Source: Acinetobacter phage vB_AbaM_B9 | DNA length: 64,000 nucleotides | Reading direction: 5' to 3' (one strand) | Sequence record: MH133207.1 | Shown here: positions 1 through 64,000 of the stretch, in pieces | Layout of the letters: each line of letters starts with the position of its first letter | How positions within the stretch are numbered: the first letter of the stretch is position 1 | Program-made: the position numbers and the translations under genes | The notes under the pieces: model-generated | The model's database searches: none | Seen by the model: only the letters and a program-made list of their open reading frames with translations | What the model was told of the DNA's origin: nothing

Positions 1-1
1 T

Positions 2-403
2 GAAGCGACACTTTCCGCTAAAACAGTAGCTAAGTCAGATCAAGGTGTCAGTAAGTATTACTACACTTATTATGAAGTACATGAACCATTAACTTTAAAC
101 ATAACCGTATTACCAACAGCTAAGTGTAATGAGATTTTACAATTACTAGCATATACTCAGAATAAGAAAAAAGGATGGTTTACAACATACATTGTTGAGA
201 ATGGAGTTCCTGTTGATGTTTATAAATCAGTATTCTTAAACTTATCTGAAATTGGTATGCAAGCTGAAGGGCAAAATAGAACATACATTTTAGGCATCTG
301 TGATGCAAACAACAATACTGTAGAACAAACAGAAAGTGTTACTGGAGAAGAGACTCCATTAGAAACTTCTTTAGACACTCCTGTAGCAATTGTTCCAGAA
401 TAA
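2..403 (+). CDS. C-terminal fragment of a tail structural protein, likely the tail tube; the gene starts upstream of the window
   Basis: Open frame running from the window edge to TAA at 401-403. It lies directly upstream of the chaperone/tape-measure genes. There is no diagnostic motif. Confidence 0.3.
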   Translation, partial: EATLSAKTVAKSDQGVSKYYYTYYEVHEPLTLNITVLPTAKCNEILQLLAYTQNKKKGWFTTYIVENGVPVDVYKSVFLNLSEIGMQAEGQNRTYILGICDANNNTVEQTESVTGEETPLETSLDTPVAIVPE

Positions 404-426
404 GAATAAATTTTAGGAGAAATTAA

Positions 427-822
427 ATGTCTACTAAGACAAAACAAGTTATTAAAACAATTAATGATCGAGCCTATGTAATTAACGCCTTTCGTGGAGA
501 GAAGGGTTGGGAATTTCTTCCTCGTGTAGCCAAATACATTTTCCCATTTATCGGATTACTTGGTGGTGGAGAAGAAATGACAGAAGAAGAAGCTGGTAAG
601 AATCTTATGCTTTTATTGGAAGGTGAGAACGCTAAAGAGTTATCAGCTTTAATTAAAGAATTGGTTGCTGACATTGAAGTGGGTGGTATGCGTATTAACT
701 TCAATGAAGAGTTTGAAGAAAACTATGATGCATTATTAATTCTAACAATTGAAGTTATTAAATTAAATTACGCTAAATCTTTTCAAAGACTCGTTACGAA
801 TTTACAAAGCGTTCTAGCGTAA
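427..822 (+). CDS. tail assembly chaperone (gpG-like)
   Basis: 131-aa acidic protein immediately upstream of the tape-measure gene. RBS AGGAGAAATTAAATG. Frame 0 is open across its 3' end, consistent with the G/GT frameshift arrangement. Confidence 0.45.
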   Translation: MSTKTKQVIKTINDRAYVINAFRGEKGWEFLPRVAKYIFPFIGLLGGGEEMTEEEAGKNLMLLLEGENAKELSALIKELVADIEVGGMRINFNEEFEENYDALLILTIEVIKLNYAKSFQRLVTNLQSVLA

Positions 823-881
823 GTGAATCGTCAACGAGGGTAAATAAAGCAGAAATAGAGAAGATTGAAAAGACCTTCTCT

Positions 882-1067
882 ATGCCTTTAGCTTGGATTT
901 CCATTCTTGATAATGCAGAAACAGATTATGTGTCTACATTACAAAAACTCAAGTATGAATTAACCGTTGATGATGTTTACGATCTTTTAGAATATCTTGA
1001 GTACAAGAAGTGGAAAAATCACGAAGAAATGTTAGCACAGCAAGAACAACATAATAATAAAAGGTAG
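882..1067 (+). CDS. tail assembly chaperone frameshift extension (gpT-like segment), possibly expressed as a -1 fusion with 427..822
   Basis: 61-aa ORF in the -1 frame relative to the upstream chaperone. That frame is open from 777 onward. A U-run CUUUUC at 779-784 could act as the slip site. Confidence 0.3.
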   Translation: MPLAWISILDNAETDYVSTLQKLKYELTVDDVYDLLEYLEYKKWKNHEEMLAQQEQHNNKR

Positions 1068-1072
1068 ATAGA

Positions 1073-3118
1073 ATGCAGATAGCAAGTTTATTCGCATCAT
1101 TAGGGTTTAAAGTAGACACTAAAGGGTTAGATGCATTCCAATCTAAGCTTCGTGAAGTTCGTGGTGATACAGCACTATTTGCGCGTAACGCTAGGGCTTT
1201 AGCTGCTAACCTACGTAGTATGTCATCTGGATTAGACGGTGTTACTACTCGACTTGATAAGCTTTCATTAAAGAGAGCAAATGCTAACATTTCTGAAAGT
1301 TATAATCAAGTTGCTAAATCGGTTAAGGAATTAAATAACTCTTTAAATAGCATTGATTCCAACAGAAAAAGAATCACATTAAGTTTAGGGAAAATTCATT
1401 CATCAGTTAAAGCTGGTCAGCCTATTTGGGATAGGTATAAACAATCAGTTTTAGAAACTCAAGTAGCATTGGTGCAAATTAACGCACAATTGCGTCAAAT
1501 TAGATCAAATTCTCCAATTAGAATTAATAACAATAGTTCCGGCTCTGGTCGCCCTTCCCCTAGAGGCAGTCAAAGGCAAAATGGTTTAAACTTAGGTGGT
1601 AGTGAAGGTATATTAGCTGGTGGTGGCTTCTTTAGATCAATGCTCCCTGCTGTAGCAACTGCTGGCGGATTGCCAACATTAGGCTATGCAGTGTCTAAGA
1701 TTGTTGAGCAAGGACGAGAAGTTCAGAAGATGGACATCGTTCTTAAAATGGCATCATCTAGCGCTGAAGAGTTTGGTAGAAACTTAGAGTTTGTCAGAAA
1801 GACAGCACAAGAAGTTGGTGTTGATGTAACAGAGTTTGGTCAAGCATACGCTAAGATGCTTCAAGCAACTAAAGGTGTTAAAGGTCTTGGTCTTGAAGAT
1901 AAAGAGAAGATGTTTAAAGATTTATCGATTTACATGCGTACAATTGGTAGCTCTGCTGATGATCAAAAAGGTATCTTCCGTGCATTAACTCAGATGTTTA
2001 CAAAAGGTAAAGTTCAAGCAGAAGAACTTTTACAGATGGCAGAGCGTGGTGTCCCTGCTGCTATTGAGATTAAGAAAGCTGCAATCGAAGGTCTGAAAAT
2101 GACTGAGAAGCAGTTTGAATTAGCTCAGAAGAAAGGTGAGCTTGATCCAGCAAAACTTCTCCCTATTATGTCTGCTAACTTAGCTAAATTAGCTCAAGAT
2201 AGTGGTGCATATGAGAAAGCACTACAAACATCTGCAACAGCACAACAACGTTTCAAGAATGAGTTAAAACTTTTATCTGATGAAATCTTACAAGGTGGTT
2301 TAGATCAAGGTCTTAAAAACTTATTTGAAAACTTAACTGATTTAATAAAAGTCACCAAAGAAGGTATTCAATGGTTAAAAGGATTTAAGAAAGGTTTAGA
2401 TGAAGTTAGTGGTGGTAATTCAGGACTAATTCTTAGTATTGCTACACTTTCATTAGTAATACTAAGATTCAGAAAACCCATCATGATTCTCTGGCAATCT
2501 TTTAAACTTGTTAGAGCTTTAGGTGGTGGTTTATCAACATTCTTTAGCGGAACATTCGTTAAGAGTGTGTTAAGGCTTGGTGGTAAGTTATTCTGGTTAG
2601 TTACAGCATTTGAAGCTGTTATGGCCATTGGTGATGCTTTAAATAAAGAAGCTGAAGGAACTCCAACATGGATTAGTTGGTGGATTCTCAACTTAGAAAC
2701 ACTATACGTAAACGTTGTTTATTACATTGCTAAGATGCGATATGAATGGGCTAAGTTCACTAATGATATGAGTAATAATGCTAAGTTATCGTTCTTTGGT
2801 GGTGAGCTTGAGTCTAGAAGAATTCTAAATAATGCTTATCAGAAAGGTAGTCAAGGTACTGCTGATCAAGGAAATAAACCATCATTCAAGGAAAGATTAG
2901 GTGCTGCTAATGAAATCTATGGTCATGGATTTAAGAAGTTCTTTGAAGAACTATACAGTGGTCGTTTTGGAAGAATTAGTTACGAACCTTCTCAAATGAA
3001 TGGTCAAGGAAGATTAGGTTACATTGAGATCATGCAAGATGGTAAGAGTGTTGGAAGATTGGATTTAGATTCTGCTGGTAATAACCATGCCAAGATTACA
3101 TCGGGGACATACTTTTGA
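1073..3118 (+). CDS. tail tape-measure protein
   Basis: 681 aa. N-terminal coiled-coil-like region, Gly-rich stretch, and several hydrophobic segments in the C-terminal half. Position after the chaperone pair. Confidence 0.7.
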   Translation: MQIASLFASLGFKVDTKGLDAFQSKLREVRGDTALFARNARALAANLRSMSSGLDGVTTRLDKLSLKRANANISESYNQVAKSVKELNNSLNSIDSNRKRITLSLGKIHSSVKAGQPIWDRYKQSVLETQVALVQINAQLRQIRSNSPIRINNNSSGSGRPSPRGSQRQNGLNLGGSEGILAGGGFFRSMLPAVATAGGLPTLGYAVSKIVEQGREVQKMDIVLKMASSSAEEFGRNLEFVRKTAQEVGVDVTEFGQAYAKMLQATKGVKGLGLEDKEKMFKDLSIYMRTIGSSADDQKGIFRALTQMFTKGKVQAEELLQMAERGVPAAIEIKKAAIEGLKMTEKQFELAQKKGELDPAKLLPIMSANLAKLAQDSGAYEKALQTSATAQQRFKNELKLLSDEILQGGLDQGLKNLFENLTDLIKVTKEGIQWLKGFKKGLDEVSGGNSGLILSIATLSLVILRFRKPIMILWQSFKLVRALGGGLSTFFSGTFVKSVLRLGGKLFWLVTAFEAVMAIGDALNKEAEGTPTWISWWILNLETLYVNVVYYIAKMRYEWAKFTNDMSNNAKLSFFGGELESRRILNNAYQKGSQGTADQGNKPSFKERLGAANEIYGHGFKKFFEELYSGRFGRISYEPSQMNGQGRLGYIEIMQDGKSVGRLDLDSAGNNHAKITSGTYF

Positions 3119-3969
3119 TATACACATTAATCATTAAAAACTCAGATGGACAAACCTCTTCGGTTATTTCATTTAGCTCTGTTCGCTCTTTTTCTGAATC
3201 ATTAGGTGCTACTACAACAGATAATGTTGTTGAATATGGATTCCCTGTTTCTGATCACATGTTAGTTAGTAATATTACATTTGACTTGGATGTGATTGTT
3301 ACAGGTTTTTCAGTGTTTGATGAAAATCTAGAATTATTTTGGAATGGTTCTGATTTTACAACAAATTCACCAGATCAATTGACTACACAAAATACACACT
3401 TATTAATGAGAAAACAATTAAAGGATTTGATTCTTAATCGTATTGTTTTCTCATTACTTATCACAGAAGATAATTCTTTTGTTCAAGATATTAATACCAA
3501 AGAAGCACAATTACGTAAGAGTATTGTTGATGAGTATGTAAACTGTGTTTGTACAAGTTTAACACTTTCTGAATCTGAAGCAACAAGTGGTGCGATTTTT
3601 GCTAAATTAAATATCAAACAGATTCGCTCTGCGTTAGTTAAAACAAGAGAATTAGAGCAAGGTGAAAGAGTAAGACAAATTGATCGTATTGCTCCAACAC
3701 CAACAGTTTCTTCACAGAACTCTTCTGATGCAAGTAAAGGTGTCGATTCGGATGGTAATTCTGATTTATCTAAAGAAACTAAAGATATATTAAATGGTAA
3801 AGAACAAGGTAAATTACCAAAATCTCCAGAAACAGGTTTATCACAAGCTGAGATTAACAGAAGACAAGTTGAATCCAATGCTATTGCTACAGGACATATT
3901 CAAAACAAACAGAAATTAGCTGAAGCAGCGAGGTTGGATGCAAAAAGAGAGGCTGGAGATTTTAGATGA
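3115..3969 (+). CDS. tail/baseplate-associated protein (position comparable to Mu gp43/N)
   Basis: 284-aa ORF overlapping the tape-measure stop (ATGA). Synteny only. Confidence 0.3.
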   Translation: MIYTLIIKNSDGQTSSVISFSSVRSFSESLGATTTDNVVEYGFPVSDHMLVSNITFDLDVIVTGFSVFDENLELFWNGSDFTTNSPDQLTTQNTHLLMRKQLKDLILNRIVFSLLITEDNSFVQDINTKEAQLRKSIVDEYVNCVCTSLTLSESEATSGAIFAKLNIKQIRSALVKTRELEQGERVRQIDRIAPTPTVSSQNSSDASKGVDSDGNSDLSKETKDILNGKEQGKLPKSPETGLSQAEINRRQVESNAIATGHIQNKQKLAEAARLDAKREAGDFR

Positions 3970-4358
3970 TTACAGACGATACAGACATTTGGTATATTAT
4001 CAAACTCTCCCTTTATGATAATTTAAATTATTATAACGATATTGTAATAGATGGAGTTTCTTGTAGATTAACGTTTGAATACAACGAAAGATTAGGGACA
4101 AGGTATTTATCTATTATAACAGCATCAGGTACAGTATTACTCAGTAAAACACCATTGTTTGTTGATAATGAAATTTATCTTGACACCAATGCTGACTTAA
4201 TTGGGATACATCAATGTTTTTTTAAATTAGTAAAACTAGATAAAACATTAGATGATGATCTGGTTAATTGGCAAGGTAATTACATACTTTTCATTAAAGG
4301 TATATTTGATGATGTTTATGATGACTATATGAATTTTATTAAATCATTAGTCGTTTAA
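3966..4358 (+). CDS. hypothetical tail module protein
   Basis: 130-aa ORF, translationally coupled with its neighbours. No motif recognised. Confidence 0.3.
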   Translation: MITDDTDIWYIIKLSLYDNLNYYNDIVIDGVSCRLTFEYNERLGTRYLSIITASGTVLLSKTPLFVDNEIYLDTNADLIGIHQCFFKLVKLDKTLDDDLVNWQGNYILFIKGIFDDVYDDYMNFIKSLVV

Positions 4359-4367
4359 GGAGGGAAT

Positions 4368-5681
4368 GTGGCAGACATTAAGGGCTTTCAAATCGGAAGA
4401 TTACTTGAAGTCAATATTTATAATTATAATAGTAATGAGGTCGTCACATTCTCAGGTTTCGATATTGAATGTGAATTCTATAAAACAGATGATGCTGTGA
4501 ATGAAGCTTCGATTGGTAAAGTTGCAATTTACAACATGACAGATGAAACATTCAATAAGATTAATATCACAGGATGTGAGTTAGAAGTTAAATTCGGTTA
4601 TGAGGCTACAGAAGCTAAAGCTCAGAGATTGTTCTTAGCTTTTGTCACTGCTGTTGATAGACACATTGATGGTAGTAATGTTATCACTGTATTTCAAGTA
4701 TCTCTTAATTTTAAAGAGTACAACTTCACACCAGTTACAGTTTCAAAAAAAGAAAAAACCATAGGCTCAATTATCACACAAGTTGGTGAATTCTACGATG
4801 CTGTTTTTAAGATTGATTTAGGAAATATTCCCAAAGACCAACAAAGCAAGGTTGCAGAATATATTACAACTGGTTTAATTCCAAAGTTTACTTTCAACGG
4901 AACACTAGATGAATTCTTAAAAAGAATTAATAATGACTTTGGTTTAACAAATCATAATGTAAGTGAAGACATTAAAGGAAGTAAAAACAAATTAGTTAAG
5001 GAATTAATTTTTACATTCAGAGATAATTACGTTCCTATTATTATCAATAAAGTTAACAAACCTTTTGCAAAGATAAAAGAACAACAAGAATTAGATATCC
5101 TGTTCCAAAGAGATACTTCGGATGTTGTTACAATATTGAATCACGATACAGGGTTATTAGGAACACCACAAGTTGAATATAAAATTCAGCGTGTTTCTGA
5201 ATATTGGAATTTTGCTGAAACTGATCAACAGACATTTGAATCTCAGGTAAGACAACAAGACAGGAATATTCGAGAAGCACAAGCTTCATTAAAACGTGCT
5301 GAACGAGAAGCTAAAGCGAAAGAAAAAGGTAAAACATTAAAACCTAGAAAACCTAGAAAAGCTGGAACAATTTCTGTAAGAAGAAAATACTTAAAAGCTA
5401 GGGCTTTACCAAATCCAGCAGTAAGGCCTTTAAGTATCATTGAAATACAATCTAAAATTAAAGAAAATAGTGGGTTGTATCGTGTTCGGGGTGTTCATTT
5501 TAGTGTTAACAACTTTAAGCAAGATGTCTATATGGAAATGACATTAGAAAGTGTTGATACAGAAGATAAAGTTGTTTATGTTGATCCAACAACAGAAAAT
5601 GATTTCGAAATGAATGGTAGCTTAGGTTATGACATCTCTGTTGGTAGTGAAAGTGATATCGAAACAGGAGGTATCGAATAA
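4368..5681 (+). CDS. baseplate hub protein (Mu gp44/P2 gpD-like position)
   Basis: 437 aa, GTG start after GGAGGG. Lies between the tape-measure and spike genes. Contains a Lys/Arg-rich segment. Confidence 0.4.
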   Translation: MADIKGFQIGRLLEVNIYNYNSNEVVTFSGFDIECEFYKTDDAVNEASIGKVAIYNMTDETFNKINITGCELEVKFGYEATEAKAQRLFLAFVTAVDRHIDGSNVITVFQVSLNFKEYNFTPVTVSKKEKTIGSIITQVGEFYDAVFKIDLGNIPKDQQSKVAEYITTGLIPKFTFNGTLDEFLKRINNDFGLTNHNVSEDIKGSKNKLVKELIFTFRDNYVPIIINKVNKPFAKIKEQQELDILFQRDTSDVVTILNHDTGLLGTPQVEYKIQRVSEYWNFAETDQQTFESQVRQQDRNIREAQASLKRAEREAKAKEKGKTLKPRKPRKAGTISVRRKYLKARALPNPAVRPLSIIEIQSKIKENSGLYRVRGVHFSVNNFKQDVYMEMTLESVDTEDKVVYVDPTTENDFEMNGSLGYDISVGSESDIETGGIE

Positions 5682-6403
5682 TGAGAGATTTAGCTCCTAT
5701 TATTAAAAATATTTCAATGAATGAAATGAAGTCTCTTAATTTTTGTATGCCTGCTGTAGTGATTGGTATTGATCGAATAAAAGATGGACTAATTGATGTT
5801 GCTCCAGTTATCGATAAGTTCACTTCAACACTAGGTTATACTGAGTATGAACCAATACATGATGTCCCAATCATCACTCCTAATACGTCTACAACGTCCA
5901 TACAGGTTCCTATCAATCAAGGTGATGGTGTACTACTACTTTTCACTCAAAGTGACCCTAGTGAGTTTATACAGGGCTTAAAAGATGCTCATGAGCCTAA
6001 CACAAACTCATTTCTTTCTTTAGACAATGCAGTTGCTTTAGTTGGATTCAATCCATACCAAGAATCGGTTTACAACAATAACAATTATAAAAACCAATTA
6101 GACAACACAGCTTTAAATATTGTTCACAATAAAAATACAGAAAATGAAGTTATGATGTCGTTTAAGTCAGATGGAACTATGAGTCTCATTTGCAATAAAG
6201 TTAATGTGTCGTGTAAGCAAGCTGATGTAAAAGCAGAGACAGTGAGTGTTGATTCAAGTCTTATTGATGCCAAAAACTCATTAATTAAAACTGATAATGA
6301 TGTATCTATTAAAGGTAAATCTGTTTACACATTTATGACAACACATACACATGGTGGTGTTATGAGTGGTGGAAGTAACACAGCACCCCCTAATCCACTA
6401 TAA
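5681..6403 (+). CDS. baseplate central spike protein (gpV/gp45-like)
   Basis: 240 aa. The C-terminal THTHGG motif resembles the metal-binding HxH apex of piercing spikes. Sits in the conserved position before the gp25/W gene. Confidence 0.5.
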   Translation: MRDLAPIIKNISMNEMKSLNFCMPAVVIGIDRIKDGLIDVAPVIDKFTSTLGYTEYEPIHDVPIITPNTSTTSIQVPINQGDGVLLLFTQSDPSEFIQGLKDAHEPNTNSFLSLDNAVALVGFNPYQESVYNNNNYKNQLDNTALNIVHNKNTENEVMMSFKSDGTMSLICNKVNVSCKQADVKAETVSVDSSLIDAKNSLIKTDNDVSIKGKSVYTFMTTHTHGGVMSGGSNTAPPNPL

Positions 6404-6415
6404 CAAGGAAATAAT

Positions 6416-6832
6416 ATGGACTTCTTCTTAGATCAAAACACAAAAGACCTTGTATTAGTAGATGGTGATTTTAAAATTATTACAACACAGCAAGAACAGT
6501 TAATGCAACGCTTATTCATTAGATTAAAAACGTTTGCGAGAGATTTGTTCTGGAATCCTTCTTACGGTATTGATTACTTAAACAAGGTTTATGGCTTAAA
6601 TAGAAATAAAAATACAGTTGATGCTTTACTGTTAAGTGAAATTCAAAAAGAAGAAATGGTTGAGTCAGTGACTTCTTTTGAATCTGAAATACAGAATTAC
6701 AAATATGGATGTAAGTTTTCAGTGAAATTACTTTCTGTTGATATTCCAATAATTTTCTACACTTTGGTTACTGAAAACGGATTAACACTCACAGATGAGA
6801 ACGGAAATATTCTCACTGCTCAATTAGCTTAG
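6416..6832 (+). CDS. baseplate wedge protein, gp25/GPW family
   Basis: 138 aa. N-terminal DLVLVDGDF followed by the NPSYGIDYL pattern typical of the gp25/W lysozyme-like fold. Confidence 0.65.
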   Translation: MDFFLDQNTKDLVLVDGDFKIITTQQEQLMQRLFIRLKTFARDLFWNPSYGIDYLNKVYGLNRNKNTVDALLLSEIQKEEMVESVTSFESEIQNYKYGCKFSVKLLSVDIPIIFYTLVTENGLTLTDENGNILTAQLA

Positions 6833-6840
6833 GAGAAATA

Positions 6841-8295
6841 ATGACTATATCGTTTAGTGAGACAGGGATTGTTGTCGACACACAAGAACAAATCAGAGAC
6901 CAAATGGCAGCTAATGCTAAGGTTAACTTAGCTCCATTCTTAGGACAAACAGAATTAAAAACAGATGATTCTAGTGTTATTGGTAGGCACTTAGCAACTG
7001 TAGCAAGACCAGCAGCACAGAACGCTGAATTACTACAACCAATATTAGATCAATTCGATCTTAATAAAGCACAAGGTGTTCAGTTAGATAACATTCTCTG
7101 GAGAATTCACCGCATAAAACGGAAAGGACTATCCCAAGCAGAAGGATTGCTCATGTTGTTTGGTGATGTCGGCACAGTTGTTTCAGAAGGTAGTGAAGTA
7201 TCTAATAGTAAAACTGGTGATGTATATTCTATAAATAATGATGTCACTTTTAATGAAAATGACTGTAACGGTATTGAGATTGTAATTAGTTCTGTTGGCG
7301 GTACATACACTATCAATTATTCTGTTAATGGCTTCTTATCAGAATCACCAAGTGTCATTGTTACAACTGGCGTTAATGATACAACAATTCAACAAATTGC
7401 AGATCGTATTGTTGATGCCGTTAATTCACAAACATCCTATTTAACAGCTTCTAGAAATAATGATAACAGTGTAAAAATTATTATTACAGATCAAAACAAT
7501 ACTGGTGATTTTTCAGTAACAGGAAGTATCTCAATCGTAAGAGCTTACAAACCTGTTTATGCAACATCACAAACATATCAAGCTGCTGAAAGTAACGCTG
7601 GTGACGTTTCTGTTGTACGAACTACTGTATTAGGTTGGAGAGGTGTTACCAATCCTTTTGTTATTGCAGCATCACAAGGTGTTGAAGAAGACCCTGATTA
7701 TCGTTACAGAGGGAATCTGATTAAAGGTAATAATAACACATCTTCTCGTAATTCTCTACTTGCAAGAATTGAAGCTGTTCGTGGGGTAAGTTTTTTAAGC
7801 ATTCAAGCTAACAACACCCCAAATCCAACAGGATCGGGAATCATTAATAATGGATTAGCAATCACTGTTCAAGGTGGTAATGAAGATGATATTGCAATAG
7901 CTATTGCTGATGCTATCGCAGATGGAATTGAAACGTCTGGAACAATTACAAAAATCACTAAAGATAAAAATGGTGGTGACAAGATTGTTCGCTTTTCAAG
8001 ACCACAGACTGTTCCGTTGAAAATTTCAATGTCTATTACTATTGCTCCAAACTTCCCTACAAATGGTAAGAATTTAATTAAACAAGCTATTGTGGATTGG
8101 TTCAATGAATTGAATGTTGGTGATGATATTTACTATTCTCGTCTATATGAGCCAATTAACTCAATTTCTGGATTTAGTGTCCGTAATTTAAAGATTGGTA
8201 AATTAGACGGTAGTTATGTGACAGACGACATTATTCTTGGACACAACGAAGTAGCAACAATTAGTGCTGAAAATATATTCATTGGTGGTAGTTAA
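6841..8295 (+). CDS. baseplate J-like protein
   Basis: 484 aa, immediately after the W-like gene as in P2/Mu. Call rests on size and synteny. Confidence 0.5.
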   Translation: MTISFSETGIVVDTQEQIRDQMAANAKVNLAPFLGQTELKTDDSSVIGRHLATVARPAAQNAELLQPILDQFDLNKAQGVQLDNILWRIHRIKRKGLSQAEGLLMLFGDVGTVVSEGSEVSNSKTGDVYSINNDVTFNENDCNGIEIVISSVGGTYTINYSVNGFLSESPSVIVTTGVNDTTIQQIADRIVDAVNSQTSYLTASRNNDNSVKIIITDQNNTGDFSVTGSISIVRAYKPVYATSQTYQAAESNAGDVSVVRTTVLGWRGVTNPFVIAASQGVEEDPDYRYRGNLIKGNNNTSSRNSLLARIEAVRGVSFLSIQANNTPNPTGSGIINNGLAITVQGGNEDDIAIAIADAIADGIETSGTITKITKDKNGGDKIVRFSRPQTVPLKISMSITIAPNFPTNGKNLIKQAIVDWFNELNVGDDIYYSRLYEPINSISGFSVRNLKIGKLDGSYVTDDIILGHNEVATISAENIFIGGS

Positions 8296-8305
8296 GGATT
8301 AGATC

Positions 8306-8929
8306 ATGACTATATTAAACAAAGATTATGTTAGTGAAGCAAGAGAAGGTAGCTCTTCTCTTCTTAATCAGAGTCCGATATATCAAGCATTCTTATCTGC
8401 AATTATTGAATATTATGATGAACAGGAAAAGGATTTAATTTGGTTGTCTGAAAATCTCTTAAACGAAGATGTTGCTGAAAAGTGGCATTTAGATTTTATT
8501 GGGATGATTGTTGGGCAACCAAGACTGTTAGTTTCATTTAATACAGAACCTTATTTTGGATTTGAAGGAAGTTATCAATCAGAGACTTTCTCAACAGCAT
8601 CTAATCCTGAGCTTGGTGGTTATTGGAATGGTATGGATAACTTTAACACATCATCTGCTAGAAGATTGAATGATGAAGAATATCGAAGAGTAATTAAAGC
8701 AAGAGTTATTTTCAATAATAGTTTTTGTACAAGAAATGACTTGTTAAATGTAATTAATTTATTAACAGGTAATACATCTGCATCAATTACACAACCTAGT
8801 CATGGTTTATTAAAGATCAGAGCTATAGACACACAAGGATTGTTATCTTATTTCATGTCAAGAATAGATTTAGATGACAACATCCTACCTATTGCTCTAG
8901 GTGTTAGAGCAGAACAAGTGGAGGTATAA
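8306..8929 (+). CDS. baseplate/tail protein I-like
   Basis: 207 aa following the J-like gene. Synteny with P2 gpI/Mu gp48. Confidence 0.4.
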   Translation: MTILNKDYVSEAREGSSSLLNQSPIYQAFLSAIIEYYDEQEKDLIWLSENLLNEDVAEKWHLDFIGMIVGQPRLLVSFNTEPYFGFEGSYQSETFSTASNPELGGYWNGMDNFNTSSARRLNDEEYRRVIKARVIFNNSFCTRNDLLNVINLLTGNTSASITQPSHGLLKIRAIDTQGLLSYFMSRIDLDDNILPIALGVRAEQVEV

Positions 8930-8930
8930 A

Positions 8931-9977
8931 ATGTCTGTAGTTAGCAGACCAGATTATTCAGTTGGTGTATGGGCATCAAATGGTGATATTGCAGCACCAA
9001 CATCTGAAAAAATTGAGATTGGACATATTGTAGAAAAACCTCTTAAAGAGGTGATGAATTGGATTCAGAATAGACAAGATCGTGGAATTGTCTATTTAAT
9101 GCAACAAGGTATTTCTGATTGGGTTTCGACAGAAACTTACCCTTCAAACGCTTATGTTAAAAGAAGTGGTGTTATCTATAAAGCCTATACCCAAAATGAA
9201 GATCGCGACCCTTTATCAAATCCTGATATTTGGAAATTAGCATTTGATACATACGGTAGTGCAGCAGAAGTTCAGCTTGAAGTAGATAAGATTAAGAGTG
9301 AAGAAGGATATCTTGATTTATATGTAAGCAAAAACAATCCTATTTTAAATGCTAGAGCAGAAGGTGTTTCTTATGTTGCAGCAGAAGGTGTTCCAACTCT
9401 TACAAGTGATGAATATGGATATACTTTTAAAAATCATCTATTAAGTGGGCTATTTATCGCTGGTAATGATCCTGTTATATTAAAAGATGGTGCAGAAGTT
9501 GCTAGGTTCTCTACCCCAACAGACCCTAATGAATCTTCTAAGAAAGTTGTCACTATGGACGTTTTGTTAGAATTTATCCAAACATATAAAGTTGGTGATA
9601 TTTATATTACCACTCAGAATGAAAATCCATCTATCAGACTTGGTTACGGTGTTTGGGAAAGGTATGCTGAAGGAAAAGCTTTAGTTGGTTTCAGTTCATC
9701 CACTTCAAATCAAATCCCCGAGTGGGTTAAAACTGGAGGTGGTGAATATGGTGAATATTCTACTGTATTGGAAGCAAATCATTTACCTAAAAAAACTAAC
9801 TACACTTATCAAAGATTCACCAACCAAACTTCAGGTGATATCGTAGTTGGTGGGATAGACCCAAATGGTAATGCGAAATACAACAACATCGAACCTCTTG
9901 TAGGAACAGTCGGTGATCAACCGCACAATAATGTTCAACCATCAATTACCGTTTATGTTTGGCGAAGAATTAGTTAA
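8931..9977 (+). CDS. tail fibre protein with phage tail-collar domain
   Basis: The C-terminal GDQPHNNVQPSITVYVWRRIS matches the QPHNNMQPY collar-domain signature. ATG at 8931 is preceded by GGAGG; the ORF-track start at 8901 lacks an RBS. Confidence 0.6.
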   Translation: MSVVSRPDYSVGVWASNGDIAAPTSEKIEIGHIVEKPLKEVMNWIQNRQDRGIVYLMQQGISDWVSTETYPSNAYVKRSGVIYKAYTQNEDRDPLSNPDIWKLAFDTYGSAAEVQLEVDKIKSEEGYLDLYVSKNNPILNARAEGVSYVAAEGVPTLTSDEYGYTFKNHLLSGLFIAGNDPVILKDGAEVARFSTPTDPNESSKKVVTMDVLLEFIQTYKVGDIYITTQNENPSIRLGYGVWERYAEGKALVGFSSSTSNQIPEWVKTGGGEYGEYSTVLEANHLPKKTNYTYQRFTNQTSGDIVVGGIDPNGNAKYNNIEPLVGTVGDQPHNNVQPSITVYVWRRIS

Positions 9978-9999
9978 TAGTTAATCAAGGGGAAGATAA

Positions 10000-10398
10000 G
10001 TGGAAGGCACAAGCACCACATCTATTATAGGTCTACTAAAGTTTTTGTACCCTTCCTTAATTGGAAGTGCTTTAGCAGTATGGTATAAAAGAAATGATGT
10101 AAAATGGAAGGATAAAACTTTAGGTGAGAAATTATTTTATAGCTTAGTAGGTATTGGTGCAATTGTTGTTGGTGTCTCTATTGGCTTAGCACTTGGAAAT
10201 GCTCTTATTATCTACTTTGGACTTGTTGAATACTGGTATTGTTTCGGTGTTTATCTTTTTTCAAGTCTATCATCACTAAAACTATTAGATGCTGTTGTAA
10301 AAAATAGTGATGAAATATTATCAACTGTTTTTTCTGGTGTCAAGGACGTTGTAAAAACATTCTTTGATGCCTTGACATCTAGGTGGAAAAATAAATGA
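10000..10398 (+). CDS. holin-like membrane protein
   Basis: 132 aa with 3-4 predicted TM helices. GTG start after AAGGGGA. Directly upstream of the lysin. Confidence 0.4.
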   Translation: MEGTSTTSIIGLLKFLYPSLIGSALAVWYKRNDVKWKDKTLGEKLFYSLVGIGAIVVGVSIGLALGNALIIYFGLVEYWYCFGVYLFSSLSSLKLLDAVVKNSDEILSTVFSGVKDVVKTFFDALTSRWKNK

Positions 10399-10706
10399 TT
10401 ATTTATATCGCTCTAATACAACTACTCCTTTTAATTAATACAATTATTATTTTCATATGTGAACATAGCCCACTTTGGGCTAACACATGGAAAAGTGTAC
10501 TCATTCGATTCATTGTAGCAATTATCCTTTTAGTAATTGGTAACTATGTTCCATTACTTGCCTTGTTACCTTATTGGATTACATTTGTTGCTTTCTTCGT
10601 ATCAATCATCACGACAGCAATGTTAATAAAATATGTAATGGTTGAATATTTTGAAAGAGTTAGAAGAGTTTCAAGAATACGGAGAAGAAATAAAAATGAA
10701 GATTAA
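10395..10706 (+). CDS. holin-like membrane protein (3 TM, charged C-terminus)
   Basis: 103 aa. Three hydrophobic helices and an RRVSRIRRRNKNED tail. Overlaps the lysin start. Confidence 0.45.
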   Translation: MIIYIALIQLLLLINTIIIFICEHSPLWANTWKSVLIRFIVAIILLVIGNYVPLLALLPYWITFVAFFVSIITTAMLIKYVMVEYFERVRRVSRIRRRNKNED

Positions 10707-11292
10707 TTTTGATAAAATTAGAAATTCACTATTTGGTGGAAAATTAAAACAAACACAAGTTGATGGTATCAACTCAATTCTAGAATCAATCAATAAACAT
10801 GGTATTTCTAAAGAACAGGCTGCATATGTTTTTGCTACTGTTTATCACGAAACAGCTAGAACCATGCAACCAATTGAAGAGTATGGTAAAGGAAAAGGTA
10901 GACCATACGGAACTTGGTATAAGAATTCTAAAGGTGAGTTATTCTCTTGGAAGAATGGTAATAAGAACACAGCTTATTTATACAAAGATTATCCACACCT
11001 ATATTATGGACGCTCATTTCCACAACTGACATGGTTTGATAATTACGAAAAAGCTGGAAAGATTCTTGGTGTTGATTTTCTAAGAAATCCTTCATTAGTT
11101 ATGGACTTAAAATATGCATCTGAAATCCTAGTTGTAGGGATGATGGATGGGTGGTTCACACATAAGAAATTATCAGACTATATTAATCATTCTAAAAAAG
11201 ATTATTACAACGCAAGAAGAATCATAAACGGAACAGATAAAGCAGCATTAATTGCTGAATATGCTTCTGAGTTTGAAGACGCATTATTTTAA
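10696..11292 (+). CDS. glycoside hydrolase family 19 (chitinase-like) lysin
   Basis: YHETA motif, then YYGRSFPQLTWFDNYEKAGKILGVDFLRNPSLV and WFT. These match the GH19 catalytic core (HETxGG, YYGRGPIQLT, NPDLV). RBS GGAGAAG before the ATG at 10696. Confidence 0.75.
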   Translation: MKINFDKIRNSLFGGKLKQTQVDGINSILESINKHGISKEQAAYVFATVYHETARTMQPIEEYGKGKGRPYGTWYKNSKGELFSWKNGNKNTAYLYKDYPHLYYGRSFPQLTWFDNYEKAGKILGVDFLRNPSLVMDLKYASEILVVGMMDGWFTHKKLSDYINHSKKDYYNARRIINGTDKAALIAEYASEFEDALF

Positions 11293-11301
11293 GAGGGAAA
11301 A

Positions 11302-13935
11302 ATGGCTAGTACAAAAATACAAAATCTTCCACTAAAAGCTCCCATGGGAGCAATGAAGATTCCTACAGGTGGCTTTGGTGACTACAGTATTACAGTCGGT
11401 AGTATTGGAGATTTTATTATTGATACATTCAATCTAGCCACTAAAGATTATGTAGATACTTTACTTTTAGAAAAAGAAGGTAGAATTGATACGACAGGAG
11501 TATTTCTTACTCCTGTATCACAAAATTCAAGTGTTCCTGATACTACTAACGATGTAATTGATGAAGTTGCTCAAGCACTATTAAACAGAATTGAATATGT
11601 TAAAGACAACTTTAGTGCTGCACCTTCCCACAATGAATTAACAGGAAGAAGTGCTTCTGGTGCACACCCATCTACTTCTATTTCACACAAGTCTGGAACT
11701 GTTTATACGTATTTATCAAATGTTGAATCTGATATTAATACAATTAATAATGTTACAATTCCTACTATCAATCAATCAATTGGTTTAAAGCAAGATCAGA
11801 TTACAACAACAGGAACATTAACCGGTACACCTGAAGAGACTGGTATTAATTCAGTTTCTCATGTTGGTATTAATGGTGCGCTACAAGGTTTATTAAACAG
11901 AATTCTGTTTAATAAAAATCACAGTAATTTAACAAATAGAAGTGATGAAAATTCACATCCATCTTCTGCAATCCAAGACGGACAAGAAACTCAAAAAATA
12001 ATCAATGATAAAAATATAAGAAAATTAGATTCGATTTCTGATTTAGAAACTTATAATCCAAGAACTAATTATCAAGTAGTTTATGTAAAATCTTATTCTA
12101 GTTCAACAAATTTTGGTGGTGGTCATTTTGTTTTTTTAGCAAATGATACAACAACCACAAACGGAGTTAATGTTTTTTCAGCCATTGGTGGAAGATGGCA
12201 AAGATTGAATTGGAAAAATCCAACAATTCACGATGTGGGGTTAGTTGGTAATGAATCTGATGCTACTCTGAAATTCCAAGCACTTGTAGATGCTGCATCA
12301 AATTTAAAACTAAAAGTTAACTTATTAGGAAAATCTATTAAAATCACAAAATTAGATATTCCTAGTGATATGTATCTTTTTAACGGTACACTAGATGCTA
12401 CATCTAGTACATGGCAAAATACATATGGTCGTGCAGCATTAATGTTAAAAAATACAGATCGAAATGCTGTTGGTGTTGACTACGAAATATCTGAATATTA
12501 TGCACCGTTATCAACTATTGAAAATATAACTTTTGAAGATATTACTTTTAAGGCAATCACTTTAATCGGAATATTTTTTAAATTTAAAAACCTAAATTAT
12601 ATTAGATGCAAGGGGTATTGGACTCAACAAAATCTATTTAAGTTTATTGGTGGTTGGAATGGCACTCCTTTAGTAAATGACACTCCAACTTCATATAATC
12701 TTGTAGATCCTATAAATGGTAGATGTGAATACATTAATATTCACGATTGTTATTGGTTTGGTGGTTACACTAATAATGATTTTTCCAGCCCATTCCGATT
12801 TATTGCTTGTGGTAAAGTAAATATTAGCGGTGGTATTAATGATAGTCCACTTGGTTTTCATATCGATATATATAATAAGGATTTTACTTTAACAAATGCA
12901 GATTATATAAACAGTAATGATCAAATTGTTATTGATGTAGCTAACGGGACAGCACATCCTGACATGATGGCTTTGTATGTTGGGCAAAACTCTTACAACA
13001 TTAATGTCTTTGGTGGTTCGTGGAGAAATTTTGGTAAAAAAGCAGCATACCTAGAATGTTGTTCAAAAGTTAACATAAACGGAGTTATTGCAGAAGTTAC
13101 TGTTGATAACAATGTAGCCAGTTTTATTGACTTACAACCAAACTGGAAGAATAACACCAATACGATATGGGGTAATGTTTCAGACATTACTGTTAATAAT
13201 TGCACATCAAAAGGTACAAAATACGGCATTCAGTGTAACCCTTATCAAGGTGTTAAGTCTCTTAGAAATATATACATTACTGATAATAACATTATTACAT
13301 ATTCTGTTTTTGAATCAGTAACATTAATTGGTGTTGAAAACTATATTATTAAAAATAATAATTGTAAAGGTTCTTTATTTATAGGTCAAAATAATACTAA
13401 AGGTGAAATTATTAATTCAAAATTTTACAATCAATCAAATTTTGCATTATATATTTCAGATCAAGTTGATGGTGAATTACCAAAACTACTAAACAATAGC
13501 TTTATTGTAGATTCTGGTTCAACAATATACAACAACGGTGGATCAAGTAAATCTGGTTCAATTGTTGGTGGTATATTAAAATCAGGAGCAGGGTCTACAA
13601 TTATGGAATTAGGTGTAGCTGCAAACTTAGTTGCTTATGACTTTGAAAATGGTATAACACAAAGAACACAGAATTTTAGTCAAAATATAAATGTACCTGC
13701 AAATTCTACATCCTCTACAATAACAAAAACAATAGATGGCGTTAAAGAAGGTTGGATTGCATCAATTAACGTACATGGAATTGTTGCTCTTGGTTATGAC
13801 CTTACTTTTATTGTTTCTTGTGAAAATAATGGTATAGCATTCAAAGTTAAGAATAACTCTAGTACCGCTGTTAACTTTAATCCGAATTTGTTGTTAAGAC
13901 TAAATTCATTTGCTGATCAAGTATTTAAAAATTAG
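11302..13935 (+). CDS. tail fibre/tailspike with central beta-helix-like region (receptor-binding, candidate depolymerase)
   Basis: 877 aa. N-terminal ~200 aa is paralogous to the next gene (PTGGxG, LLNRIEY, HPSTSISH motifs). The long Asn/Gly/Thr-rich middle region looks like pectate-lyase-type repeats. Confidence 0.55.
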   Translation: MASTKIQNLPLKAPMGAMKIPTGGFGDYSITVGSIGDFIIDTFNLATKDYVDTLLLEKEGRIDTTGVFLTPVSQNSSVPDTTNDVIDEVAQALLNRIEYVKDNFSAAPSHNELTGRSASGAHPSTSISHKSGTVYTYLSNVESDINTINNVTIPTINQSIGLKQDQITTTGTLTGTPEETGINSVSHVGINGALQGLLNRILFNKNHSNLTNRSDENSHPSSAIQDGQETQKIINDKNIRKLDSISDLETYNPRTNYQVVYVKSYSSSTNFGGGHFVFLANDTTTTNGVNVFSAIGGRWQRLNWKNPTIHDVGLVGNESDATLKFQALVDAASNLKLKVNLLGKSIKITKLDIPSDMYLFNGTLDATSSTWQNTYGRAALMLKNTDRNAVGVDYEISEYYAPLSTIENITFEDITFKAITLIGIFFKFKNLNYIRCKGYWTQQNLFKFIGGWNGTPLVNDTPTSYNLVDPINGRCEYINIHDCYWFGGYTNNDFSSPFRFIACGKVNISGGINDSPLGFHIDIYNKDFTLTNADYINSNDQIVIDVANGTAHPDMMALYVGQNSYNINVFGGSWRNFGKKAAYLECCSKVNINGVIAEVTVDNNVASFIDLQPNWKNNTNTIWGNVSDITVNNCTSKGTKYGIQCNPYQGVKSLRNIYITDNNIITYSVFESVTLIGVENYIIKNNNCKGSLFIGQNNTKGEIINSKFYNQSNFALYISDQVDGELPKLLNNSFIVDSGSTIYNNGGSSKSGSIVGGILKSGAGSTIMELGVAANLVAYDFENGITQRTQNFSQNINVPANSTSSTITKTIDGVKEGWIASINVHGIVALGYDLTFIVSCENNGIAFKVKNNSSTAVNFNPNLLLRLNSFADQVFKN

Positions 13936-13943
13936 GAAAATAT

Positions 13944-14819
13944 ATGGCAGATTTAAGAATTGCTGATGCTCCAGAAATAGCATTAGAAAATATTACAGGA
14001 AATGAAAAAATTCCTACTGGTGGTTATGGTAATTCAGCAGTCACCATTAATAATTTAGGGCAGTTTGCAAAAACTGCTTTATCTTTAGCAACAGAATCAT
14101 ATGTTTCAAATACTGTTGGTCAAAAAGAAGATAAAATGATATTAACAGGTGTAAATTTAACACCTTCATCAACATATTCTGATATTCCACAAACAAATGT
14201 CACTGTCTTAAATACGATTCATCAAGACTTATTGAATCGTATGGAGTGGATTAAAGATAATGTTGCTGTTATCACCGACCACCAAGCTCTACAGAACAGG
14301 AATGCTAGTAATACACATCCAAGCACATCAATTTCACACAACGGAACATCCAATGTTTCTATTGAAATTGAAGAGTTAAAGAATGATGTATTAACAATTA
14401 ATACAGAAACTATTCCTGAATTAAACAATACAATTGTTGGAAAACAAGATGTAATTGTCAATGATGTTAATTTAACACCGACTTCTGTTTTAAGTCCTGT
14501 ACCTTCAACCAATAACCCATCTTTAAATTCATCTCTACAAGCTCTGATGAATAGGATTGAATATTATAGAGTTGGAGTTAGGTTTACAGGAAATTATGAT
14601 TTTCCATCTGTAACAGCAGGTCAACAAGTATCAACAACAATCATCACAACAGGTTTGGTTGTTGGAGATCATGTTTCTGTCACACTCAGTGTTCCTCTAC
14701 AAGGTTGTGCAATTAGGGGTGAAGTTACCAGTTCTAATACAACAACAGTTTACTTATTCAATCCAACAGGAGCTAGTGTTGACTTAGGTTCAGCAACCAT
14801 ATCAGTTCTTAAATTATAA
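13944..14819 (+). CDS. short tail fibre paralog sharing the N-terminal anchor domain
   Basis: 291 aa. Shares IPTGGYGNSAV, LLNRMEWIKDN and NTHPSTSISH motifs with the 877-aa protein; the C-terminus is different. Confidence 0.5.
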   Translation: MADLRIADAPEIALENITGNEKIPTGGYGNSAVTINNLGQFAKTALSLATESYVSNTVGQKEDKMILTGVNLTPSSTYSDIPQTNVTVLNTIHQDLLNRMEWIKDNVAVITDHQALQNRNASNTHPSTSISHNGTSNVSIEIEELKNDVLTINTETIPELNNTIVGKQDVIVNDVNLTPTSVLSPVPSTNNPSLNSSLQALMNRIEYYRVGVRFTGNYDFPSVTAGQQVSTTIITTGLVVGDHVSVTLSVPLQGCAIRGEVTSSNTTTVYLFNPTGASVDLGSATISVLKL

Positions 14820-14825
14820 AATAAA

Positions 14826-14859
14826 AGACAACTATCATTTTTGATAGTTGTCTTTTTTA
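14826..14859 (+). terminator. rho-independent terminator closing the tail module
   Basis: Perfect hairpin AGACAACTATCA-TTTT-TGATAGTTGTCT followed by a T-run. Confidence 0.8.
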
Positions 14860-14996
14860 CGTCTATTGTTTTATCAAAATGATAAAATCGAATTTATCAA
14901 ATAGATTTACTATAGTTCATTTTGAATTACTGTAGTTCACATTGATAATTTGTTTAATAAGATAAATAGGTTTTAAATATGTTCTAAATAAGAGAT

Positions 14997-15025
14997 TTGA
15001 CAAAAGAAAAAGAAGTGACTATCAT
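14997..15025 (+). promoter_or_regulatory. sigma70-like promoter (TTGACA-17-TATCAT) with upstream direct repeats ACTRTAGTTCA x2 at 14910-14942
   Basis: Hexamers and spacing read directly from the sequence. Confidence 0.45.
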
Positions 15026-15053
15026 TCGATTTGTTTTGTTGTAGGAGGTGTTT

Positions 15054-15932
15054 GTGTTTAAAGGTTTAATTTCAGAAGTAGCAAAAGATGCGGGTCGTAG
15101 TGCAGCATTAATAATTAATCAATTATTTCAATGGTATAAAGGAAGTAATTCAAAAAAGATTTACCGTACAAATCAAGAGTTACATGATGATTTGTGTGGA
15201 ATCATGTCTACAGCAACAATTCAACGTTGTAAAAAAAGATTGATTGAGAAAGGTTATATTGAAGTTTCTTTTGATAAAGGTTTGAATCGTGTAACTCACT
15301 ATTCACTTACAAAGAAAGCTTTAGAATTATTGGATAGCTCTAAAACATCTTCAGAAGCCCATAGTGAGAAAAAAGAAGGAAAAGGTAGTGATATGCCACA
15401 CACTCCTAAAACATCTCCACAACGTGCTAAAACAGGTGTTAAAAAGGGTGTTATTGCACACTCATGTGGAAATGTTAAATCAATGCAAGAATGTTTTGAA
15501 GAAGGAAGTGATAATAAGAATGCAGATCGTTCTTTAACGCTATCTGAACGACTAGCTCTTATGAAGGGAGAAAAGATTGATTTAAACAATCGTAATGAAG
15601 ATTTAGAGCAATGTTTAGATAAAAGTGGTACAAACGTACCAGACAATACTAAAACTGTCTCTACGGAGCTTACAGACGACTTAAATGAGATGTGTAATGG
15701 TAACGAAGAAGATGAATACTTAAACACTCTATCACAACAGGATTACGATGAATGTGATCTTGCTATGTTGAATGCTTTGAATAAGCAACAAGAACATTTG
15801 ACAGATGATAAGTTGACTGTTGGTCAATTATTAGGTAATATTGGTTCTGTATATAAATCAGGTGTGTCAGAAGCTAGAGAAAGAATCTATCAGATGTCAC
15901 AATTACAAAATGGTTATGTGGAGGATTATTAA
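15054..15932 (+). CDS. putative DNA-binding (winged-helix) early protein with acidic C-terminal region
   Basis: HTH-like stretch TATIQRCKKRLIEKGYIEV. GTG at 15054 sits 5 nt after AGGAGG; the track start at 15048 overlaps the RBS. Confidence 0.35.
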   Translation: MFKGLISEVAKDAGRSAALIINQLFQWYKGSNSKKIYRTNQELHDDLCGIMSTATIQRCKKRLIEKGYIEVSFDKGLNRVTHYSLTKKALELLDSSKTSSEAHSEKKEGKGSDMPHTPKTSPQRAKTGVKKGVIAHSCGNVKSMQECFEEGSDNKNADRSLTLSERLALMKGEKIDLNNRNEDLEQCLDKSGTNVPDNTKTVSTELTDDLNEMCNGNEEDEYLNTLSQQDYDECDLAMLNALNKQQEHLTDDKLTVGQLLGNIGSVYKSGVSEARERIYQMSQLQNGYVEDY

Positions 15933-16147
15933 TGTTACCAATACATTGGGATATTGATGATATAGGAGAATTCATTATTGAGGAATTGGTTTTAAACCAT
16001 TTTAATTATGATTCATTTTTATCAGAAGTTGTTCTTGCAGATGTATATCAAGAATCGAGATCAGCTTACATTTTAACACTATTAGCTAATGAGATAGGTA
16101 AAGAAAGTAAGCATGTTAGAATCAGAGTTGAAGTTGAGGATTATTAA
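15932..16147 (+). CDS. hypothetical protein
   Basis: 71-aa ORF coupled to its neighbours (ATGA overlap). Confidence 0.4.
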   Translation: MLPIHWDIDDIGEFIIEELVLNHFNYDSFLSEVVLADVYQESRSAYILTLLANEIGKESKHVRIRVEVEDY

Positions 16148-16329
16148 TGAGAGAATATACAGAAGTTTCAATTGGTACTGGATTCTATTACAGAGAAATG
16201 GTTGTACCGAAAGATGAAGTTCGTAAATTTATTAAAGAAGGTTGGAAAATTACACGATTTGCTAAAGTACAACCAAAAAAAGTTTATGATAAGTGGAAAA
16301 ATGCAATTGATGCTATGGAGTCTGAGTAA
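16147..16329 (+). CDS. hypothetical protein
   Basis: 60-aa ORF, translationally coupled. Confidence 0.4.
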   Translation: MREYTEVSIGTGFYYREMVVPKDEVRKFIKEGWKITRFAKVQPKKVYDKWKNAIDAMESE

Positions 16330-16526
16330 TGCAAGGTTTAGAATTTTCTTTACTTCAACGTAAAGGTAAGTGTAAAGAGTGTAATGCAGAACTTCCTGTC
16401 GGTACAAAGACAGTGATTATTGGTTCATTCAGTAATAAATATAGATATTGTTTAAGTTGTTTTGCTTATAATATTCAGAAACATTGTTATATTATAATTA
16501 ATGATGGTGAATTGATTTTGGAGTGA
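16329..16526 (+). CDS. small Cys4 zinc-ribbon protein
   Basis: CKEC...CLSC pair of CxxC motifs. Confidence 0.35.
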   Translation: MQGLEFSLLQRKGKCKECNAELPVGTKTVIIGSFSNKYRYCLSCFAYNIQKHCYIIINDGELILE

Positions 16527-16529
16527 GTT

Positions 16530-16721
16530 ATGAACAGCATTCTACATGAAAACACAAGATATATTGTTACATCTGAAATCTTATGGGATGATAAAGAATG
16601 GTTTTATATTCAGATGAAGTTTGATACAATGTCACCACTAACTGTCGATGTTAGAGAAACATTGGAAGAAGCTGTTTATTATGCTGATATTATGGAGAGG
16701 TTTTATAATGAGCAATATTAA
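16530..16721 (+). CDS. hypothetical protein
   Basis: 63-aa ORF. Confidence 0.35.
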   Translation: MNSILHENTRYIVTSEILWDDKEWFYIQMKFDTMSPLTVDVRETLEEAVYYADIMERFYNEQY

Positions 16722-17295
16722 AAATATTGACATATGTGAAGTTAAGAAAGATGTAGCTGATAAGCTATTAGAAGCTGTAGATATTGTTGATACAGCAGAG
16801 GGTGAGAGACAAAGACTATTATATGCTAATTTGGTTGCTAATTACGATAGTATTGAAGCTGTATTATTTACACTAAATCATTGTGTTGATACATCATCAT
16901 TAGGGTTTTACTTTGGCAATAAGAGAAAGATGAATGTACGATATTTATTGGGTGATGTGAATGAATACAATAGGTTGAAAGGTTTGGATTTACCTGTGTT
17001 GCACGATGCACATGTTAATCATAAAGATTTCTTATATTTCATTAATTCAATTACGACAGACATCTTTGGTGAAGATTATGTTTATGAATTCTGTTGGGAT
17101 GATTGGGAGAATTATTTATTATGGAAAGATGATACGATTGTAGAGTATTTAAAGTATCAAGGTTATCCTACTTTAAAGTCACTTGCTTTACCAGCTATTG
17201 TATTCTTTCCTTTCACTATCTTATTCTTTATTGTTATGATTATTTGTTTAGTGTTTGAAAAGAAGATTAGTTTAAAGACAAGGAATTTAATATGA
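16708..17295 (+). CDS. hypothetical protein with C-terminal transmembrane anchor
   Basis: ATG at 16708 after GGAGAGG. Hydrophobic C-terminal helix. Confidence 0.4.
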   Translation: MSNIKNIDICEVKKDVADKLLEAVDIVDTAEGERQRLLYANLVANYDSIEAVLFTLNHCVDTSSLGFYFGNKRKMNVRYLLGDVNEYNRLKGLDLPVLHDAHVNHKDFLYFINSITTDIFGEDYVYEFCWDDWENYLLWKDDTIVEYLKYQGYPTLKSLALPAIVFFPFTILFFIVMIICLVFEKKISLKTRNLI

Positions 17296-17554
17296 TTTTT
17301 AATGTGTTATTCTTATATCCCATAACATTCATTACATTAATGTTATGTAGCAATCTAAAGATTGACATTAAGGAATTATTATTTCGTTTCACTCATAATA
17401 ACATATTCACCCCTTGACCCCTTGATACATAATAACATGTCAAGACTAGGAGTCAAGTATTTTTACAAAAAATAACAAATATATTTAATTATTGTTTGTT
17501 ATTTGTAAAATGTGTAGAATTTTCTATAGTTGTTTGGTAGTTTATAAGTAGGAG

Positions 17555-17935
17555 GTGTTTATGAAAGAATTATTTATTGAGTTGGCGTACAAAAAGTCTT
17601 GGGGTAGGAATGAGATTTTAAAGTTGAATTTTGACAGTGTGTTACTGCATAATTTATCTTCATCATTTGAAAAACCTGTAGTGAGTCGAGGAGATGCTAT
17701 GTTTTATCTTCTCTGTATATTAAGAAAAGATGTGTTAGATACAAATTTAATTATGTTAATTAAGTATTTTAAGACGATTTCTTCTAATCTTGATAAGGAT
17801 GAAGTGATTAGCGCATGTTTAACGTATGATATTGACAGAATATTGTTATTAAACTTTGAGAAAACATTGAGAGCTAGAAATAGTAAAAGACATTTACAAG
17901 ATAAAATTTTACTTTGCTACAAAGATTTAATTTAA
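17555..17935 (+). CDS. hypothetical protein
   Basis: 126-aa ORF after AGGAGG. Preceded by a 260-bp AT-rich intergenic region with CCCCTTGA direct repeats. Confidence 0.4.
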   Translation: MFMKELFIELAYKKSWGRNEILKLNFDSVLLHNLSSSFEKPVVSRGDAMFYLLCILRKDVLDTNLIMLIKYFKTISSNLDKDEVISACLTYDIDRILLLNFEKTLRARNSKRHLQDKILLCYKDLI

Positions 17936-18011
17936 GTAGGATTTATTATGAATTTTATACCAGAAGATCATTTAGATCAGATTGAAACAATGTTAATGAA
18001 TGGAGAAAGGT

Positions 18012-18263
18012 ATGACACAAGAAATTGAAAGACAAGCTATAAAATCATTTACAGAAGCTTTGTTGGCTATTAATGGAGCTTTGTTGAAGTCTGGTAGTAA
18101 TAAGGATGAAGCTGTTATTATGTTGCCCAAAGAAGACTTCAACTATTTTTTTACAGTGTTGCAGTATCCAAATTCACCAGCAAGTAAGTTTTTCAAATAC
18201 GATCCACAAGATTTAAATGAGTTTACTTTAGCTGGAATTAAAGTTAGGAGTTTTGGTAAATGA
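18012..18263 (+). CDS. hypothetical protein
   Basis: ORF with RBS GGAGAAAGG before the ATG at 18012. Confidence 0.4.
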   Translation: MTQEIERQAIKSFTEALLAINGALLKSGSNKDEAVIMLPKEDFNYFFTVLQYPNSPASKFFKYDPQDLNEFTLAGIKVRSFGK

Positions 18264-18496
18264 GTGATTGGAATATGGTTGCAGATTGTGATAGTCTGTT
18301 TATTTTTGATAGTTCATATGGTGACTTTTTTGTAATACATTATGGTGGGATATACATAAATAAAACATGTCAAAAATTTAAAGATGATCATGGAAATAAA
18401 AGTTATCGAGAAATTAAAGAATGGACTGAAAAGACATTTCGTTCTTTAAGTGATAAATCAACATGGTTAATGTGTTATTTTGGAGAGTGTAAATGA
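18260..18496 (+). CDS. hypothetical protein
   Basis: 78-aa ORF, coupled. Confidence 0.35.
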   Translation: MSDWNMVADCDSLFIFDSSYGDFFVIHYGGIYINKTCQKFKDDHGNKSYREIKEWTEKTFRSLSDKSTWLMCYFGECK

Positions 18497-18783
18497 TTAA
18501 ACGAATACCAAGTGAAGAAATACAGAAGTTAAAAAGAACTAATTTCTGGTTGTGTCGAGACCGTACACTTACAAAAAAGATTATGCGAGAAAAGTTAGAT
18601 GCTATTGTTGAAGTAAATAAACAAATGAGTTCAATGGAGTATTCAAAATTAAAGGAGTATACAAAGAAAAGAAATAAGTTACTTGATGAACATGACTTAC
18701 TCATAGACCTTTACATTAGAATAAATGAAGACATTTATCAAAATGGTAAAGAGATTATGAAACTTAGAGGATGTAAACGATGA
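18493..18783 (+). CDS. hypothetical protein
   Basis: 96-aa ORF, coupled. Confidence 0.35.
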   Translation: MIKRIPSEEIQKLKRTNFWLCRDRTLTKKIMREKLDAIVEVNKQMSSMEYSKLKEYTKKRNKLLDEHDLLIDLYIRINEDIYQNGKEIMKLRGCKR

Positions 18784-18980
18784 ATTTAGGTTTTTATGAA
18801 ATAATGGATCGTGTTTCTGTCATACAATCTTCTCTTGAGGATAATGTTAGACATCATCAAGAAGCTGATTCAAGAGTGGTTGAATTAGTTGATGAAGCGC
18901 AAGAAGTATTGAATATGCTTTATCAATATGCTGCTAGTGAGTTTTATGACAGTTATGGAGATTGTGAGGATGATGATTAA
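18780..18980 (+). CDS. hypothetical acidic protein
   Basis: 66-aa ORF. Confidence 0.35.
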   Translation: MNLGFYEIMDRVSVIQSSLEDNVRHHQEADSRVVELVDEAQEVLNMLYQYAASEFYDSYGDCEDDD

Positions 18981-19471
18981 TGGCAACACAACACCCAATA
19001 AAGAAGTACAGTGACTTACCTAACTATATCCCGACTTATCAGAGTTGGAGAGGTATGAAAGAAAGGTGCTTTAACCCTAAGAACTCTCACTATAAGTATT
19101 ATGGTGCTTTAGGTATATCGGTTTGTGATAGTTGGGCGGATTCTAAAAAAGGGTTTAGAAACTTTTACAACGACATGGGAGAAAGACCTGATGGAATGAC
19201 TCTTGACCGTATAAATGTAAAAGAAAATTACTCGAAAGAGAACTGTCGTTGGGCTGATCTTACAACACAAGCATATAACACAAATCGAGAGCATTTAAAT
19301 AAGACTGGAAGAATTGGTGTTGGTAAGAAAAACACCAAAACCAAAGAGTCTTGGTATGCTTTTATAACTTACAGAGGGAAAAGAATACATCTTGGAACTT
19401 TTGATAATTATGATGATGCGTGTAAAGCAAGAGAAAAGGCAGAGTTGGAGTATTATGGTGTCACTAAATAA
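18980..19471 (+). CDS. HNH-family homing endonuclease-like protein (phage HNH/AP2-type)
   Basis: YQSWRGMKERCFNP...YYGALGISVCDSW...DMGERPDGMTLDRIN...NCRWA pattern typical of phage free-standing HNH endonucleases. Confidence 0.6.
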   Translation: MATQHPIKKYSDLPNYIPTYQSWRGMKERCFNPKNSHYKYYGALGISVCDSWADSKKGFRNFYNDMGERPDGMTLDRINVKENYSKENCRWADLTTQAYNTNREHLNKTGRIGVGKKNTKTKESWYAFITYRGKRIHLGTFDNYDDACKAREKAELEYYGVTK

Positions 19472-19874
19472 GTACGATATTGCCTACTTAGAAATGGCAG
19501 AAGCATTCGCTAAAACGTCTATAGCAGAAAGGTTGAAAGTTGGTTGTGTTATCATTCGTGATGGGCAGCCTATCTCTCTTGGGATTAACGGAACTGTTAG
19601 TGGTTGGTACACAAACAAATGTGAAGATGAAAACGGTGTTACATCTTGGTTTGTGAAACATGCAGAAGTGCAAGCGTTAAATAAACTTCGTAAGAGTACA
19701 GAGAGCAGTGCTGGGGCTGAAATGTTTGTAACTCATTCACCATGTAAAATGTGTTGTTTGGATATTATTGATGCAGGAATTAAGAGGGTTGTCTACAAAT
19801 ATGATTACAGAGATAAATCAGGCTTAGAAACACTAAAACAACATGGTATTATTGTTGAACAATTTGTTGAATAG
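19455..19874 (+). CDS. dCMP deaminase (cytidine/deoxycytidylate deaminase family)
   Basis: HAEVQAL and SPCKMCC zinc-binding motifs. ATG at 19455 after GGAG, overlapping the HNH gene end. Confidence 0.8.
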   Translation: MVSLNKYDIAYLEMAEAFAKTSIAERLKVGCVIIRDGQPISLGINGTVSGWYTNKCEDENGVTSWFVKHAEVQALNKLRKSTESSAGAEMFVTHSPCKMCCLDIIDAGIKRVVYKYDYRDKSGLETLKQHGIIVEQFVE

Positions 19875-19902
19875 AAATATGAATATAGATCAACAAAAGG
19901 TA

Positions 19903-19930
19903 TTGACATATTGAGAGAGTGTGGTATAGT
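19903..19930 (+). promoter_or_regulatory. sigma70-like promoter TTGACA-16-TGgTATAGT (extended -10)
   Basis: Read directly. Precedes a 56-aa ORF at 19958-20128. Confidence 0.45.
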
Positions 19931-20166
19931 TGTTGAAAAGTTTAATGGAGGATTGTAATGAATTTTACAGAATATTTAAATTTGGTTAAAGAGATTTTAA
20001 ATGATAATGGTGTTGTGTTATCAACAATGGAAGAACATCATCAAGAAGAGTTGATTAAGAAGTTTAAGAAATGTTTCAAAGATGGTGAAGATGTTGATGC
20101 AGCAGTAGATCGTATTATGGGATGGTGAATAAATTCATTAAAATTAAACACAATTTAAAATCATTT

Positions 20167-20195
20167 AGGAGAATACATCTGTATTTCTCCTTTTT
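20167..20195 (+). terminator. rho-independent terminator
   Basis: AGGAGAA...TTCTCCT stem followed by TTTTT. Confidence 0.5.
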
Positions 20196-20210
20196 CTATT
20201 GGAGTGAAAA

Positions 20211-22076
20211 TTGGGAATCTGTGTTGGAAAAGAACAATGTCCGAAGTGTAATGAAGAAGGTAGAGATAGACACGGAGACAATTTAGCCATATATGATGAT
20301 AATTCTAAGTATTGTTTCCGTTGTGGATATAACGAGAAAGGTGATAGTAATTTAGGAGTTAAGGAGAGAAAATTGACTGGTGTGAATAGAGATTTAGAAA
20401 AGTTTAACGAAAAAAAATTAAATAAGGAAACTTATTATGAAGCAATTGATGGGACGTTAAAAGATTTAACTTGTAATTATCGTGGTTTAAACCCATCTAT
20501 TTGTAAAGAACTTGGTGTTTTGTGGAAAATTGAGAATAATGAAGTAGTAGAAATGTTGTTTCCAGCTACATATTTGAACGATGGTAAAATTAAAGTTAGT
20601 GGATACAAGGTTCGTAAAGTTCCTAAAAACTTTTACTCAAAAGGGTATGTCGGAAAGCTTAATTTGATGGCTGGACAAACACAACATGTTGCTAACGTAT
20701 TAGTTGTAACTGCTGGGGAAATTGATCTTATAACAGCAATTGATGGTTTATCTTCTTTGAAAAAGTACAATAAAAGTGTCAATGTTGTCAGTTCATTACT
20801 TGGAGAAGATTCGACAGCAGATTGTTTACGTCAACACTATGAATGGGTTGATAAGCACGAAAAAATTATTGTTTGTATGGATAATGATTCTGCTGGGGAA
20901 AAAGCTTTTGAAAAAATCAAATCAGTTGTCGATAATGATAAATTATTCAAGGCAAATCTTAGACATAAGGATTTAAATGAATATGTTTTAAAGGGTGATT
21001 TATCATTAATCGCAAAGGATGTTTATTGGGATGCTATTCCTATTCAAACTTATGGTGTGGTAGGAAGTGGTGAATTATTGCAAAAAGCAAAAGAACGGTT
21101 GAATCAGGATAAAATTCCATTTCCAAGTTTTCTTTCAGATTTAGCTGAGAACTTTACTGATAAGTCAATGTGGACAGGTGAGTGGATGAATTGGATTTCT
21201 TCTGTTTCTTCTGGTAAGTCTACAGTCATGGATGCTTGGATGATTGATTGGGCTTTAAATGCTCCATACCGACAGGCGATTTTGTCTTATGAAGCAGATG
21301 CGACATCTTTTGGTGTTAAAGTAGCATCTTTAGCTACATCTCGTTCTGTTATGAAGATTGAAGGTAAGGAGAATAGATTACAGTTTATTGATGATAATGA
21401 GGATAAAATCAACCATTTATTATTAACTGATGATGGACTTGATCGTTTTGATTTTGTTGATACTTTACCTGAGTCGGTTGAAGCAGCAAAGAAGCTTATA
21501 AATTATCTTGTCAAAGTTAGAGGTGTTAGAATATGTTGGATTGATCCATTATTGGACTTCTTATCAATTTGTAAAAACAAAAACGAATATGATGACTTAA
21601 TTCTATTTTTAGATCAAATCAGAATGAAGTATCATGTTACCATCATGACAGCATTACATACTAGAAAAAATCTGTCTAGCGGTGCAAATGGTAGTTCAGG
21701 TGGTGAGATTAATGAAGAGGATGCTTATGGTGGTCGTGAAGTTATTGCTAAAGGGACAATTAATATCACCGCACAACGTAACAAAAACGCTGAGAATTGG
21801 ATTGAGAGAAATACAATGATTCTAAAAATTCGTAAGAGTCGAAATGATCAGGTAACTGGAGTTGAAACAAAACTGTTCTATCGATCTAAAGCTAATAAGT
21901 TGTATCCATATTCTTTTGCAGAATCTAAAAAGTTTTTTATTGATGATTTTGACAAGGCTGTTGAGGATATTATTGTTGATGATGATGTTGGATTCTCTTT
22001 GTCTCACTCTGGAGTTTCTAATATTGATGAGGTTGTTATCGAAAGTGTTGAAGATGAGAGTAGTTTTGATTGGTAG
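20211..22076 (+). CDS. DNA primase-helicase (zinc-finger + TOPRIM primase fused to a RecA-fold helicase, T7 gp4-like)
   Basis: CPKC...CFRCGY zinc finger, TOPRIM motifs (VTAGEID, MDNDSAGE), Walker A SSGKST and Walker B-like ICWIDPLLD. TTG start after GGAG. Confidence 0.7.
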   Translation: MGICVGKEQCPKCNEEGRDRHGDNLAIYDDNSKYCFRCGYNEKGDSNLGVKERKLTGVNRDLEKFNEKKLNKETYYEAIDGTLKDLTCNYRGLNPSICKELGVLWKIENNEVVEMLFPATYLNDGKIKVSGYKVRKVPKNFYSKGYVGKLNLMAGQTQHVANVLVVTAGEIDLITAIDGLSSLKKYNKSVNVVSSLLGEDSTADCLRQHYEWVDKHEKIIVCMDNDSAGEKAFEKIKSVVDNDKLFKANLRHKDLNEYVLKGDLSLIAKDVYWDAIPIQTYGVVGSGELLQKAKERLNQDKIPFPSFLSDLAENFTDKSMWTGEWMNWISSVSSGKSTVMDAWMIDWALNAPYRQAILSYEADATSFGVKVASLATSRSVMKIEGKENRLQFIDDNEDKINHLLLTDDGLDRFDFVDTLPESVEAAKKLINYLVKVRGVRICWIDPLLDFLSICKNKNEYDDLILFLDQIRMKYHVTIMTALHTRKNLSSGANGSSGGEINEEDAYGGREVIAKGTINITAQRNKNAENWIERNTMILKIRKSRNDQVTGVETKLFYRSKANKLYPYSFAESKKFFIDDFDKAVEDIIVDDDVGFSLSHSGVSNIDEVVIESVEDESSFDW

Positions 22077-22083
22077 GTAGGAG

Positions 22084-22109
22084 CAGGGTCGTGTGACCCT
22101 GTTTTATTT
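22084..22109 (+). terminator. rho-independent terminator
   Basis: CAGGGTC-GTGT-GACCCTG then TTTTATTT. Confidence 0.7.
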
Positions 22110-22121
22110 AAGGAGATCGTT

Positions 22122-23192
22122 TTGAGAGATTGGAAGGATTATGTTGAAAGTTTTGGTTACGAATATTGTAAGATAGAGGGTACTACATTATATTATTCAA
22201 AAGACGGTTGGGATTTTCATTGTAATAAATATAATTTCCCACCTAAGAAAGTTGCAATTAAGAATTGTTTAACACCAGAGAAGTACATCATTCATTTGAT
22301 GAATAAAAAGCATGGTGGTAAATACGGATATGATAAATTCAAATGGAGTGGTAGTGTTGCAGATTATTCCGAATTCTATTGCCCAGAGCATGGTTATTTT
22401 AAACAAATAGTTAACAACCATTTGAAAGGATATGGTTGCTTTAAGTGCAATGGCTCTGAGAAACTAACGGAAGAAGATATTAGAGTTAGGTGTCAAGAAG
22501 CTCGTGGTTTTAAATATGACTATTCAAACTTAAAATATGACCACAAGACAAATAAGATAACTTTGCTTTGCAGAAGGCATGGTGAGTTTTCAACAAACTT
22601 ATACTCCCATTTAAAAGGAGTTGATTGTAAGGAATGCTATAGAGAATCATCTTTTGGTTCAAAGGTTACAACTGAGGATTTCATAAAAAAGGCAGAGTTT
22701 ATTCATGGTGATAAGTATGATTATAGTTTGGTTGAATATGAATGTGCAAAATCCAAAGTTAAAATTATTTGCAGTGAACACGGTGTTTTTGAACAAGTCG
22801 CAAACTATCACTTAAGCGGTAATGGTTGTCAAAAGTGTGGTGTACAATGTACAGGTTACACAAAAACGGCTTATACTAAAGCTTGTGCATCTGGAAGTAG
22901 TGTCTATGTTTTTGAATTGTCCAAAGATTATGAGTTATTTTATAAGATTGGTATTTCTAAAAATATTAAAAATAGAGTTGCTGGTATTGTTAGCGAATCT
23001 GGATATTTAGTTACTTGTGTTTATGAGATGTTCTTTAAAGATGCTTCCGTTGTTTTTGATATTGAAAAATTACTCCATAGAGAGTTTAGTAACTGTAAGT
23101 ATGTACCAAATTTCAGGTTTGCTGGAGATTCGGAGTGCTTCATTCTAGGTGATTATAACGAGGTGATAAAGATTTTAAATTGTGTTGCTTAG
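22122..23192 (+). CDS. T5orf172/GIY-YIG-like homing endonuclease-family protein with three zinc-ribbon repeat modules
   Basis: C-terminal VYVFEL...YKIGIS...NRVAGI...GDSECF GIY-YIG-like core. Three N-terminal repeats of EHGxFxQxxNxHLxGxGCxxC. TTG start after AGGAG. Confidence 0.5.
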   Translation: MRDWKDYVESFGYEYCKIEGTTLYYSKDGWDFHCNKYNFPPKKVAIKNCLTPEKYIIHLMNKKHGGKYGYDKFKWSGSVADYSEFYCPEHGYFKQIVNNHLKGYGCFKCNGSEKLTEEDIRVRCQEARGFKYDYSNLKYDHKTNKITLLCRRHGEFSTNLYSHLKGVDCKECYRESSFGSKVTTEDFIKKAEFIHGDKYDYSLVEYECAKSKVKIICSEHGVFEQVANYHLSGNGCQKCGVQCTGYTKTAYTKACASGSSVYVFELSKDYELFYKIGISKNIKNRVAGIVSESGYLVTCVYEMFFKDASVVFDIEKLLHREFSNCKYVPNFRFAGDSECFILGDYNEVIKILNCVA

Positions 23193-23231
23193 TTTCATGC
23201 AATTTGATATAATTGCTGAAAAGGAGGGTTT

Positions 23232-25424
23232 ATGGAAAACTTTAAGTATATTGATGGTGATTGGGGGTTTGACTGCGAAACATACCCAAACGTAATTACA
23301 TTCTCATTCATTAAATCAGACAGATCAGATAAGCGAGTTTTTGAGATTAGTTCTAGAGTTAATGAGTTAGAAGATTTTTTAGAATTTTGCAGAGAAAGTG
23401 TTAGGAAAAATTATAGATGGATCACCTTTAATGGTAAAGGATTCGATTACCCTTTGGTTCATTGGATTTTGAATAAGTCTAAAGCTGCAAAATCAGAAAA
23501 TAAAAAACTTTCACTTACTGCTAATCAAATCTACAAATACGCAATGCGAATTATTGAAAGTCATAAAGGTGATGGTTTTGGTATTCAAGTTAAAGATGAA
23601 GATGTTTTGATAAAACAGGTTGATCTTTTTAAAATATGTCATTATGATAATAAGGCTAGAATGACTTCTTTAAAGCTTTTGGAATTCAACATGCGATTAG
23701 AGAACATTAGCGATCTTCCTTTTCCTGTTGGAAAGAAATTAACAAATGATGAAATTGATGTGTTGATTGAATACAACCTTAGTGACGTTGATGCAACATT
23801 AAGATTTTATGAGATTTGCTTGGATTCAATTAAATTTCGAGAAGAGCTTACTGAAAAATACGGATTTGATTGTATGAATCTGAATGACGGAAAGGTTGGT
23901 AGTAATTTCTTCATGAGAAAAATTGAAGAAAAAGTTCCTAATACTTTCTATGAAAATGTTGGTGGAAAGAAGAAATTAAAAAAAACACCTAGAGATTTCA
24001 TTAGAATCAAAGACTGCATATTTAATTATGTGTCGTTTAAAGATAAAGGTTTGATCGCTTTAAAAGAATGGTTTTCAAAGCAGATTATCACAGAAACTAA
24101 AGGTGTGTTCTCAAACATTGAAGAGCATTTGCTTGGTGACTTGTCACAATATGCTGAAATGACTACGAAGAGTGTAAAATTTAAGTCAAAACCTTCGGAT
24201 TCAGAAATTAATGAATTCTTGAAAATTCATCCTAAAGGTTGGATTGATAAGATTGAACTTAAATCTATGGAAACTCTTAAAGATGAAAATGGTAATCCTG
24301 TAAAAGAGAATTACATTGATGAAAAAGGAAGAGTTAAACAAAGAGTGGTGAAGGTTCCGAAAGTTTCATACTACGGGTATTATAGAGTTGCTGAAACACT
24401 AAATGTTGTACTTGATGATTTTAGAATTGATTTTGGTTTAGGTGGACAACATGGCAGTAAGGTTGGTGCGTTTCATTCAACTGAAGATTTAGTAATTTGT
24501 GACTTGGATGTGAAATCTTATTATCCAAATTTAGCTATTGCAAATAGGGTTTATCCAGAGCATCTCAATGAGGTATTTTGTGACGCATATGAAGAATTTT
24601 ATCACGAGCGAGCAAAAGTTCCTAAATCTAATCCTATCAACAAAGCATACAAGGATGGTTTGAATATTGTGTATGGGGACAGTAATAGCGAATTTTCTGC
24701 ATTCTATGATCCGAAGTATACAATGTCCATTACAATCAATGGTCAATTAACCTTGTGTATGTTAATGGAGAGACTAATAGATGTTTGCGGAATAAAGATT
24801 ATACAATCCAATACTGACGGGTTCACCTTCTTGATTAAAAAAGACATGCTTGATATCATGAAGACTCATGTTTCAAGATGGGAGAATTTGACAGGACTTG
24901 AAATGGAGGATGCGTACTATAAATCAATGTTCATGCGCGATGTAAATAATTACGTAGGGTTGTATGAGGATGGTAGTGTTAAATCCAAAGGGGCATATGA
25001 GTATGAACCACTGAGAAGTATGAAGTTGACACACATGCACAAGAATCACTCAGCATTAGTTGTACCTATGGCAGTTGAACATGAGTTGTTAGGTCGTGGT
25101 TATGCTGAAGACTTTATTCGTAGTCATAAAGATAAGTTTGATTTCATGCTTAGAACCAAAGTTCCGCGTGGTTCAAGACTGGTTCTTGAAATGGATGGTG
25201 AGGATATTGAGCAACAAAACATTTGTCGTTATTATGCTTCTGAAGATGGTGGGTATTTAACAAAGATTATGCCACCACTTAAAGAAGGTGATGAAGATAG
25301 ACGTATGAGTATTGAAAGTGGTATTAAAGTAAAAACGTGTAATGATATTAATGATTTCTCTTGGGATATTAATTATGATTACTACATTGAACAAGCAGAT
25401 AAATTGCTTGAATTTTTTCGTTAA
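23232..25424 (+). CDS. family B DNA polymerase with 3'-5' proofreading exonuclease
   Basis: Exo I FDCET, Exo II FNGKGFDYPL, Exo III YNLSD. Pol motif A DLDVKSYYPNL, motif B KDGLNIVYG, motif C SNTDGF. Confidence 0.8.
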   Translation: MENFKYIDGDWGFDCETYPNVITFSFIKSDRSDKRVFEISSRVNELEDFLEFCRESVRKNYRWITFNGKGFDYPLVHWILNKSKAAKSENKKLSLTANQIYKYAMRIIESHKGDGFGIQVKDEDVLIKQVDLFKICHYDNKARMTSLKLLEFNMRLENISDLPFPVGKKLTNDEIDVLIEYNLSDVDATLRFYEICLDSIKFREELTEKYGFDCMNLNDGKVGSNFFMRKIEEKVPNTFYENVGGKKKLKKTPRDFIRIKDCIFNYVSFKDKGLIALKEWFSKQIITETKGVFSNIEEHLLGDLSQYAEMTTKSVKFKSKPSDSEINEFLKIHPKGWIDKIELKSMETLKDENGNPVKENYIDEKGRVKQRVVKVPKVSYYGYYRVAETLNVVLDDFRIDFGLGGQHGSKVGAFHSTEDLVICDLDVKSYYPNLAIANRVYPEHLNEVFCDAYEEFYHERAKVPKSNPINKAYKDGLNIVYGDSNSEFSAFYDPKYTMSITINGQLTLCMLMERLIDVCGIKIIQSNTDGFTFLIKKDMLDIMKTHVSRWENLTGLEMEDAYYKSMFMRDVNNYVGLYEDGSVKSKGAYEYEPLRSMKLTHMHKNHSALVVPMAVEHELLGRGYAEDFIRSHKDKFDFMLRTKVPRGSRLVLEMDGEDIEQQNICRYYASEDGGYLTKIMPPLKEGDEDRRMSIESGIKVKTCNDINDFSWDINYDYYIEQADKLLEFFR

Positions 25425-25437
25425 TTAGGAGATGTAA

Positions 25438-26514
25438 ATGTTGAAGTTTAAAAAAGGTGATGAGGTTATTGTTACTGGTTTTATTAATGCACTTACTGAA
25501 GAGTACGGTACTTTAGGTGAAGTTGGTGTTGTTGAGGTTGTGGATGATTCAGAGATTCCGTATTTTGTAAAATTGGAATCTGTTAAAGGGGGTTCTGGTG
25601 GATTATGGTTTAAGGAGGAGAACTTAAAATCAGCTAAAGGAAGCACTTTTTACAAAGGTGTTGTATATTCTGTTGGAGATGTTATTGAGCGTTTGGATGA
25701 TTGCCCATACCCAATAGGATCAAAACATACAATTATTGCGATTGGAAGCGGAGGAGTTTATGCTAAGGATGCTGAAGGTAGTGTTGGTTTTCATTGTTTG
25801 AGTTTTGTTAAGAAAGTAAATGATATTAATAAATCACAACTTCTTAAACAAGAAATTGAGGTTGGAGACATAGTGATAGTGATTTCTCTTGAAAATACAA
25901 TAAGAGAGTATGGTGCTAATGAGTCAATGAAAAAAGTTGAAGAGTCTTTTATTGTAAAAGATGTTTGTAAATATGAAAAAGATGATTTAATTGAGGTTTT
26001 TGATGAAGGTAATTGGTCATACGATTCTCGTGATTTAGTAATTTTACAGAAAGCTTCAGATATGAAAGAGCGTAAATTAGCTCCTATTGATTTGAAATTA
26101 CACACTCACACATCTTTCGATGCATCTACTACTGGTGAAGATGATTATTTTGGAGATTTTGACATTTCGCCAGATGATTTAAAAGGTATGGTTGATGACA
26201 TGATTAGTCACCCTATCCAACCTATTGAGTCTGATGGTGGAAGTAGTGATTATTATTTTACCAAATTACCAAAATGGTTGATTGATCAAATTGTAGAAAC
26301 TGGTGGTATTGAAGTTAAAGACATTGTTCAATTTGTATTTGATAATGATGCTCATGCAAAAGATATCATCAAGGCACAGAAACGTATTATTGAGCAGCGT
26401 AAAGGTGGTGGTAAAGCTGGATTAAAACCACTATACGATTACAATAAGATTGTTTTCTTTGCTGAAGATCAGTTACGAGTTGCTAAGAATAATCTTGACG
26501 AGAAATCTGAATAA
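25438..26514 (+). CDS. hypothetical protein with three KOW/SH3-like KGDxVxV repeats
   Basis: Three ~50-aa modules (KKGDEVIVTG / YSVGDVIER / IEVGDIVIV) plus a distinct C-terminal domain. Confidence 0.35.
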   Translation: MLKFKKGDEVIVTGFINALTEEYGTLGEVGVVEVVDDSEIPYFVKLESVKGGSGGLWFKEENLKSAKGSTFYKGVVYSVGDVIERLDDCPYPIGSKHTIIAIGSGGVYAKDAEGSVGFHCLSFVKKVNDINKSQLLKQEIEVGDIVIVISLENTIREYGANESMKKVEESFIVKDVCKYEKDDLIEVFDEGNWSYDSRDLVILQKASDMKERKLAPIDLKLHTHTSFDASTTGEDDYFGDFDISPDDLKGMVDDMISHPIQPIESDGGSSDYYFTKLPKWLIDQIVETGGIEVKDIVQFVFDNDAHAKDIIKAQKRIIEQRKGGGKAGLKPLYDYNKIVFFAEDQLRVAKNNLDEKSE

Positions 26515-26540
26515 CTTTACATTTAATTACAGTATTATTG

Positions 26541-26570
26541 TTGACATTGATTTATAAGTTTGCAATAATA
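26541..26570 (+). promoter_or_regulatory. sigma70-like promoter (TTGACA-17-AATAAT) within the conserved ATTGTTGACATTGATTT motif
   Basis: The same 17-nt motif recurs at 44564. Confidence 0.45.
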
Positions 26571-26703
26571 CCCACCTACTCTGATGAATATCCATATATT
26601 ACTTCGGAGGAAATTGAAATTTAGAGAACTAGGTAGATTAACATGATAACGTAATGTTTGATTGCTACAATAGCTCAACAGATTAAGTTCAGGTTTCAAT
26701 TTT

Positions 26704-26760
26704 CAACTCAAAACATTTTAGATTTCTTTAAATAGGATTTCTAATTATGTTTTGAGTTGT
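26704..26760. repeat. perfect 13-bp inverted repeat (CAACTCAAAACAT / ATGTTTTGAGTTG) with 31-nt spacer
   Basis: Read directly. The spacer contains a GATTTCT direct repeat. Confidence 0.8.
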
Positions 26761-26834
26761 TTGTATTTAAAAATTTAATTAAGCATGTGTCATTCGGCAC
26801 ATTATATAATAAGCATATACGATAGGAGATACAA

Positions 26835-27467
26835 ATGTCAATTAAGACTAATATTAATTTTGAATCAGGAATTATTGAAAACGCAGTATTGTTTTACACT
26901 AAGTTAAAGAATCCACCATTAAAATACGGTTCTCAAACTGAACGTGAATACACTGTTGATGTTGTTGTTGATAAAGCTTCAGCTAAAGCATGGAATAAAC
27001 AATTTTCCAAGCAAAAAGCTAAAGAAATTGACAATGCAGACTTCACAGAACAATTTAAAACTGATCCAGTGTTTGCAGATCAAGATGAACAGTTTGTGAT
27101 TAAACTTAAAAAACCAGCTCAGTTTCGAGACAAGGCAACAGGTGAATTAGTTCCTTTGAATGAAAAATATATTCCTCGTGTTTTCATTAAGAATGACGAA
27201 GGTGTTTTAGAAGATATTACATTTACAACAAACGTTGGTAATGGTAGTGTTGGTGTTGTTCAGTTTGATGTTAACACAAATGATTTCGGTACATTTGCGA
27301 AACTTGGTGCAATTCGTGTTGATAGTTTGGTTGCTGTAGAACATAAAGGTGGTACAAACTACGATGTTCTTGGTACTGTTAAAACTCTAGCTGAAATCCC
27401 AACAGCAGCTAAGAAAGAACCAGAACCAACACAAAATGTAGATGAAGATGAAAATTTGCCATTCTAA
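26835..27467 (+). CDS. single-stranded DNA-binding protein, T7 gp2.5-like
   Basis: OB-fold-like N-terminus and acidic C-terminal tail ending in Phe (VDEDENLPF), the hallmark of gp2.5-type SSBs. Confidence 0.5.
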   Translation: MSIKTNINFESGIIENAVLFYTKLKNPPLKYGSQTEREYTVDVVVDKASAKAWNKQFSKQKAKEIDNADFTEQFKTDPVFADQDEQFVIKLKKPAQFRDKATGELVPLNEKYIPRVFIKNDEGVLEDITFTTNVGNGSVGVVQFDVNTNDFGTFAKLGAIRVDSLVAVEHKGGTNYDVLGTVKTLAEIPTAAKKEPEPTQNVDEDENLPF

Positions 27468-27473
27468 TTTGAT

Positions 27474-27764
27474 GTGTGTGGAAGGACAATAAGTCCTTCC
27501 ATTACAATTGGTGGACATATGGAAAGATATGGTATACACAGCCTTAAGATACAGCAGATACGTGGATCATATAGGTCAGAAATTCTATTTCATGAGGAAC
27601 CAGACGAAAACTTATTGGAAGAATTTTTATTACATTATGATTTATCTAAAGACGTTAAAAACGATATAAGATTGTTAAAAGATACTTCAATTTTAATAAC
27701 AGATGATTTTATTGTCTCGTTAGAAATAAGAGAAGTGTTCATGAATTTAGGAGAAAACAAATGA
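27474..27764 (+). CDS. hypothetical protein (start may be the ATG at 27519)
   Basis: ORF only. Confidence 0.3.
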   Translation: MCGRTISPSITIGGHMERYGIHSLKIQQIRGSYRSEILFHEEPDENLLEEFLLHYDLSKDVKNDIRLLKDTSILITDDFIVSLEIREVFMNLGENK

Positions 27765-28124
27765 CAAAGAAAATTAAAATTGGTGTTCTAGAATTAGATA
27801 TGGGGGATAGTTCTGGAAAGAACGATCTATCAGACGCAATTTATGTTAATACAAAGAACCAACAACAATTAGCTACAGCGTTTCAGTTTGCAACATATCA
27901 AGCAATCTTTGAGAAGAAACGAGGTGTTAAATGAGTGACTTAGGTATTGTATTACAAAAATCAATTATCTTAGATAAGATTCATGATAATGTTCTTGCTC
28001 GATTAAGTAATATTGATAATTCTGGTGGTAATAATGAAAATCAAACTGATCTTCTAAAACTTGAGAAGTTAATTCTAAAGAAATATAAAGAAGTTATTTC
28101 TGAATTATAATTTGGAGAGTACTC

Positions 28125-28529
28125 ATGAGTGTTAATTATTCAAGTGTTATTTTAATTGGTGCTGATTACGATTCATTAACTTGGAATACATTAACTGACG
28201 AAGCTAAATCAATTATTCGAGAAGAGGTATTACAAGACTCACCTATTTGTTATGAATGGGATGATGAAAATAGTGAAATAACTAATCAAGATGAGGTTGA
28301 GGAAGCTTGGGAAGAGCAATGTATTTATGAGTGGGAAGATCGTAAAGGTGAATGGATTAATGATTACTTTGGTTTTTCTGGAACAATTGGTAATTACTTC
28401 ACTGGTGTAATTGATTATGTTGGCGTTGAAATTCATGATTTAAATGCTGATCACCAAGGCGCTATTGATGAGTGGTTTAAATCGTTTACAGTTAAGCCAG
28501 AATTACATCATGGTGTTTTAGTTTGGTGA
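28125..28529 (+). CDS. hypothetical highly acidic protein
   Basis: 134 aa, rich in Asp/Glu/Trp. Confidence 0.4.
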   Translation: MSVNYSSVILIGADYDSLTWNTLTDEAKSIIREEVLQDSPICYEWDDENSEITNQDEVEEAWEEQCIYEWEDRKGEWINDYFGFSGTIGNYFTGVIDYVGVEIHDLNADHQGAIDEWFKSFTVKPELHHGVLVW

Positions 28530-28535
28530 TTAATT

Positions 28536-28889
28536 ATGAGTTATGATATTGATGAAGCTCAAATCGATTACGATGATGAAGATTATGATGATCTGAATGA
28601 GCAAGAAAAATCAGCATATCAATTAGCTAAAGAAAGAAAAGACTTTATTAAGTATAGGAGATTTTCTCTAACACTTCATCCTAAGCAAATCTACCGATCT
28701 TTCCGTAAAACAATTAAGAAAGATTTGGATGTGTTCACTGAAGAAGAGTTGATGACAATATATCGAGTTCTTTGTGATGCTATGAATATGAAGAATGAAG
28801 ATTTGAATCTTAAAATGTATAAGTATATTCGAGCAAGAGTTGAACGTGCCTATAATCGCAATAGGCAAAAATTAGGAAGGAATAAATGA
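28536..28889 (+). CDS. hypothetical protein
   Basis: 117-aa ORF. Confidence 0.4.
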   Translation: MSYDIDEAQIDYDDEDYDDLNEQEKSAYQLAKERKDFIKYRRFSLTLHPKQIYRSFRKTIKKDLDVFTEEELMTIYRVLCDAMNMKNEDLNLKMYKYIRARVERAYNRNRQKLGRNK

Positions 28890-29086
28890 CAACAAAAACT
28901 GAAGTTAAAAATTACGGAATTGGTTTTTTACCACTTCTAACAATTGTATTTATCGCACTAAAACTGACAGGATACATTGCTTGGTCTTGGTGGTTAGTTT
29001 TATTACCAATGATTATTCAAGTTGGTATCGGGGTAATTGCTTTATTGATTATTGGGATTACTTATTATCTAGTCAAGAAATCATGA
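28886..29086 (+). CDS. small membrane protein (2 TM)
   Basis: 66 aa, two hydrophobic helices. Confidence 0.4.
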   Translation: MTTKTEVKNYGIGFLPLLTIVFIALKLTGYIAWSWWLVLLPMIIQVGIGVIALLIIGITYYLVKKS

Positions 29087-29168
29087 TAATATTTGTAGTT
29101 CCAATATTATTTCTATTTTTATATTATTTGTATATTGATTTGTTTTATTAATCAAGAGGGAGGATGTT

Positions 29169-30368
29169 TTGGATGTAAGTAAGTTATTTGATGGTTCTAG
29201 GAAGATTGAAGTCAAAGAGGAAAAACTTGGAGATGATTATTTTTTAATGGAACCACATAACGAGAAACCTAACAGTTGTCCTCACGCTGTCTTTGATGTA
29301 TCTGGATATAATGAAAATGATGTTGTTGCTTTAATTGACGGAGATTGGTTGACATTCTCCGCAACATCAAATGAAATGGAAAGATTTATTACTTGTGAGA
29401 TTGATGGTAAAATTCATGAATTTTCTGGTTATGAGAAGTTAAAGGATTACTTAATTAGTCAAGGAAGACTTGATGAATATAAGGACATTAAAACACAGAA
29501 AGGACAACGTAATAAAGAGTTATATGTTTCTTTAGGTAATGTTAAAAAGAAAGTCTCCTCTATTGTAAAAGACATTGGTGCTAACAAAGTTATCATTGCT
29601 TTAGGAAGCACAGGTAATAAGCGACTTGATTTACCACTACCTAAGTATTATGGAAGGTATAAAGGTAATCGTGATGATGGTTGGATTCCTGAAACATTAC
29701 CAGCATGTAAAGAATGGACAAGAAAGAAATGGAAAACATGGTGGTCTGTTGATAAAGAAACTGATGATGATGTTACTATTATTTTTCACATGTTATTAAA
29801 CAAAGGTGTTAAGGTTTATATTGCTGGTATTGATAAGGATTATAATCAAGAACATTGGGGTGGTTTATATTTAATTGGACATCATAAGCAACCAACTTGG
29901 TACGATAACACAGAAGAAAATGCTTTAGGTTATCTAGAGATTGTTGAACGAGAGGTTAAGGATCGTAAAACAAAGAAAGGGACTGGAAGGTTTACATCTG
30001 ATGTTAAAGGTCATGGTGATATGTTCTTAGCTTACCAAATCCTTTCTGAAGACAAGGCAGATAATTACTCAGGTAAAAGTTTCTTAAAGGAATTTGGAAC
30101 TAAGAAGAAGTTTGGTGATAAAGAAGTTGTTAAATTATTATCTAAGTGTAAATCTAGAAAAGAACTTTGGCAGACTGTTTACAATGTATTTAAAAAGTAT
30201 TTACCAAAAGAATTTGAATATATTGCTTGGAATGATGAAGTAATTAAATCATCTCCTTTACATGCCTGTGACTTGTTTTATAAGTGTGCATGTATGATGA
30301 AGCATCAGGGATTTGAAGCTAATGTAACAGATTTATTTGATGAGTTGGGGGTTGATTATGACACCTGA
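29169..30368 (+). CDS. 5'-3' exonuclease / flap endonuclease (FEN, RNase H-like)
   Basis: ALIDGDWLTF, YKGNR (FEN YKANR motif) and GIDKDYNQ (DKD motif). TTG start after GGAGG. Confidence 0.6.
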   Translation: MDVSKLFDGSRKIEVKEEKLGDDYFLMEPHNEKPNSCPHAVFDVSGYNENDVVALIDGDWLTFSATSNEMERFITCEIDGKIHEFSGYEKLKDYLISQGRLDEYKDIKTQKGQRNKELYVSLGNVKKKVSSIVKDIGANKVIIALGSTGNKRLDLPLPKYYGRYKGNRDDGWIPETLPACKEWTRKKWKTWWSVDKETDDDVTIIFHMLLNKGVKVYIAGIDKDYNQEHWGGLYLIGHHKQPTWYDNTEENALGYLEIVEREVKDRKTKKGTGRFTSDVKGHGDMFLAYQILSEDKADNYSGKSFLKEFGTKKKFGDKEVVKLLSKCKSRKELWQTVYNVFKKYLPKEFEYIAWNDEVIKSSPLHACDLFYKCACMMKHQGFEANVTDLFDELGVDYDT

Positions 30369-30921
30369 TGAGAAAATAGATGAAATAATCGAAAGATACC
30401 CTGAATTCTGGAAAACAAAATCAAGTTACATGTCTTACATTCGTGGGGGTGTAAGACAAGGTTTGTGGAATAGAAACAAGATAAAGCTCTTAAAGATTAA
30501 GAACAATCGTGTACAAATCCCTAATCCAAATCCAAAAGGAAAGAAAGAAACAGTTTGGGGTGGTGAGTGTGAAGTATGCAAAAATCTTTTCCCTACAGCT
30601 TCGTTACAAGTGGATCATATCCGAGATAAAGGAAGCAGCTTAAAGAATTTTTCTGATGTATCTAAATTCATTGAGGATATGATTTTAATCACTGAAGATG
30701 ATTTAAGAATTGTTTGTAAGAATTGTCATGACATTATTAGCCATTCACAGAAGAAGGGTTGTTCTTTTGAAGAAGCAAGAGTTCAAAAAGAATTCATTGA
30801 AATAAAAAAACAGAAGAAAGTGGTTGACAAACTTATTAGCTTGGGTGTAAACTCAATTCCAAAGTTAAAGAAAGATCAAGAATCTATTTTGTTAGAGATG
30901 ATGTTACGAGAAGTTGACTAA
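30358..30921 (+). CDS. HNH endonuclease
   Basis: CEVC...VDHIRDKG...N...CKNCH HNH/zinc motif. ATG at 30358 after GGGGG. Confidence 0.65.
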   Translation: MTPDEKIDEIIERYPEFWKTKSSYMSYIRGGVRQGLWNRNKIKLLKIKNNRVQIPNPNPKGKKETVWGGECEVCKNLFPTASLQVDHIRDKGSSLKNFSDVSKFIEDMILITEDDLRIVCKNCHDIISHSQKKGCSFEEARVQKEFIEIKKQKKVVDKLISLGVNSIPKLKKDQESILLEMMLREVD

Positions 30922-30970
30922 TCTTCATATGAAGATTTGGTTTGTTATTTATAATATTTAGGAGAGAAAA

Positions 30971-31285
30971 ATGATTGATGCTAAATTTTTAGAGCAAAAT
31001 GCAGAAAAGACTTTTGATGAAATTATTGCTAAACCAGATAATCGTAAAGTGTTTGTTGAACAGATTGGTAAATTGGCATCACAGAAAGCCACTATCGCTC
31101 GACAGCAAGAGGTTTTAAAGGATGATGTATCAATCGTAGCTGACGCTTTTAAGCTAAGTAAGACGGAAGTTAATAAGCTTGTAGAAGCTCAATTAAAGGA
31201 TGATATTGAAGGTAGTGTTGAGAAGCTGGAATCGTTGATTGATAAATATCAAATTCTGTTAGGTGAAGCTGAAGACGATGAATAA
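30971..31285 (+). CDS. hypothetical protein
   Basis: 104-aa ORF after AGGAGAG. Confidence 0.4.
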   Translation: MIDAKFLEQNAEKTFDEIIAKPDNRKVFVEQIGKLASQKATIARQQEVLKDDVSIVADAFKLSKTEVNKLVEAQLKDDIEGSVEKLESLIDKYQILLGEAEDDE

Positions 31286-31547
31286 TATTTTGAATGTTAC
31301 GCTTTCTGACTTCTTACCAACAACAGAAGAGCTTGATAAGTTTTATGTTGTGTATAAGAATCAGGAAGACATTCTAAGCGTTGATATTAAGGAGGGAGAT
31401 GAAAGTCTCCTTTCTGAATACGATGCTTGGTTTGAAGATAAAGATTTAGATGCAGAATTACTATTCAACGCTTTATTTATGTCTAAAGTATTTTACGAAG
31501 CAATCAATAATGTAGAGATTGTTGAGAAAGGAGAAGGTGATGACTAA
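31263..31547 (+). CDS. hypothetical acidic protein
   Basis: 94-aa ORF. Confidence 0.35.
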   Translation: MKLKTMNNILNVTLSDFLPTTEELDKFYVVYKNQEDILSVDIKEGDESLLSEYDAWFEDKDLDAELLFNALFMSKVFYEAINNVEIVEKGEGDD

Positions 31548-31755
31548 AAAGATTTATAATTTTAGTGTACCTATTTGTGGTGAAGAAAGTTTTAGTGTAA
31601 TAGCTAGTTCTTATGAAGAAGCTGTAGAAAAGATTAATAGAGAAGAATATTATGTAAAACCAACACTTGATGACATTGATTGGGATTTTGGTTTTAGGTC
31701 TGTCGAAGAAGAGTTACCTCGTTGTTACACTTTAGAAGACTATAATGGAGCGTAA
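31519..31755 (+). CDS. hypothetical protein
   Basis: 78-aa ORF. Confidence 0.35.
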   Translation: MLRKEKVMTKKIYNFSVPICGEESFSVIASSYEEAVEKINREEYYVKPTLDDIDWDFGFRSVEEELPRCYTLEDYNGA

Positions 31756-31758
31756 TCA

Positions 31759-32748
31759 ATGAAGAAGTGGCAACAAACTGCTTTAGAATATAGAAAGCAA
31801 GGATTATCATCTCGTAAGATTTGTGATAAATTAGGATGGAGTCGAACTCGTAAAAGTACGATTAACGACTTCTTCACACGTTATGATCGTGAACAACAAG
31901 CTGTAGATGCATTATTTAAATCATCTCAAGAAGAACCTAGCATTAAGATTCTTTATTTGGATTTAGAATATACATTCTCTTTCTCAGGACATTTCCAGAA
32001 TTGGGGTGTTAATATTTCCCAAGATGCTAAGATTCGTGAGAGTCATTTGTTGTCTTATGCGTATGCTTGGAATAATGGTGAGATTAAAGGTGAAGTGTTA
32101 AAAGCAGAAGCTATCCAAAACGATCTATTACGTTCTATTGTTCAGAATGATGTTAAAACAGAGATTGATTTTGACATGACGTTAAAGCTTTGGCACTTGT
32201 TAGATCAATGCGATATCGTTGTGGCTCACAATGGAAGGGGTTACGACATTAAGCAGTTAAATTCATTGTTCTTAAAATACGGTTTGTGTTTACCTTCTCC
32301 GTATAAAGTTGTTGATACTTTGGCAATTGCTAAGAAGATGTTCAAACTTCCATTTAAGAGTTTGAAATACTTAGCTCAATATTTGAATGTAACACAGAAG
32401 ATTGATAACGGTGGTAATGATTTTTGGCGTTTGGCTTCTATCGGTTATTCAGATGAAGTTTTAAATGAAATGCTCACTTATAACAAAGGTGACATTGAAA
32501 CATTGCGTGAAGTTTATTTGAAATTAAGGATGTATAATAATGATGGGGTTAATGTTGCTGCATTTGATGGTGGTGATGAGGTACGATGTCCTACTTGCTC
32601 TTCTATTGACTTATCTAAGCTAAACAAACAAGCTACGACAACACGACATCAATATGATGTTTACCGTTGTAATTATTGTCAAGCTTTAAGTCGTTCAGCG
32701 AATGTTAAAGGCGAAGCTAAATATTTGGTTCATGTGAATACGAATTAA
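31759..32748 (+). CDS. DEDDy-type 3'-5' exonuclease (DnaQ-like) with N-terminal HTH and C-terminal zinc ribbon
   Basis: Exo I YLDLEY, Exo II VVAHNGRGYD, Exo III YNKGD. C-terminal CPTC...CNYC. Confidence 0.55.
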   Translation: MKKWQQTALEYRKQGLSSRKICDKLGWSRTRKSTINDFFTRYDREQQAVDALFKSSQEEPSIKILYLDLEYTFSFSGHFQNWGVNISQDAKIRESHLLSYAYAWNNGEIKGEVLKAEAIQNDLLRSIVQNDVKTEIDFDMTLKLWHLLDQCDIVVAHNGRGYDIKQLNSLFLKYGLCLPSPYKVVDTLAIAKKMFKLPFKSLKYLAQYLNVTQKIDNGGNDFWRLASIGYSDEVLNEMLTYNKGDIETLREVYLKLRMYNNDGVNVAAFDGGDEVRCPTCSSIDLSKLNKQATTTRHQYDVYRCNYCQALSRSANVKGEAKYLVHVNTN

Positions 32749-32777
32749 CCAAACAGTTTTAAATTTAAAAATATTGA

Positions 32778-32806
32778 TTGACATACTTTTCGGAGTGTGT
32801 CATTAT
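32778..32806 (+). promoter_or_regulatory. sigma70-like promoter (TTGACA-17-CATTAT) directed at the tRNA-like element and HNH gene
   Basis: Read directly. The -10 hexamer is weak. Confidence 0.4.
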
Positions 32807-32818
32807 TTGTTTTATGAA

Positions 32819-32903
32819 GTCGGATGTACCTGCACTATTCTTCTAAAGTAGTACGTAAAAAGCAGGAAGGACGTGAGAGGTTCGATTCCTCCATCCGACG
32901 CCA
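32819..32903 (+). tRNA. tRNA-like element, candidate tRNA-Arg(UCU), non-canonical (no D-arm, long extra arm); possibly a pseudogene
   Basis: Perfect 7-bp acceptor stem GTCGGAT/ATCCGAC with discriminator G and CCA. Canonical T-arm AGAGG-TTCGATT-CCTCC. Anticodon stem-loop CTATT-CU[UCU]AA-AGTAG. Only 9 nt separate the acceptor and anticodon stems, and the extra arm is 24 nt. Confidence 0.45.
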
Positions 32904-32914
32904 ATTGGAGGTTT

Positions 32915-33346
32915 ATGAAGATTAATTTAGAATATCCTTTCACTTATGAATTTAGGGACGGTTATGTTAGAGTTTGTAGTGATGGTAGGAAGCGAATAGA
33001 TTTAGTTAGATATGATGGTACTAGAACAACACTATCGTATTCAAGATATTTAATGGGTACTGTAATTGGATATGAAATTACACCTTCGTATGAGGTAGAT
33101 CATATTGATAGGAATTGTAGTAATGATAATATAGACAATTTACAAATATTATCAGTTAAAGATCATAGAGCAAAGACATCATTAGAAAATTCAACTGGTA
33201 GGACAACAGTTAAGTTGACTTGTCCTGTCTGTGGTTGTGATTTTGAACGTGAAAAAAGACATGTTAGGGTTGATAAACCAAAATGCAGCAGGTCATGCAA
33301 TGCTAAGTATAGCCGAAATAATTCGGGTTGGTTCCCAAAGAAATAG
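32915..33346 (+). CDS. HNH endonuclease immediately downstream of the tRNA-like element
   Basis: EVDHIDRN...NLQILSVKDH and CPVCGC motifs. ATG at 32915 after GGAGG; the track start at 32873 lies inside the tRNA-like element. Confidence 0.6.
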   Translation: MKINLEYPFTYEFRDGYVRVCSDGRKRIDLVRYDGTRTTLSYSRYLMGTVIGYEITPSYEVDHIDRNCSNDNIDNLQILSVKDHRAKTSLENSTGRTTVKLTCPVCGCDFEREKRHVRVDKPKCSRSCNAKYSRNNSGWFPKK

Positions 33347-33368
33347 ATTTTAATATAGGAGAAAGAGA

Positions 33369-34058
33369 GTGACAGAAAAAATTTCAGAGATGACAGAAAC
33401 AAGTAATGTAGAATTAACACCACAACAACAATATAAAAACATTTTAGAAAAAGCACTTCAAGCAGCAATCCTGTTAAACAAGATTATTCGTGGTAAATCT
33501 GTTGAAGAATATTCAGATGAAGAGTTATCTGAAGCAATCTTTACACAATCTAATGTTGTAACCAAAGAAGAAATTATTGAATGGATTTCTAATTATGGTT
33601 TAGATACAGTTGAGGAATTGGATGGTCAAGTAGATGTAATCTATACACTATCATACTTGCATTATTTGATTGAAGAAGCTAAACGCAGAGAATTTGTTGA
33701 AATTAACTATAAACACACCAACTTGATTTTAATGTTAGGTAATGTTGTATTGTCAAATCTGTCTACCGATGATGATGGGTATTATGACACATTAGAGGAA
33801 GCTGTTGATCGAATTATTGAAAACAACATGTCTAAAGTGACAACTGATGTTGAATATTTTAAAACATGGGAATCACCAAAAGGTGAAAAATTAATTCCTA
33901 AGTCAACAGTGGTTGATGGAACACGCTATTATTTGTTGGTTAATGCTGAAGGAAAGTGTCGCAAACCAGATCACTTTGTTAGTGTTGATTTAACAGATTT
34001 AGCAGAACGTTTAGAGAAACAATGGAATGGGGTTGTAAATGGCAAAGAAGAAAACTAA
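33369..34058 (+). CDS. hypothetical acidic protein
   Basis: 229-aa ORF, GTG start after AGGAG. Confidence 0.4.
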   Translation: MTEKISEMTETSNVELTPQQQYKNILEKALQAAILLNKIIRGKSVEEYSDEELSEAIFTQSNVVTKEEIIEWISNYGLDTVEELDGQVDVIYTLSYLHYLIEEAKRREFVEINYKHTNLILMLGNVVLSNLSTDDDGYYDTLEEAVDRIIENNMSKVTTDVEYFKTWESPKGEKLIPKSTVVDGTRYYLLVNAEGKCRKPDHFVSVDLTDLAERLEKQWNGVVNGKEEN

Positions 34059-34467
34059 AGGAAAGCAGAGTGACCACATTCAACATCGTGTTGGTGTTTA
34101 TTGTACAGAATCAGATTTGAAAGATGAAACAGTTGTTTTTCTAGCTGTTCAATGTGGAATATTAACACCAAATGATTATGATATTGTTGATGTTGGTACT
34201 GATGAAAAGCCAGAAAAGAAGATTGTTGTTAAAGAATATTCTGAGAAAGCTATTCAAGCGATCTTAAAAAACCTGTTTGGTTTTAGGGATGGTTGGTATG
34301 AAGTTGAAGTTGTAGAGAAGCAGCGTACAAGGTTTGGTAATAAACTTGTGTACAATGAAAAGCGTTATACAGGTTTAGAGAGGGAAGATAAAGATTGGAC
34401 ATCATCCTCAATGTGTAGTGATGAGATGAAGAGTTGTTTAGTCTTCGGCTCGAAAGGAGAGGTCTAA
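34039..34467 (+). CDS. hypothetical protein
   Basis: 142-aa ORF. Confidence 0.4.
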   Translation: MAKKKTKGKQSDHIQHRVGVYCTESDLKDETVVFLAVQCGILTPNDYDIVDVGTDEKPEKKIVVKEYSEKAIQAILKNLFGFRDGWYEVEVVEKQRTRFGNKLVYNEKRYTGLEREDKDWTSSSMCSDEMKSCLVFGSKGEV

Positions 34468-34727
34468 TGCTTTATTTTGTGGCAACTTACATCTTAATTG
34501 GAATTGTATTAACTACTCTTTTATGTAAATTGGTTGATGATAATATTGATGAGTTTAAAGAATATGTGAATGATGAAGCAAGTTATAATTTTTATGTAAA
34601 TCATAAATGGATTTGCTTCTCAATCTTAGTCTTTGCTTCTCCTTTGTATTATACATATCAATTTACAATTTGGTTTATTAAATATTTATTTGGTTTAACG
34701 TTGAAATTATTTGGTGGTAAGAAGTGA
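34434..34727 (+). CDS. small membrane protein
   Basis: 97 aa, hydrophobic helices. Overlaps both neighbours. Confidence 0.3.
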   Translation: MFSLRLERRGLMLYFVATYILIGIVLTTLLCKLVDDNIDEFKEYVNDEASYNFYVNHKWICFSILVFASPLYYTYQFTIWFIKYLFGLTLKLFGGKK

Positions 34728-36907
34728 AAGTTGTAAAGCGTAGTGGGAAGTCTGAACAATATAACTGCAAGAAAATTAAGAAGGCAATCGCTTTTGCTTG
34801 TGAGGGTCTAAATGTAAACCCATTGAAGTTGGAGGCTAAATTTGATGAGTTCTTGTTTGATGGTGTTACTTCTGAGCAGATTCAACAAAACTTAATTATC
34901 CATGCAAAGAATTTAGCAACACCGACTGACGATGATTGGGTTTTTGTAGCTGGTCGTTTAGCGGTTATGGATTTATGGAACAAGACAAAAGCTTATGAAA
35001 AACCATTTAATCAGTTTATTCATGAGATGGTTGAAAAAGGTGTCTACAAACATCCAGCTTTAGGTGTCTATTCTGATGAAGAAATTATAGAACTTGGAAA
35101 AGAGATTGATAAGTCATATGACTTAAAACACTCAATTTCTTCGTTTAATACTTTTAAAAGCAAATATCTTGTTGAAGGTGAGTGTATTCAATTAGTTCAA
35201 ATGGTTGATGCAATGATCTATGCTTCAGTCGAAAAGACCAAAGAACAACGAATGTATTATGCTAAACGTTGGTATCACATTCTTGCTAACCGTGAACTAT
35301 CAAAGGCAACACCTCATTGGACTGGATTGAGATTTGGTGAAAGTACGGGAAGTTGCTTTGTTTTGGCTGTCGGTGATGATATTGACAGTATTATGGATAA
35401 TGCTAAACGAACTGCAAAGATTTCAAAAGATGGGGGTGGTGTTGGGACATATTGGGGTTATGTTCGAGCTAAAGGTGATATGATTGGTGGAGAATATGGT
35501 TTATCTGGTGGTGTAATTCCGATGATGAAGATATTCAATGAAACTATTGTGGCATTTAATCAGCGTGGTAAACGTAAAGGTGCTATCACATCAGCACTAC
35601 CAATTTGGCATAAGGATGTTGTTGACTTCTTAGATGTTAAAACTGAAGTTGGTGATCTTCGTGGTAAGTTGTTTGACACACAAACACAAATTGTAATTGA
35701 AGATATCTTCATGAATATGAAAGAAAAAGATAATCAACAAATTTGGTACACATTCTCTCCGCATGAAGTTGAGGTTAAGCTTGGATTTAATCTTAATGAT
35801 TATTCTGGAAAAGAATTTGATGAGAAATACCTTGAAGCTGTTAAAGCATATAAGGAAGGTTTAATTAGAGTTGTTGGTGAAATTAAGATTGCTGACTTGT
35901 GGCGTAAGATGATTCAACACATCTTTGAGAAAGGTGTTCCTTATGTAATTTGGGGTACTGAACTTCAGTATCAAAATCCGAACAAACATTGTGGTAAGAT
36001 TCACTCCCTCAATTTATGTGTCGAATCCAGTAGTAACTTTGTAGCAGATCAAGTAGCTCACACCTGTAGCTTGCTATCAATTGTTGTTGGACGTTGTACG
36101 AGTAAAGAAGATGTTATTCAGAAAGCTAGAGATGCAACACGTATTTTAGCTAATAACTTAACATTAACTAAATCTCCTGTAGATATTAGTGGTAAGCATA
36201 TTGATCAATATAGAACCATTGGTGTAGGGATTCAGGGGCTTGTGGATTATCTAGCCAAGAACGACTTGTTATATTCTGACCTTAAAGAGATTCGAGAGTT
36301 GTCGGAATTAATTCAATATGGATGTGTTCTTGAAAGTATGGAACTTGCTAAAGAGCGTGGTGCTTATCCGTTGTTTAAAGGTAGTCGTTGGGATACTGGT
36401 GAACAATTTGAAGCTTATATTGAGAACTCTGTTTCTGATTTAACTGATTGGGTTTGGTTGAGAGATGAAGTTAAGAAGTATGGTGTTTATTGTTCACAGC
36501 ACACATCACCAGCACCTAACACATCCACATCAATCGCTATGGACGCAGCAGCAGGGGTTATGCCTTCATACGCTGAATTCTTCTTTGAAGACAATGTTAT
36601 TGGTAAGTTACCTGTGACATCTATGTATTTAAAAGAAAATCCATTGCTGTATAGTATGACATTTGGTATGTATGATCAGTTAGATTTGGTTGATAGTGTT
36701 TCTGAATTGCAAAAGTATGTTGACACATCAATTAGTGCTGAATATGTTTTAGATCGTAATGTGAGAACAATTACAGCACAAGATATTGCTGACATTTACA
36801 ATAAGGCTTGGAAAAAGAAAACAAAAGCTGTATACTACCTTCGCACTATTAAAGAAGGTGAATCAGTGGTAGATAAATCTTCTGAGTGTAGTGCTTGCGC
36901 TGGTTAA
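34724..36907 (+). CDS. nrdA: ribonucleotide reductase large subunit (class I NrdA-like) with N-terminal ATP-cone
   Basis: ATP-cone VVKRSGKSEQY..KI. Active-site NxCxE (SLNLCVESS). C-terminal Cys pair CSACAG. Confidence 0.85.
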   Translation: MKVVKRSGKSEQYNCKKIKKAIAFACEGLNVNPLKLEAKFDEFLFDGVTSEQIQQNLIIHAKNLATPTDDDWVFVAGRLAVMDLWNKTKAYEKPFNQFIHEMVEKGVYKHPALGVYSDEEIIELGKEIDKSYDLKHSISSFNTFKSKYLVEGECIQLVQMVDAMIYASVEKTKEQRMYYAKRWYHILANRELSKATPHWTGLRFGESTGSCFVLAVGDDIDSIMDNAKRTAKISKDGGGVGTYWGYVRAKGDMIGGEYGLSGGVIPMMKIFNETIVAFNQRGKRKGAITSALPIWHKDVVDFLDVKTEVGDLRGKLFDTQTQIVIEDIFMNMKEKDNQQIWYTFSPHEVEVKLGFNLNDYSGKEFDEKYLEAVKAYKEGLIRVVGEIKIADLWRKMIQHIFEKGVPYVIWGTELQYQNPNKHCGKIHSLNLCVESSSNFVADQVAHTCSLLSIVVGRCTSKEDVIQKARDATRILANNLTLTKSPVDISGKHIDQYRTIGVGIQGLVDYLAKNDLLYSDLKEIRELSELIQYGCVLESMELAKERGAYPLFKGSRWDTGEQFEAYIENSVSDLTDWVWLRDEVKKYGVYCSQHTSPAPNTSTSIAMDAAAGVMPSYAEFFFEDNVIGKLPVTSMYLKENPLLYSMTFGMYDQLDLVDSVSELQKYVDTSISAEYVLDRNVRTITAQDIADIYNKAWKKKTKAVYYLRTIKEGESVVDKSSECSACAG

Positions 36908-36946
36908 TTGTAGAGAGCGAAAGCTCTCTATTTTATTGGAGAGATA

Positions 36947-38005
36947 ATGTTTAGTTTAGATATTAATAGTATTAAGAAAGAATACAGAAATGTGGATTTG
37001 GTTTCTGCACCATTGTTTGATGAAAACGGTAGTGATAGTTTCAAAGACCAAATGATTATTGGAGGTAAACCTTCAGGTATTGTGAATATGAACACAGTTC
37101 GTCATCAATGGGCTGTATCAATTTTCAATAAGATGTGGTCACAATTTTGGCAACCTCAGAATGTAGATATGTCAAAAGATAAAGTTTCAATGGAGCAATT
37201 AACTAAACATGAAGTTAATGCACATTATGATACGATATCATTCTTGGCATTCATGGATAGTTTCCAGATTAACAACCTACCAAACATTTATGAGTATATT
37301 ACATCTCCTATGGTAAAGAGTTGTGGCAGTGTACAAGAAGCATTTGAGACTATGCATACACAAGCATATCAGTACAGTATTGAAGCAACAGTACCAGCAA
37401 ATATGCGTGATGCTATCTATGATCGATGGAAGGAGAATGCACAATTAAAACATCGCATTCAAACTATGACTACGATTGCAGAGAACTTTAAAAATAACCC
37501 AACACTTGAGAATTTCTATATTCTTATTGTTATGAATTATGTTCTTGAGGGTTTTTATTTTTATCAAGGTTTTAATTATTATGATCAATTAGCACATCGT
37601 GGTAAATTAATTGGTACGTCTAAACAGATTGATTACATTAGACGAGATGAACTATCACACATGGGTATTTTTATCAACATGATTAAAGAGATTGGGGTTG
37701 ATCATAAGTTGATTAAGGCGGTGTTTCAGTGGGCATTCAACGAAGAAGTTGCTTGGAATCATAAGACATATGGTGATAATATTTTAGGTATGTCTAAGAA
37801 GTCACAAACACAATATGCTAAATGGTTGGTGAATGAGCGTCTTGGTCGATTAGGTGTTGATCCTTTGTTTGAGAGTGTCGATAATCCGTATTTACATTTA
37901 GAGCAGACCTCAGTTGAAGGTAGTGTTCGTGAGAACTTCTTCGAGACTACTGTTACATCATATGATACTGCGGGTAGTGTTGATGGTTGGGATAATTTAA
38001 AATAA
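36947..38005 (+). CDS. nrdB: ribonucleotide reductase small subunit (NrdB-like)
   Basis: Di-iron/tyrosyl-radical family pattern (EGFYFYQGFNYY, E/H ligand spacing). Adjacent to nrdA. Confidence 0.8.
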   Translation: MFSLDINSIKKEYRNVDLVSAPLFDENGSDSFKDQMIIGGKPSGIVNMNTVRHQWAVSIFNKMWSQFWQPQNVDMSKDKVSMEQLTKHEVNAHYDTISFLAFMDSFQINNLPNIYEYITSPMVKSCGSVQEAFETMHTQAYQYSIEATVPANMRDAIYDRWKENAQLKHRIQTMTTIAENFKNNPTLENFYILIVMNYVLEGFYFYQGFNYYDQLAHRGKLIGTSKQIDYIRRDELSHMGIFINMIKEIGVDHKLIKAVFQWAFNEEVAWNHKTYGDNILGMSKKSQTQYAKWLVNERLGRLGVDPLFESVDNPYLHLEQTSVEGSVRENFFETTVTSYDTAGSVDGWDNLK

Positions 38006-38014
38006 GGAGATAAA

Positions 38015-38236
38015 ATGATCGTTATTTATGGTAAGCAAGGTTGTGGTGCTTGTGAGCAAGCTAAACAATTGTGTAATGTGAAAGGTGTTGAATATGAATA
38101 TTTAATGCTGGGTAATGACTACCAATTAAAAACCATTATTGATATTGGTGGAGGTAAACATAAGACCTTCCCAATGATTACTAAGGATGGTGAATATGTT
38201 GGTGGTCTTACTGAATTAAAAGAAATTCTAAAATAA
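38015..38236 (+). CDS. glutaredoxin/NrdH-like redoxin
   Basis: 73 aa, N-terminal IVIYGKQGCGACEQAK thioredoxin-fold CxxC motif. Follows nrdAB. Confidence 0.6.
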   Translation: MIVIYGKQGCGACEQAKQLCNVKGVEYEYLMLGNDYQLKTIIDIGGGKHKTFPMITKDGEYVGGLTELKEILK

Positions 38237-38240
38237 TTTT

Positions 38241-38278
38241 AACGGAATGTTGACTTAGGTGTTGACATTCCGTTTTTT
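38241..38278 (+). terminator. rho-independent terminator
   Basis: 10-bp stem AACGGAATGT/ACATTCCGTT followed by TTTTTT. Confidence 0.75.
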
Positions 38279-38430
38279 ATTGTCTAAAATTCAATTATCA
38301 AAACACATATTAAGGAATGTTTTAGATGTTATCATTTTACATTATTGTTTCAACTTTACTACTTGGTTTTACTGGAGCTTCATGGAGTCAAGTAGGTTAT
38401 TTAAATGTGTTAATTAAATTAACTTTACTA

Positions 38431-38459
38431 TTGACATGTTTTATTGGAGTGTGTATTAT
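38431..38459 (+). promoter_or_regulatory. sigma70-like promoter TTGACA-17-TATTAT
   Basis: Read directly. It lies inside the ORF-track ORF 38444.., so the real start is downstream. Confidence 0.5.
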
Positions 38460-38494
38460 GCTTCATAACTTTAATTTATCTTGGAGAGTTTAAC

Positions 38495-38713
38495 ATGAAG
38501 ATTGGTGAATTCGAGGTAAAAGAAAATACATTTAGTATTGGAAACAATCATGTTATTGTGTATGATGACGGTAAGATTGGTGTAGTTGCTAAAGGTGTTC
38601 ATTGTTTTGTTCATGACTTCGCAACATTAGAAAATATTTTATATCTTGTTCGTAGCTATCACGAAAAAGAAGTTCAGGAAAATTTTAGGAATTGGATTCA
38701 TGAAGTTAAATAA
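38495..38713 (+). CDS. hypothetical protein
   Basis: ATG at 38495 after GGAGAG, downstream of the promoter. Confidence 0.4.
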   Translation: MKIGEFEVKENTFSIGNNHVIVYDDGKIGVVAKGVHCFVHDFATLENILYLVRSYHEKEVQENFRNWIHEVK

Positions 38714-38873
38714 TATTTTACTAAGTCGAAACAAAGAAACTTTCTATGATGAAGAAGTTTCTAAAAAGAAGTTTAAGAAGTTATCAAAAGAGTTTCGTAA
38801 GAATCGTAAAAACAAACACGATGTATTTCGATTAAACACAGAACACACACTTGAGGATTTTTATTATGAGTGA
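38646..38873 (+). CDS. hypothetical basic protein
   Basis: 75-aa Lys-rich ORF. Confidence 0.3.
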   Translation: MFVAITKKKFRKILGIGFMKLNNILLSRNKETFYDEEVSKKKFKKLSKEFRKNRKNKHDVFRLNTEHTLEDFYYE

Positions 38874-39132
38874 TAGTATTGTAAGTGAAACAAAATTATC
38901 AGAACTTAAATTAAACTTTTTCACACTTGTCGATGATGAAGCTCTTCACAGTTATATTGATTCTGTTATTGAGAAATGTAAAGATCGATGGTGTGATATG
39001 AAACAAGATTACAACTCATTCTCTGAATATGTATTAGATGAATTTGATGTTGAATATTTGTTTGATTCTGGTATTATTGAAATTGGAACTGAATTCTTAA
39101 AGGTTGATGAAGATGGAAAAGAATATCACTGA
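38851..39132 (+). CDS. hypothetical acidic protein
   Basis: 93-aa ORF. Confidence 0.35.
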   Translation: MRIFIMSDSIVSETKLSELKLNFFTLVDDEALHSYIDSVIEKCKDRWCDMKQDYNSFSEYVLDEFDVEYLFDSGIIEIGTEFLKVDEDGKEYH

Positions 39133-39293
39133 ACAACGTTGGAATGAGATTATTGAAAATCTTGAACTTGACTTAGTAACTGCAAATAAACAATATTGGA
39201 ACAAACCTAATCGTTATGTAATAAATAAAGAAGAGATTGAAAAGATCATCTCTGTTCTTAAAAATAATGTTCCTTATTAATTGGAGATAATTT

Positions 39294-39671
39294 ATGAATG
39301 TATTGAGTAAGATGAGTCCTGATGACAAAGTTGAAATTGTTCTTAATGGTGAGAAATTACAAGTTACTGTTGGATCAATTGTTAAAACTTATGTTCTCTT
39401 AGGAAACTCGACTGGTGGTTGTGATGATTTATATTTTAAACTAGGTCGTGTTTATGGTTTTAGTCATGAGGAAGATGATCAACTTCCAGATATGGATGGC
39501 ATCGATTTTCATAAATATCGTGATGAAGTTCTTAAAGTTTGTTTATCTGATTTTTATAAAAATGAAAGTCGTAAAAACGAAGTAACTTCTAAAATTGAAG
39601 AAAAGAGTAGAGAGTTGTTGGAACTTAAATCAGAGTACTTTGAATTAACAGGTAAGGAATATGGAAACTAA
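39294..39671 (+). CDS. hypothetical protein
   Basis: 125-aa ORF after GGAG. Confidence 0.4.
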   Translation: MNVLSKMSPDDKVEIVLNGEKLQVTVGSIVKTYVLLGNSTGGCDDLYFKLGRVYGFSHEEDDQLPDMDGIDFHKYRDEVLKVCLSDFYKNESRKNEVTSKIEEKSRELLELKSEYFELTGKEYGN

Positions 39672-40131
39672 AGATGAAGCGCTTCATGAAGAAGTATTAA
39701 AAGTAAAATCTTTCACTTATGTTCCTTACTGGGATTATAAGATTATTAAGAAGGTTGATCATGTAACTTATCATAATTGGGATGGTAAAACGTTCTTCAG
39801 TAAAGAACAAGCTGAAGAATATGTTGATAAGGCACTTAAAGATCGCAAACGTCTTCAACAGTTGTCAAAGATAGGTGAATTAAGTAATGCTGAATTACTT
39901 AAGCTATATCCTAATTTAACACACTTATTGAAAGAGCCAAAAGAGATTAAAGTAATTTCTGAAAAACCAGTTTATGTTTATGAGCTTTGGAATAATGAAG
40001 ACGATGATGAAATGTACATTGGTGTTTTTGCAGACTTAGATGCTATTGAGTATTTCATTATTGATAGACACGATGTAAGATGGAATTTGGAAATGGTTAT
40101 TGAGAAGGGGAGTGTTAATGATAATCCTTAA
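39661..40131 (+). CDS. hypothetical protein
   Basis: 156-aa ORF. Confidence 0.4.
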   Translation: METKDEALHEEVLKVKSFTYVPYWDYKIIKKVDHVTYHNWDGKTFFSKEQAEEYVDKALKDRKRLQQLSKIGELSNAELLKLYPNLTHLLKEPKEIKVISEKPVYVYELWNNEDDDEMYIGVFADLDAIEYFIIDRHDVRWNLEMVIEKGSVNDNP

Positions 40132-40438
40132 AGAACCTGTAAAGTTGGATGAAGAGAATGTTGATTATGGTTATGCCTTGACAACTGACGAATATAACAT
40201 TATCATATACAAACTTGGTATTTATCTTAAAGGTAAGAATCAAGGTGAATTCTCTAAAACACCTATAGGCTATTTCTCAACACTAGAACACACTTTACAG
40301 CGCATTAAAGACCTAGAAGTACGTTTGCGTGGCTTGGAAGATTTAGAGGGTCTGGTGGAGCGTATAAGTGCTGTAATGGATGAAGTTTCAGTTAATTTAA
40401 AGATTGTTAAAATCACTAAAGGAGATGTGTTAATATGA
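40100..40438 (+). CDS. hypothetical protein
   Basis: 112-aa ORF. Confidence 0.35.
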   Translation: MRRGVLMIILKEPVKLDEENVDYGYALTTDEYNIIIYKLGIYLKGKNQGEFSKTPIGYFSTLEHTLQRIKDLEVRLRGLEDLEGLVERISAVMDEVSVNLKIVKITKGDVLI

Positions 40439-40686
40439 GTATGAAAGTTAATTTAACAGAAGAACAAATTCATAGTGATATGCAGAAGTTACGTAAGATG
40501 TTCAATCATTTTCAAACTATGTCTGATGAAGAGATTGAACCAATCAATAAAGAATTTTATGGTAAATTGGAAACTGCTGGGCATATTGCATTAGAATATA
40601 AATTTGACTATAATGCGGTTGAGGATTTTTATAAATTAAAGTTATGGTTGGAAATGTATGATCAAGTGTTTGGAGAGAATGAATGA
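40435..40686 (+). CDS. hypothetical protein
   Basis: 83-aa ORF. Confidence 0.35.
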   Translation: MSMKVNLTEEQIHSDMQKLRKMFNHFQTMSDEEIEPINKEFYGKLETAGHIALEYKFDYNAVEDFYKLKLWLEMYDQVFGENE

Positions 40687-40859
40687 CTAAATTATACCTC
40701 GTTGAACGTTTGGTTATTGAATATCAATACATTGCTGCTAACAGTGAAGAAGAAGCTATTCAAGATGCTTTAGATTGTGCTGAATGGGACAGGGAAGCAG
40801 TTGGTCAAGGTGATGAATTATTTTATGGTGTTCGTGCAGAATTTAAAGGAGAAGCTTAA

Positions 40860-41042
40860 ATGAGTTGTAAATATATTGATTTTGATGAATATGAAACGAT
40901 TTATTCGGAAGCACAACAATTATTCTGTGATTACTTAAACGATAAATTAGGTGTTAATGTTAAACCTAGTGATTTTGGTGATCATTGGTATAAAATGGAT
41001 AATGTTATTTCTTATGATTTAACTTTTGAGAAGGAAGAGTAA
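40860..41042 (+). CDS. hypothetical protein
   Basis: 60-aa ORF. Confidence 0.3.
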   Translation: MSCKYIDFDEYETIYSEAQQLFCDYLNDKLGVNVKPSDFGDHWYKMDNVISYDLTFEKEE

Positions 41043-41386
41043 TGTACAAATGTAGATTTGAAGTTCAAGATTATAGTTCGCCTTACTACTCTTGGGATGA
41101 TATTGAAAAAGATTTTGAAACTTTGGAAGAAGCTCGTCAATACTCACTGAATAATTCGTGTAGTCGTGAAGGCTGTAAGTTGGTTAAAGTTTGGATTGAA
41201 GGTAAAGAAATAGATTTTAAGAGATACTTCATGGAGGTTGATTATGGGTTTGAAAGGATTCAAAAGAATTTGATTAATCAATTGGAAAGAGAAATAGCTT
41301 CAATTCAAGACTGTAAATCGATTGAAGAACTAGATGATACATATATTATTTATTTACATGCAACAAAAGGATTGAAGAAAAAGTGA
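41042..41386 (+). CDS. hypothetical protein
   Basis: 114-aa ORF. Confidence 0.4.
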   Translation: MYKCRFEVQDYSSPYYSWDDIEKDFETLEEARQYSLNNSCSREGCKLVKVWIEGKEIDFKRYFMEVDYGFERIQKNLINQLEREIASIQDCKSIEELDDTYIIYLHATKGLKKK

Positions 41387-43347
41387 GTTTACAGAGAGAG
41401 TTTTTTAACAGAGAAACAAATATTACAGCTAAAGTAATCTGTGATAGTATATCAGAAAGTGGTAATAGAATCACAACATTAGAGATTGAGTACCCAAGAT
41501 TTATCCTGTGTTTTGATGAAAAAACTGAGATTTTAGCGAAAATTGGAGACAATTTCCCTGAGTTTATGCACTTTGATAAGGCTAAAACTTTAGGTGCACA
41601 AGTTGCACAATATGATAAAGACACAGGGGAGATCAGTTTCGTAGAACCATTACAATGGGTAAAAAATCAAGGCATTCATAAGATGATCAACTTTGATGAT
41701 TCTGAATCTAAAAAATTCAGCTTATCCGTTACTGATAACCACCGCGTACTTGTCGATAAACGCACCACAGGGAACGAGTTTGTCACAGAAGTTTGGGAAG
41801 CAAAGAGATTACTTGGGGATTACCCTTGTGCAAGGATTCGTCAATCTGGAGAATATAAAGGTAAAACTTTTTATTCCAAAGAAGAAATTGCTTTGATGGT
41901 TTGGTTTGCATCAGATGGATCTTTAAATGGAAATAAAGTCCATTTTAATGTTAAGAAGCAACGTAAGGTCGATTCAATTACTGGTTTATTGAATACTTTA
42001 AACATTGAATATGAGACTTTCTGTTATGATGATTATACACTAATCAAGTGTGACCAATTTGATTGGGTGCATGATTGCTATGATTCAGAAGGATTTAAAA
42101 AGCTTCCTGAAAAAGCTGCATACATGTCAAACGAAGATTATCAATTTGTTAAGATTGCACTTTTAGAATCAGACGGGTCTGTTGTAAATAATGATTTTAA
42201 TTCAACCTCTAAGACGTTTGCGGAACAAGTGCAAGTAATTGCTCACATGCACAATGAAACAATGAATTTGCGATATTATGATACGGAAGGAAGGTCACGT
42301 CTGTATAAATCTAAGTTTAAAGAGCGAAACTCTCATATTCTTCTTCGTAAAGACAATACAAAATTTTACGAAAGTGAATTAAAGGGGTTTGTATATTGTG
42401 TTACAGTTCCATCATCATTTGTTGTTGTGCGGAGAGACGGTATTGTACACATTTCTGGTAATTGTGAATTAAACACTCACAAGATGCTTGAAAAGAATAG
42501 TTCAAGTTCACGTGCTATTCCTATCAAAACTATGATTGAGCAGATTGAGTCTAATACGGCAATGCCTTTATATTGGGGTAAAACTAAATCAGGAATGCAA
42601 GCTGATGGTGAGGTTGAGTTATTTGAACAAACAGTTGCTCATTCACAGTGGACAATGGCTTATTTAGATGCTGTTGATCGTGTAAATGAAATCAGTAATG
42701 TTGGGGTGCATAAACAAACGACTAACCGTTTACTTGAACCTTTCCAGATGATGAAGACTGTAATTACTGGCACTGATTGGGATAATTTCTTTAATTTGCG
42801 TATTCATCCAGATGCACAACCAGAGTTCTGTATGTTAGCTTATAAGATGTATCAAGCTATGCAAGAGAGTACACCTAAGGTTTTACGTGCTGATGAATGG
42901 CATCTTCCTTTTGTAGATTGCACTAGAGATTTTGATGGTAAAATTCAATATGTGACAAAGGTTGAGGATGAGTATATTGAATTGACACTTGAAGAAGCTC
43001 AGCGTATTTCAGCTTCATGTTGCGCTCAAACATCGTATCGTAAGAGTGATGATAGTTTGGAGAAAGCAGATAAAGTTTTTGATATGTTGATTAATGCTGA
43101 AGTTATTCATTCATCACCCTTCGGACATTTAGCAACACCTATTGTTTCTGTAAATGATCATGAGAAAGAAATTTACAAGAACCTCACAGATGATTTTACA
43201 TGGGAGATTGGAATTACTCACATGAAGCGTGGTGGTGTGCTATGTTCGGGTAACTTAACAGGTTGGATTTCATATCGTCATCTAATACCTAATAACACTT
43301 GTTATGACTTTAATTTTGAAGAACGTATGAAATTATTTGACAACTAA
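41383..43347 (+). CDS. thyX: flavin-dependent thymidylate synthase (ThyX)-like protein interrupted by an intein; unusual domain order
   Basis: C-extein motifs align with ThyX: THKx7SxR (RHRx7S position), NRLLEP (ARxVLP), DWDNFFNLRIHPDAQPEF (NFLNLRxxxHAQxEI). The C-terminal extension carries a second copy of the ThyX N-terminal segment (CCAQTSYRK...HSSPFGHL). GTG start. Confidence 0.6.
   Translation: MSLQREFFNRETNITAKVICDSISESGNRITTLEIEYPRFILCFDEKTEILAKIGDNFPEFMHFDKAKTLGAQVAQYDKDTGEISFVEPLQWVKNQGIHKMINFDDSESKKFSLSVTDNHRVLVDKRTTGNEFVTEVWEAKRLLGDYPCARIRQSGEYKGKTFYSKEEIALMVWFASDGSLNGNKVHFNVKKQRKVDSITGLLNTLNIEYETFCYDDYTLIKCDQFDWVHDCYDSEGFKKLPEKAAYMSNEDYQFVKIALLESDGSVVNNDFNSTSKTFAEQVQVIAHMHNETMNLRYYDTEGRSRLYKSKFKERNSHILLRKDNTKFYESELKGFVYCVTVPSSFVVVRRDGIVHISGNCELNTHKMLEKNSSSSRAIPIKTMIEQIESNTAMPLYWGKTKSGMQADGEVELFEQTVAHSQWTMAYLDAVDRVNEISNVGVHKQTTNRLLEPFQMMKTVITGTDWDNFFNLRIHPDAQPEFCMLAYKMYQAMQESTPKVLRADEWHLPFVDCTRDFDGKIQYVTKVEDEYIELTLEEAQRISASCCAQTSYRKSDDSLEKADKVFDMLINAEVIHSSPFGHLATPIVSVNDHEKEIYKNLTDDFTWEIGITHMKRGGVLCSGNLTGWISYRHLIPNNTCYDFNFEERMKLFDN
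41509..42462 (+). mobile_element. intein (318 aa) with embedded double-motif LAGLIDADG homing endonuclease
   Basis: Begins with Cys (CFDEKTEIL), has block B TxxH (SVTDNHRVLV), two LAGLIDADG motifs (LMVWFASDGSL, KIALLESDGSV), and ends ...IVHISGN followed by Cys+1. Confidence 0.55.
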
Positions 43348-43366
43348 ATCTAAATAAACTACTATA

Positions 43367-43398
43367 AAGACATGAGCTAATGCTTGTGTCTTTTTTTA
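43367..43398 (+). terminator. rho-independent terminator
   Basis: 10-bp stem (AGACATGAGC/GCTTGTGTCT, with G-U pairs) followed by TTTTTTT. Confidence 0.7.
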
Positions 43399-43411
43399 TT
43401 GGAGATGTGTT

Positions 43412-43825
43412 TTGATAAACTACGGAAAAGATGTATTTTACAATGAAGTCTATTGCAGACTTCTTGACAACAATCCTGTATTAATTAAAGATTTTGCAAC
43501 AAACAAAGAAGCTATATTGTTTTGTATTAATCAATTAGGAATACCTAACGATTATTTGTATTGGAGTGAAGAAGATAATCATTTTAAACACGATCCAAAA
43601 TTTTTATCTGTTAAAAACATTTTCATGGTTGGTTATAAGATAACTTTGAAAAATGGAAGTGACGGTTTCTGTAGTAATGTAATACAGACAAAACATATGA
43701 TTAATAGTGCTTGGGGGGATGATGTGGAACGTGGAATGGACACAATAAAAGCAATTGATAAACACTCATTTGTGCGATTGAGTTTATTTATCACTTCCGA
43801 ACAATATAAGCGCTTTATGATGTAA
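43412..43825 (+). CDS. hypothetical protein
   Basis: 137-aa ORF, TTG start after GGAG. Confidence 0.35.
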   Translation: MINYGKDVFYNEVYCRLLDNNPVLIKDFATNKEAILFCINQLGIPNDYLYWSEEDNHFKHDPKFLSVKNIFMVGYKITLKNGSDGFCSNVIQTKHMINSAWGDDVERGMDTIKAIDKHSFVRLSLFITSEQYKRFMM

Positions 43826-43834
43826 GGAGATTAT

Positions 43835-44110
43835 ATGAGTACAATGTTGATACTAGAAGATGATAGTTATTTGTGGATAGCTGAAAACATTGAGGAAGAC
43901 TTCGGTGAAGAACAAGGTTTCTATGTTATTAATGGTCATTGGTGGGGAACTTACTATAAAGGTTTAATTGATATCCACCTTCCATTTCCAGATAAAGATG
44001 GTGGAATGTTTGGGTATGCTAATGTTAAAGAAGTTTTGATTGACTTTGATAGACAAGGTGATTACAATGAAGTTATCTGTAAGTTAATGGAAAGGCGTGG
44101 AGAAATTTGA
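43835..44110 (+). CDS. hypothetical protein
   Basis: 91-aa ORF after AGGAG. Confidence 0.4.
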   Translation: MSTMLILEDDSYLWIAENIEEDFGEEQGFYVINGHWWGTYYKGLIDIHLPFPDKDGGMFGYANVKEVLIDFDRQGDYNEVICKLMERRGEI

Positions 44111-44361
44111 TGAGTGAATTAACGACATTGGAAAAGTTAAACAAACTTACTTCTAAAGATGCTAAACATTTTATTTTAACTAAATACAACTTCTGGACAT
44201 ACCAACTACAAACATACGTTGATAGAGATCAGATTGAACTATATTTAGGTGAAGAAGCGACAAGTCGTGGTTGTGATATGGAAGAATATGTTTCAACAGT
44301 GTTTGGTAAAACATTTGATGAGTGTGTTGATAAAATGTACATACAGTTATTTGGAGAGTAA
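44107..44361 (+). CDS. hypothetical protein
   Basis: 84-aa ORF. Confidence 0.4.
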   Translation: MMSELTTLEKLNKLTSKDAKHFILTKYNFWTYQLQTYVDRDQIELYLGEEATSRGCDMEEYVSTVFGKTFDECVDKMYIQLFGE

Positions 44362-44362
44362 A

Positions 44363-44560
44363 ATGTACGAACTATTTGAAAATGATAAACTAGAAGGTAC
44401 AACAGCTTTTGTTAATCAAGTGTTAGTAACTGTTAACTATGGACACTACATGCTAGAAACAGGGCTAATTAAAGAGTTATATGAAGCTCACGGAGAACGT
44501 TGGTATTACGTTGTTCCTATTAATATGTGGTTTCGTGAGGATACATTAGATGAAACTTAA
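44363..44560 (+). CDS. hypothetical protein
   Basis: ATG at 44363 after GGAGAG; the track start at 44249 overlaps the previous gene. Confidence 0.35.
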   Translation: MYELFENDKLEGTTAFVNQVLVTVNYGHYMLETGLIKELYEAHGERWYYVVPINMWFREDTLDET

Positions 44561-44568
44561 ATTAATTG

Positions 44569-44597
44569 TTGACATTGATTTTAGTATCTATTAATAT
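44569..44597 (+). promoter_or_regulatory. sigma70-like promoter TTGACA-17-TAATAT within the conserved ATTGTTGACATTGATTT motif
   Basis: Read directly. Shares a 17-nt motif with the promoter at 26541. Confidence 0.5.
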
Positions 44598-44631
44598 TTA
44601 TTTATCAACTAACATAAACAAGGTGGACATT

Positions 44632-44913
44632 ATGAACACAAATGATTTAAAATCTACAATCTTAGCAACACATGCACGATTGTTTAAAGTTGTATTTCAA
44701 AAGTCAGATGGTACAATCCGTACTATGTATGCTAAAGTTGGGGTTGAGCGTTTTAAATCTAAGAAACCAAACAAACGTAAAGTTAATGAGCATAGTGATA
44801 ACTTAATTCGTGTGTTTGATATGGAGCTTAAACAATATAGATCATTCAACTTATCAAGTGTCATTGAGTTCTCATGCAATAATAAACAATTTAAATTAGG
44901 GGAAGTAAAATGA
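44632..44913 (+). CDS. hypothetical protein
   Basis: ATG at 44632 after AAGGTGGA. Confidence 0.4.
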   Translation: MNTNDLKSTILATHARLFKVVFQKSDGTIRTMYAKVGVERFKSKKPNKRKVNEHSDNLIRVFDMELKQYRSFNLSSVIEFSCNNKQFKLGEVK

Positions 44914-44954
44914 TGGATTTAATGATTTTTAAATAAACTATTAAATTAATTTTA

Positions 44955-45001
44955 AAGAGATGTTAACTTAATGGTTGACATCTCTTTTTATTTGTCTATA
45001 A
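44955..45001 (+). promoter_or_regulatory. overlapping terminator hairpin (AGAGATGT/ACATCTCT + T-run) and promoter TTGACA-16-TATAAT
   Basis: An 8-bp inverted repeat spans the -35 hexamer, then TTTTTATTT, then TATAAT at 44996-45001. Confidence 0.5.
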
Positions 45002-45021
45002 TAAAAGCATAAACAAACATT

Positions 45022-45333
45022 TTGGAGATTAACATGGAACATATTGAGCTTTGTAAAACTTATAGCAATCAAAATGAAATTCAATTTAATTATAGTTTAG
45101 ATAATACAAACTATTTAATTATCGTTGATGTTGAATATTGGACTGTTAAGCAAGATAGCTACGGTGTACACAGCAGTTCTTGGACGGAAGTTGATGCTGA
45201 GAGTTTTGAATTTACTTATCAAGTATTCGATCTTGAGTCAGATGATTTAACTTTCAATGATGCAATATCAGAAGATGAATTAAAATTCATTGAACAAGAG
45301 TGTATTAATTATTTAAATGATGAGTATGTGTGA
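45022..45333 (+). CDS. hypothetical acidic protein
   Basis: 103-aa ORF. Confidence 0.4.
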   Translation: MEINMEHIELCKTYSNQNEIQFNYSLDNTNYLIIVDVEYWTVKQDSYGVHSSSWTEVDAESFEFTYQVFDLESDDLTFNDAISEDELKFIEQECINYLNDEYV

Positions 45334-45581
45334 GGGTGATGATGGTTACTTTAGATTACACATTATTAGTTTTATCGATTTTCTTACTGTCTTTTATAAA
45401 AACAGGAAAATATGTGGATAGTTTTGGAATAAGTGTAAGTGTTGCTTATTTGGTTTTATTTTATATAAAATACTTTAATTAAAGGTATGTAATATGAGTG
45501 GTGAAGGATTCTTGGATAGTTGGATGCAATGGGTAATGTTATTATGTTTCTTATATTTAATAATTGTTTCAGGAGAGTGAA

Positions 45582-45809
45582 ATGCTAAGCTTCAGTAAAT
45601 TTAAAAAAGATGATCCAGAGGTTAAAGAGTTTGCAGAAAACTTGGTTGATGTAATTTTCTTTACAGAAGATGATTCAACATTGAAATTTGGATTTTTCCA
45701 GAAAGTTGATGGTGAATTTTACATTTACTATAAAGACATTATTGGAAAACATTATGCGGAAGATTTAGAAAACTGTTATGTCTGTGTAATAAATGTTAAT
45801 TGGGAATAG
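45582..45809 (+). CDS. hypothetical protein
   Basis: ATG at 45582 after AGGAGAG. Confidence 0.35.
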   Translation: MLSFSKFKKDDPEVKEFAENLVDVIFFTEDDSTLKFGFFQKVDGEFYIYYKDIIGKHYAEDLENCYVCVINVNWE

Positions 45810-45817
45810 GAGCATAG

Positions 45818-46063
45818 ATGATAAATAAAAAGCAATTAGCACTGTTAAGAGAATGGTCATTACTGAGGGTAGGTGATGTGTTTAAATCCTACCATTCAGG
45901 AAGTACATATATTGTCACTGATGTCACTGAACATTATGTACAATTTAAGTATTTAAATAGTCCAATTAAATATTTGTTTGTTATACCTCTCGATATCAGA
46001 TCATTTGAGGGGTTTCGTTTTGAGAAGTTAAATAAGGAGAGTTTTGATGAACAATTGGATTAA
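45818..46063 (+). CDS. hypothetical protein
   Basis: 81-aa ORF after GGAG. Confidence 0.35.
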   Translation: MINKKQLALLREWSLLRVGDVFKSYHSGSTYIVTDVTEHYVQFKYLNSPIKYLFVIPLDIRSFEGFRFEKLNKESFDEQLD

Positions 46064-46334
46064 TCATAGTAGTAAAACTTTCAGGTATGTTCTATATAAT
46101 CCTTCATGGAAAGATATATTAGAACTACAAAGAAAGCTAGGTAATAAATTAACAGACTTAGGAATCATATTTGTTTCAGGTTCGATTAGTAACATTCAGG
46201 ACTTTAGTAAAGTTAATTCTAGAAATATTACGGTCTGGTATGGATTTAGAGGAGAACGCATTCATTCATTCTTAAAACACGTAGATAGTCAATCTGAAAA
46301 GTACAAAGAAGATATTTATTTGTTAGCAAAGTAA
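46044..46334 (+). CDS. hypothetical protein
   Basis: 96-aa ORF. Confidence 0.35.
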   Translation: MMNNWINHSSKTFRYVLYNPSWKDILELQRKLGNKLTDLGIIFVSGSISNIQDFSKVNSRNITVWYGFRGERIHSFLKHVDSQSEKYKEDIYLLAK

Positions 46335-46343
46335 AGAGGATGT

Positions 46344-46652
46344 ATGAAGATTACAAATGAAGAATGGTGTTGGGATTATCCACACTACAATGTACTTAGC
46401 GAATATCCTATTGCTACATATAGAGACCATTCAGCAGTTTTGGTTATGCAGTACAATAGAGTGGTTATTAAGTTTATTAATAAATACGGGTTTTCTAACC
46501 AAATTTCTATCTACTGTAGAACACATGCTGAGTTGGATGATATTAAGCATTATCTGATTAATGAGGGTTTTAAAATGAATTGGGAAAACTATCAAGCTAT
46601 TCTTGAGATGTTCAATGAAAGATTTAAAACTCATGCACCTTTTCTTGGTTAG
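46344..46652 (+). CDS. hypothetical protein
   Basis: 102-aa ORF after AGAGGA. Confidence 0.4.
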   Translation: MKITNEEWCWDYPHYNVLSEYPIATYRDHSAVLVMQYNRVVIKFINKYGFSNQISIYCRTHAELDDIKHYLINEGFKMNWENYQAILEMFNERFKTHAPFLG

Positions 46653-46912
46653 GAACAAATATGAAACTTAAACATAGATCATTTATTCGTTTGGATAATG
46701 AGAATAGCACAAACATTAATTGTGTATTTGGGAATGTTTAAATTTTAAAACATGAAGATGGATACTATTATCTACATAGTTTTAATAACCACTTCTATAT
46801 TACAACACTGAAGGAGAGAAATAAATATAAAAACGAATTAGCAGCAATTACAGATTTAAGATCATTGTGTGATGAGTATTTAAATAATCATATTTCATTT
46901 TATCTTAGTTAA

Positions 46913-46940
46913 TAAAAAGCCCTCTTATGAGGGCTTTATT
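46913..46940. terminator. bidirectional rho-independent terminator between the convergent + and - gene blocks
   Basis: AGCCCTC-TTAT-GAGGGCT hairpin flanked by an A-run and a T-run. Confidence 0.75.
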
Positions 46941-46949
46941 GTATTAGTC

Positions 46950-47690
46950 TCAAAGTAATTCAATAAACTTACTTAAAACCTTTTTCAATTCTGTATTACT
47001 CAATTCACGAGTCTTCTCTCGTCCTTCTAATAACTCATTCTTTAAACCATTAATATAACTAGAACAAGCAACAGTGTTATCTGAAGTATAACCCTTAGTG
47101 TCATCAATACGATCGATAGAGTGGCTATGTTTACCTTCCATAGTCAATGTGATACCAGAATAGTAATACTTCTTACGAGACAATAAGCGTTTCATATCAG
47201 CAAATGTTAAAGAAAATTCAATTCCTCTTTGGGCACACTGAATACTCTTATGTAAAAATTTAAGACTAACATAAGTGTCAAATTTAACTTGGTTAAGCTC
47301 ATTATCAATTCCTATGAAAGCATCGTTAACGTTTCTAAGATCAATGTTGTAATCAATATCATAACCTTTGCGATTGAATACACATAATGTTTTGGTTTCA
47401 CATAACATATCGTATGGAGATTTTATTTCTGTAATTATTTTAATTCCATTTTCTGTTGTTGTATCTGATAAGGAAATTATATCATTTAAACACAGTGACA
47501 TTAAGATGCTGTTATACTCTTCTACAAACATCGGTTTTAAGGTGTGTATCGAGCGTTTACAGGCATAATCAGATACGAAGTGATCAAATGTATAGGCTAA
47601 ACATTTAGATGCCTTGGTGGTGAGCTGAAGTGTGTCTGTGAAAGAACATAGTTCAGAGATAGTAGATTGTTTATTAAAACCGAACGACAT
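46950..47690 (-). CDS. HNH-like nuclease (putative homing endonuclease)
   Basis: C-terminal HSHSIDRIDDTKGYTSDNTVACSSYINGLKN resembles the HNH_3-type H..D..N....N motif. Confidence 0.35.
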   Translation of the reverse strand: MSFGFNKQSTISELCSFTDTLQLTTKASKCLAYTFDHFVSDYACKRSIHTLKPMFVEEYNSILMSLCLNDIISLSDTTTENGIKIITEIKSPYDMLCETKTLCVFNRKGYDIDYNIDLRNVNDAFIGIDNELNQVKFDTYVSLKFLHKSIQCAQRGIEFSLTFADMKRLLSRKKYYYSGITLTMEGKHSHSIDRIDDTKGYTSDNTVACSSYINGLKNELLEGREKTRELSNTELKKVLSKFIELL

Positions 47691-47787
47691 ATCAAATTCC
47701 TTGTGTAATAAAAAAGAGAGCTATAACTTTCATTACGCTCTCTATTGTATTAAGGAATCAAGTCTCTGATGTCAATATTATCAACTA

Positions 47788-48006
47788 TTAAGATAGAAAA
47801 AATTTAAAAATGAAGTAGTCAAAAGTATATGCAATAAAGAACATAATAAACAACAATTGCATAATAACAGAACTAATGATTTTCTTTAATGTGAGTGATT
47901 GTTCAACATCTTCTTTAGTTAAATTGTTACGTACAACACCTAACGCTACTAAAGAGGGGAATGCTGACACAATAAATAATCCAATAACAAAAATAATTAT
48001 TTCCAT
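47788..48006 (-). CDS. small membrane protein
   Basis: 72 aa, two hydrophobic helices. Confidence 0.35.
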   Translation of the reverse strand: MEIIIFVIGLFIVSAFPSLVALGVVRNNLTKEDVEQSLTLKKIISSVIMQLLFIMFFIAYTFDYFIFKFFLS

Positions 48007-48016
48007 AATCTTCTCC

Positions 48017-48208
48017 TCATTCAGAACAAATTAATAAAATTTTATTATATGCAACTACACTGTTTGCTTCATAGTAGACATACTGACACATCTCTTCAGT
48101 TAAGTGGTGTTGTAGAACAGAATTGGATAAAACATACTGACCAAATCGTTGTGTTCTATCACCAGCATTCCACTTTAAGTATAACTTATTAAGTTCTTTG
48201 ATTGTCAT
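48017..48208 (-). CDS. hypothetical protein
   Basis: 63-aa ORF. Confidence 0.3.
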   Translation of the reverse strand: MTIKELNKLYLKWNAGDRTQRFGQYVLSNSVLQHHLTEEMCQYVYYEANSVVAYNKILLICSE

Positions 48209-48311
48209 AGTAATGACTCCTGTGTTTGTATGATTGAATAGTATCAGGTTATAAATTTATAGTCAACAAAAAAGAGAACAACTTTCGTCATTCTCTTTTA
48301 ACTTCTTGAAA

Positions 48312-48827
48312 TTATAAGTATGTTACTTTCTCACCAATAGGAATAACTTCAATCGATTCCACTGTATGTACACCAAACTCACCATAAGGTAAGAATGATT
48401 GGATATAATCTTGAACTTGATCTAACAAGATTTCATTCTGTTCAATCAATCGTTCATGTTCTTCATCATCAATTTCTTCCATATAATATTTTTCTTCAAT
48501 GTCATCTGGTTCAATGTATAACTCAGACCAACCAATTGATTCTAAGAAATGTAAACATGTTCGCATTGCATGTTCTTCAAATTCATCAAACTCTGGACGA
48601 TACCAATTATGTTTATCCCATTTCTCAGGGTTTGTTTCAGATGTTTTATTAAATGAATATGCTAAGTGTTTTAGCAATTCATCCCAAGTAAAACTAATTG
48701 AAAGAATTAGATCATCATGTTCCAAATTCAATGTATATAAAACCGTTTCTTCTAAACTACTAATTGTGTGCATCCAGTATTCATAATCAGCATCATTACC
48801 ATCACCAATAATTTTAACTTCAAGCAT
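48312..48827 (-). CDS. hypothetical highly acidic protein (DNA-mimic candidate)
   Basis: 171 aa, very Asp/Glu-rich throughout. Confidence 0.4.
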   Translation of the reverse strand: MLEVKIIGDGNDADYEYWMHTISSLEETVLYTLNLEHDDLILSISFTWDELLKHLAYSFNKTSETNPEKWDKHNWYRPEFDEFEEHAMRTCLHFLESIGWSELYIEPDDIEEKYYMEEIDDEEHERLIEQNEILLDQVQDYIQSFLPYGEFGVHTVESIEVIPIGEKVTYL

Positions 48828-49194
48828 TAAATTCTCCTTTATCTAAGAATAATAAAATATTTTCAATCGATACAAACTTATCTTTAACATCTTCTTGTGG
48901 AATCGGTACAGGATCAACCATCTCATATTCATTAATGTCAAATCCAGATTGTGATTTAGAAAATACACCTTCAATTTCAAAGTGAATGATTTCAAATGTA
49001 TTCCAGAATAACCCCGACTTAGTTTTCTTATATAAAGATTTAAACTTTAGTTCTGGAAAACGATCATCTGTAAATTCATTTGAAATATATTCTCCTGTGT
49101 ACTTCTTCTTAACTTCTTTTGTTTTAGCATAGTTCCATATACCTAGAACATTAAGTAAAGAATCTACACTAATATTTACTTGTTCGTTTGACAT
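48820..49194 (-). CDS. hypothetical protein
   Basis: 124-aa ORF. Confidence 0.4.
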   Translation of the reverse strand: MSNEQVNISVDSLLNVLGIWNYAKTKEVKKKYTGEYISNEFTDDRFPELKFKSLYKKTKSGLFWNTFEIIHFEIEGVFSKSQSGFDINEYEMVDPVPIPQEDVKDKFVSIENILLFLDKGEFNA

Positions 49195-49232
49195 TTATTT
49201 CTCCTAAAATTTAATACAATTAATCTAACAAA

Positions 49233-50024
49233 TCAGTCTTTGATATCCACTACGTAATTCATTAAAGCTTGAAAAGCTCTTGGGTCAATCTTGTCTTTCC
49301 ACTTCAAAGCTTGCTCTTTAATGAAACCCTCTTTAGCTTCCTTGTAAGCATAGAAAGCTTCTTCAGGTGTTTTGTAATAACCTAAGTTTTTCTGCCCGTT
49401 TGACCCATAATTAATATGTGCCGTAAATTTCCCCCTGCATTTTTTATATGAAACTCCAATTGGATATTCACCTCTTATCGAATCGCTCTTTATGGTCAAA
49501 TTGTTTAATTCTCTTGGTAAGAAAACACAAGTGTCCTCTGAATAAACCTTGTTACCTTTAACTAATAAATCTTTATCTAAATTCCAACCTTGATTTCCGA
49601 ACCCAATCTGCCTGTTACACCATTCGTAAAAGTATTCGTAGTGTTTAAAGTTTTCACTTACCGAACAACCTTTATAGGTTGGTTGTTTAATATGTTTCTT
49701 TTCACTATAACATCTGCTCATCATGTTTTGCCAAACTCTGTATTCACATATAATTTTCTTTTTCCCATAGGTATCGATAAAATACGCTGGGTATTTTGCA
49801 CCTAGAACACCTACACCATACACTGAAGGGTAGTAAGGGTCTTTTACCTGCCCTTTTCTTATGTTGTTGAGTTGGGTGAAAACTTTACTCCCTGTTGTTA
49901 CAAATTCTATCTCTATGTTCTTTGAATTTATGTAACTTTTAACAATAAATTCTCCAAAATTATTTGAGCGAAATGTCTTACCAATACAATGGGTGTGGTT
50001 GACATCATTTAGAAACTCCATCAC
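49233..50024 (-). CDS. HNH-family homing endonuclease-like protein (paralog of 51359..52132)
   Basis: YRVWQNMMSRCYSE..QPTYKGCSVSENF..F..WC...GF...WNLDKDLL...YSEDTCVFLP pattern, and an N-terminal domain shared with its paralog. Confidence 0.6.
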   Translation of the reverse strand: MMEFLNDVNHTHCIGKTFRSNNFGEFIVKSYINSKNIEIEFVTTGSKVFTQLNNIRKGQVKDPYYPSVYGVGVLGAKYPAYFIDTYGKKKIICEYRVWQNMMSRCYSEKKHIKQPTYKGCSVSENFKHYEYFYEWCNRQIGFGNQGWNLDKDLLVKGNKVYSEDTCVFLPRELNNLTIKSDSIRGEYPIGVSYKKCRGKFTAHINYGSNGQKNLGYYKTPEEAFYAYKEAKEGFIKEQALKWKDKIDPRAFQALMNYVVDIKD

Positions 50025-50233
50025 TCTTCCTCCATCTTTTCTTTTACAAAATCATCAAACTCATCTAGTGTCATCTGCTTATCGGAGACTTTGCCATATG
50101 AAATAATATCGTGATTTGGAAAATATTCACGAGCATTTTTTAATGCTTGATCAATACTATGTGCTAATATGTAAACTTTACCTGTCATTTTAGCATAGTT
50201 TTTCGGATAAAACTCAAATACATAAGGGTACAC
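50021..50233 (-). CDS. hypothetical protein
   Basis: 70-aa ORF. Confidence 0.35.
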   Translation of the reverse strand: MYPYVFEFYPKNYAKMTGKVYILAHSIDQALKNAREYFPNHDIISYGKVSDKQMTLDEFDDFVKEKMEEE

Positions 50234-50249
50234 AATAATCTCCTGAAGA

Positions 50250-50744
50250 TCACTTTAATCTATCACAGAAGCTTAATCTAATCATGACTCTTTTGCAAGC
50301 TTTTTCTACAATAGGTGATTGATGGTATTCTCTGTTATACTTATAAACACAATTAGGTTCTGTCTCTCCAATCAATTTATACTCACCATCAACTAAATCA
50401 AAGAACTTGGTAAGACCTGTATTTGTGTATAACAAGTGTGTCTCTTGCTTATTAGGATGATTATAATCTTTAACGTAATCTGTATGTACCTGATTCAAGT
50501 GATCACCACTATCACCTTCTTTGAGATTACGAACTTTAACATCTAGATAACACAGATCGTACTGACTGAATAAGGTTCTAGAGCTATCCAACATAATTAA
50601 AATGATACTTTGAATTTGTTCATCAAACATTACTGATATGAATCTGAGTAGATGTAAATCATCATTAATTCTTTTATGTTTGACTTCATGTAGTGGTGTG
50701 TTGGCAAAGTCAAAGTTATTTTCAAATGTTTTAATCTTTTGCAT
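50250..50744 (-). CDS. hypothetical protein
   Basis: 164-aa ORF. Confidence 0.4.
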   Translation of the reverse strand: MQKIKTFENNFDFANTPLHEVKHKRINDDLHLLRFISVMFDEQIQSIILIMLDSSRTLFSQYDLCYLDVKVRNLKEGDSGDHLNQVHTDYVKDYNHPNKQETHLLYTNTGLTKFFDLVDGEYKLIGETEPNCVYKYNREYHQSPIVEKACKRVMIRLSFCDRLK

Positions 50745-50811
50745 ACATAATTCCTAGATATAAAATAAGGACACTCAACTAAGAATGTCCCTTGTGTTAA
50801 TGTTTTATCGA

Positions 50812-51300
50812 TCAATACCCACAATCGTAATAGTCATGATCAAAAGTTATTTCCTCACCTTTCACTTTGATTTTAACTTCATAGTTTGTAGTGTAAATCT
50901 CATCAATCAATTCTGATAATGCTCGCATATCGTTAGTAAAAGTTGAGCTATCGATATGTTTTGAATTAATTGATGTCATTAATTCTGAATTTAATTCAAG
51001 ATATTCTGATAGTTCTTCATCATCTTCAGCACTCAAACCGTCATGGTTAAACCATTTATAACTTCCACTTTCTCGATAACCGACACAGATTGAGTAATCG
51101 TAGTTGTGTTCGCAAATATCTCCGTCCATGAAATCTGGAGTCCATCCACGCACAACAATTGCAAAGTCACCATACTTAGTCTTTAACTCTTGAATAACTT
51201 GTTTAATGAAGTCATCATTCAAAGTTTTTATATAGGCAACATATTCTTCACGAATAGCTTTGAATTTCTCAAAAGTGTTTTGGTTGATAATATTTGTCAT
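50812..51300 (-). CDS. hypothetical acidic protein
   Basis: 162-aa ORF. Confidence 0.4.
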   Translation of the reverse strand: MTNIINQNTFEKFKAIREEYVAYIKTLNDDFIKQVIQELKTKYGDFAIVVRGWTPDFMDGDICEHNYDYSICVGYRESGSYKWFNHDGLSAEDDEELSEYLELNSELMTSINSKHIDSSTFTNDMRALSELIDEIYTTNYEVKIKVKGEEITFDHDYYDCGY

Positions 51301-51358
51301 TTGTTTCTCCTTAATTAAAAATAATATATTACTTCAAACTTGTCTTCATGTCAACACC

Positions 51359-52132
51359 CTATTGGGTCTTTAGCACAACATTAGGAGCAATAACTTCTGG
51401 TTTAAATTTATTAATAATGGAATTATAAACTCTTTCATCTAACTGATCTTTATATCCTTCTACAATTTTAGAAACTATATCATACTTCTTTGCTTTGTAA
51501 ATATCAATAGCTTCTTTTTCGTTTTTAAACGATCCGAAATATAAATTAGTATTATTGCAACCAACGTACACCTCATAGGAGCCATATTTATTCACCATTA
51601 TACCTTGAGGATGACTACTTAATTTAGGTTGTTTTCTAAATAAATTGTTCACATGTTGTGGTACAAAACAACATGTGTCTTCACTATAAAGTAAATTGCC
51701 ATCAGAAAGTATATCTTTGTCTAATGCCCAACCCTTCAAACCGAAACCTTTTTGATTAAGACACCATTTTTGAAAGTAATCTAATCGCTTAAAGTTTTCA
51801 GAAACCTGACAACCTTGATATGTGGGCTGCTTTTCCTGTGTTACTTCATTATAACACCTAGATAGCATACCTCTCCAAATATTATACGAATTTGTTAACT
51901 TCCCGTTTTCTTTAACAATACCGTCTCCAACTATACCAACGTTATAAACACTTGGTTGTTCTTTGTCTCTAATATTCCCCTTCTTTAATTGTGTAAGTTG
52001 AACATTTACTCTAGTTCCTGTGTTTTTAAATTCAACAAGAACATCTTTATTGTTTGTGTACTCTAAAACAACAACTTCACCAAAATTTGTTGTTTGAAAA
52101 GTTAAACCAACATAGTTAGAATTTAATTTCAC
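51359..52132 (-). CDS. HNH-family homing endonuclease-like protein (paralog of 49233..50024)
   Basis: NIWRGMLSRCYNE..QPTYQGCQVSENF..F..WC...GF...WALDKDIL...YSEDTCCFVP. Confidence 0.6.
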   Translation of the reverse strand: MKLNSNYVGLTFQTTNFGEVVVLEYTNNKDVLVEFKNTGTRVNVQLTQLKKGNIRDKEQPSVYNVGIVGDGIVKENGKLTNSYNIWRGMLSRCYNEVTQEKQPTYQGCQVSENFKRLDYFQKWCLNQKGFGLKGWALDKDILSDGNLLYSEDTCCFVPQHVNNLFRKQPKLSSHPQGIMVNKYGSYEVYVGCNNTNLYFGSFKNEKEAIDIYKAKKYDIVSKIVEGYKDQLDERVYNSIINKFKPEVIAPNVVLKTQ

Positions 52133-52479
52133 TTATATTTTCCTTTTAAATTATGTTCACGTAACCATTGCAAACAATGCGTGGCTAAATGTAAACGTTT
52201 AGGGTTCTCTGTAATAAGTGTCATTTTAACAAACTCATCTCTATGATCAACAGGATAATCTGCGTCACCATTCCAATACATCCAATCTTTGAGCATTTTT
52301 TCATAATGCTTGAATCGTAAATCTTCTAAACAACACACAGCACACAAACCGTAAGCATGTTCTGATATACCTTTTCCAGAATCACCAAACACTTCATAGA
52401 AATCATCTTTGTCTTTAATATCATACCAATTATGAATCAATAGTTCAAGTAATTCAATTTGTAAATCATACTTAGCCAT
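52129..52479 (-). CDS. hypothetical protein
   Basis: 116-aa ORF. Confidence 0.4.
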   Translation of the reverse strand: MAKYDLQIELLELLIHNWYDIKDKDDFYEVFGDSGKGISEHAYGLCAVCCLEDLRFKHYEKMLKDWMYWNGDADYPVDHRDEFVKMTLITENPKRLHLATHCLQWLREHNLKGKYK

Positions 52480-52488
52480 TTTATTTCC

Positions 52489-52722
52489 TCAATTGTATGG
52501 ATATGGTGTATAGTTATAACATTTAGGAATATTAATTTTTGAAATAATCTCTTCGATTCTCTCTTTATTTAAATACCCTTCATTCTCAATATTACCATCA
52601 ACAACCAATGCACAACCAAATCTCATAATTTTGTTATATTCAATATGATCACTCACATCTTCAGGTCTAACATAGTTTACAACATAACTACCACTATTAT
52701 AAATACGAATACTAACAGCCAT
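52489..52722 (-). CDS. hypothetical protein
   Basis: 77-aa ORF. Confidence 0.35.
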   Translation of the reverse strand: MAVSIRIYNSGSYVVNYVRPEDVSDHIEYNKIMRFGCALVVDGNIENEGYLNKERIEEIISKINIPKCYNYTPYPYN

Positions 52723-52922
52723 TATTTATCTCCAATAATCCACGGGTAAAAATACAATTCATTCGTATGAAGTAAAGCATGAACAGGTAATATTGTCAAC
52801 TTCTCATCTGGCAAAATACCTTTAATCTTCTGCACATGTGTTAAGTAATCACCGTGTTTAGTTACACGAAAGAAAGTTTTAGTTTTCTCATGATAACACA
52901 TTTGATTAGTACGTTTTTCCAT
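52722..52922 (-). CDS. hypothetical protein
   Basis: 66-aa ORF. Confidence 0.35.
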   Translation of the reverse strand: MEKRTNQMCYHEKTKTFFRVTKHGDYLTHVQKIKGILPDEKLTILPVHALLHTNELYFYPWIIGDK

Positions 52923-52993
52923 TTCTTAAATCTCCATAAAAAGATGACTATCTTTGTTAAGACAATCATCTCAAATAATTTAATTGGTGTCAA

Positions 52994-53245
52994 CTAATTT
53001 TCATCTCCACACAACCAATTTTCTACAGATAAATATTGTGCTTCTGGTGTGTAATTAATAGGAGCATATTCATCAGGTACTTCTGTAGAGTTCCAGTTAC
53101 TTTCCATGTGGTTTTCCCATGAAGGTTCCATCACTTCACTAATCTCAGAACCAATCTCTTGAGCATGTTCTTCGTCAACAGCATCAACATAGAATGTTTG
53201 TGTATAGACTTGTGTTACTTCAACACGAAATCGTTTGGTTTTCAT
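52994..53245 (-). CDS. hypothetical acidic protein
   Basis: 83-aa ORF. Confidence 0.35.
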   Translation of the reverse strand: MKTKRFRVEVTQVYTQTFYVDAVDEEHAQEIGSEISEVMEPSWENHMESNWNSTEVPDEYAPINYTPEAQYLSVENWLCGDEN

Positions 53246-53466
53246 AACTCATTCTCCAAATACTTTGTTAACTTTTTATGGAATTCTAACACCTGTTGCT
53301 TATTCATAATTAAATGGTCAACGTACTCTTCACCATTGTAAATTTGAAATACTGTTAGTTTATTATCAACTTTATCACCAAAATTCCCACCAACATAAGA
53401 CTCTTCTGACTTCATAATGTCAATTGTAATTGGATGTGTACCATAATCCTCTAAAGTAATAATCAT
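53242..53466 (-). CDS. hypothetical protein
   Basis: 74-aa ORF. Confidence 0.35.
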   Translation of the reverse strand: MIITLEDYGTHPITIDIMKSEESYVGGNFGDKVDNKLTVFQIYNGEEYVDHLIMNKQQVLEFHKKLTKYLENEL

Positions 53467-53690
53467 CGTGAATACTCCATCCTAAATTTCTTAACTCGTA
53501 ACTGCTTCTTCATTTTAACCACATCTTTCTGAATATTACACAACAACTCATTTCTGTTACAACAATAATCCTTCATAAGCCAATCATTAGGGTGGTATAT
53601 TGTAACATACCATTCATTAGGGAAACCATGAGGTTTAGTAATTTTAACCAAGTATTTACCTATTCTCATAGGTTTTAAATGGTGCATCAT
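53463..53690 (-). CDS. hypothetical protein
   Basis: 75-aa ORF. Confidence 0.35.
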   Translation of the reverse strand: MMHHLKPMRIGKYLVKITKPHGFPNEWYVTIYHPNDWLMKDYCCNRNELLCNIQKDVVKMKKQLRVKKFRMEYSR

Positions 53691-53893
53691 AACAATTCCT
53701 CTCGATTAAACACTGTCTTAAATTTGTCATCAGTTACTATTGTAACATTTCCAATAGAATAAGGGTTCTCTTTACATTTGTCAAAGAATTTTAAAGCTTC
53801 TTCTTTAGATAATGTTCTAGCATGATAATTCGAATAACCATAACCATCAACTGAGTCACCATCAAATAATAAATACCAAACTTCTTTAATCAT
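53687..53893 (-). CDS. hypothetical protein
   Basis: 68-aa ORF. Confidence 0.35.
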   Translation of the reverse strand: MIKEVWYLLFDGDSVDGYGYSNYHARTLSKEEALKFFDKCKENPYSIGNVTIVTDDKFKTVFNREELL

Positions 53894-53923
53894 TAAATTT
53901 TTCCTCGTCTTTAATTTTCATAT

Positions 53924-54439
53924 TCAATCCCACAAGTTATCAAAATACTTAACAAACAACTCTCTCCCTTCATCAACCTTACGTTTAACCTCAGCATCAT
54001 AAGCTCGACTACGTTCCCACCAAGAATCTACATCTTCTTGTGTTACACCTTCTTTAAGAATCTGTCTCCACTGAGTAACCTTTCCAAAAACAAGATGATC
54101 TTCCCAAACAACAGGAGGGAACTTCTCAGGGTGTGCTAAATCATCATAATAGAAATCATAAGGTTCAATATCAAAGTATGTTGGATGGTCTGTAAATGCA
54201 AAGATCATCTTATCTAACAACTCATTCCATTGTTCTTCACAATATTCACTGGAGTAATCGAAACAAGTTTCTCGCCCTGTTTCTGGATTAATATCTTTAG
54301 TAACTAAATGTGGTGGAACAGTGTTCTTACGAAGTTCTTTAAATTGCTCCAATCCTTGTACAATAACTCTTGCAAGGTGTTTGTCTAAATTCCACACTTC
54401 ACGTTTGTTAAAGCGAAGCTTCCCTTTCTGAATGTGCAT
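53924..54439 (-). CDS. hypothetical protein
   Basis: 171-aa ORF. Confidence 0.4.
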   Translation of the reverse strand: MHIQKGKLRFNKREVWNLDKHLARVIVQGLEQFKELRKNTVPPHLVTKDINPETGRETCFDYSSEYCEEQWNELLDKMIFAFTDHPTYFDIEPYDFYYDDLAHPEKFPPVVWEDHLVFGKVTQWRQILKEGVTQEDVDSWWERSRAYDAEVKRKVDEGRELFVKYFDNLWD

Positions 54440-54783
54440 TAACTCTTACTCCATTTTAAATTTATGATGTACTTTAAACGATCTAATTCAAATCTAGCGA
54501 AAGTAAAACAACTTAATATAACCTTATCATAGCAATCTTTAGAATTGTAAACAATATTACCTTTCTTGTCAAGAATGTTAATTACATCTTTATTGAATAC
54601 ACCTGTAAACCCGTCTAGTTGATATTCGCCAATTAGTTTTACAGTGTCTAAATAATCGCACCATTCTTTTTGAAAAGATTCAACAATATCTAAACTTGGA
54701 TAGTAAGGACCGTTAATGCAAGGTTCTATATTTAAACAATATTCCAAACTACTAAAGTTGTACCCGAAACATGAATTGTTCAT
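54439..54783 (-). CDS. hypothetical Cys-rich protein
   Basis: 114-aa ORF. Confidence 0.4.
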   Translation of the reverse strand: MNNSCFGYNFSSLEYCLNIEPCINGPYYPSLDIVESFQKEWCDYLDTVKLIGEYQLDGFTGVFNKDVINILDKKGNIVYNSKDCYDKVILSCFTFARFELDRLKYIINLKWSKS

Positions 54784-55262
54784 TTATTCTCCACAATTAC
54801 TGTGTATCCAAAAACACCTAATTTTTCAATTTGCTCTGTAGTAACACGACCGAAGACAACAATAGCAGACGGAAAAGGCGCATTTTCTTTAGCACTACCA
54901 AAACGTAATCTTCCCTTAATAAAACAAACTGCTGAAGAATCCTTAAAGATTACATCGTGCCAAATCTTTGTGTCTGGTTTAGCTGGAATCAACATCACGA
55001 TGGTTGTATCGTTTTTCAAGGCTTCATCACGAGCCTTTTTAATCCAGTCTTTTTGCATCCTACCATAAGGAGGATTACACCAGCAAACATCAACCCAATC
55101 TTGTTTTAACCCATCTACTTCAGGTGTGAAGTACTCATTACACTTTGCTGTTTCAGGTAATGCACACACATCCGTTTTAAAATTAAATACTGTATTTAGT
55201 TTATCAAATAAATCTTGAGGTGTTTCCCAAGTGTGATCTTTACTGCTGTGATAAACTTTCAT
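54780..55262 (-). CDS. dam: DNA N6-adenine methyltransferase (phage Dam-type)
   Basis: TWETPQDLFDKLNTVFNF..DVCA N-terminal motif, WCNPPYG catalytic (D/N)PPY motif, and the LIPAKPDTKIWHD...FIKGRLRF pattern of phage Dam-family methyltransferases. Confidence 0.8.
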   Translation of the reverse strand: MKVYHSSKDHTWETPQDLFDKLNTVFNFKTDVCALPETAKCNEYFTPEVDGLKQDWVDVCWCNPPYGRMQKDWIKKARDEALKNDTTIVMLIPAKPDTKIWHDVIFKDSSAVCFIKGRLRFGSAKENAPFPSAIVVFGRVTTEQIEKLGVFGYTVIVENK

Positions 55263-55520
55263 TTAACTCTCCAACTCTTGCTTAAAACAAGCTATAAATA
55301 ATTCCACCTTATAATAGCACTCAATAATTTCTAACTTCAATACCACTTGTCCAGCACTAACTTCATACAACCTGTTTAAGAGTGCTTCAAATAACTCACC
55401 ACGAATATTATCTAAACTATTTGAAGCATTAACCCACACATCATCCACAATCAGATCATATACGACACCCTTTCTAATTGTGTACTTTTTACCATATAAA
55501 ACTTTTGAATACTCTTTCAT
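55263..55520 (-). CDS. hypothetical protein
   Basis: 85-aa ORF. Confidence 0.35.
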   Translation of the reverse strand: MKEYSKVLYGKKYTIRKGVVYDLIVDDVWVNASNSLDNIRGELFEALLNRLYEVSAGQVVLKLEIIECYYKVELFIACFKQELES

Positions 55521-55933
55521 TTATCACCTCGCTTCTTAGCATTAGGGTAATACTTATCAGAGACACTCATAACAATACCCCATACTTCTTTACTCACCCA
55601 ATGAGGATTAACATCATTACCAACATTAATCATTTCACCTTTATCAATACGCTCTTGTAACTTTATTTGTTCAGCTAATTTCTGCTGCTCTAGTTGTTTG
55701 TAATGCTCACCACGAGTCATTTCAGCATATTCGCATAGATTCTCTACCAAATCTAAATCTTTAGCCATATATCGCTGATAGGACAAACCCCCGTCTGTCG
55801 CAGCTTCATTGTCACAATGGCACTGACTGTAGTGGTGTCGATGCTTACTTTCTAAAATAGTATTACACACTAAACACTTGATAGCATTACGTGTTAACAC
55901 TTTAATAACTTCATTCTCATCTAACTCAAGCAT
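55517..55933 (-). CDS. hypothetical Cys/His-rich protein (possible zinc-binding)
   Basis: CLVCN...HRHHYSQCHCDN cluster. Confidence 0.35.
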   Translation of the reverse strand: MLELDENEVIKVLTRNAIKCLVCNTILESKHRHHYSQCHCDNEAATDGGLSYQRYMAKDLDLVENLCEYAEMTRGEHYKQLEQQKLAEQIKLQERIDKGEMINVGNDVNPHWVSKEVWGIVMSVSDKYYPNAKKRGDK

Positions 55934-56282
55934 TTATTTCTCCAAATAGTTTCATATTTTTGTAAAGATATACACAATAAACACCAATTATACCTTTCAA
56001 GATATCAACATAAGATAACACCTCATTGTCGTCTCTACAGTAAAAAGGTCGTATGATTCCATCCAAAACAATATCCTCATACTTCTCTATTACATAACTC
56101 CAGTCAGGTACATCATAAACGCTTCCTGTGTAAATAGGAACTACAAAAAGATATTCATTTGTTCTGATCAAATCAACACAATCTTGAATACTTGGATTTT
56201 CAATAAACAAAACTTTTGGTTGATATCCACTTCGATTTTTAAAGGTCTGAATTGTAATGTTTGTAACTTCATTTAACTTCAT
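55926..56282 (-). CDS. hypothetical protein
   Basis: 118-aa ORF. Confidence 0.4.
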   Translation of the reverse strand: MKLNEVTNITIQTFKNRSGYQPKVLFIENPSIQDCVDLIRTNEYLFVVPIYTGSVYDVPDWSYVIEKYEDIVLDGIIRPFYCRDDNEVLSYVDILKGIIGVYCVYLYKNMKLFGEINA

Positions 56283-56380
56283 AATTACTCTCCTAAAATA
56301 AAATTTAATCTAAATCTAACCAATCTTGAAAATAACTTTAACATACGTGGAGTAGTAATACAAGTATTATTTACTCATCA

Positions 56381-57127
56381 CTAACTCACATCGTATAAAT
56401 CCTCAAGTAATAAATAACCTTGTTTACGTTTTCCATCAACTTCACTAACCACTTGTGTCTTTCTAACAACAAAATAATTTCTTATATCGTTACCTACAGC
56501 TTTTCTGTTTATATTGAGACTATCGTAAGTTTTTTGTAAAACACTTGTGATATGTGATGATGTATACTTTTTACCAACACGTAAACAACCTAATTTACTT
56601 TTTATCTCTAAGTGGTGGTCTTGGAATTTCAAAGCTAAATTGTATGCGTTAAACAACTTGGTTTTATTAAAACCAATAGATTTAATCTTATCAACACCTA
56701 ATACATCAACAAGGAGCTTATGTTCTTCTGAGTAGTTAGATATGTTTTCCACAGTTATAGTATCCCCTACTTCAATAGCTTTTATGTATTTTTTCAAAAG
56801 TTTACAAAAATCCACCTTGAACCCACATTTCAAATGTTCGAGTGTATTGACTTTGTTGAGTAGTCTGTTAAACGGTGGAGAAAGTCTAGTGATACATAAC
56901 TCTTCGTACTTCAATGATTCTTCTTTCGAGCTGAAATATTCTACAATTTCAACCGTAATACAACCATCCTCTCCATTCTGAAAGAAATAGCGATTTAAAG
57001 CTTTGTTAGAGCTAGTGCCATGTAGACAGTGTTTATATCTTTCACCAGAACCTTGTCCAATGTAAAGAATTTCACCCTCTAATCCTCGTGCAAAGTAAAC
57101 ATAAAAATTTTTCAAACTTTTACTCAA
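56381..57127 (-). CDS. GIY-YIG homing endonuclease
   Basis: N-terminal FYVYFARGLEGEILYIGQGSGERYKHCLHG contains the GIY-YIG motif with conserved Arg/His. Long C-terminal DNA-binding-type region. Confidence 0.65.
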   Translation of the reverse strand: MSKSLKNFYVYFARGLEGEILYIGQGSGERYKHCLHGTSSNKALNRYFFQNGEDGCITVEIVEYFSSKEESLKYEELCITRLSPPFNRLLNKVNTLEHLKCGFKVDFCKLLKKYIKAIEVGDTITVENISNYSEEHKLLVDVLGVDKIKSIGFNKTKLFNAYNLALKFQDHHLEIKSKLGCLRVGKKYTSSHITSVLQKTYDSLNINRKAVGNDIRNYFVVRKTQVVSEVDGKRKQGYLLLEDLYDVS

Positions 57128-57151
57128 TTAATAATCTCCAATAATTTTACA

Positions 57152-58450
57152 TTAAATGTTTTCTTCTTGTAGCCAATCTAAGAACAAGTCCTTCATTCTT
57201 TTAGACAAGATAGCAAGATTGATCGGTTTTCCATCTCGTATTGCAGACCTCCAAATAAATTGAAGCATTTCAGATAAAGCAAACACATCAGCATTTATTG
57301 GATATCCGTAGTCTTGTAAATAGCTAGCAACACTTTGATTCGGGTATCGGTCATAAGCATGAATAACACAAGTTTTATGTCTATAAGCATTCGTTGCTCT
57401 TGTGTTTGATGCCAACCAACAAACATTCTCAGGACACTTTTGTATCTTTAACTCTGTATCTACTAAACCGCTAGGTTTAATCTTAGCTGCTTTCGACTTA
57501 ACATCCAGATTACTTCTATTCTTTGGGAATGTATAAAGTAAATCATAACTAGAAGCTCTCCATGAGCGAGCAATAGAGAGGATATACCCTTCAATGTGTT
57601 TAATGTCTTGTGCAGACATCTTCGAATAAGCAGACACAGATAATTTTAAATCTTTCTTCCACTTCTGATTAGTTGGTGAATAAAGGTTAATTAATTTAGC
57701 TATCTCTTTCTTACTTGGTATAATTGGTGTAATCTCATCGAATACTTTATATGGAATACCCTTCAGCTTTAGAAAACTACTTAAAATATTACCTTCAAAC
57801 ATGTATGTTAAGATAATAGCTCTCTTCGATGATGTGATCAACTTAACGGGAAGCTGTGTAACAAACATATCATCTTTACGCTTACTAACATACAACATCT
57901 TGTTCTGAACATGTCTCTTAAACTTGCTATATTTATGTCTAAAATCATCAAATGCTTTATCTAAGTTGCTATCGATATCTTTACCACACCAAATTAACAT
58001 TCCATCATTTTCTTGTACACTAATCACACCAAGCTCAATTAGAGAAGTTACATCTGGTGCTGAATACGCATGATAATCGTCAATCATTGCAATCTCTTCA
58101 TCTACAACTAAAACATAATTGTGTTTCTCCATTTCACTAAAATGCTCATCTGTCATGTTTAAATATAGATTGTGTGTACATGTGATGTTAGCACCAATCC
58201 TCAATAATTCTAATAAGTGACTACCTTTTGTGTCATGGCGGTTATCTTCATCATCTCTTTTGGTTTCTGGAGCTACAAATCTAGTTAATGGACAAGCTTG
58301 TTGAATACGCCCACCGTCTTTAACTTCTTCTAGGAGTGGTGATATGTAAAAGAATTTATACATGTGATTATTCTCTTCCATCCATTTACAAATCTTAGAA
58401 GTTTTATGTGACCCCATCATGGCATCTACAATCTCTACAACATTACTCAT
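57152..58450 (-). CDS. P-loop NTPase-like protein with deviant Walker A (first gene of the - strand block)
   Basis: MMGSHKTSK (deviant Walker A), VLVVDEEIAMIDD (Walker B-like), C-terminal WRSAIRDGK. Confidence 0.35.
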   Translation of the reverse strand: MSNVVEIVDAMMGSHKTSKICKWMEENNHMYKFFYISPLLEEVKDGGRIQQACPLTRFVAPETKRDDEDNRHDTKGSHLLELLRIGANITCTHNLYLNMTDEHFSEMEKHNYVLVVDEEIAMIDDYHAYSAPDVTSLIELGVISVQENDGMLIWCGKDIDSNLDKAFDDFRHKYSKFKRHVQNKMLYVSKRKDDMFVTQLPVKLITSSKRAIILTYMFEGNILSSFLKLKGIPYKVFDEITPIIPSKKEIAKLINLYSPTNQKWKKDLKLSVSAYSKMSAQDIKHIEGYILSIARSWRASSYDLLYTFPKNRSNLDVKSKAAKIKPSGLVDTELKIQKCPENVCWLASNTRATNAYRHKTCVIHAYDRYPNQSVASYLQDYGYPINADVFALSEMLQFIWRSAIRDGKPINLAILSKRMKDLFLDWLQEENI

Positions 58451-58769
58451 TATGTATTATTTACCTCATATTATTAAAATGACAAACAATATAACACAAC
58501 TTAATTTTAAAAACAATTAACATAATTCTAATTGATTAATTAATACACAAATTGTAACATTGGCGCAATGTTCCTAAGGGGATAATCAATTTCCATTATA
58601 TTTTGTGGTCTTAGTTTTTGGGAAGGTTTACTATAAGGAAAAGGAGTTTAATCTATTGATTAATAAGGAATAAAAAAGGAGTTTGTAAGGCACCACCTTA
58701 CTGGGAATGGTAAAAGTACTAATTGTACACTTTATGTAACTTTAATATTAACACTAATAAAGGCTTAGA

Positions 58770-59400
58770 ATGGTTGTAGTATATGGTAGTAGTGGTAAAG
58801 AATTTTAAATCAAGTAGTTATATTAAATTAGTGTTATCCTAGTGTTAATAGTGAACACATGTACACTACTGAACGTAGTGAAGTACACTTAAACGATAAT
58901 AGTAAATCACCAATAGTGTATTAGTAATACCACCAGTAGTGTATCAGTGGTGTACATCAGTATTGTTCTATTAGTGTATTTATAAGGATTGTAGGTTTCT
59001 AGTGGTATTTCAGTGTTATTCTAAAAACACTTATAAATTATCTTTAAGGTAGTTGTAAGTTACCTTTAGTGTTATTGTAGTGTTAATCACCTTAGACAAA
59101 TAAATACAACCACTTTAGTGTAAAATAATTTAATAAAACACAAAATAATTAAAATTAATTTAAATTAGTTACAATTACACAGAAATAAACTTAATTATTG
59201 ACATGTTACAATAAGATTTATCTTGACTTTATCCTACTTTAGTGTTATAACTAGTGTCAGCACTAGTGCTATTATTAGTGTTCTTATAAGAAAGAGGGAT
59301 TAGAATGATCGATTGATCTAATCCCTTATATTATAAATAACTTAATAGTGTGTATTAGTGTTATGACACTAGTGACTTGCACATACAGTAGTAGACTACA
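58770..59400. repeat. iteron array: about 17 or more copies of TAGTGT(T/A)(A/T) and variants (TAGTGG, TAGTGA) in both orientations
   Basis: Copies read directly at 58829, 58841, 58849, 58875, 58913, 58935, 58970, 59001, 59012, 59066, 59076, 59114, 59238, 59250, 59262, 59275, 59345, 59357 and 59368. No ORF of 60 aa or more on either strand between 58451 and 59690. Confidence 0.7.
59296..59325. repeat. perfect 9-bp inverted repeat GGGATTAGA / TCTAATCCC with a 12-nt loop containing two GATC sites and a central ATCGAT
   Basis: Read directly. Confidence 0.8.
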
Positions 59401-59690
59401 GCTAGCACAAACTATGTTGTTCTTCTTTGTTGTGTTATATTATCTTAAACAGGTTATTTTCTTTTGTTGCTTTCTTAACAGAAAGAGAATAGAATGAGAT
59501 GTTGTTTTGTTGTTGTGTTACAACGAACGAAGTGGTATAATGTTTGGTGTTGATGTGTTGTTGTTTGCTCCTAAGACTGTCGTCTTAGCTTGATACGAGC
59601 ATTAGGATATTCTTAACTTTGAAAACAAAATGCCGTTGCTTTTGATGGCACCCCCTCCCTTCTGTTAATTTAGTAATTGTAGAGTGTTTT

Positions 59691-59900
59691 ATGTTTTATT
59701 TAAATTTGTTTTTAACTATTGGATTAATATCTTGTTGTGTTTCTTTAGTGTGTATTGTTATTAATGTATTGTGTTGCTACAACACACCTAAGATTATTGA
59801 GAAGATTGGTAGTGTTGTTATACCTATCAGTTTATTCTTCTTGATTATGATCATTTGTTTTATAGTTGTTGTGTCATTAATCTCAATATGGACTAACTAG
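59691..59900 (+). CDS. possible small hydrophobic protein (low confidence)
   Basis: 69-aa ORF with Cys/Ile/Val-rich low-complexity sequence. No clear RBS. Confidence 0.2.
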   Translation: MFYLNLFLTIGLISCCVSLVCIVINVLCCYNTPKIIEKIGSVVIPISLFFLIMIICFIVVVSLISIWTN

Positions 59901-59929
59901 ATGACCAAATCTTGTAAAAATTCTTGATC

Positions 59930-59952
59930 TACCCTCACGCACGAGGGTTTTG
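59930..59952 (+). terminator. weak rho-independent terminator
   Basis: ACCCTC-ACGCACG-GAGGGT followed by TTT. Confidence 0.35.
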
Positions 59953-60363
59953 CAGAAAAATTGGGGGAATTGCAAAATTATTTGAAATGCGTAAATTTCG
60001 GATTTGGTGGTGGAAAAACGATCAACCATAGTTTATCTTTTTGTAGAATGAAAGGTAAAGAAATGTAATTTTTCTTGATTTACAATCATTTCTATGTTAT
60101 CCGCGCACACGTTTCTTTATCTACTGATAAAAGCTCCAGGTGTTGCAGGTGCTCCAGATGTTTTCACTGAACCGAGCACCAAGTAATAAATAACGGTTGC
60201 TTTATTGTGATTAATGATAAAAGACGGTGCTTAATTCACCTAAATAAATGATTTTCTATAACTACTAATAAAAGATTTAATAAAGTAAACAATTAAATTA
60301 GCTTTATTTTCATGTATTTATAAGTATTTTTAGTGTTATTTTAAAATTATTTGGAAAAAGTGC

Positions 60364-60391
60364 TTGCAATAAATCTAAAATTTGTTATTAT
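60364..60391 (+). promoter_or_regulatory. sigma70-like promoter TTGCAA-16-TATTAT within the conserved AAAGTGCTTGCAAT motif, with ~200-nt leader
   Basis: Read directly. Same motif class as the promoter at 62585. Confidence 0.45.
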
Positions 60392-60596
60392 GAACTCATA
60401 CCAAGCAGACAAGCTAAGTATAAGGGATAGAGATAAGCTCTTCGGAGTTGCTACCAAAGTTGCTGATAAATGCTTCAGTTGCCAAAAACGTAAAACTTTG
60501 CTCTACAGGCTCACAGTGTAAGACCTGGTTATCCAATTCCTAGCGTACTCAAGATTGATTGTAGGTTACTTACAAGCTAAACAATTTAAAGGAAAT

Positions 60597-60806
60597 ATGA
60601 CCATGAAAAACATTATCTTTAAAACTCTACAAGTTTTATTAATCCTAGCGTTCGTGATAATCGGTTTTGTGTTTGTTGGTGCTTTTGTAGAATACAAAAC
60701 ATTGAACGGTGCTAATGTTTACGCTGGTTTGGTATTTGCAACTGTTTTATGTACTGCTATATCGGCAATCGGTTTTGTAGTAATTAAAGAAACTGTTTTA
60801 AACTAA
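60597..60806 (+). CDS. small membrane protein (2 TM)
   Basis: ATG at 60597 after AAGGAAAT. Two hydrophobic helices. Confidence 0.4.
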   Translation: MTMKNIIFKTLQVLLILAFVIIGFVFVGAFVEYKTLNGANVYAGLVFATVLCTAISAIGFVVIKETVLN

Positions 60807-60833
60807 ATTTAATCTAACATAGGAAATACGACA

Positions 60834-61190
60834 ATGAACAACATGATCAATGTACCAGTTGAATTTGTAATTGATGCCCTACAAGCTCGATATGATGATG
60901 TGAAGGATAAATGGAGCAATGATGCAAGTGAAGCTCTATGGGAACAAGCTCTACAACTCGTTGAAGAATGCGGATTAGGCAGTGACATTACAAGCTCTAG
61001 CGCTTATGTAGACAATTACCTTATTAACGGTGAATTTGTTAGTAAAGAAAGTGACTTTGATGAGTGGACAAAAGATTATAAAGAATCTTATGATTTTTCT
61101 GATAGTGTAGAGGTCGAGGCTGCTTGGAATGAATATTGTCAAGACAATGCTTTAATCTATAATGATGAGTATGCTTGTTTATCATTCTAA
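60834..61190 (+). CDS. hypothetical highly acidic protein (DNA-mimic candidate)
   Basis: 118 aa, rich in Asp/Glu/Trp/Tyr. Confidence 0.4.
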   Translation: MNNMINVPVEFVIDALQARYDDVKDKWSNDASEALWEQALQLVEECGLGSDITSSSAYVDNYLINGEFVSKESDFDEWTKDYKESYDFSDSVEVEAAWNEYCQDNALIYNDEYACLSF

Positions 61191-61243
61191 CACTTAAACA
61201 AACGTGCATTGTGTTTAATAAACAACATGGTGCACAATATTAA

Positions 61244-61447
61244 ATGATTTTTTATTTGAGGTATTTACAAATGTATAAAGTAGGCGATGAAGTTATTTAT
61301 AAAGGTGTACCAAAAGATTTTAGACGATTAGATCACAAGGCTATTATTTTGCGAAAAACCTTTGAACCAAACTACTTCGTAATAAAACTATTGAGTGGTG
61401 CAGAACTATTGGTTTCTTCTGATTTTCTGTCTTTAGATTTAAACTGA
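61244..61447 (+). CDS. hypothetical protein (KOW-like KVGDEVIYKG N-terminus)
   Basis: 67-aa ORF. Confidence 0.35.
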   Translation: MIFYLRYLQMYKVGDEVIYKGVPKDFRRLDHKAIILRKTFEPNYFVIKLLSGAELLVSSDFLSLDLN

Positions 61448-61623
61448 TTTAAATTAATTTTTCGGAGTAACATAACATGAAACATTATCAGATTATTCAT
61501 AACGGATTAGTTTATTGTGTAGATGTTTATGCATCATCTAAAAGAGAAGCTATTGCACAATATAGGCAGCAATGGAATCTTGAAGGAAAACGTATTAACT
61601 TACAATGTTGGGAGGCTTAAATA

Positions 61624-61821
61624 ATGACATATTCACTAAAAAACATGAACAAATGTGATGTGACTGCAATTGAAGTTATTTATAAAGGCGGTAAACGGCG
61701 TATATTCAATCTTAAAAATAAAGTTTATCGCTATGATGCTTTAGACTTACAAACAAAGTTAGAGAACTATGACAATGTATTTCGTGTAAATTGTCATACA
61801 ACGTTAAACAAGTGTTTTTAA
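61624..61821 (+). CDS. hypothetical protein
   Basis: 65-aa ORF. Confidence 0.35.
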   Translation: MTYSLKNMNKCDVTAIEVIYKGGKRRIFNLKNKVYRYDALDLQTKLENYDNVFRVNCHTTLNKCF

Positions 61822-61836
61822 GGAGGATTTAAACCA

Positions 61837-62043
61837 ATGTTAATCATTAACCGCTACAAATGCCCTATATCAGGGAAAACCTCAATATGTGCCCATAAGG
61901 TCAATAATATGAAAGTGATTAAGAGTTATAAACCATGTGATGAGTCATTCATTGAAATGTTAGCTCAAGGGCATAAACAATTTCTATTGTGTGACGTTCC
62001 TAGTTATAGTATGTTAAGTAAAATTAATATTGTGAGAAATTAA
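61837..62043 (+). CDS. hypothetical protein
   Basis: 68-aa ORF after AAGGAGGA. Confidence 0.4.
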   Translation: MLIINRYKCPISGKTSICAHKVNNMKVIKSYKPCDESFIEMLAQGHKQFLLCDVPSYSMLSKINIVRN

Positions 62044-62045
62044 CT

Positions 62046-62270
62046 ATGTTATATCAAATACAAGTTAAAGCTGATAATCAGCGTGTTTACAGAAAACTGT
62101 CAATTAAAATGCGTTCAATTGAAGCATTGAAGAAAGATTTAGAAGCTTATGTGATTATGTATGGTGAAGGTAATCAGATTAATCATCACACTGTTTCAGC
62201 TCAAATTATAGATCAAAACGGTAATGTTGTATTTGAAAGATTATCCAACGCTACAATCAATAGAGTTTAA
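62046..62270 (+). CDS. hypothetical protein
   Basis: 74-aa ORF. Confidence 0.35.
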   Translation: MLYQIQVKADNQRVYRKLSIKMRSIEALKKDLEAYVIMYGEGNQINHHTVSAQIIDQNGNVVFERLSNATINRV

Positions 62271-62279
62271 TCGGAGTAT

Positions 62280-62498
62280 ATGAAAATGATTATGAACGAT
62301 AGTTTGACAGCTTTAAAAGGTTGCTGCGATAAAAACGGTGGAGAATTATCCGAAGTTCTAGTATTAGTTAATGGTCGTCACTTTGTTGTAGGACTAGACT
62401 CATTCACTGATTGTATGAATGAAACAACATATTATGTCGATAGTAGATACAATATCAGAATGCAAGATATAGAAAAATGGTTTTTATTGAGAGCATAA
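62280..62498 (+). CDS. hypothetical protein
   Basis: 72-aa ORF after GGAG. Confidence 0.4.
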   Translation: MKMIMNDSLTALKGCCDKNGGELSEVLVLVNGRHFVVGLDSFTDCMNETTYYVDSRYNIRMQDIEKWFLLRA

Positions 62499-62511
62499 TG
62501 ACTCACCTTGC

Positions 62512-62536
62512 AGCGCCATTGAAGGCGCTTTTTTAT
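62512..62536 (+). terminator. rho-independent terminator
   Basis: AGCGCC-ATTGAA-GGCGCT followed by TTTTTT. Confidence 0.75.
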
Positions 62537-62584
62537 TGTCTGAACAAAATAATTAATTATTTTAAAATTATTTAAAGAAAGTAC

Positions 62585-62613
62585 TTGCATTGAGTAAGTG
62601 AAATTGTTATATT
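62585..62613 (+). promoter_or_regulatory. sigma70-like promoter TTGCAT-17-TATATT within the conserved AAAGTACTTGCATT motif, with ~125-nt leader
   Basis: Read directly. Shares an extended upstream motif (TTTAAAATTATTT..AAA.AGT.CTTGCA) with the promoter at 60364. Confidence 0.5.
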
Positions 62614-62736
62614 TGTTTCATCGGATGAATGATCATTGGCTAGCAAGCTCGATTGAGACAGTGCATAGATTGATCGCCACACCTTTTTAGGATTAAGCGG
62701 CATCTGATAAGTTAAAATTAATCGGAGTAATACACT

Positions 62737-63045
62737 ATGAAAAACTTATTTATCGCTTTAATCGTTACATTGCTTGCAATCTTAAATGTAGCTTGTGTAG
62801 ATTCAAAAAATGAACAAGCTGAAGTAGTAGTAGTGGATACGGTTAAAATGTTTAATGATGCGATTGCTAATAAAGATTCTAAATCTGCTTTAGTTGCAAT
62901 CGAGTTAGATGTAAAAAATGACGGTGAAGCTATCCACAAATGTAAAAAAGATACTATCGCTAAAATGTCGAAATTCATTGATAGTGACGACTATGTAGTG
63001 ACATATGAAGCATTGAATGCTCAGTGTGCATTTGCTACGATGTAA
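62737..63045 (+). CDS. putative secreted protein or lipoprotein (signal peptide ending ...ILNVAC)
   Basis: N-terminal hydrophobic signal sequence followed by Cys at position 20 in a lipobox-like context. Confidence 0.4.
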   Translation: MKNLFIALIVTLLAILNVACVDSKNEQAEVVVVDTVKMFNDAIANKDSKSALVAIELDVKNDGEAIHKCKKDTIAKMSKFIDSDDYVVTYEALNAQCAFATM

Positions 63046-63089
63046 TTAAAGCAAACAAACAAGCTAAGCAAGCTTAAAGGAAACACAGC

Positions 63090-63275
63090 ATGGTAAATCA
63101 GAAACAGTTAGCTATCGAATTGAACGAAGCTTATGTAGAGTATTACAATGCTTTCTTAACAGTAGAACGTTATGCAGCATATAAAGGATGGTCCTTATTC
63201 TTTGCTAAACAAGTGATTAAATCAGGTCGAAAGATCAATCATAATCAAGAGTTATTAAAAGCTTTATATTCTTAA
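63090..63275 (+). CDS. hypothetical protein
   Basis: 61-aa ORF. Confidence 0.3.
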   Translation: MVNQKQLAIELNEAYVEYYNAFLTVERYAAYKGWSLFFAKQVIKSGRKINHNQELLKALYS

Positions 63276-63541
63276 TCTGTTTATATACATGTGTATTTAG
63301 CTTAAACACTAGATGCACTCAATATATAAACAAACACTTAAAGGATAATCACTATGTACAGTTTGATCATTATGTTCTTTTTAAATAACGGTATGAAATA
63401 TGATACTACAATTGTTAAATCTAATATGTCTAAACAATCTTGTTTAACGTTATCATCACAACTTATGGAAAACCTGCAAGGCTCTAACTACGAGCTTAAA
63501 TGTGTACCGACTGAGGACGAATAAAAGATTAACAATACAAT

Positions 63542-63566
63542 GCCCGCTATATGCGGGCTTTTTTAC
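63542..63566 (+). terminator. rho-independent terminator
   Basis: GCCCGC-TATAT-GCGGGC followed by TTTTTTA. Confidence 0.8.
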
Positions 63567-64000
63567 GTCTATAGAAAACATATCCTAGAATACTAATAAT
63601 ATCCTTCATTATAACGCCGTATAGCAGCTTTATAACAACGTTATAGACTATTAAGCTAGTGTAGTACCTTAACGTATTAAAGTGTCTGTAATGAGCTTAG
63701 AATGTGATTTAAAGCTATGTTTAAAATTTTCTATATAGAATTTAATTAATATTGTTTCTTTAATCTTATATCAAAATTAAATATCAAATCTTTTTAGCTT
63801 AAGGGTATGTGTTAAGAAGTTTGTTTGTGTGTTTGTAAATAAAGATATAAGAAATAATTTAAATCAAGTGTGGTGAATCTTAGAAGCTTTGTAGGTATAT
63901 ACCAGTGATGGTGAAAATAAAAGTGTTAATCTTTAAAGCGATATTATAGGATATTTTATAGGAAAAACCGATCGAAAAGACCTAGCCATCGCTTGGTATT

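Follow-up and report, generated by a model that had tools for sequence, protein, structure and literature searches.

An 85-nt element in the window, a 64,000-nt stretch of DNA from Acinetobacter phage vB_AbaM_B9 (sequence record MH133207.1), probably encodes a phage tRNA-Arg(UCU) that reads AGA and whose core is wired unlike that of every described cytosolic tRNA. On sequence evidence, it is a member of a widespread, unannotated family of phage arginine tRNAs, and this family appears to consist of natural tRNAs that work in bacterial cells and form no cloverleaf. An L-shape, charging by the host arginyl-tRNA synthetase (ArgRS) and decoding on the ribosome would be expected of such a molecule. 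The features of the element and its surroundings are as follows.

32778–32806, + strand: sigma-70-type promoter, with TTGACA (32778–32783), a 17-nt spacer and a TG-extended CATTAT; 10 of 12 consensus positions match.
32779–32802, no strand assigned: 10-bp inverted repeat inside the promoter, followed by a T-run; kept in the locus alignment.
32819–32903, + strand: whole putative non-cloverleaf tRNA-Arg(UCU) gene, 85 nt including the encoded CCA; covariation, and 100.9 bits with covariance model R1.
32819–32826, + strand: 5' strand of the acceptor stem, 8 nt, partner 32892–32899; all eight pairs change on both sides, 99.5% of cells paired.
32829–32833, + strand: 5' strand of the pseudoknot helix, CCTGC, partner 32862–32866, abutting the anticodon stem; three of five pairs covary, 99.6% of cells paired.
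32834–32852, + strand: anticodon arm, with a 6-bp stem (A32834–T32852 plus CTATT/AGTAG), loop CTTCTAA and anticodon TCT at 32842–32844; five of six stem pairs covary.
32853–32855, + strand: 5' strand of the extra-arm (V) helix, ACG, partner CGT at 32872–32874; two of three pairs covary.
32856–32861, + strand: A-rich connector TAAAAA; an A-rich segment is conserved in all members.
32862–32866, + strand: 3' strand of the pseudoknot helix, GCAGG, within the extra-arm loop; covariation.
32867–32871, + strand: D-loop-like segment AAGGA; GGA (32869–32871) in 48 of 49 distinct members.
32872–32874, + strand: 3' strand of the V helix, CGT; covariation.
32877–32891, + strand: T arm, with 4-bp stem GAGG/CCTC and loop TTCGATT (32881–32887); 100% of cells paired, TTCGATT in 47 of 49 members.
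32892–32903, + strand: 3' strand of the acceptor stem (32892–32899), discriminator G (32900) and CCA (32901–32903); CCA in 49 of 49 members.
32907–32911, + strand: GGAGG, ribosome-binding site of the HNH gene, starting 4 nt past the CCA.
32915–33346, + strand: free-standing HNH homing-endonuclease gene (Pfam HNH_3), 143 aa, ATG at 32915, 12 nt past the CCA.
33369–34058, + strand: downstream gene, a nucleoside triphosphate pyrophosphohydrolase by the annotation of relatives.

The extent of the element, its discriminator G and its encoded CCA lie where the initial annotation had placed them, and the anticodon arm CTATT-CTTCTAA-AGTAG is as described there. The acceptor stem, given in that annotation as 7 bp, is in fact 8 bp long, since the eighth pair, G32826–C32892, covaries across the family (GC43, AU5, UA1). 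The T-loop stands as annotated, but the 5-bp T stem does not: the would-be fifth pair is an A·C mismatch in the window element, and the true stem has 4 bp because the acceptor stem takes 8 bp. The element is thus built on 8 + 4 bp, not on the canonical 7-bp acceptor and 5-bp T stem. The absence of a D-arm hairpin between the acceptor and anticodon stems was borne out, the gap there being only 8 nt (32827–32834). The segment had been read as a 9-nt linker serving as a spacer, which does not hold, as five of its nucleotides, CCTGC, form pairs with GCAGG, which lies in the extra-arm loop.

CCTGC is the structural counterpart of D-stem positions 22–25 and GCAGG that of positions 10–13. Because the V helix crosses this other helix, the fold is a pseudoknot. 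The V helix was absent from the search model, and its pairs vary among the homologues in a compensatory manner (GC32/CG17 and CG31/GC11/UA6). The A-rich connector would line a helix groove. On geometric grounds, the GG of AAGGA could be G18 and G19, with the A that follows as a candidate for A20, an arginine determinant. Folding the window element by itself for minimum free energy gives an acceptor stem of 8 bp, the D-substitute helix in nested position, an anticodon stem of 6 bp and a T stem of 4 bp. Features of canonical tRNAs are kept and conserved family-wide, namely a 7-nt anticodon loop with U33, a TTCRANY-type T-loop, and the discriminator and CCA. The pseudoknot as a substitute for the D-stem, the 8/4 split and the existence of a large family limited to arginine AGR anticodons had been missed by the initial annotation.

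Standard tools do not recognize the element. ARAGORN was run in standard, intron, metazoan and mammalian mitochondrial, and tmRNA modes and with a lowered threshold; it reported no genes in the window, and nothing in the sub-region in standard, intron or default mitochondrial modes. Its sole call, made in mitochondrial mode at the lowered threshold, was a spurious 60-nt "TV-loop" model, with boundaries unlike those of the element, and was rejected. Searches against Rfam likewise gave no match for the element at gathering scores; the best sub-threshold match, in E-value mode, was tRNA-Sec (RF01852), at 27 bits against a cut-off of 47. Covariance model R1, which was built from homologues, scores the element at E ~1e-24, and by this measure of its sequence and pairing the element is far above chance expectation. 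Elsewhere, ARAGORN at times forces family members into mis-bounded "tRNA-Arg" calls of 93–102 nt with mismatched stems. Literature searches found no prior description of a rewired phage arginine tRNA family. A candidate structured RNA, "DNAVirus_2961", overlaps ARAGORN tRNA-Arg calls (PMC10690425) and may be the same family.

Homologues are abundant. A blastn search with the element matched 356 phage records, 277 of them near full length, and among the 120 matches listed none carried a tRNA annotation, bar one partial T-arm match. Pattern scans of viral contigs found 35 loci with the UCU loop fixed and 36, largely overlapping, with anticodon-blind patterns, and a scan of metagenomes found 44; by covariance model, all 36 anticodon-blind viral loci and all 44 metagenome loci are true members. 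When a loose pattern, GGNNGGANNTGAGRGGTTCGA, was applied to bacterial genomes, it matched ordinary tRNAs, and none of the 80 tested loci among the matches listed was a member (best score, 25 bits). Members are 85–88 nt long and are found in tRNA clusters of phages from several unrelated groups (T5-like, T4-like and jumbo); even between distant phages, their 3' halves hardly vary. One covariance-model match (L021; 30.6 bits, anticodon GUA), seemingly a rewired tRNA-Tyr, proved to be a normal type II tRNA-Tyr. Kinship with T4 species 1 and 2 (rnaC and rnaD) was also discarded: these RNAs are about 120–140 nt long, differing from the 85 nt of the element, and no T4 record is among the blastn matches listed.

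The alignment of 51 distinct homologues, taken from genomes of Acinetobacter and Vibrio phages, viral contigs and metagenome contigs, supports the pseudoknotted fold throughout. Paired bases occupy 99.0% of cells, compared with 75.7% in shuffles and 37–49% with slid partners. Changes on both sides are seen in 19 of the 26 pairs, and all five helices covary.

The full-length distinct members, 49 in number, carry the anticodon UCU (45) or CCU (4) on the rewired scaffold and no others, although the anticodon-blind patterns needed the conserved 3' half, so that divergent members with other anticodons could be missed. The restriction to arginine could also partly mirror common descent, not ongoing selection for decoding. 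C35 and U36 are present in all 49, and the discriminator is G in 30, A in nine and U in ten. The bacterial arginine identity set comprises A20, C35, U/G36 and A/G/U73 (PMC9976931), with which C35, U36 and the G/A/U discriminator agree, as would GGA if its A is the equivalent of A20. AGA makes up 43.5% of arginine codons in the window. The covariation, the scaffold limited to UCU and CCU, and the use of AGA favor one of the readings offered initially, that of an aberrant, functional tRNA-Arg(UCU) that would read AGA. A second class lacking the D hairpin has an ACG anticodon; its acceptor, anticodon and T stems covary and its candidate core helix is only 70% paired, and its core may be nested instead of pseudoknotted. 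With this class alongside the UCU and CCU members, all arginine boxes are covered.

Relatives of vB_AbaM_B9 allow the rewired gene to be compared with its canonical equivalent at one locus. In phages TaPaz and Ab3, a canonical tRNA-Arg(TCT) gene lies at the matching promoter and locus; scored with the family model, it reaches 18.9 bits, against 100.9 for the window element. Two different rewired versions occupy the shared locus, one in the window and the other in phiAB441 and MD-2021a. The whole genome of phiAB441 has no ARAGORN tRNAs and exactly one covariance-model match, and that of Vibrio phage D40 has 18 ARAGORN tRNAs, none of them for arginine, plus a rewired UCU gene. Across 87 loci, which were viewed with limited flanks (whole genomes for D40 and phiAB441) and are not phylogenetically independent, rewired and canonical forms with the same anticodon are never found together: canonical tct genes occur only beside rewired CCU, and canonical cct genes only beside rewired UCU. 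The TTGACA-17-CATTAT promoter noted at the outset is present and is kept at the corresponding locus in TaPaz, phiAB441 and Ab3. The inverted repeat within it may terminate transcription of the upstream gene or act as an operator.

The HNH reading frame and its GGAGG ribosome-binding site lie where they had been annotated, and the frame scores 26.9 bits with HNH_3 against the Pfam cut-off of 24.8; its homologues are labelled HNH or homing endonucleases in many phages. In the window, the interval from the tRNA to the HNH start holds no separate promoter. The tRNA and HNH gene form a segment that is absent at the same locus of TaPaz and Ab3, with sharp breakpoints, and homology to TaPaz restarts at ~33347, just ahead of the ribosome-binding site of the downstream gene. 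A homing-endonuclease gene adjoins the element in 28 of 85 occurrences. In 22 of these 28 it is an HNH gene, which starts 8–19 nt past the CCA and belongs to one of several unrelated HNH families, and at least five mutually dissimilar endonuclease types adjoin family members. At one locus (L015), a 380-nt HNH gene homologous to that of the window is a clean insertion beside an otherwise identical tRNA. Such presence or absence of the endonuclease beside an identical tRNA shows the tRNA gene to have been there first and the endonuclease to be the later arrival. The T4 endonuclease SegB recognizes a T-arm motif of tRNA genes, and neighboring tRNA genes are carried along (PMC2330249). The idea that the rewired gene displaced the canonical one as an HNH-resistant, cleavage-immune allele lacks support in that form, the T-arm motif read by SegB-type enzymes being still present, and stands as speculation only.

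Other readings of the element have to account for this pattern. That it is a tRNA gene killed by endonuclease damage, or the 3' remnant of a tRNA that has been retained for attachment, both of which the initial annotation had raised, is scarcely credible. Rejection by tRNA detectors and the adjoining endonuclease gene are what a dead gene or fragment might show; against this, compensatory changes are found in all five helices over 51 distinct sequences from unrelated phages, which refutes a pseudogene. The element is also full length, with both acceptor strands there, it has its own conserved promoter, and its complete, conserved structure recurs in the tRNA clusters of unrelated groups (T5-like, T4-like, jumbo), which refutes an attP-type 3' fragment. 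It is distinctly improbable that the element mainly serves the endonuclease, either by controlling HNH expression in the role of a tRNA-shaped processing signal or 5' leader, as had also been suggested, or as a conserved homing site through which endonuclease genes spread. The close and recurrent spacing of HNH starts behind the CCA (22 occurrences, several unrelated families) and the lack of an own promoter for the HNH gene in the window speak for such a role, and co-transcription is likely; the near-invariant 3' half is what a homing site would show, and the T-arm motif is the target of SegB. However, two thirds of occurrences are without an adjoining endonuclease gene, as in Vibrio D40, Gary and ME3, where the neighbors are ordinary tRNA genes, and a processing signal would require neither conservation nor covariation of the anticodon loop and stem, so that a leader or processing function would be at most secondary.

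Two further alternatives accept a tRNA-like molecule and differ over its task. It is unlikely that the element is a non-decoding tRNA mimic or decoy, which would titrate or block a factor of the host, for instance an anticodon nuclease specific for arginine tRNAs or some other defence aimed at tRNAs. Its body is radically unlike host tRNAs, yet its anticodon loop is canonical, and phage tRNAs are known to counter tRNA-cleaving defences, including PARIS (PMC11464382), retron effectors (PMC11555353) and Septu (PMC13096335). The ACG class, in completing the arginine boxes, would fit a nuclease directed against all tRNA-Arg isoacceptors. Colicin D attacks all of these isoacceptors. A decoy, however, needs no invariant CCA, covarying 8-bp acceptor, canonical T-loop and GGA together; moreover, the rewired gene replaces the sole tRNA gene of a phage group that otherwise keeps canonical tRNA-Arg(UCU), and rewired genes complement canonical arginine tRNAs anticodon by anticodon. 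As nuclease resistance is compatible with a working tRNA, the decoy idea partly complements the reading of the element as an AGA-decoding tRNA-Arg. Very improbable is an allo-tRNA-like recoder, a substrate of SerRS or another non-cognate enzyme that would put serine, or some residue other than arginine, at AGA and AGG during infection. With its 8/4 stems, extra arm and mostly G discriminator, the family recalls allo-tRNAs and tRNA-Sec, and D-armless tRNAs of metazoan mitochondria read AGR as serine. AGA is, however, the main arginine codon of the phage, and its recoding would rewrite every protein. The scaffold is also limited to YCU, as expected if the synthetase reads C35 and U36, whereas allo-tRNA anticodons number 35 of 64 (PMC7609411). 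Besides, the discriminator varies among G, A and U, the extra-arm helix is just 3–4 bp with its loop bound up in the pseudoknot, and it is canonical tRNA-Arg that is replaced in relatives.

The element shares with the canonical tRNA-Arg(UCU) of TaPaz and Ab3 its promoter, locus, anticodon, 7-nt loop with U33, TTCGA-type T-loop, discriminator G and CCA, and presumably its job as an AGA decoder for an AT-rich phage. It differs in having no D hairpin, 8/4 instead of 7/5 stems and a pseudoknot that joins the 5' linker to the loop of the extra arm, and sequence homology between the two is detectable in the T-arm only. Metazoan mitochondrial D-armless tRNA-Ser(AGN), including Ascaris tRNA-Ser(UCU), is similar in its lack of a D hairpin, its short connector between acceptor and anticodon stems and its AGR- or AGN-reading anticodon. 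Mitochondrial D-armless tRNAs are, however, shortened and flexible, without contacts between D and T elbow elements, and need co-evolved mitochondrial factors. In contrast, the phage family is full length (85–88 nt), has a canonical T-loop, a GG motif and a D-stem equivalent via the pseudoknot, and would have to serve unmodified bacterial machinery.

Bacterial tRNA-Sec (RF01852) resembles the element in that its acceptor stem is extended, its anticodon stem has 6 bp and its extra arm is long; it differs in its UCA anticodon and 6-bp D-stem hairpin. Allo-tRNAs, the 8/4 and 9/3 tRNAs of Clostridia, Proteobacteria and Acidobacteria (Mukai et al. 2017, reviewed in PMC7609411), resemble the family in the 12-bp acceptor/T domain split 8/4, the long extra arm and the failure of standard detectors to find them. 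They keep the D-arm, however, carry many anticodons, and are SerRS substrates with an anticodon-independent serine identity (PMC7609411), whereas the family described here lacks the D hairpin, is pseudoknotted, has UCU or CCU only and was found only in phage records, viral contigs and metagenome contigs. An engineered D-armless "mini HisT" in E. coli demonstrates that the lack of a D-arm does not bar a tRNA from use by a bacterial aminoacyl-tRNA synthetase, EF-Tu and the ribosome (PMC11551756). It is artificial, 62 nt long and predicted to be Y-shaped, and a pnp mutation was needed for survival, PNPase having limited the engineered tRNA (PMC11551756). An RNase might degrade a tRNA such as that of the phage. 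The HNH gene of the window, like T4 SegB and other free-standing homing endonucleases in phage tRNA clusters (PMC2330249, PMC13096335), lies beside tRNA genes, varies in presence and has its neighboring tRNA co-inherited; unlike SegB, it belongs to HNH_3 and not GIY-YIG, and the carried tRNA is of the non-cloverleaf type.

In the structure proposed here, the coaxial acceptor/T arm retains its 12 bp, split 8 + 4, together with a normal anticodon arm, T-loop and CCA. CCTGC leads from the acceptor directly to the anticodon stem, its partner GCAGG sits 3' of the anticodon arm, in the loop closed by ACG/CGT, and the resulting 5-bp substitute for the D-stem stacks on the 6-bp anticodon stem. GGA, after the relocated strand, would then be placed where G18, G19 and A20 could reach the T-loop and ArgRS. 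Transcription would proceed from the element's own sigma-70-type promoter, ahead of the HNH gene and genes of nucleotide metabolism. The tRNA and HNH segment most likely took over the place of the canonical tRNA gene through endonuclease-driven gene conversion, comparable to that of T4 SegB with its neighboring tRNA genes.

With real hesitation, though we find it plausible, we also put forward a joint claim. The family would be the first natural non-mitochondrial elongator tRNA to abandon the cloverleaf, forming a phage arginine lineage (UCU, CCU and the separate D-hairpin-less ACG class) whose D-stem is re-formed with a strand now located in the variable region. It would be charged by host ArgRS and used by unmodified bacterial ribosomes, its odd body would have been selected to escape recognition of ordinary tRNA-Arg, and it would have spread between unrelated phages by homing endonucleases. 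The recognition to be escaped could be that of a defence nuclease specific for arginine tRNAs, of an attack by the phage itself on the tRNAs of its host, or of homing endonucleases directed against canonical tRNA genes.

According to a 2024 paper, all known bacterial tRNAs are cloverleafs and natural arm-less tRNAs are found only in mitochondria (PMC11551756). The family would be a natural counter-example to this rule, present in hundreds of sequenced phages. It would also mean that phage tRNA repertoires are undercounted, Vibrio phage D40 being a case that seems to be without an arginine tRNA until the family is recognized. Such a tRNA offers a probe of the tolerance that RNase P, ArgRS, EF-Tu and the ribosome may have for a rewired core, and is a possible scaffold for orthogonal tRNAs. 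Finally, it would provide a concrete system that joins homing endonucleases, the exchange of tRNA genes from phage to phage and, possibly, evasion of tRNA-targeting defences.

The reading of window positions 32600-33500 agreed with the initial annotation on the element span, the anticodon arm, the T-loop, the discriminator G, the CCA, the promoter, the ribosome-binding site (RBS) and the HNH open reading frame (ORF). The features are:

32778-32806: promoter TTGACA-17-(TG)CATTAT, 10 of 12 consensus positions matched
32819-32903: tRNA-like element, 85 nt, read from sequence
32842-32844: anticodon TCT, in the anticodon arm CTATT-CTTCTAA-AGTAG, read from sequence
32907-32911: RBS GGAGG, read from sequence
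32915-33346: HNH ORF of 143 aa (ATG at 32915), Pfam HNH_3 above cut-off

The 3' side of the element carries the T-loop TTCGATT, a discriminator G and an encoded CCA. Standard tRNA detectors do not call the element. ARAGORN finds zero tRNAs in the whole window and makes no call on the sub-region of the element in standard, intron, tmRNA or mitochondrial modes (a lowered threshold gives a single junk call there). Nothing in Rfam matches the element at gathering scores, the top sub-threshold match being tRNA-Sec (27 bits; cut-off 47). A 10-bp inverted repeat (TGACATAC...GTGTGTCA, window 32779-32802) extends over the tRNA promoter's -35 and -10 hexamers and the stretch separating them, and a T-run follows it. 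It is kept in the related phages TaPaz, phiAB441, and Ab3, and may serve either to terminate transcription of the upstream gene or to bind a regulator.

Alignment of 28, then 51, distinct family sequences (A1, A3) revises the 7-bp acceptor and 5-bp T stems drawn initially. The acceptor and T stems measure 8 and 4 bp; acceptor pair 8 covaries (GC43, AU5, UA1), and the proposed fifth T pair is an A.C mismatch in the window. The anticodon stem comprises 6 bp once A32834-T32852 is counted. The element does lack a D hairpin, as first described, but the linker is not spare: its CCTGC core (32829-32833) pairs with GCAGG (32862-32866) in the extra-arm loop, with covariation at three of the five pairs (CG31/AU11/GC4/UA2/GU1; AU33/GC13/UA2; CG47/AU2). 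The extra-arm helix ACG/CGT (32853-32855 with 32872-32874), left out of the search model, also covaries (GC32/CG17; CG31/GC11/UA6). Because these two helices cross, the fold is a pseudoknot. Across the 51 sequences, 99.0% of cells are paired overall, compared with 75.7% in shuffles and 37-49% with partners slid by 1-3 columns; both sides change in 19 of 26 pairs, and the observed pairing values were reached by none of 500 shuffles. Minimum-free-energy folding of the single window sequence also recovers the nested helices (-24.9 kcal/mol, z = -2.3).

In normal tRNAs, positions 22-25 form the D-stem's 3' strand, lead into the anticodon stem by way of position 26 and are paired from the opposite side with positions 10-13. 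As the strand after the acceptor stem is contiguous with the anticodon stem, 32829-32833 would stand in for positions 22-25, and 32862-32866 would be equivalent to positions 10-13, relocated to the variable region. The variable region of canonical tRNAs already lies alongside the D-stem, and the rewiring would therefore cross short spatial distances. The 5-bp substitute helix on the 6-bp anticodon stem would approximate the combined length of the canonical D-stem, position 26, and anticodon stem. Directly 3' of the relocated strand is AAGGA (32867-32871); GGA is found in 48 of 49 full-length members and would sit where the T-loop-contacting G18 and G19, and A20, are expected. A20 is the main determinant for bacterial ArgRS (PMC9976931).

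The family is rated as tRNAs of undescribed architecture. Full-text literature outside subscription journals yielded no account of such a tRNA, and earlier publication is possible. Known bacterial tRNAs are all cloverleaves according to a 2024 paper, which places natural arm-less tRNAs in mitochondria only (PMC11551756), and a 2020 review of non-canonical tRNAs has no phage entries and no pseudoknotted core (PMC7609411). A 2023 catalogue listing candidate structured RNAs of viruses mentions a motif overlapping ARAGORN tRNA-Arg calls, left uninterpreted there, that may be this family.

A blastn search with the element matched 356 phage records, 277 of which cover at least 80% of the query. The majority are T5-like Vibrio phages; the others include Vibrio phage Gary, the jumbo phage ME3, and the T4-like Acinetobacter phages Maestro, AB-Navy97, and Octan. 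The element lies inside tRNA gene clusters in these genomes, and among the 120 matches listed the underlying annotation is 'none' or 'hypothetical protein' in all but one, a partial T-arm match to tRNA-Ser. The ME3 copy is 88.5% identical to that of the window, and where their acceptor and anticodon stems differ the changes are compensatory. A pattern scan with the UCU loop fixed gave 35 viral-contig loci; anticodon-blind patterns, which relied on the element's conserved 3' half, gave 36, mostly the same, and 44 metagenome loci. With the family covariance model (R1), all anticodon-blind-scan loci score 80-107 bits, compared with 59.9 bits for the divergent phiAB441 type and only 18.9 bits for the canonical tRNA-Arg of TaPaz.

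The window's phage is related to phiAB441, TaPaz, MD-2021a, Ab3, Ab5, and Ab7. The tRNA locus, behind a common promoter and with an exonuclease-like gene on one side and an annotated NTP pyrophosphohydrolase gene on the other, takes three forms. In TaPaz and Ab3 it holds a canonical 77-nt tRNA-Arg(TCT) without an endonuclease gene; in the window, the 85-nt element and the HNH gene; in phiAB441 and MD-2021a, another, divergent UCU element, also D-hairpin-less, and a NUMOD4-HNH gene whose product is unrelated to the window HNH beyond the catalytic motif. One breakpoint coincides exactly with the tRNA 5' end, and the other lies just 5' of the RBS of the next gene. The complete phiAB441 genome yields zero ARAGORN tRNAs and exactly one family-model match; Arg(UCU) at this locus, canonical or rewired, is therefore the only tRNA-type gene of the phage group.

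Two further observations concern phiAB441, the closest relative. Its NTP pyrophosphohydrolase gene, which directly follows the endonuclease gene, is split in the annotation into two pieces (L002, 2920-3111 and 3168-3608) and is a single 229-aa ORF in the window and TaPaz; a frameshift could have caused the split, or endonuclease activity could have left it as a scar. Its 43900-87975 segment (L234) is rich in endonuclease genes (HNH at 57344 and 69123, endonuclease at 60463 and 76427, record positions), and its DNA polymerase annotation is broken into several parts; this points to heavy traffic of homing endonucleases or inteins in the group.

Two anticodon-unfixed searches returned UCU in 45 and CCU in 4 of 49 full-length distinct sequences, and no others; some phages hold UCU and CCU versions in tandem. 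So narrow a set is expected if the synthetase reads the anticodon, as ArgRS does, and is the opposite of the pattern in allo-tRNAs, which SerRS charges irrespective of many anticodons (PMC7609411). All 49 members encode CCA, and their discriminators (G 30, A 9, U 10) fall in the bacterial arginine set. The whole genome of Vibrio phage D40 has 18 ARAGORN tRNAs, none for arginine, and a rewired UCU gene. Across 87 loci with 176 ARAGORN tRNAs, most with limited flanks, canonical and rewired forms of equal anticodon share a locus in none: a canonical tct gene is present only where the rewired gene is CCU, and a canonical cct gene only where it is UCU. AGA is the top arginine codon in the window ORFs (43.5% of arginine codons, 16.1 per 1000 codons), and genome G+C is 32%.

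The anticodon restriction, the 3' end, D40, the complementarity, and AGA usage, together with replacement at the TaPaz locus, make a working AGA decoder, predicted from these features to be charged and to decode, the most economical reading, in line with the aberrant tRNA-Arg(UCU) for an abundant codon suggested initially. A decoy or anti-defence mimic is possible, but would leave unexplained both the retention of every charging feature and the anticodon-by-anticodon complementarity with canonical arginine tRNAs. The odd body could have been selected for resistance to a tRNA-Arg-specific nuclease, which is compatible with a working tRNA. A serine-charged recoder is contradicted by the restricted anticodons and variable discriminator. 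A purely endonuclease-serving element is contradicted by the two thirds of members without an adjoining endonuclease gene. The tRNA pseudogene and attP 3'-fragment readings, offered in the initial annotation, are excluded by helix covariation over 51 sequences.

The window HNH gene begins 12 nt 3' of the CCA, and since no promoter is seen between the two in the window, it is probably co-transcribed with the tRNA. A homing-endonuclease gene adjoins the family tRNA in 28 of 85 occurrences, 22 of them HNH genes starting 8-19 nt 3' of the CCA, and at least five mutually dissimilar types are represented (four HNH_3 types and a SegB-like GIY-YIG). At locus L015, an HNH homologue (32% identity to the window HNH) lies immediately 5' of the tRNA; comparison with five contigs whose tRNA is identical shows it to be a clean insertion of 380 nt. 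L015 and L181 also carry an extra segment of ~800 nt from ~430 nt 3' of the tRNA (L015 1857-1941), missing in L180, L188, and L210, that is probably another mobile gene at the tRNA site. The nearest phage relatives of the window HNH are just 53-55% identical and at unrelated loci. T4 SegB, whose site includes a T-arm motif, drives inheritance of its own gene and neighbouring tRNA genes (PMC2330249), and SegB can amplify tRNA genes against tRNA-cleaving defence (PMC13096335). The window adjacency matches this known habit of free-standing homing endonucleases in tRNA clusters, and the endonuclease side of the locus is ordinary. Most likely, the endonuclease would have brought the element, whose closest known relative is the ME3 copy, into a TaPaz-like genome, displacing the canonical gene.

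Other unusual tRNAs accompany the family. D40 (L169) holds two tRNA-like sequences missed by ARAGORN and the record annotation: a 90-nt sequence (14025-14114), whose anticodon loop carries GUA and whose acceptor and D stems are separated by an extra stretch, and a 74-nt sequence (15820-15893), whose anticodon loop carries UCC. Odd ARAGORN calls in the family's tRNA clusters include tRNA(CUA) 'Pyl', tRNA(UUA) 'Stop', and apparent 4-base anticodons (tgga, acta); these may be tRNAs of a suppressor or frameshift type, or artefacts of the detector:

L008 799-873: odd call, Maestro
L025 5296-5370: odd call
L011 6822-6906: odd call
L045 354-433: odd call
L047 6314-6393: odd call
L169 13858-13935: odd call, D40

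A second D-hairpin-less tRNA-like class has anticodon ACG (arginine CGN) and 7/5 stems:

L169 16029-16111: ACG-class copy, D40
L171 301-383: ACG-class copy, PG07
L216, L219, L220, L222, L225, L229, L231: ACG-class copies

Its acceptor, anticodon, and T stems covary (alignment A4), and some copies are missing the encoded CCA. With UCU, CCU, and ACG, phages hold non-cloverleaf candidates for both arginine boxes, AGR and CGN.

Follow-up and report, generated by a model that had tools for sequence, protein, structure and literature searches.

ThyX, a target for antibacterial drugs, is a tetramer in which three subunits together form an active site. Organisms that carry ThyX dispense with DHFR (PMC9931769), and inteins have been described in the ThyX of actinobacteriophages, namely cluster C1 mycobacteriophages (Kelley et al. 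2016, PMC5050341; Gosselin et al. 2025 preprint). In phages, class 1 inteins are documented that splice with Gly, Lys or Ser as the penultimate residue, and those with Gly do so efficiently (PMC5050341). The intein of mycobacteriophage Bethlehem gp51 (RDF) is one that splices efficiently, and its Gly-to-His mutant is slower (PMC5050341). Neither an intein in ThyX nor an intein end of Gly-Asn is new; a rearranged ThyX architecture seems undescribed in the literature that we searched.

We analyzed 64,000 nucleotides from Acinetobacter phage vB_AbaM_B9 (MH133207.1), referred to here as the window, in which a mobile class-1-type LAGLIDADG intein (aa 43-360) very probably interrupts the precursor of a ThyX-family enzyme. 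As in the actinobacteriophages, the intein would carry a homing endonuclease and lie close to an active-site motif of a phage thymidylate synthase of the ThyX type. The host protein differs: it is canonical ThyX in actinobacteriophages, whereas here it belongs to a long, rearranged family found in phages that infect Gram-negative bacteria.

The precursor gene and its ThyX motifs

The gene lies in a nucleotide-metabolism module, and its start codon overlaps the stop codon of the ORF upstream (Table 1). Its product is identical to AWD93196.1, annotated as 'thymidylate synthase' of vB_AbaM_B9, and contains every string quoted in the first-pass annotation; the frame is open through all 654 codons and the extein retains the family-invariant residues. 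A megablast search with the gene against the phage collection, from which MH133207 itself is absent, gave no match. We also considered the small flanking ORFs as co-travellers of the gene and rejected them, as no homologues adjoin the gene in P577, TH18, Barba5S or Ab3.

Table 1. Positions in the window of the gene, its parts and its neighbours
Feature	Position	Strand	Description
Whole precursor gene	41383..43347	+	654 aa plus stop, GTG start
ORF upstream, 114 aa	41042..41386	+	inside variable slot; without homologue in compared relatives
ORF downstream, 137 aa	43412..43825	+	inside variable slot; without homologue in compared relatives
N-extein, aa 1-42	41383..41508	+	beta-hairpin (model strands 15-24, 29-38), ends ...EYPRFIL
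Probable intein, aa 43-360, 318 aa	41509..42462	+	class-1-like, with LAGLIDADG homing endonuclease domain
Intein block A (CFDEKTEILAKIG)	41509..41547	+	Cys43, predicted N-terminal nucleophile; CFDEKTEIL from aa 43
Intein block B (FSLSVTDNHRVLV)	41716..41754	+	VTDNH aa 116-120; Thr117 and His120 form TxxH
First LAGLIDADG motif LMVWFASDGSL	41893..41925	+	aa 171-181, includes Asp178
Second LAGLIDADG motif KIALLESDGSV	42151..42183	+	aa 257-267, includes Asp264
Intein blocks F and G (FVYCVTVPSSFVVVRRDGIVHISGN)	42388..42462	+	Cys339 at block F position 4; Gly359 penultimate; Asn360 terminal
C-extein, aa 361-654	42463..43344	+	starts with +1 Cys361
ThyX-motif equivalent (CELNTHKMLEKNSSSSRAIP)	42463..42522	+	aligns to T. 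maritima ThyX 74-93, RHRxxSxNExSxRY region
HKQxxNRLLEP motif	42706..42744	+	extein Arg131 invariant, aligns with T. maritima Arg147
NFFNLRIHPDAQPE motif	42775..42828	+	extein Arg155 invariant, aligns with T. maritima Arg174
Family-specific WHxP[YF] motif	42895..42915	+	without canonical ThyX counterpart
Relocated ThyX N-terminal segment	42979..43152	+	about extein 215-272, aligns to T. maritima ThyX 16-68
C-terminal tail	43198..43299	+	family-conserved Thr-His, Ser-Gly-Asn, Arg314; model pLDDT below 50

The spliced extein, 336 aa long, was compared with Pfam Thy1 (PF02511), a check that the first-pass annotation had named. It scored 33.8 bits, above the gathering cutoff of 24.8, with a match that covers aa 32-180 only; the unspliced precursor scored 23.7 bits and fell under the cutoff. 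The phrog_85 'thymidylate synthase' profile matched over its full length (extein aa 2-330, E 5.9e-96), and the TIGR02170 thyX equivalog was not reached (38.9 against a cutoff of 87.9 bits). The spliced extein has the ThyX fold, and HHalign matched its N half to canonical ThyX with a probability of 97%. N-extein residue 42 corresponds to T. maritima ThyX Ala73, and residues aligned to canonical His53, His59, Asn85, Ser88, Arg90, Arg147 and Arg174 are retained. A match of Pfam Ribonuc_red_lgN to extein aa 204-261 (E 0.001) was below the cutoff and was treated as spurious.

The insert had been placed just before the ThyX motif, with both Arg of RHR replaced. Indeed, the Leu42/Cys361 junction lies four residues ahead of Thr-His-Lys, and THKMLEKNSSSSR occupies aa 365-377 of the precursor. 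Where canonical ThyX has RHRxxSxxxxSxR, the family consensus is THRxxSxNxxSSR and the window has THKxxExNxxSSR. Of 132 diverse family representatives, 93% carry Thr in place of the first Arg, the His being retained together with the distal Ser and Arg, and Thr, His, Asn, Ser-Ser and Arg of the motif equivalent are conserved family-wide; the replacements of the second Arg by Lys and of the following Ser by Glu are traits of a subclade. Both substitutions are thus real, Thr for the first Arg being a family-wide feature and Lys for the second that of a subclade. The described continuation of the ThyX match through the C-extein also stood, but in other spellings: 'ARxVLP' is in fact TNRLLEP, and the 'HAQ' His is an Asp (RIHPDAQPE), with a His two residues before it.

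Order of the ThyX segments

The N-extein had been described as lacking the HxxPFEH-containing segment, which was said to reappear behind the core. The precursor does contain ISASCCAQTSYRK...HSSPFGH, in a segment whose first helix, CAQTSYR, resembles AARVSY; a second helix, HSSPFGH as the counterpart of canonical HxSPFEH, and a beta strand complete it. HHalign aligned extein 211-273 with canonical 16-68 (probability 92%, E 6e-7), and the score of 42.1 compares with 10.4±2.0, maximum 16, for a column-shuffled null. Thus, the segment is missing from the N-extein and present behind the core, and the C-terminal extension is related to the ThyX N-terminal segment, a point named beforehand. In canonical ThyX the order is beta1, alpha1-alpha2-HxSPFEH, beta2 and core; in the extein, by contrast, alpha1-alpha2-HxSPFEH follows the catalytic core and a hairpin of 4 residues connects the N-terminal strands. 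Neither the rearrangement nor the Thr-His with which the motif begins is peculiar to the window gene; both belong to the whole family (4,874 clusters at 50% identity, E<=1e-10).

A circularly permuted or partly duplicated ThyX had been suggested on these grounds. The relocation of the segment was supported, but because the N-terminal strand still precedes the core, the change is better described as segment relocation, or as duplication followed by deletion, than as a clean circular permutation. Since permuted proteins usually arise by duplication and later deletion, the C-terminal half might be the remnant of a tandemly duplicated second ThyX, leaving a degenerate pseudo-dimer in which copy 1 lacks alpha1-alpha2 and copy 2 lacks most of the core. 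The N-terminal strand (aa 15-24) ahead of the core, the extra strands (aa 194-216) ahead of the relocated helices and a weak resemblance of the tail to canonical residues 154-183 (P 7e-4, probability 26%) are consistent with such an origin. However, no similarity was detectable between the N and C halves (P 0.21), and this result did not support an internal duplication. The tail (...GITHMKRGG...SYRHL) is present in the precursor and had been read as a further partial repeat, a claim that was not supported: it matched neither the canonical RHR region (P 0.47) nor the family's own motif, motif 1 (P 0.21), and model confidence for it is low. We therefore consider descent from a tandem duplicate possible but unlikely.

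It is possible, at somewhat under an even chance, that the long phage 'ThyX' proteins form a distinct, uncharacterized, rearranged subclass, in which the flavin- or phosphate-binding motif would be altered (THR for RHR) and which would be further marked by WHxPY, by the tail and possibly by a different arrangement of subunits. Compared with canonical ThyX, RHR has become THR in the long family and THK in the window, and there are about 110 extra residues, which include the invariant WHxPY (extein His189 and Pro191 are 100% invariant) and the conserved tail. PDB-based searches returned no solved structure for a member of the long family, the literature searched held nothing relevant on permuted or otherwise unusual phage ThyX, and we found no biochemical study of the long family.

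Predicted function of the ligated protein

The slot that holds the gene has conserved flanks and is occupied by ThyA and DHFR in Ab3-TPeters and by a canonical 232-aa ThyX in MD-2021a. The same swap, canonical against long form, occurs among Barbavirus phages. Because the slot holds ThyA plus DHFR or canonical ThyX in related phages, the extein is likely a thymidylate synthase, a prediction drawn only from these locus swaps. No ThyA or DHFR gene was found within the 64-kb window, about 30 kb of the phage genome lying outside it. The long form thus resembles ThyX (PF02511; T. maritima TM0449, PDB 1O26; PBCV-1 A674R, PDB 4FZB) in its conserved aligned residues, in its place within a nucleotide-metabolism module and in being interchangeable with canonical ThyX at one phage locus.

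The long family could instead be a flavoenzyme with another pyrimidine chemistry, acting on a different substrate or modifying C5, and not a thymidylate synthase. Phage ThyA homologues have proved to be dCMP hydroxylases (PMC13326640), although that study of 5-hydroxycytosine concerns ThyA homologues and not ThyX homologues (PMC13326640). The family-wide loss of the first RHR Arg, the invariant motifs peculiar to the family (WHxPY as well as the tail with Ser-Gly-Asn...Arg), the score under the TIGR02170 equivalog cutoff and the presence of PolB, a UMP-methylating ThyX homologue, among the top structural matches would all fit. Yet the long form replaces canonical ThyX or ThyA plus DHFR at the same locus in two unrelated phage groups, and the residues aligned to dUMP-site Ser88, Arg90, Arg147 and Arg174 of T. 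maritima are invariant. Furthermore, the family occurs in ICP1, PAK_P1-like and rV5-like phages, among others, which we take to have ordinary thymine DNA. A different chemistry thus appears improbable.

As a thymidylate synthase, the ligated protein would convert dUMP to dTMP with methylene-tetrahydrofolate and reduced flavin, without a need for DHFR, and its dTMP would supply phage DNA replication beside the neighbouring ribonucleotide reductase. Long phage 'ThyX' proteins, with several thousand sequence clusters, are routinely annotated as ordinary thymidylate synthases. AWD93196.1 and its E. coli phage relatives, such as that of TH18 (629 aa), are filed under this name with the intein unmentioned, and their length and domain content are therefore misread. 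The family keeps the catalytic residues, moves one active-site segment to the other end of the chain and replaces the first signature Arg, and as such offers a natural experiment on what is essential in the ThyX architecture.

The intein, its relatives and known systems

Comparison with intein-free alleles defined the insertion. The nearest uninterrupted homologue, from Acinetobacter phage P577 (74% identical), reads ...YPRFILA-ELNTHK... where the window has ...YPRFIL(318 aa)CELNTHK..., and the intact site in P577 is ...CGTTTTATCCTTGCTGAGTTGAACACTCAT...; in total, 973 phage records match 80% or more of the spliced extein without interruption, as a single place. A homologous intein occupies the same site in eight alleles (the window, P0001, P0002, P0123, P0124, P0130, P0182 and E. 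coli phage TH18), all of which have Gly-Asn|Cys-Glu at the downstream junction. Most intein-free alleles have Ala, Ser or Gly at +1, and only a minority have Cys. Blocks A, B, F and G and the two LAGLIDADG motifs are conserved across the homologous inserts at this site: CFD[ED]xTE is kept in all complete inteins, block B reads VT[DE]xH, and Cys1, TxxH, the terminal Asn and Cys+1 are retained among alleles of merely 34-58% identity. Full-length relatives with 28% identity lie in ribonucleotide reductase genes of Staphylococcus phages.

The clean insertion relative to intein-free orthologues, the conserved blocks and the intein matches obtained with Foldseek together upheld the assignment of residues 43-360 as an intein. 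Both LAGLIDADG motifs noted in the first-pass annotation were located, each with its Asp, and are kept in the homologous inserts. The reading of GN in place of HN at the intein end was likewise correct: ...IVHISGN closes at aa 360, with Cys361 next, and the penultimate His of block G, a residue common in inteins without being required, is absent; Gly359 stands in its place, and Gly is conserved throughout this intein clade. GC content is 34.6% in the intein, 35.8% in the C-extein and 32.1% in the window as a whole, and base composition therefore gives no signal of a recent foreign origin. An HMM built from the intein alignment detected no further inteins of the same type in the window.

In the AlphaFold model of the intein the LAGLIDADG core has pLDDT above 90 and the splicing-domain parts are below 50. 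The top Foldseek matches were whole inteins, over 230-399 aligned columns, led by the TliVMA, PhoVMA, PI-SceI and PI-PfuI inteins and followed by I-DmoI. No Hint or intein-splicing model of Pfam matched the insert, and the intein alone gave just LAGLIDADG_3 (E 0.002, below cutoff). PDB sequence searches with the extein, the intein and the intein profile returned nothing of use beyond one weak match, to the LAGLIDADG motif of I-Tsp061I (E 0.44).

That the insert is a fixed, non-splicing domain, or the gene a disrupted pseudogene, is scarcely credible: the lack of a Pfam splicing-domain match, the low-confidence splicing parts and the absent penultimate His would suit such a reading, but the splicing residues persist across highly divergent alleles, +1 Cys is found in 8/8 intein alleles at the site and only a minority of intein-free ones, a 318-aa domain that splits the beta2/ThyX-motif junction would disrupt the active site, the frame is intact, and the extein keeps the family-invariant residues.

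A splicing intein would excise itself after translation, with Cys43 forming a thioester that Cys361 attacks and Asn360 cyclizing without a penultimate His, as in other Gly-Asn-ended phage inteins. Leu42 would thereby be joined to Cys361, four residues ahead of Thr-His-Lys, and the active site would be completed. In co-infection the endonuclease would be expected to cut alleles that lack the intein, at the coding sequence for the conserved ...FIL-A/S/G-ELNTH..., leading to the intein being copied in.

Inteins occupy at least five sites in the long ThyX-like family, all of which adjoin invariant residues, as is typical of active-site targeting; one of them (site b), used in other family members, is the NFFNLRIHPDAQPE motif. 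Related Gly-Asn-ended inteins are found at three of the family's intein sites, and the family is therefore a compact system for intein movement to new sites. If the rearranged subclass is real, the five insertion sites would provide a natural map of its active site.

Among inteins of known structure, the predicted structure of the intein came closest to PI-SceI, TliVMA and PI-PfuI (Foldseek E 8e-8 to 1e-5), which likewise have a two-motif LAGLIDADG domain set within the splicing domain. Sequence identity to them is only 10-13%, and the present intein differs in being smaller (318 aa compared to about 360-450 aa) and in ending with Gly-Asn. Class 3 inteins (Bethlehem DnaB) share its phage origin and the Cys at block F position 4. 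However, in contrast to class 3 inteins with their Trp-Cys-Thr triplet, it has an N-terminal Cys1, Val or Ile in place of the Trp at B12 and Ser in place of the Thr at G5, and class 3 was ruled out on these grounds. The Bethlehem gp51 (RDF) intein is likewise laid out as class 1, in that it begins with Cys1, contains a LAGLIDADG endonuclease and ends in Gly-Asn; it resides in another host protein, and the present clade is set apart from it by the Cys at block F position 4.

Insertion and predicted fold of the intein

All strings quoted in the first-pass annotation were found in the 654-aa ThyX-like product, which is identical to AWD93196.1 ('thymidylate synthase') of Acinetobacter phage vB_AbaM_B9 (genome 93,641 bp). 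The GTG start and the stop codon of the preceding ORF overlap, and a 92-aa antisense ORF, unsupported and probably spurious, overlaps the start of the gene. The window has a GC content of 32% and shares ~88% DNA identity with parts of Acinetobacter phages TaPaz, Ab3-TPeters, MD-2021a and others. Since tape measure, Toprim primase/helicase, DNA polymerase and ribonucleotide reductase alpha and beta genes lie nearby, the gene belongs to a replication/nucleotide-metabolism module.

After removal of precursor residues 43-360, the spliced 336-aa protein gave a full-length match to phrog_85 'thymidylate synthase' (E 5.9e-96). Uninterrupted homologues of the spliced extein were present in 1035 phage records, with coverage of >=80% in 973. 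In the closest, from phage P577 (74% identity), the sequence is ...EYPRFILA-ELNTHKMLEK..., against ...EYPRFIL[318 aa]CELNTHKMLEK... in the window; the insertion can thus be placed to the single residue, with Cys rather than Ala following it. Most intein-free alleles carry Ala, Ser or Gly at this +1 position (extein position 43). Cys is found there in 4 intein-free relatives (P0057, P0062, P0090, P0118), which might be a trace left by a lost intein or mean that the site was pre-adapted.

Homologous inserts (34-58% identity) occupy the same site within diverged copies of the same host protein, both in metagenomic proteins (P0001, P0002, P0123, P0124, P0130, P0182, P0186, P0250) and in E. coli phages TH18, 19-1-2, 24-2-1 and 18-1-2, whose genes (629 aa) carry no annotation beyond 'putative thymidylate synthase'. 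Across these inserts block A (CFD[ED]xTE at the N terminus), block B (VT[DE]xH), two LAGLIDADG motifs with their Asp residues (precursor Asp178 and Asp264), block F (VYCV[TS]VPSSF...VRRxG) and the C-terminal SGN followed by Cys are all kept. Furthermore, Staphylococcus phages carry full-length relatives of the intein (28% identity) within ribonucleotide reductase genes.

An AlphaFold model of the intein, built from a seven-sequence alignment, had pLDDT >90 in the endonuclease core (residues 120-270) and was unreliable in parts of the splicing domain (pLDDT <50). Its best Foldseek matches in the PDB were whole homing-endonuclease inteins, namely TliVMA (E 8e-8), PhoVMA, PI-SceI and PI-PfuI, with free-standing LAGLIDADG enzymes such as I-DmoI ranking after them. 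The precise insertion, the conserved blocks and these structural matches bear out the earlier proposal that the insert is an intein. Pfam Hint and intein models gave no match to the 318-aa insert and LAGLIDADG_3 was sub-threshold; judged by its sequence, the insert represents a divergent intein lineage. The database record does not annotate the intein, and the rest of the window yielded no related one. The related phage TaPaz carries an intein in its large terminase subunit (gp49 residues 35-388), the sole intein mentioned in the TaPaz paper, which discusses B9 (PMC8228797).

Features of the ThyX-like gene, its surroundings and intein sites of the long family
Feature	Window position	Strand	Residue or site	Description
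Precursor gene	41383-43347	+		654-aa ORF, GTG start
Intein	41509-42462	+	precursor aa 43-360	318-aa insert relative to uninterrupted homologues
Intein blocks F/G	42388-42462
Antisense ORF	41346-41624	-		92 aa
Ribonucleotide reductase	34724-38005			alpha then beta
Variable slot	~41040-43830			both flanks conserved
First motif				ExxTHRxxSxNxxSSRA, conserved family-wide
Second motif			extein Arg131 (100%)	HKQxxNRxxEP
Third motif			extein Arg155 (100%)	NFFxLRxHxDAQPE
WHxPY motif			extein His189, Pro191 (100%)
Relocated segment				CAQVSYR...HASPFEH, conserved family-wide
Tail element				SGN...R314, conserved family-wide
Subclade positions	42481-42483, 42490-42492, 43123-43125		extein 49, 52, 263
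Site a1			before extein Glu44 (window's site)	4 representatives; Gly-Asn end, Cys at block F position 4
Site a2			after THR	2 representatives; HNH type, His-Asn end
Site a3			after THRM[LF]	2 representatives; HNH type, His-Asn end
Site b			after LRxH157	3 representatives; Gly-Asn end, Cys at block F position 4
Site c			after His258 of relocated motif	7 representatives; Gly-Asn end, Cys at block F position 4

A relocated segment behind the ThyX core

The spliced extein scored 33.8 bits against Pfam Thy1 (gathering score 24.8) over aa 32-180 only; the unspliced precursor fell just under the cutoff, and the NCBIfam thyX equivalog cutoff was missed by a wide margin. We aligned a profile of 132 diverse representatives of the long family, the phage ThyX-like proteins to which the extein belongs, to a canonical ThyX profile comprising 7 phage ThyX and the T. 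maritima sequence, which was checked to match PDB 1KQ4 exactly. HHalign matched extein residues 15-184 to canonical residues 41-203 (probability 97%, E 1e-11) and residues 211-273 to canonical 16-68 (probability 92%, E 6e-7). The latter match scored 42.1, compared to 10.4±2.0 (maximum 16.0) for 60 column-shuffled controls. The consensus of this segment, CAQVSYR...HASPFEH, is nearly that of canonical ThyX (AARVSY...HxSPFEH), its predicted secondary structure (helix, helix, short helix, strand) follows the canonical order, and extein His258 and His264, invariant or nearly so in the long family, align to T. maritima His53 and His59. At the N terminus, a four-residue hairpin joins two strands where canonical ThyX has alpha1-alpha2. 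Therefore, the central structural claim of the first-pass annotation, that the HxxPFEH segment has moved behind the ThyX core, is correct. No closer solved structure exists for the extein, whose AlphaFold model (121 homologues) had a pLDDT of 79.9 and a pTM of 0.82.

A further partial repeat had also been proposed in the tail (aa 276-336). It did not hold up against either the RHR region (P 0.47) or the family's first motif (P 0.21); the tail showed a weak likeness to canonical ThyX 154-183 (P 7e-4, probability 26%). The rearranged architecture may have arisen by duplication followed by deletion; we found no resemblance between the two halves of the extein.

Family traits and probable function

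When 1.84 billion representatives were scanned in full with HMMER, 5,525 clusters fell into the long family at a threshold of E<=1e-3, and 4,874 at the stricter E<=1e-10. The family spans many phage groups infecting Gram-negative bacteria, including those of Pseudomonas and Klebsiella, Vibrio ICP1, and rV5-like and N4-like coliphages, as well as Campylobacter, Caulobacter and Flavobacterium phages. In the HHalign register, counterparts of canonical Asn85, Ser88, Arg90, Arg147, Arg174, His53 and His59 are conserved, and canonical Arg78 is replaced by Thr in 93% of representatives. These alignments indicate that the relocated segment and the altered first motif are traits of the long family, while THK...E and SSPFGH of the window are subclade features. 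In the Acinetobacter-phage subclade, Arg49/Ser52/Glu263 of most of the family are jointly changed to Lys49/Glu52/Gly263. This may represent a relocation of charge between the first motif and the relocated motif, or may simply mark shared ancestry within one clade; because the joint change looks like a single evolutionary event, it is no proof of contact between these residues.

No biochemical study of the long family was found, and its function thus rests on comparative genomics. The gene content of the slot holding the ThyX-like gene differs among related Acinetobacter phages: Ab3-TPeters (L002 11457-12805) carries a 275-aa ThyA followed by DHFR, and MD-2021a (L014 11759-12457) a canonical ThyX of 232 aa with 37% identity to the T. 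maritima enzyme. Similarly, Rheinheimera Barbavirus phages have, at a single locus flanked by glutaredoxin/MazG and ribonucleotide reductase, either a canonical ThyX (222 aa; Barba3S, L013 2495-3163) or the long form (303 aa; Barba5S, L003 2185-3096). Neither ThyA nor DHFR was found in the 64-kb window, in line with the rule that organisms using ThyX dispense with DHFR (PMC9931769). Because of these swaps and the lack of ThyA and DHFR in the window, the extein is probably a flavin-dependent thymidylate synthase; the main rival reading is that the long family performs a different pyrimidine chemistry.

Ribonucleotide reductase also differs in this region. In the window the order is alpha (727 aa, with an ATP-cone) then beta (352 aa), and in the relatives (L002 6135-8902, L014 4638-7405) beta (342 aa) then alpha (581 aa, annotated nrdE), which looks like a second module swap.

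Intein sites and comparison with known inteins

Inserts were present in 18 of the 150 best family representatives, and these 18 are 549-683 aa long. Inteins usually insert next to invariant residues. The long family has at least five sites, all adjoining invariant residues (P0127, P0146, P0161, P0169, P0197, P0213, P0222, P0236 and others), which makes it an intein hot spot; it hosts two unrelated types, LAGLIDADG with a Gly-Asn end and HNH with a His-Asn end. Along its whole length, the window's intein is related to the inteins at site c (24-27% identity, E 1e-11 to 1e-18); the link to those at site b is weaker. By their position, the site-c inteins independently mark the relocated HxSPFEH motif as functionally important. 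In Escherichia phage vB_EcoM-ECP26 the long ThyX occurs as two ORFs of 245 and 97 aa (BFVD A0A4Y5TVX3, A0A4Y5TVY4), and in Vibrio phage 1.097.O a canonical ThyX match lies in two pieces with an annotated HNH endonuclease between them; these splits may be further mobile elements in thymidylate synthase genes.

Inteins in phage ThyX, Gly-Asn intein ends (PMC5050341) and LAGLIDADG inteins in general were already known. We found no description of the rearranged ThyX architecture in the searchable literature, whose coverage is incomplete; others may have noticed it already, because the long family is large and commonly annotated.

In the clade of the window's intein, Cys1 occurs together with a Ser-Gly-Asn end and, at block F position 4, a conserved Cys; P0126, a 150-aa mini-intein in a phage primase, has all three. 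The clade differs from class 3 inteins in lacking the Trp-Cys-Thr triplet. Among class 1 inteins of mycobacteriophages, Gly, Lys or Ser often takes the place of the penultimate His, and a Gly-Asn intein splices well, with a Gly-to-His change slowing splicing (Kelley et al., PMC5050341). Thus, the Gly-Asn end of the window's intein is not new.

What the first reader, a model, noticed from the sequence alone, without database searches (positions are those of the whole stretch)
58451..60554. About 2.1 kb ORF-free region with a dense TAGTGT iteron array between divergent gene blocks; candidate replication origin or regulatory hub
In an otherwise tightly packed genome this stretch has no ORF of 60 codons or more on either strand. 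Between 58770 and 59400 the hexamer TAGTGT, and close variants TAGTGG/TAGTGA, occurs about 17 or more times in both orientations, often in tandem pairs (for example TAGTGTTATTGTAGTGTTAAT, TAGTGTCAGCACTAGTGCTATTATTAGTGTT). The same region contains a perfect 9-bp inverted repeat, a GT-rich tract (59480-59570), a 7-bp hairpin CTAAGAC/GTCTTAG and a C-tract CACCCCCTCCC. It separates the leftward operon starting at 58450 from rightward small genes. Iteron clusters of this kind typically mark replication origins, partition or packaging sites, or arrays of repressor operators. Adjacency to an NTPase gene (57152..58450) fits an origin or packaging role.
Basis: seen in the sequence. Interest (0 to 1): 0.7.

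Follow-up and report, generated by a model that had tools for sequence, protein, structure and literature searches.

The report
Repeat array marking a phage genome end
The dense TAGTGT cluster is real, and in related Acinetobacter phages it sits exactly astride the point where the DNA is cut to make the left end of the packaged genome, so it is most likely part of the cutting and packaging signal rather than a classical replication origin.

Summary
The window is an Acinetobacter baumannii myophage of the TaPaz/Ab5/Ab3/phiAB441 group. The TAGTGT cluster is real. There are 16 exact copies (13 on the + strand) in 58740-59400, against 2.1 +/- 1.4 in local dinucleotide shuffles. The rest of the window is at background, and a complete relative (Ab5) has only one such array.

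The region is not fully ORF-free. 59691-59900 encodes a conserved 69-aa membrane mini-protein, and 60189-60417 is a conserved early-promoter cassette.

The main result concerns genome ends. GenBank records of Ab5 and Ab3 carry exact direct terminal repeats (DTRs) of 3.9-4.0 kb. In both, the array straddles the left DTR boundary (about -350 to +250). That boundary maps to window 59095|59096, inside a nearly invariant 150-bp core. The predicted DTR here is 59096-63990.

Motif bases are conserved well above the surrounding non-coding DNA (81% vs 58%, p = 0.0006). T7 has the same layout, a polar CCTAAAG array around its terminal repeat.

Best reading (confidence about 0.5): a cis-acting terminus-generation and packaging element acting on concatemers. 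A replication origin or an early regulatory role is not excluded. The NTPase adjacency is not conserved. No binding protein was identified, and the termini of this phage itself are untested.

The parts
58731..59375 (+). Whole TAGTGT array: about 16 exact and 21-23 near-exact copies, more than 80% on the + strand. It is a conserved cis module.
   Evidence: counts and shuffles; top non-AT hexamer in five phages; motif bases 81% conserved against 58% for non-motif bases, p = 0.0006; nucleotide similarity to Ab3 and MD-2021a begins at about 58731; the array is unique in the complete Ab5 genome.
58731..59095 (+). Outer half of the array. It lies in unique sequence just upstream of the predicted DTR and is present once per virion genome.
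   Evidence: Sub-clusters with 11-bp and 23-bp periods. An invariant TTTAAATCAA holds an IHF-like site at 58808.
59060..59215 (.). Nearly invariant core of about 150 bp that contains the predicted cut site 59095|59096 (...TAGTGTTAATCACCTTAG|ACAAATAAATAC...). The part from 59096 on is 83% A+T.
   Evidence: alignment A1; the first bases of the Ab5 and Ab3 records align here, and the phiAB441 record starts 6 nt upstream. A+T content; the same core in L019.
59096..63990 (.). Predicted direct terminal repeat (about 4.9 kb), carrying small rightward early genes. Its interior is mosaic between relatives. The boundaries are inferred by homology only.
   Evidence: exact DTRs of 3864 bp (Ab5), 3972 bp (Ab3) and 5018 bp (Ab15); both boundaries mapped onto the window; conservation confined to the two boundary blocks.
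59216..59375 (+). Inner half of the array. It lies inside the DTR, so it would be present at the extreme left end and again in the right DTR copy.
   Evidence: 12-bp period over 59240-59282. Ab5 has 7 copies at its left end.
59296..59325 (.). Perfect 9-bp inverted repeat with a 12-nt loop that holds two GATC sites. It looks like a terminator but is not conserved in Ab5, Ab3 or TaPaz.
   Evidence: sequence; the alignment diverges here. GATC at 59307 and 59315.
59513..59541 (+). Promoter-like site: TTGTGT, 17-nt spacer, TATAAT, with an extended -10 TG (TGgTATAAT). It is followed by the conserved hairpin at 59571-59588.
   Evidence: Read by eye. The consensus scan does not list it, because the -35 hexamer matches only 3 of 6. 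The surrounding DNA 59500-59605 is 90-100% conserved in TaPaz and Ab3.
59691..59900 (+). Gene for a 69-aa two-helix hydrophobic mini-protein, the first gene in the DTR.
   Evidence: 94% identical in phiAB441 and 30-36% in others, with length and hydropathy kept. Annotated as a CDS in relatives.
60189..60417 (+). Conserved early-promoter cassette: an AT-rich upstream stretch, TTGCAA (60364-60369), a 16-nt spacer and TATTAT (60386-60391) with an upstream TG. It is 88-93% identical even in the otherwise unrelated Ab15/Herod group.
60418..60571 (+). 154-nt insertion in the leader between the promoter cassette and the first downstream gene. It is absent from phiAB441 and TaPaz and shared with phage Bestia. 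No RNA family match and no unusual folding.
   Evidence: (Bestia 94.5%), and (z = +1.27).
63522..63990 (.). Conserved non-coding block that ends at the predicted DTR right boundary (...GACCTAGCCATC|GCTTGGTATT). It has no TAGTGT array.
   Evidence: 89% identical to Ab5 and Ab3..
57152..58450 (-). Neighbouring 432-aa gene of the PF27199 (YonV_C) family with P-loop-like motifs. It is not a conserved partner of the array.
58451..58730 (-). Upstream region of the leftward operon, with sigma-70-like sites on the - strand. It is not conserved in Ab3 or MD-2021a and is not part of the array.

Best explanation
The TAGTGT cluster is a strand-polar array of about 620 bp, made of short protein-binding motifs and centred on the left boundary of the phage's direct terminal repeat (predicted at about 4.9 kb). 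That boundary is where concatemeric DNA is cut to create the left end of the packaged genome. SHOWN: the array is real, unique to this locus, under purifying selection at the motif bases, and conserved as a module together with an invariant 150-bp core, whatever the flanking genes are. In two relatives whose records include the terminal repeats, the end of the DNA lies in that core, between a tandem motif pair at -29/-18 and a motif at +20. INFERRED: a sequence-specific phage DNA-binding protein (the small terminase or an accessory packaging factor) binds many copies on uncut concatemers. The sub-clusters with a spacing of one helical turn would favour cooperative binding on one face of the DNA. 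This assembly positions the large-terminase nuclease at 59095|59096, and its polarity sets the direction of packaging. After cutting, the inner half of the array stays on the leading end of the DNA, upstream of the early promoters.
For: (1) Exact DTRs exist in the Ab5, Ab3 and Ab15 records. (2) In Ab5 and Ab3 the array runs from about -350 to +250 around the DTR start, with sites at -18 and +20 in both. TaPaz, MD-2021a and L019 have the same geometry around the same core. (3) Ab5 and Ab3 are only about 75% identical in this region, yet their ends fall on the same homologous nucleotide. The phiAB441 record starts 6 nt away. The chance of a random genome position falling inside a 620-bp array in a genome of about 93 kb is about 0.7%. 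(4) The core is nearly invariant. Motif bases are 81% conserved against 58% for non-motif bases, and whole hexamers 0.52 against 0.21, p = 0.0006, with some turnover of individual sites. (5) Conservation along the DTR is confined to its two boundary blocks while the interior is mosaic, which is what cis-acting processing sites would show. (6) The array is roughly symmetric about the cut, so half of it lies outside the DTR. That fits a function carried out on uncut DNA. (7) There is one array per genome and no excess elsewhere in the window, so this is not a general transcription-factor box. (8) Other DTR phages show the same arrangement with different repeats. T7 has a polar CCTAAAG array around its 160-bp DTR, and Ab15 has a 24-bp tandem array ending 20 bp before its DTR start. 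(9) Conserved terminal sequences in DTR phages have been read as terminase recognition or cleavage sites before (PMC5418689).
Against: The termini of the window's own phage are not determined. The boundaries are transferred by homology from GenBank records, and I found no publication or method for them. No binding protein was identified, and the terminase genes lie outside the window. The DTR right boundary has no array, so the array cannot be a general 'cut here' signal. BS46 and Phab24 have packaging proteins 74-88% identical to TaPaz's but lack the array and the core. The function of the analogous T7 repeats is itself not established, as far as I recall. An A+T-rich core flanked by direct repeats is also what an origin looks like.
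Confidence: 0.5

Rival explanations
1. Replication origin. The TAGTGT copies are short iterons for a phage initiator or primase-helicase, in the manner of the octamer iterons of satellite phage P4 (recalled from memory). The 83% A+T core would be the unwinding element, and its coincidence with the terminus would be secondary or would reflect a combined ori-pac element.
For: Direct, mostly co-oriented repeats flank an 83% A+T conserved core. The array is unique in the genome. It lies at a divergent-transcription and GC-skew turning point. In virion DNA a complete array survives at the right DTR junction. As I recall, T7 also has secondary origins close to both ends: its record annotates promoters named phiOL and phiOR there, but says nothing about origins.
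Against: The repeat unit is about 6 bp with weak flanks and irregular spacing of 9-124 bp, not 17-22 bp regularly spaced iterons. There are no DnaA boxes. The replication genes are 19-39 kb away, and the only 'replication initiation protein' homologue is at 40118-40435. The adjacent NTPase is not conserved in that position. GC skew follows transcription direction, so it is not independent evidence. An origin does not explain why the DNA end falls in the invariant core.
Confidence: 0.15
2. Early-infection element. The repeats would be operators or host-factor binding sites on the first DNA to enter the cell. They would control the early promoters in the DTR or DNA entry, as proposed for the repeat-rich injection-stop region of the T5 terminal repeat.
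For: The inner half of the array lies within the first 280 bp of the DTR, upstream of promoter-like sites at 59513-59541 and 60364-60391 and of the early genes. T5 has a large untranslated, repeat-rich region in its terminal repeat with a proposed entry function (bioRxiv 10.1101/866236). In T7 the repeats precede the early promoters A1-A3.
Against: About half of the array lies outside the DTR and is therefore absent from the leading left end, yet it is equally conserved. Sigma-70-type sites are not enriched (12 found against 13.8 expected), and most copies do not overlap a promoter. There are no DnaA boxes. No regulator gene with a DNA-binding domain was found among the flanking proteins. The sites are mostly direct repeats, not the palindromes usual for repressor dimers.
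Confidence: 0.15
3. RNA-level function. Part of the array would be transcribed as a small non-coding RNA whose repeated UAGUGU motifs sequester an RNA-binding protein.
For: There is a strong strand bias (13:3). A possible short transcription unit runs from TTGACT-17-TATAAC (59220-59250, read by eye) to the hairpin at 59296-59325.
Against: That promoter and the hairpin are not conserved in Ab5, Ab3 or TaPaz although the motifs are. The array spans the physical DNA end. No Rfam match was found. No convincing rightward promoter lies upstream of the outer half.
Confidence: 0.05
4. No sequence-specific function. The repeats would be a by-product of slippage or recombination at a frequently broken DNA end.
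For: There is local turnover of copies and short tandem sub-clusters.
Against: Motif bases are much more conserved than neighbouring bases in five genomes (p = 0.0006). The polarity, the extent and the -29/-18/+20 geometry are the same in lineages that are only about 75% identical.
Confidence: 0.05

Closest known systems
Short-repeat arrays at the phage T7 concatemer junction. I recall these as SRL/SRR from Dunn and Studier 1983. The sequence layout was re-checked here in NC_001604.
   Same: A short motif (7 bp there, 6 bp here) repeated 11 or more times with irregular spacing. All or nearly all copies are on one strand. The array straddles the left boundary of the terminal repeat, with copies upstream of the DTR, inside it and after it. 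Early promoters and the first early gene follow.
   Different: The T7 DTR is 160 bp, so its array brackets the whole repeat. Here the DTR is about 4.9 kb and only its left boundary carries the array. The motif is unrelated. T7 is a podovirus with its own RNA polymerase. As far as I know the function of the T7 repeats is unproven, so the analogy is structural only.
Phage P1 pac site and lambda cosB (recalled from memory, not tested here)
   Same: Several short protein-binding elements flank a terminase cut site: hexamers TGATC(A/G) in P1, and R sites plus an IHF site in lambda. Here hexamers lie on both sides of the cut, and an invariant IHF-like site sits in the outer half.
   Different: P1 uses headful packaging and lambda uses cohesive ends, while this phage group has exact long DTRs. 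P1's hexamers carry Dam sites and TAGTGT does not. This array has more copies and is wider (about 620 bp against about 160 bp). No protein binding has been shown here.
Injection-stop (iss) region of the phage T5 terminal repeat (Davison, bioRxiv 10.1101/866236)
   Same: A large untranslated, repeat-rich stretch inside a long terminal repeat that carries pre-early or early genes.
   Different: The T5 region lies at the inner end of the first-step-transfer DNA and is built around eight DnaA boxes. Here there are no DnaA boxes, the array sits at the terminus itself, and half of it is outside the repeat.
Iteron-type replication origins (lambda ori and plasmid origins; phage P4 ori/crr octamers; recalled from memory)
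   Same: Co-oriented direct repeats lie next to an A+T-rich segment, and there is one copy per genome.
   Different: The unit length and spacing do not fit classical iterons. There are no DnaA boxes and no adjacent initiator gene. The element coincides with a DNA end.
Conserved terminal sequences of Bacillus cereus-group DTR phages (PMC5418689)
   Same: Related DTR phages share the same sequence at the physical end, which was read as the terminase recognition or cleavage site. The invariant core here behaves in the same way.
   Different: The passages I read report a short shared terminal sequence and mention no flanking multi-copy array.

Membership tests
Iteron-type replication origin | Direct repeats of about 17-22 bp at regular spacing (about two helical turns) | tested here: not met
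   The conserved unit is 6 bp with weak flanking preferences. Spacings are 9-124 bp and there is no significant helical phasing over the whole array. Only short local sub-clusters of 11-12 bp and 23 bp exist.
Iteron-type replication origin | Adjacent A+T-rich unwinding element | tested here: met
   59096-59215 is 83% A+T and nearly invariant.
Iteron-type replication origin | Host DnaA boxes | tested here: not met
   No match to TTWTNCACA or TTNTNCACA in 58451-60554.
Iteron-type replication origin | Cognate initiator gene next to or overlapping the repeats | tested here: not met
   The neighbour is a PF27199 (YonV_C) protein whose adjacency is not conserved. The phrog_154 'replication initiation protein' homologue is at 40118-40435.
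Iteron-type replication origin | Replication initiates at the site | not testable with these tools
   This needs marker-frequency data, 2D gels or a plasmid replication assay.
Phage terminase recognition/cleavage (pac/cos-type) site | Coincides with the physical end of virion DNA | tested here: met
   Met by homology only. The DTR starts of Ab5 and Ab3 map to 59095|59096, in the middle of the array. It was not measured for this phage.
Phage terminase recognition/cleavage (pac/cos-type) site | Multiple short protein-binding elements flanking the cut | tested here: met
   There are 13 TAGTG-core copies upstream of the cut and 10 downstream (TAGTG on either strand, 58751-59370). They are conserved above background.
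Phage terminase recognition/cleavage (pac/cos-type) site | Conserved sequence at the cut site among relatives | tested here: met
   A nearly invariant 150-bp core occurs in six lineages.
Phage terminase recognition/cleavage (pac/cos-type) site | Bound by the small terminase and required for packaging | not testable with these tools
   The terminase genes are outside the window. The positional small-terminase candidates in TaPaz (gp48, gp46) match no family, and the gp46 model was unusable (pLDDT 46).
T7-type junction repeat arrays | Strand-polar short repeats around the terminal repeat | tested here: met
   13 of 16 copies are on the + strand here. In T7, 11 of 11 are on the + strand.
T7-type junction repeat arrays | Arrays on both outer sides of the terminal repeat | tested here: not met
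   There is no array at the DTR right boundary in the window, Ab5 or Ab3.
T5-type injection-stop region | Ordered set of DnaA boxes at the inner end of the first-entering DNA segment | tested here: not met
   No DnaA boxes. The array is at the terminus, not at the inner end.
Repressor operator array | Sites overlap promoters, and a regulator gene is nearby | tested here: inconclusive
   Promoter-like sites are not enriched, and no DNA-binding domain was found in the ten flanking proteins. However, promoters were only predicted and small early proteins match no family.
Partition (parS/centromere) site | Adjacent ParA/ParB-type genes | tested here: not met
   No ParA or ParB hits among the neighbours. 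I recall this group as virulent phages; the papers I read do not state a life cycle.

The most novel reading that the evidence does not exclude
The array would be the first defined packaging signal of a long-DTR myovirus. It would be a polar, multi-copy hexamer 'landing pad' that loads and orients the terminase on concatemers, much as polar motifs orient other DNA translocases. It might also serve as the origin that produces those concatemers, making it a combined ori-pac element. Different lineages would use different repeats (TAGTGT here, a 24-bp unit in Ab15, CCTAAAG in T7) that co-evolve with a specificity protein.
Probability: 0.2. Interest if true: 0.6.

Novelty: new variant of a known kind. 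Interest (0 to 1): 0.45.

Why it matters
To my knowledge, how phages with long exact terminal repeats choose their cut sites is poorly understood. That group includes many therapeutic Acinetobacter, Staphylococcus and Bacillus phages. A conserved, easily recognised array that marks the left end would have three uses. It gives a sequence-only way to orient and trim assemblies of this phage group: most deposited records of these phages start at arbitrary points and lack the repeat. It gives a concrete DNA substrate for finding the specificity protein. And it gives a handle for engineering or transduction-type packaging assays. It would also give a second system, alongside T7, in which to ask what such repeats around a terminal repeat do.

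Tried and rejected
1. Compositional artefact: rejected by local and global shuffles.
2. Hidden coding sequence: no ORF of 50 aa or more in 58520-59690 on either strand, and the motif's TAG closes the + strand frames.
3. Cluster of sigma-70 promoters: 12 sites against 13.8 expected.
4. Known RNA or tRNA: none at gathering thresholds, and only a chance-level snoRNA hit in the sensitive scan.
5. DnaA-box or T5-type element: no boxes.
6. GC skew as origin evidence: it simply follows gene orientation.
7. More relatives of the core sequence in viral, metagenome and genome collections: no exact-pattern hits. The window's own 432-aa protein is not in the exact-match index. One extra lineage (L019-L022) was recovered through a 98%-identical homologue.
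8. Published basis for the Ab3/Ab5/Ab15 termini, and any earlier description of the motif or of T7-type arrays: nothing was found in the searchable library. The TaPaz and BS46 papers do not mention termini or repeats.
9. Linking the array to a protein. TaPaz gp46 is 93-94% identical in array-bearing phages and 45-48% in BS46 and Phab24, against a baseline of 78-95%. But two other proteins are equally divergent, only two lineages are compared, gp46 matches no family, only two homologue clusters exist, and the structure model was unusable (pLDDT 46), so no fold search was run. gp48, directly upstream of TerL, shows no extra divergence.
10. The 154-nt leader insertion as a structured RNA: z = +1.27.
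Full report
WHAT THE WINDOW IS. The flagged DNA matches only Acinetobacter baumannii myophages of about 88-102 kb (phiAB441, Ab5/Ab7, Ab3, TaPaz, MD-2021a, and more distantly BS46, Phab24, Herod, Bestia, Ab15). No record covers 80% of the query. The window runs from the tape-measure gene through the tail, replication and nucleotide-metabolism genes on the + strand. A block of - strand genes follows at 46.9-58.45 kb, then the flagged region, then small + strand genes to the end of the window. The terminase genes lie outside the window.

CHECKING THE OBSERVATION. TAGTGT occurs 66 times in the window against 44 +/- 6 in shuffles. Sixteen of these fall in 58740-59400 (13 on the + strand), which is 24 per kb against 0.79 per kb elsewhere. 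Local dinucleotide-preserving shuffles give 2.06 +/- 1.35 with a maximum of 7, and no non-AT hexamer reaches more than 7 copies in shuffles against 13 observed. Near-variants bring the total to 21-23. The flanks are only weakly constrained, roughly (c/t)(a/t)(t/g)TAGTGT(t/a)(a/t). Spacing is irregular at 9-124 bp, with short sub-clusters of 11-12 bp and 23 bp period.

Three corrections are needed. First, 59691-59900 is a real gene for a 69-aa hydrophobic mini-protein that is conserved in position and architecture. Second, the copies are strongly polar rather than 'in both orientations'. Third, the copy at 60331 is a chance variant inside a different element.

THE MAIN FINDING: THE ARRAY SITS ON A GENOME END. 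Three GenBank records include explicit, exact direct terminal repeats: Ab5 3864 bp, Ab3 3972 bp and Ab15 5018 bp. In Ab5 and Ab3 the TAGTGT copies run from about -350 to +250 relative to the first base of the repeat, with a tandem pair at -29/-18 (TAGTAT at -29 in Ab3) and a copy at +20. The first bases of both records align to window 59096 (...TAGTGTTAATCACCTTAG|ACAAATAAATAC...), and the phiAB441 record begins 6 nt upstream. The last base of the repeat aligns to window 63990. The predicted repeat is therefore 59096-63990, about 4.9 kb, and it holds the small rightward genes. TaPaz, MD-2021a and a further lineage recovered from public assemblies (L019-L022) show the same geometry around the same core.

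CONSERVATION. In a four-genome alignment the 150 bp around the cut (about 59060-59215) are nearly invariant, while the flanks are about 75% identical. Outside that core, bases inside TAGTGT copies are 81% conserved against 58% for other bases. Whole hexamers are retained in 52% of comparisons against 21% (permutation p = 0.0006). Some copies are gained or lost in single genomes. Along the predicted repeat, nucleotide similarity to Ab5, Ab3, MD-2021a and L019 is confined to two blocks, about 58731-59516 and 63250-64000, and the interior is mosaic. In Ab3 and MD-2021a the gene to the left is a different one on the other strand, yet similarity starts exactly where the array starts. In the complete Ab5 genome the array is unique: 18 copies in the best 600-bp window, 7 in the left-end copy of the inner half, and at most 3 anywhere else.

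WHAT IT IS NOT. It is not a set of sigma-70 promoters (12 sites against 13.8 expected). It is not a known RNA and not coding. It is not a DnaA-box element of the kind proposed for the T5 injection-stop region. The GC-skew turning point at about 58 kb only mirrors the switch in gene orientation.

The 'NTPase' argument is weak. The 432-aa neighbour has P-loop-like motifs: GSHKTS and VLVVDEE here, and a canonical MGSGKST in TaPaz_175. It belongs to the widespread PF27199 (YonV_C) family of unknown function. It matches no Pfam-A model in the local copy used here, no NCBIfam model and no solved structure. Ab3 and MD-2021a carry a UvrD-type helicase in its place. In more distant phages the gene sits inside operons with no non-coding neighbour. 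The only homologue of an annotated replication initiation protein is at 40118-40435.

MECHANISM. The array is about symmetric around the cut, so half of it lies outside the repeat and is absent from the leading left end of virion DNA, yet that half is equally conserved. This points to a function carried out on uncut, concatemeric DNA. Together with the invariant cut-site core, the polarity and the one-turn sub-clusters, the best reading is a terminus-generation and packaging element. A sequence-specific protein would bind many copies and position the terminase nuclease.

This step is inference. No binder was identified. TaPaz gp46, the first gene of the packaging operon, is a divergence outlier between phages with and without the array. 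That rests on two lineages, other outliers exist, and the structure model failed.

An origin, or a combined ori-pac element, remains possible because of the A+T-rich core and the direct repeats. So does a role in early regulation or DNA entry, because the inner half precedes the early promoters. I give these 0.15 each.

COMPARISON WITH KNOWN SYSTEMS. I checked my recollection of T7 against its record. T7 has a 160-bp repeat, 11 CCTAAAG copies in the first 340 bp, all on one strand (3 inside the repeat, 8 after it), further copies just upstream of the right repeat copy, then promoters A1-A3 and gene 0.3. That is the same layout with an unrelated motif. It differs in that the short T7 repeat is bracketed on both sides, whereas here only the left boundary has an array.

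Ab15, a different Acinetobacter phage group, has a 24-bp tandem array ending 20 bp before its repeat starts. BS46 and Phab24 have neither the array nor the core, and their ends are unknown. P1 pac hexamers and lambda cosB are functional analogies recalled from memory. Conserved terminal sequences in Bacillus DTR phages have been interpreted as terminase sites (PMC5418689).

THE REST OF THE FLAGGED INTERVAL. The segment 59400-59690 holds a promoter-like TTGTGT-17-TATAAT with an extended -10 TG (read by eye) and a conserved hairpin. The segment 60189-60417 is an early-promoter cassette (TTGCAA-16-TATTAT plus about 170 bp upstream) that is 88-93% identical even in the Ab15/Herod group, which shares nothing else here. 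In the window it is followed by a 154-nt leader insertion shared with phage Bestia, which shows no sign of structure.

VERDICT. The feature is a new variant of a known kind, a short-repeat array at a phage terminal-repeat boundary, and I found no published description of it in this phage group. Its function is unproven both here and, as far as I know, in the T7 precedent. Interest is moderate.

Noticed in passing
window 60189-60417: An early-promoter cassette of about 230 bp (AT-rich upstream stretch, TTGCAA-16-TATTAT, start of the leader) is 88-93% identical across two otherwise unrelated Acinetobacter phage groups, TaPaz/BS46-like and Herod/Ab15/Bestia/YMC13-like. The similarity stops sharply at 60417. 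This suggests either horizontal exchange or unusually strong constraint on a promoter module.
   Followed up: partly
window 60418-60571: A 154-nt insertion in the 5' leader is absent from phiAB441 and TaPaz but 94.5% identical to phage Bestia. It has no Rfam match and no unusual folding energy (z = +1.27). Its nature is unknown.
   Followed up: partly
window 59691-59900: A family of 65-70-aa two-helix hydrophobic mini-proteins forms the first gene(s) of the terminal repeat. Sequences diverge fast (30-36% identity) while length and hydropathy are kept. TaPaz and phiAB441 carry two copies.
   Followed up: partly
window 63990-64000: The window ends 10 nt after the predicted right boundary of the terminal repeat. 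This may be chance, or the source record may end at or near the physical right end.
   Followed up: no
window 58808-58820 (and 58649): An IHF-consensus match (AATCAAGTAGTTA) lies inside an invariant TTTAAATCAA in the outer half of the array. There are two IHF-like sites in the region against 0.4 expected. This recalls the IHF site in lambda cosB.
   Followed up: no
L004 3876-3968 (Ab15 record 97175-97267): Ab15 has a different array, a 24-bp tandem unit (about 3.3 copies, or 48 bp x 1.9), ending 20 bp before its own terminal repeat starts. The Herod record begins 30 nt upstream of that point.
   Followed up: partly
L015 3073-3738 (TaPaz_46) and its homologues: The 221-aa first gene of the packaging operon is 93-94% identical in all phages with the array but 45-48% in BS46 and Phab24, which lack it, against 78-95% for neighbouring structural proteins. 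It matches no family and has only two homologue clusters in 5.8 billion proteins. By eye it has a GIY-YIG-like N-terminus and an HTH-like C-terminus.
   Followed up: partly
window 57152-58450: The YonV_C-family protein here has a degenerate Walker A (GSHKTS), while its TaPaz homologue has the canonical GSGKST. It may have lost NTPase activity.
   Followed up: no
window 54780-55262 and 59307/59315: A phage Dam-type N6-adenine methyltransferase gene lies 3 kb from the array. The loop of the 9-bp inverted repeat inside the array holds two TGATC sites. P1 pac uses methylatable TGATC(A/G) hexamers, but the hairpin is not conserved in the relatives.
   Followed up: no
window 56381-57127: The 248-aa gene next to the YonV_C gene has weak GIY-YIG and homing-endonuclease similarity (Pfam E = 0.008, phrog_314 E = 6e-5). 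Part of it is fused into a 621-aa protein in Phab24.
   Followed up: no
L011 3414-4655 and L012 3095-4011 (BS46, Phab24): The equivalent non-coding regions of BS46 and Phab24 lack TAGTGT but are mildly enriched in TGCTTT/TTTTGCTTTT. As I recall, the core of that motif resembles the T4 MotA-box core TGCTT. The window also has a few TTGCTTT copies (59459, 59636, 60196).
   Followed up: no
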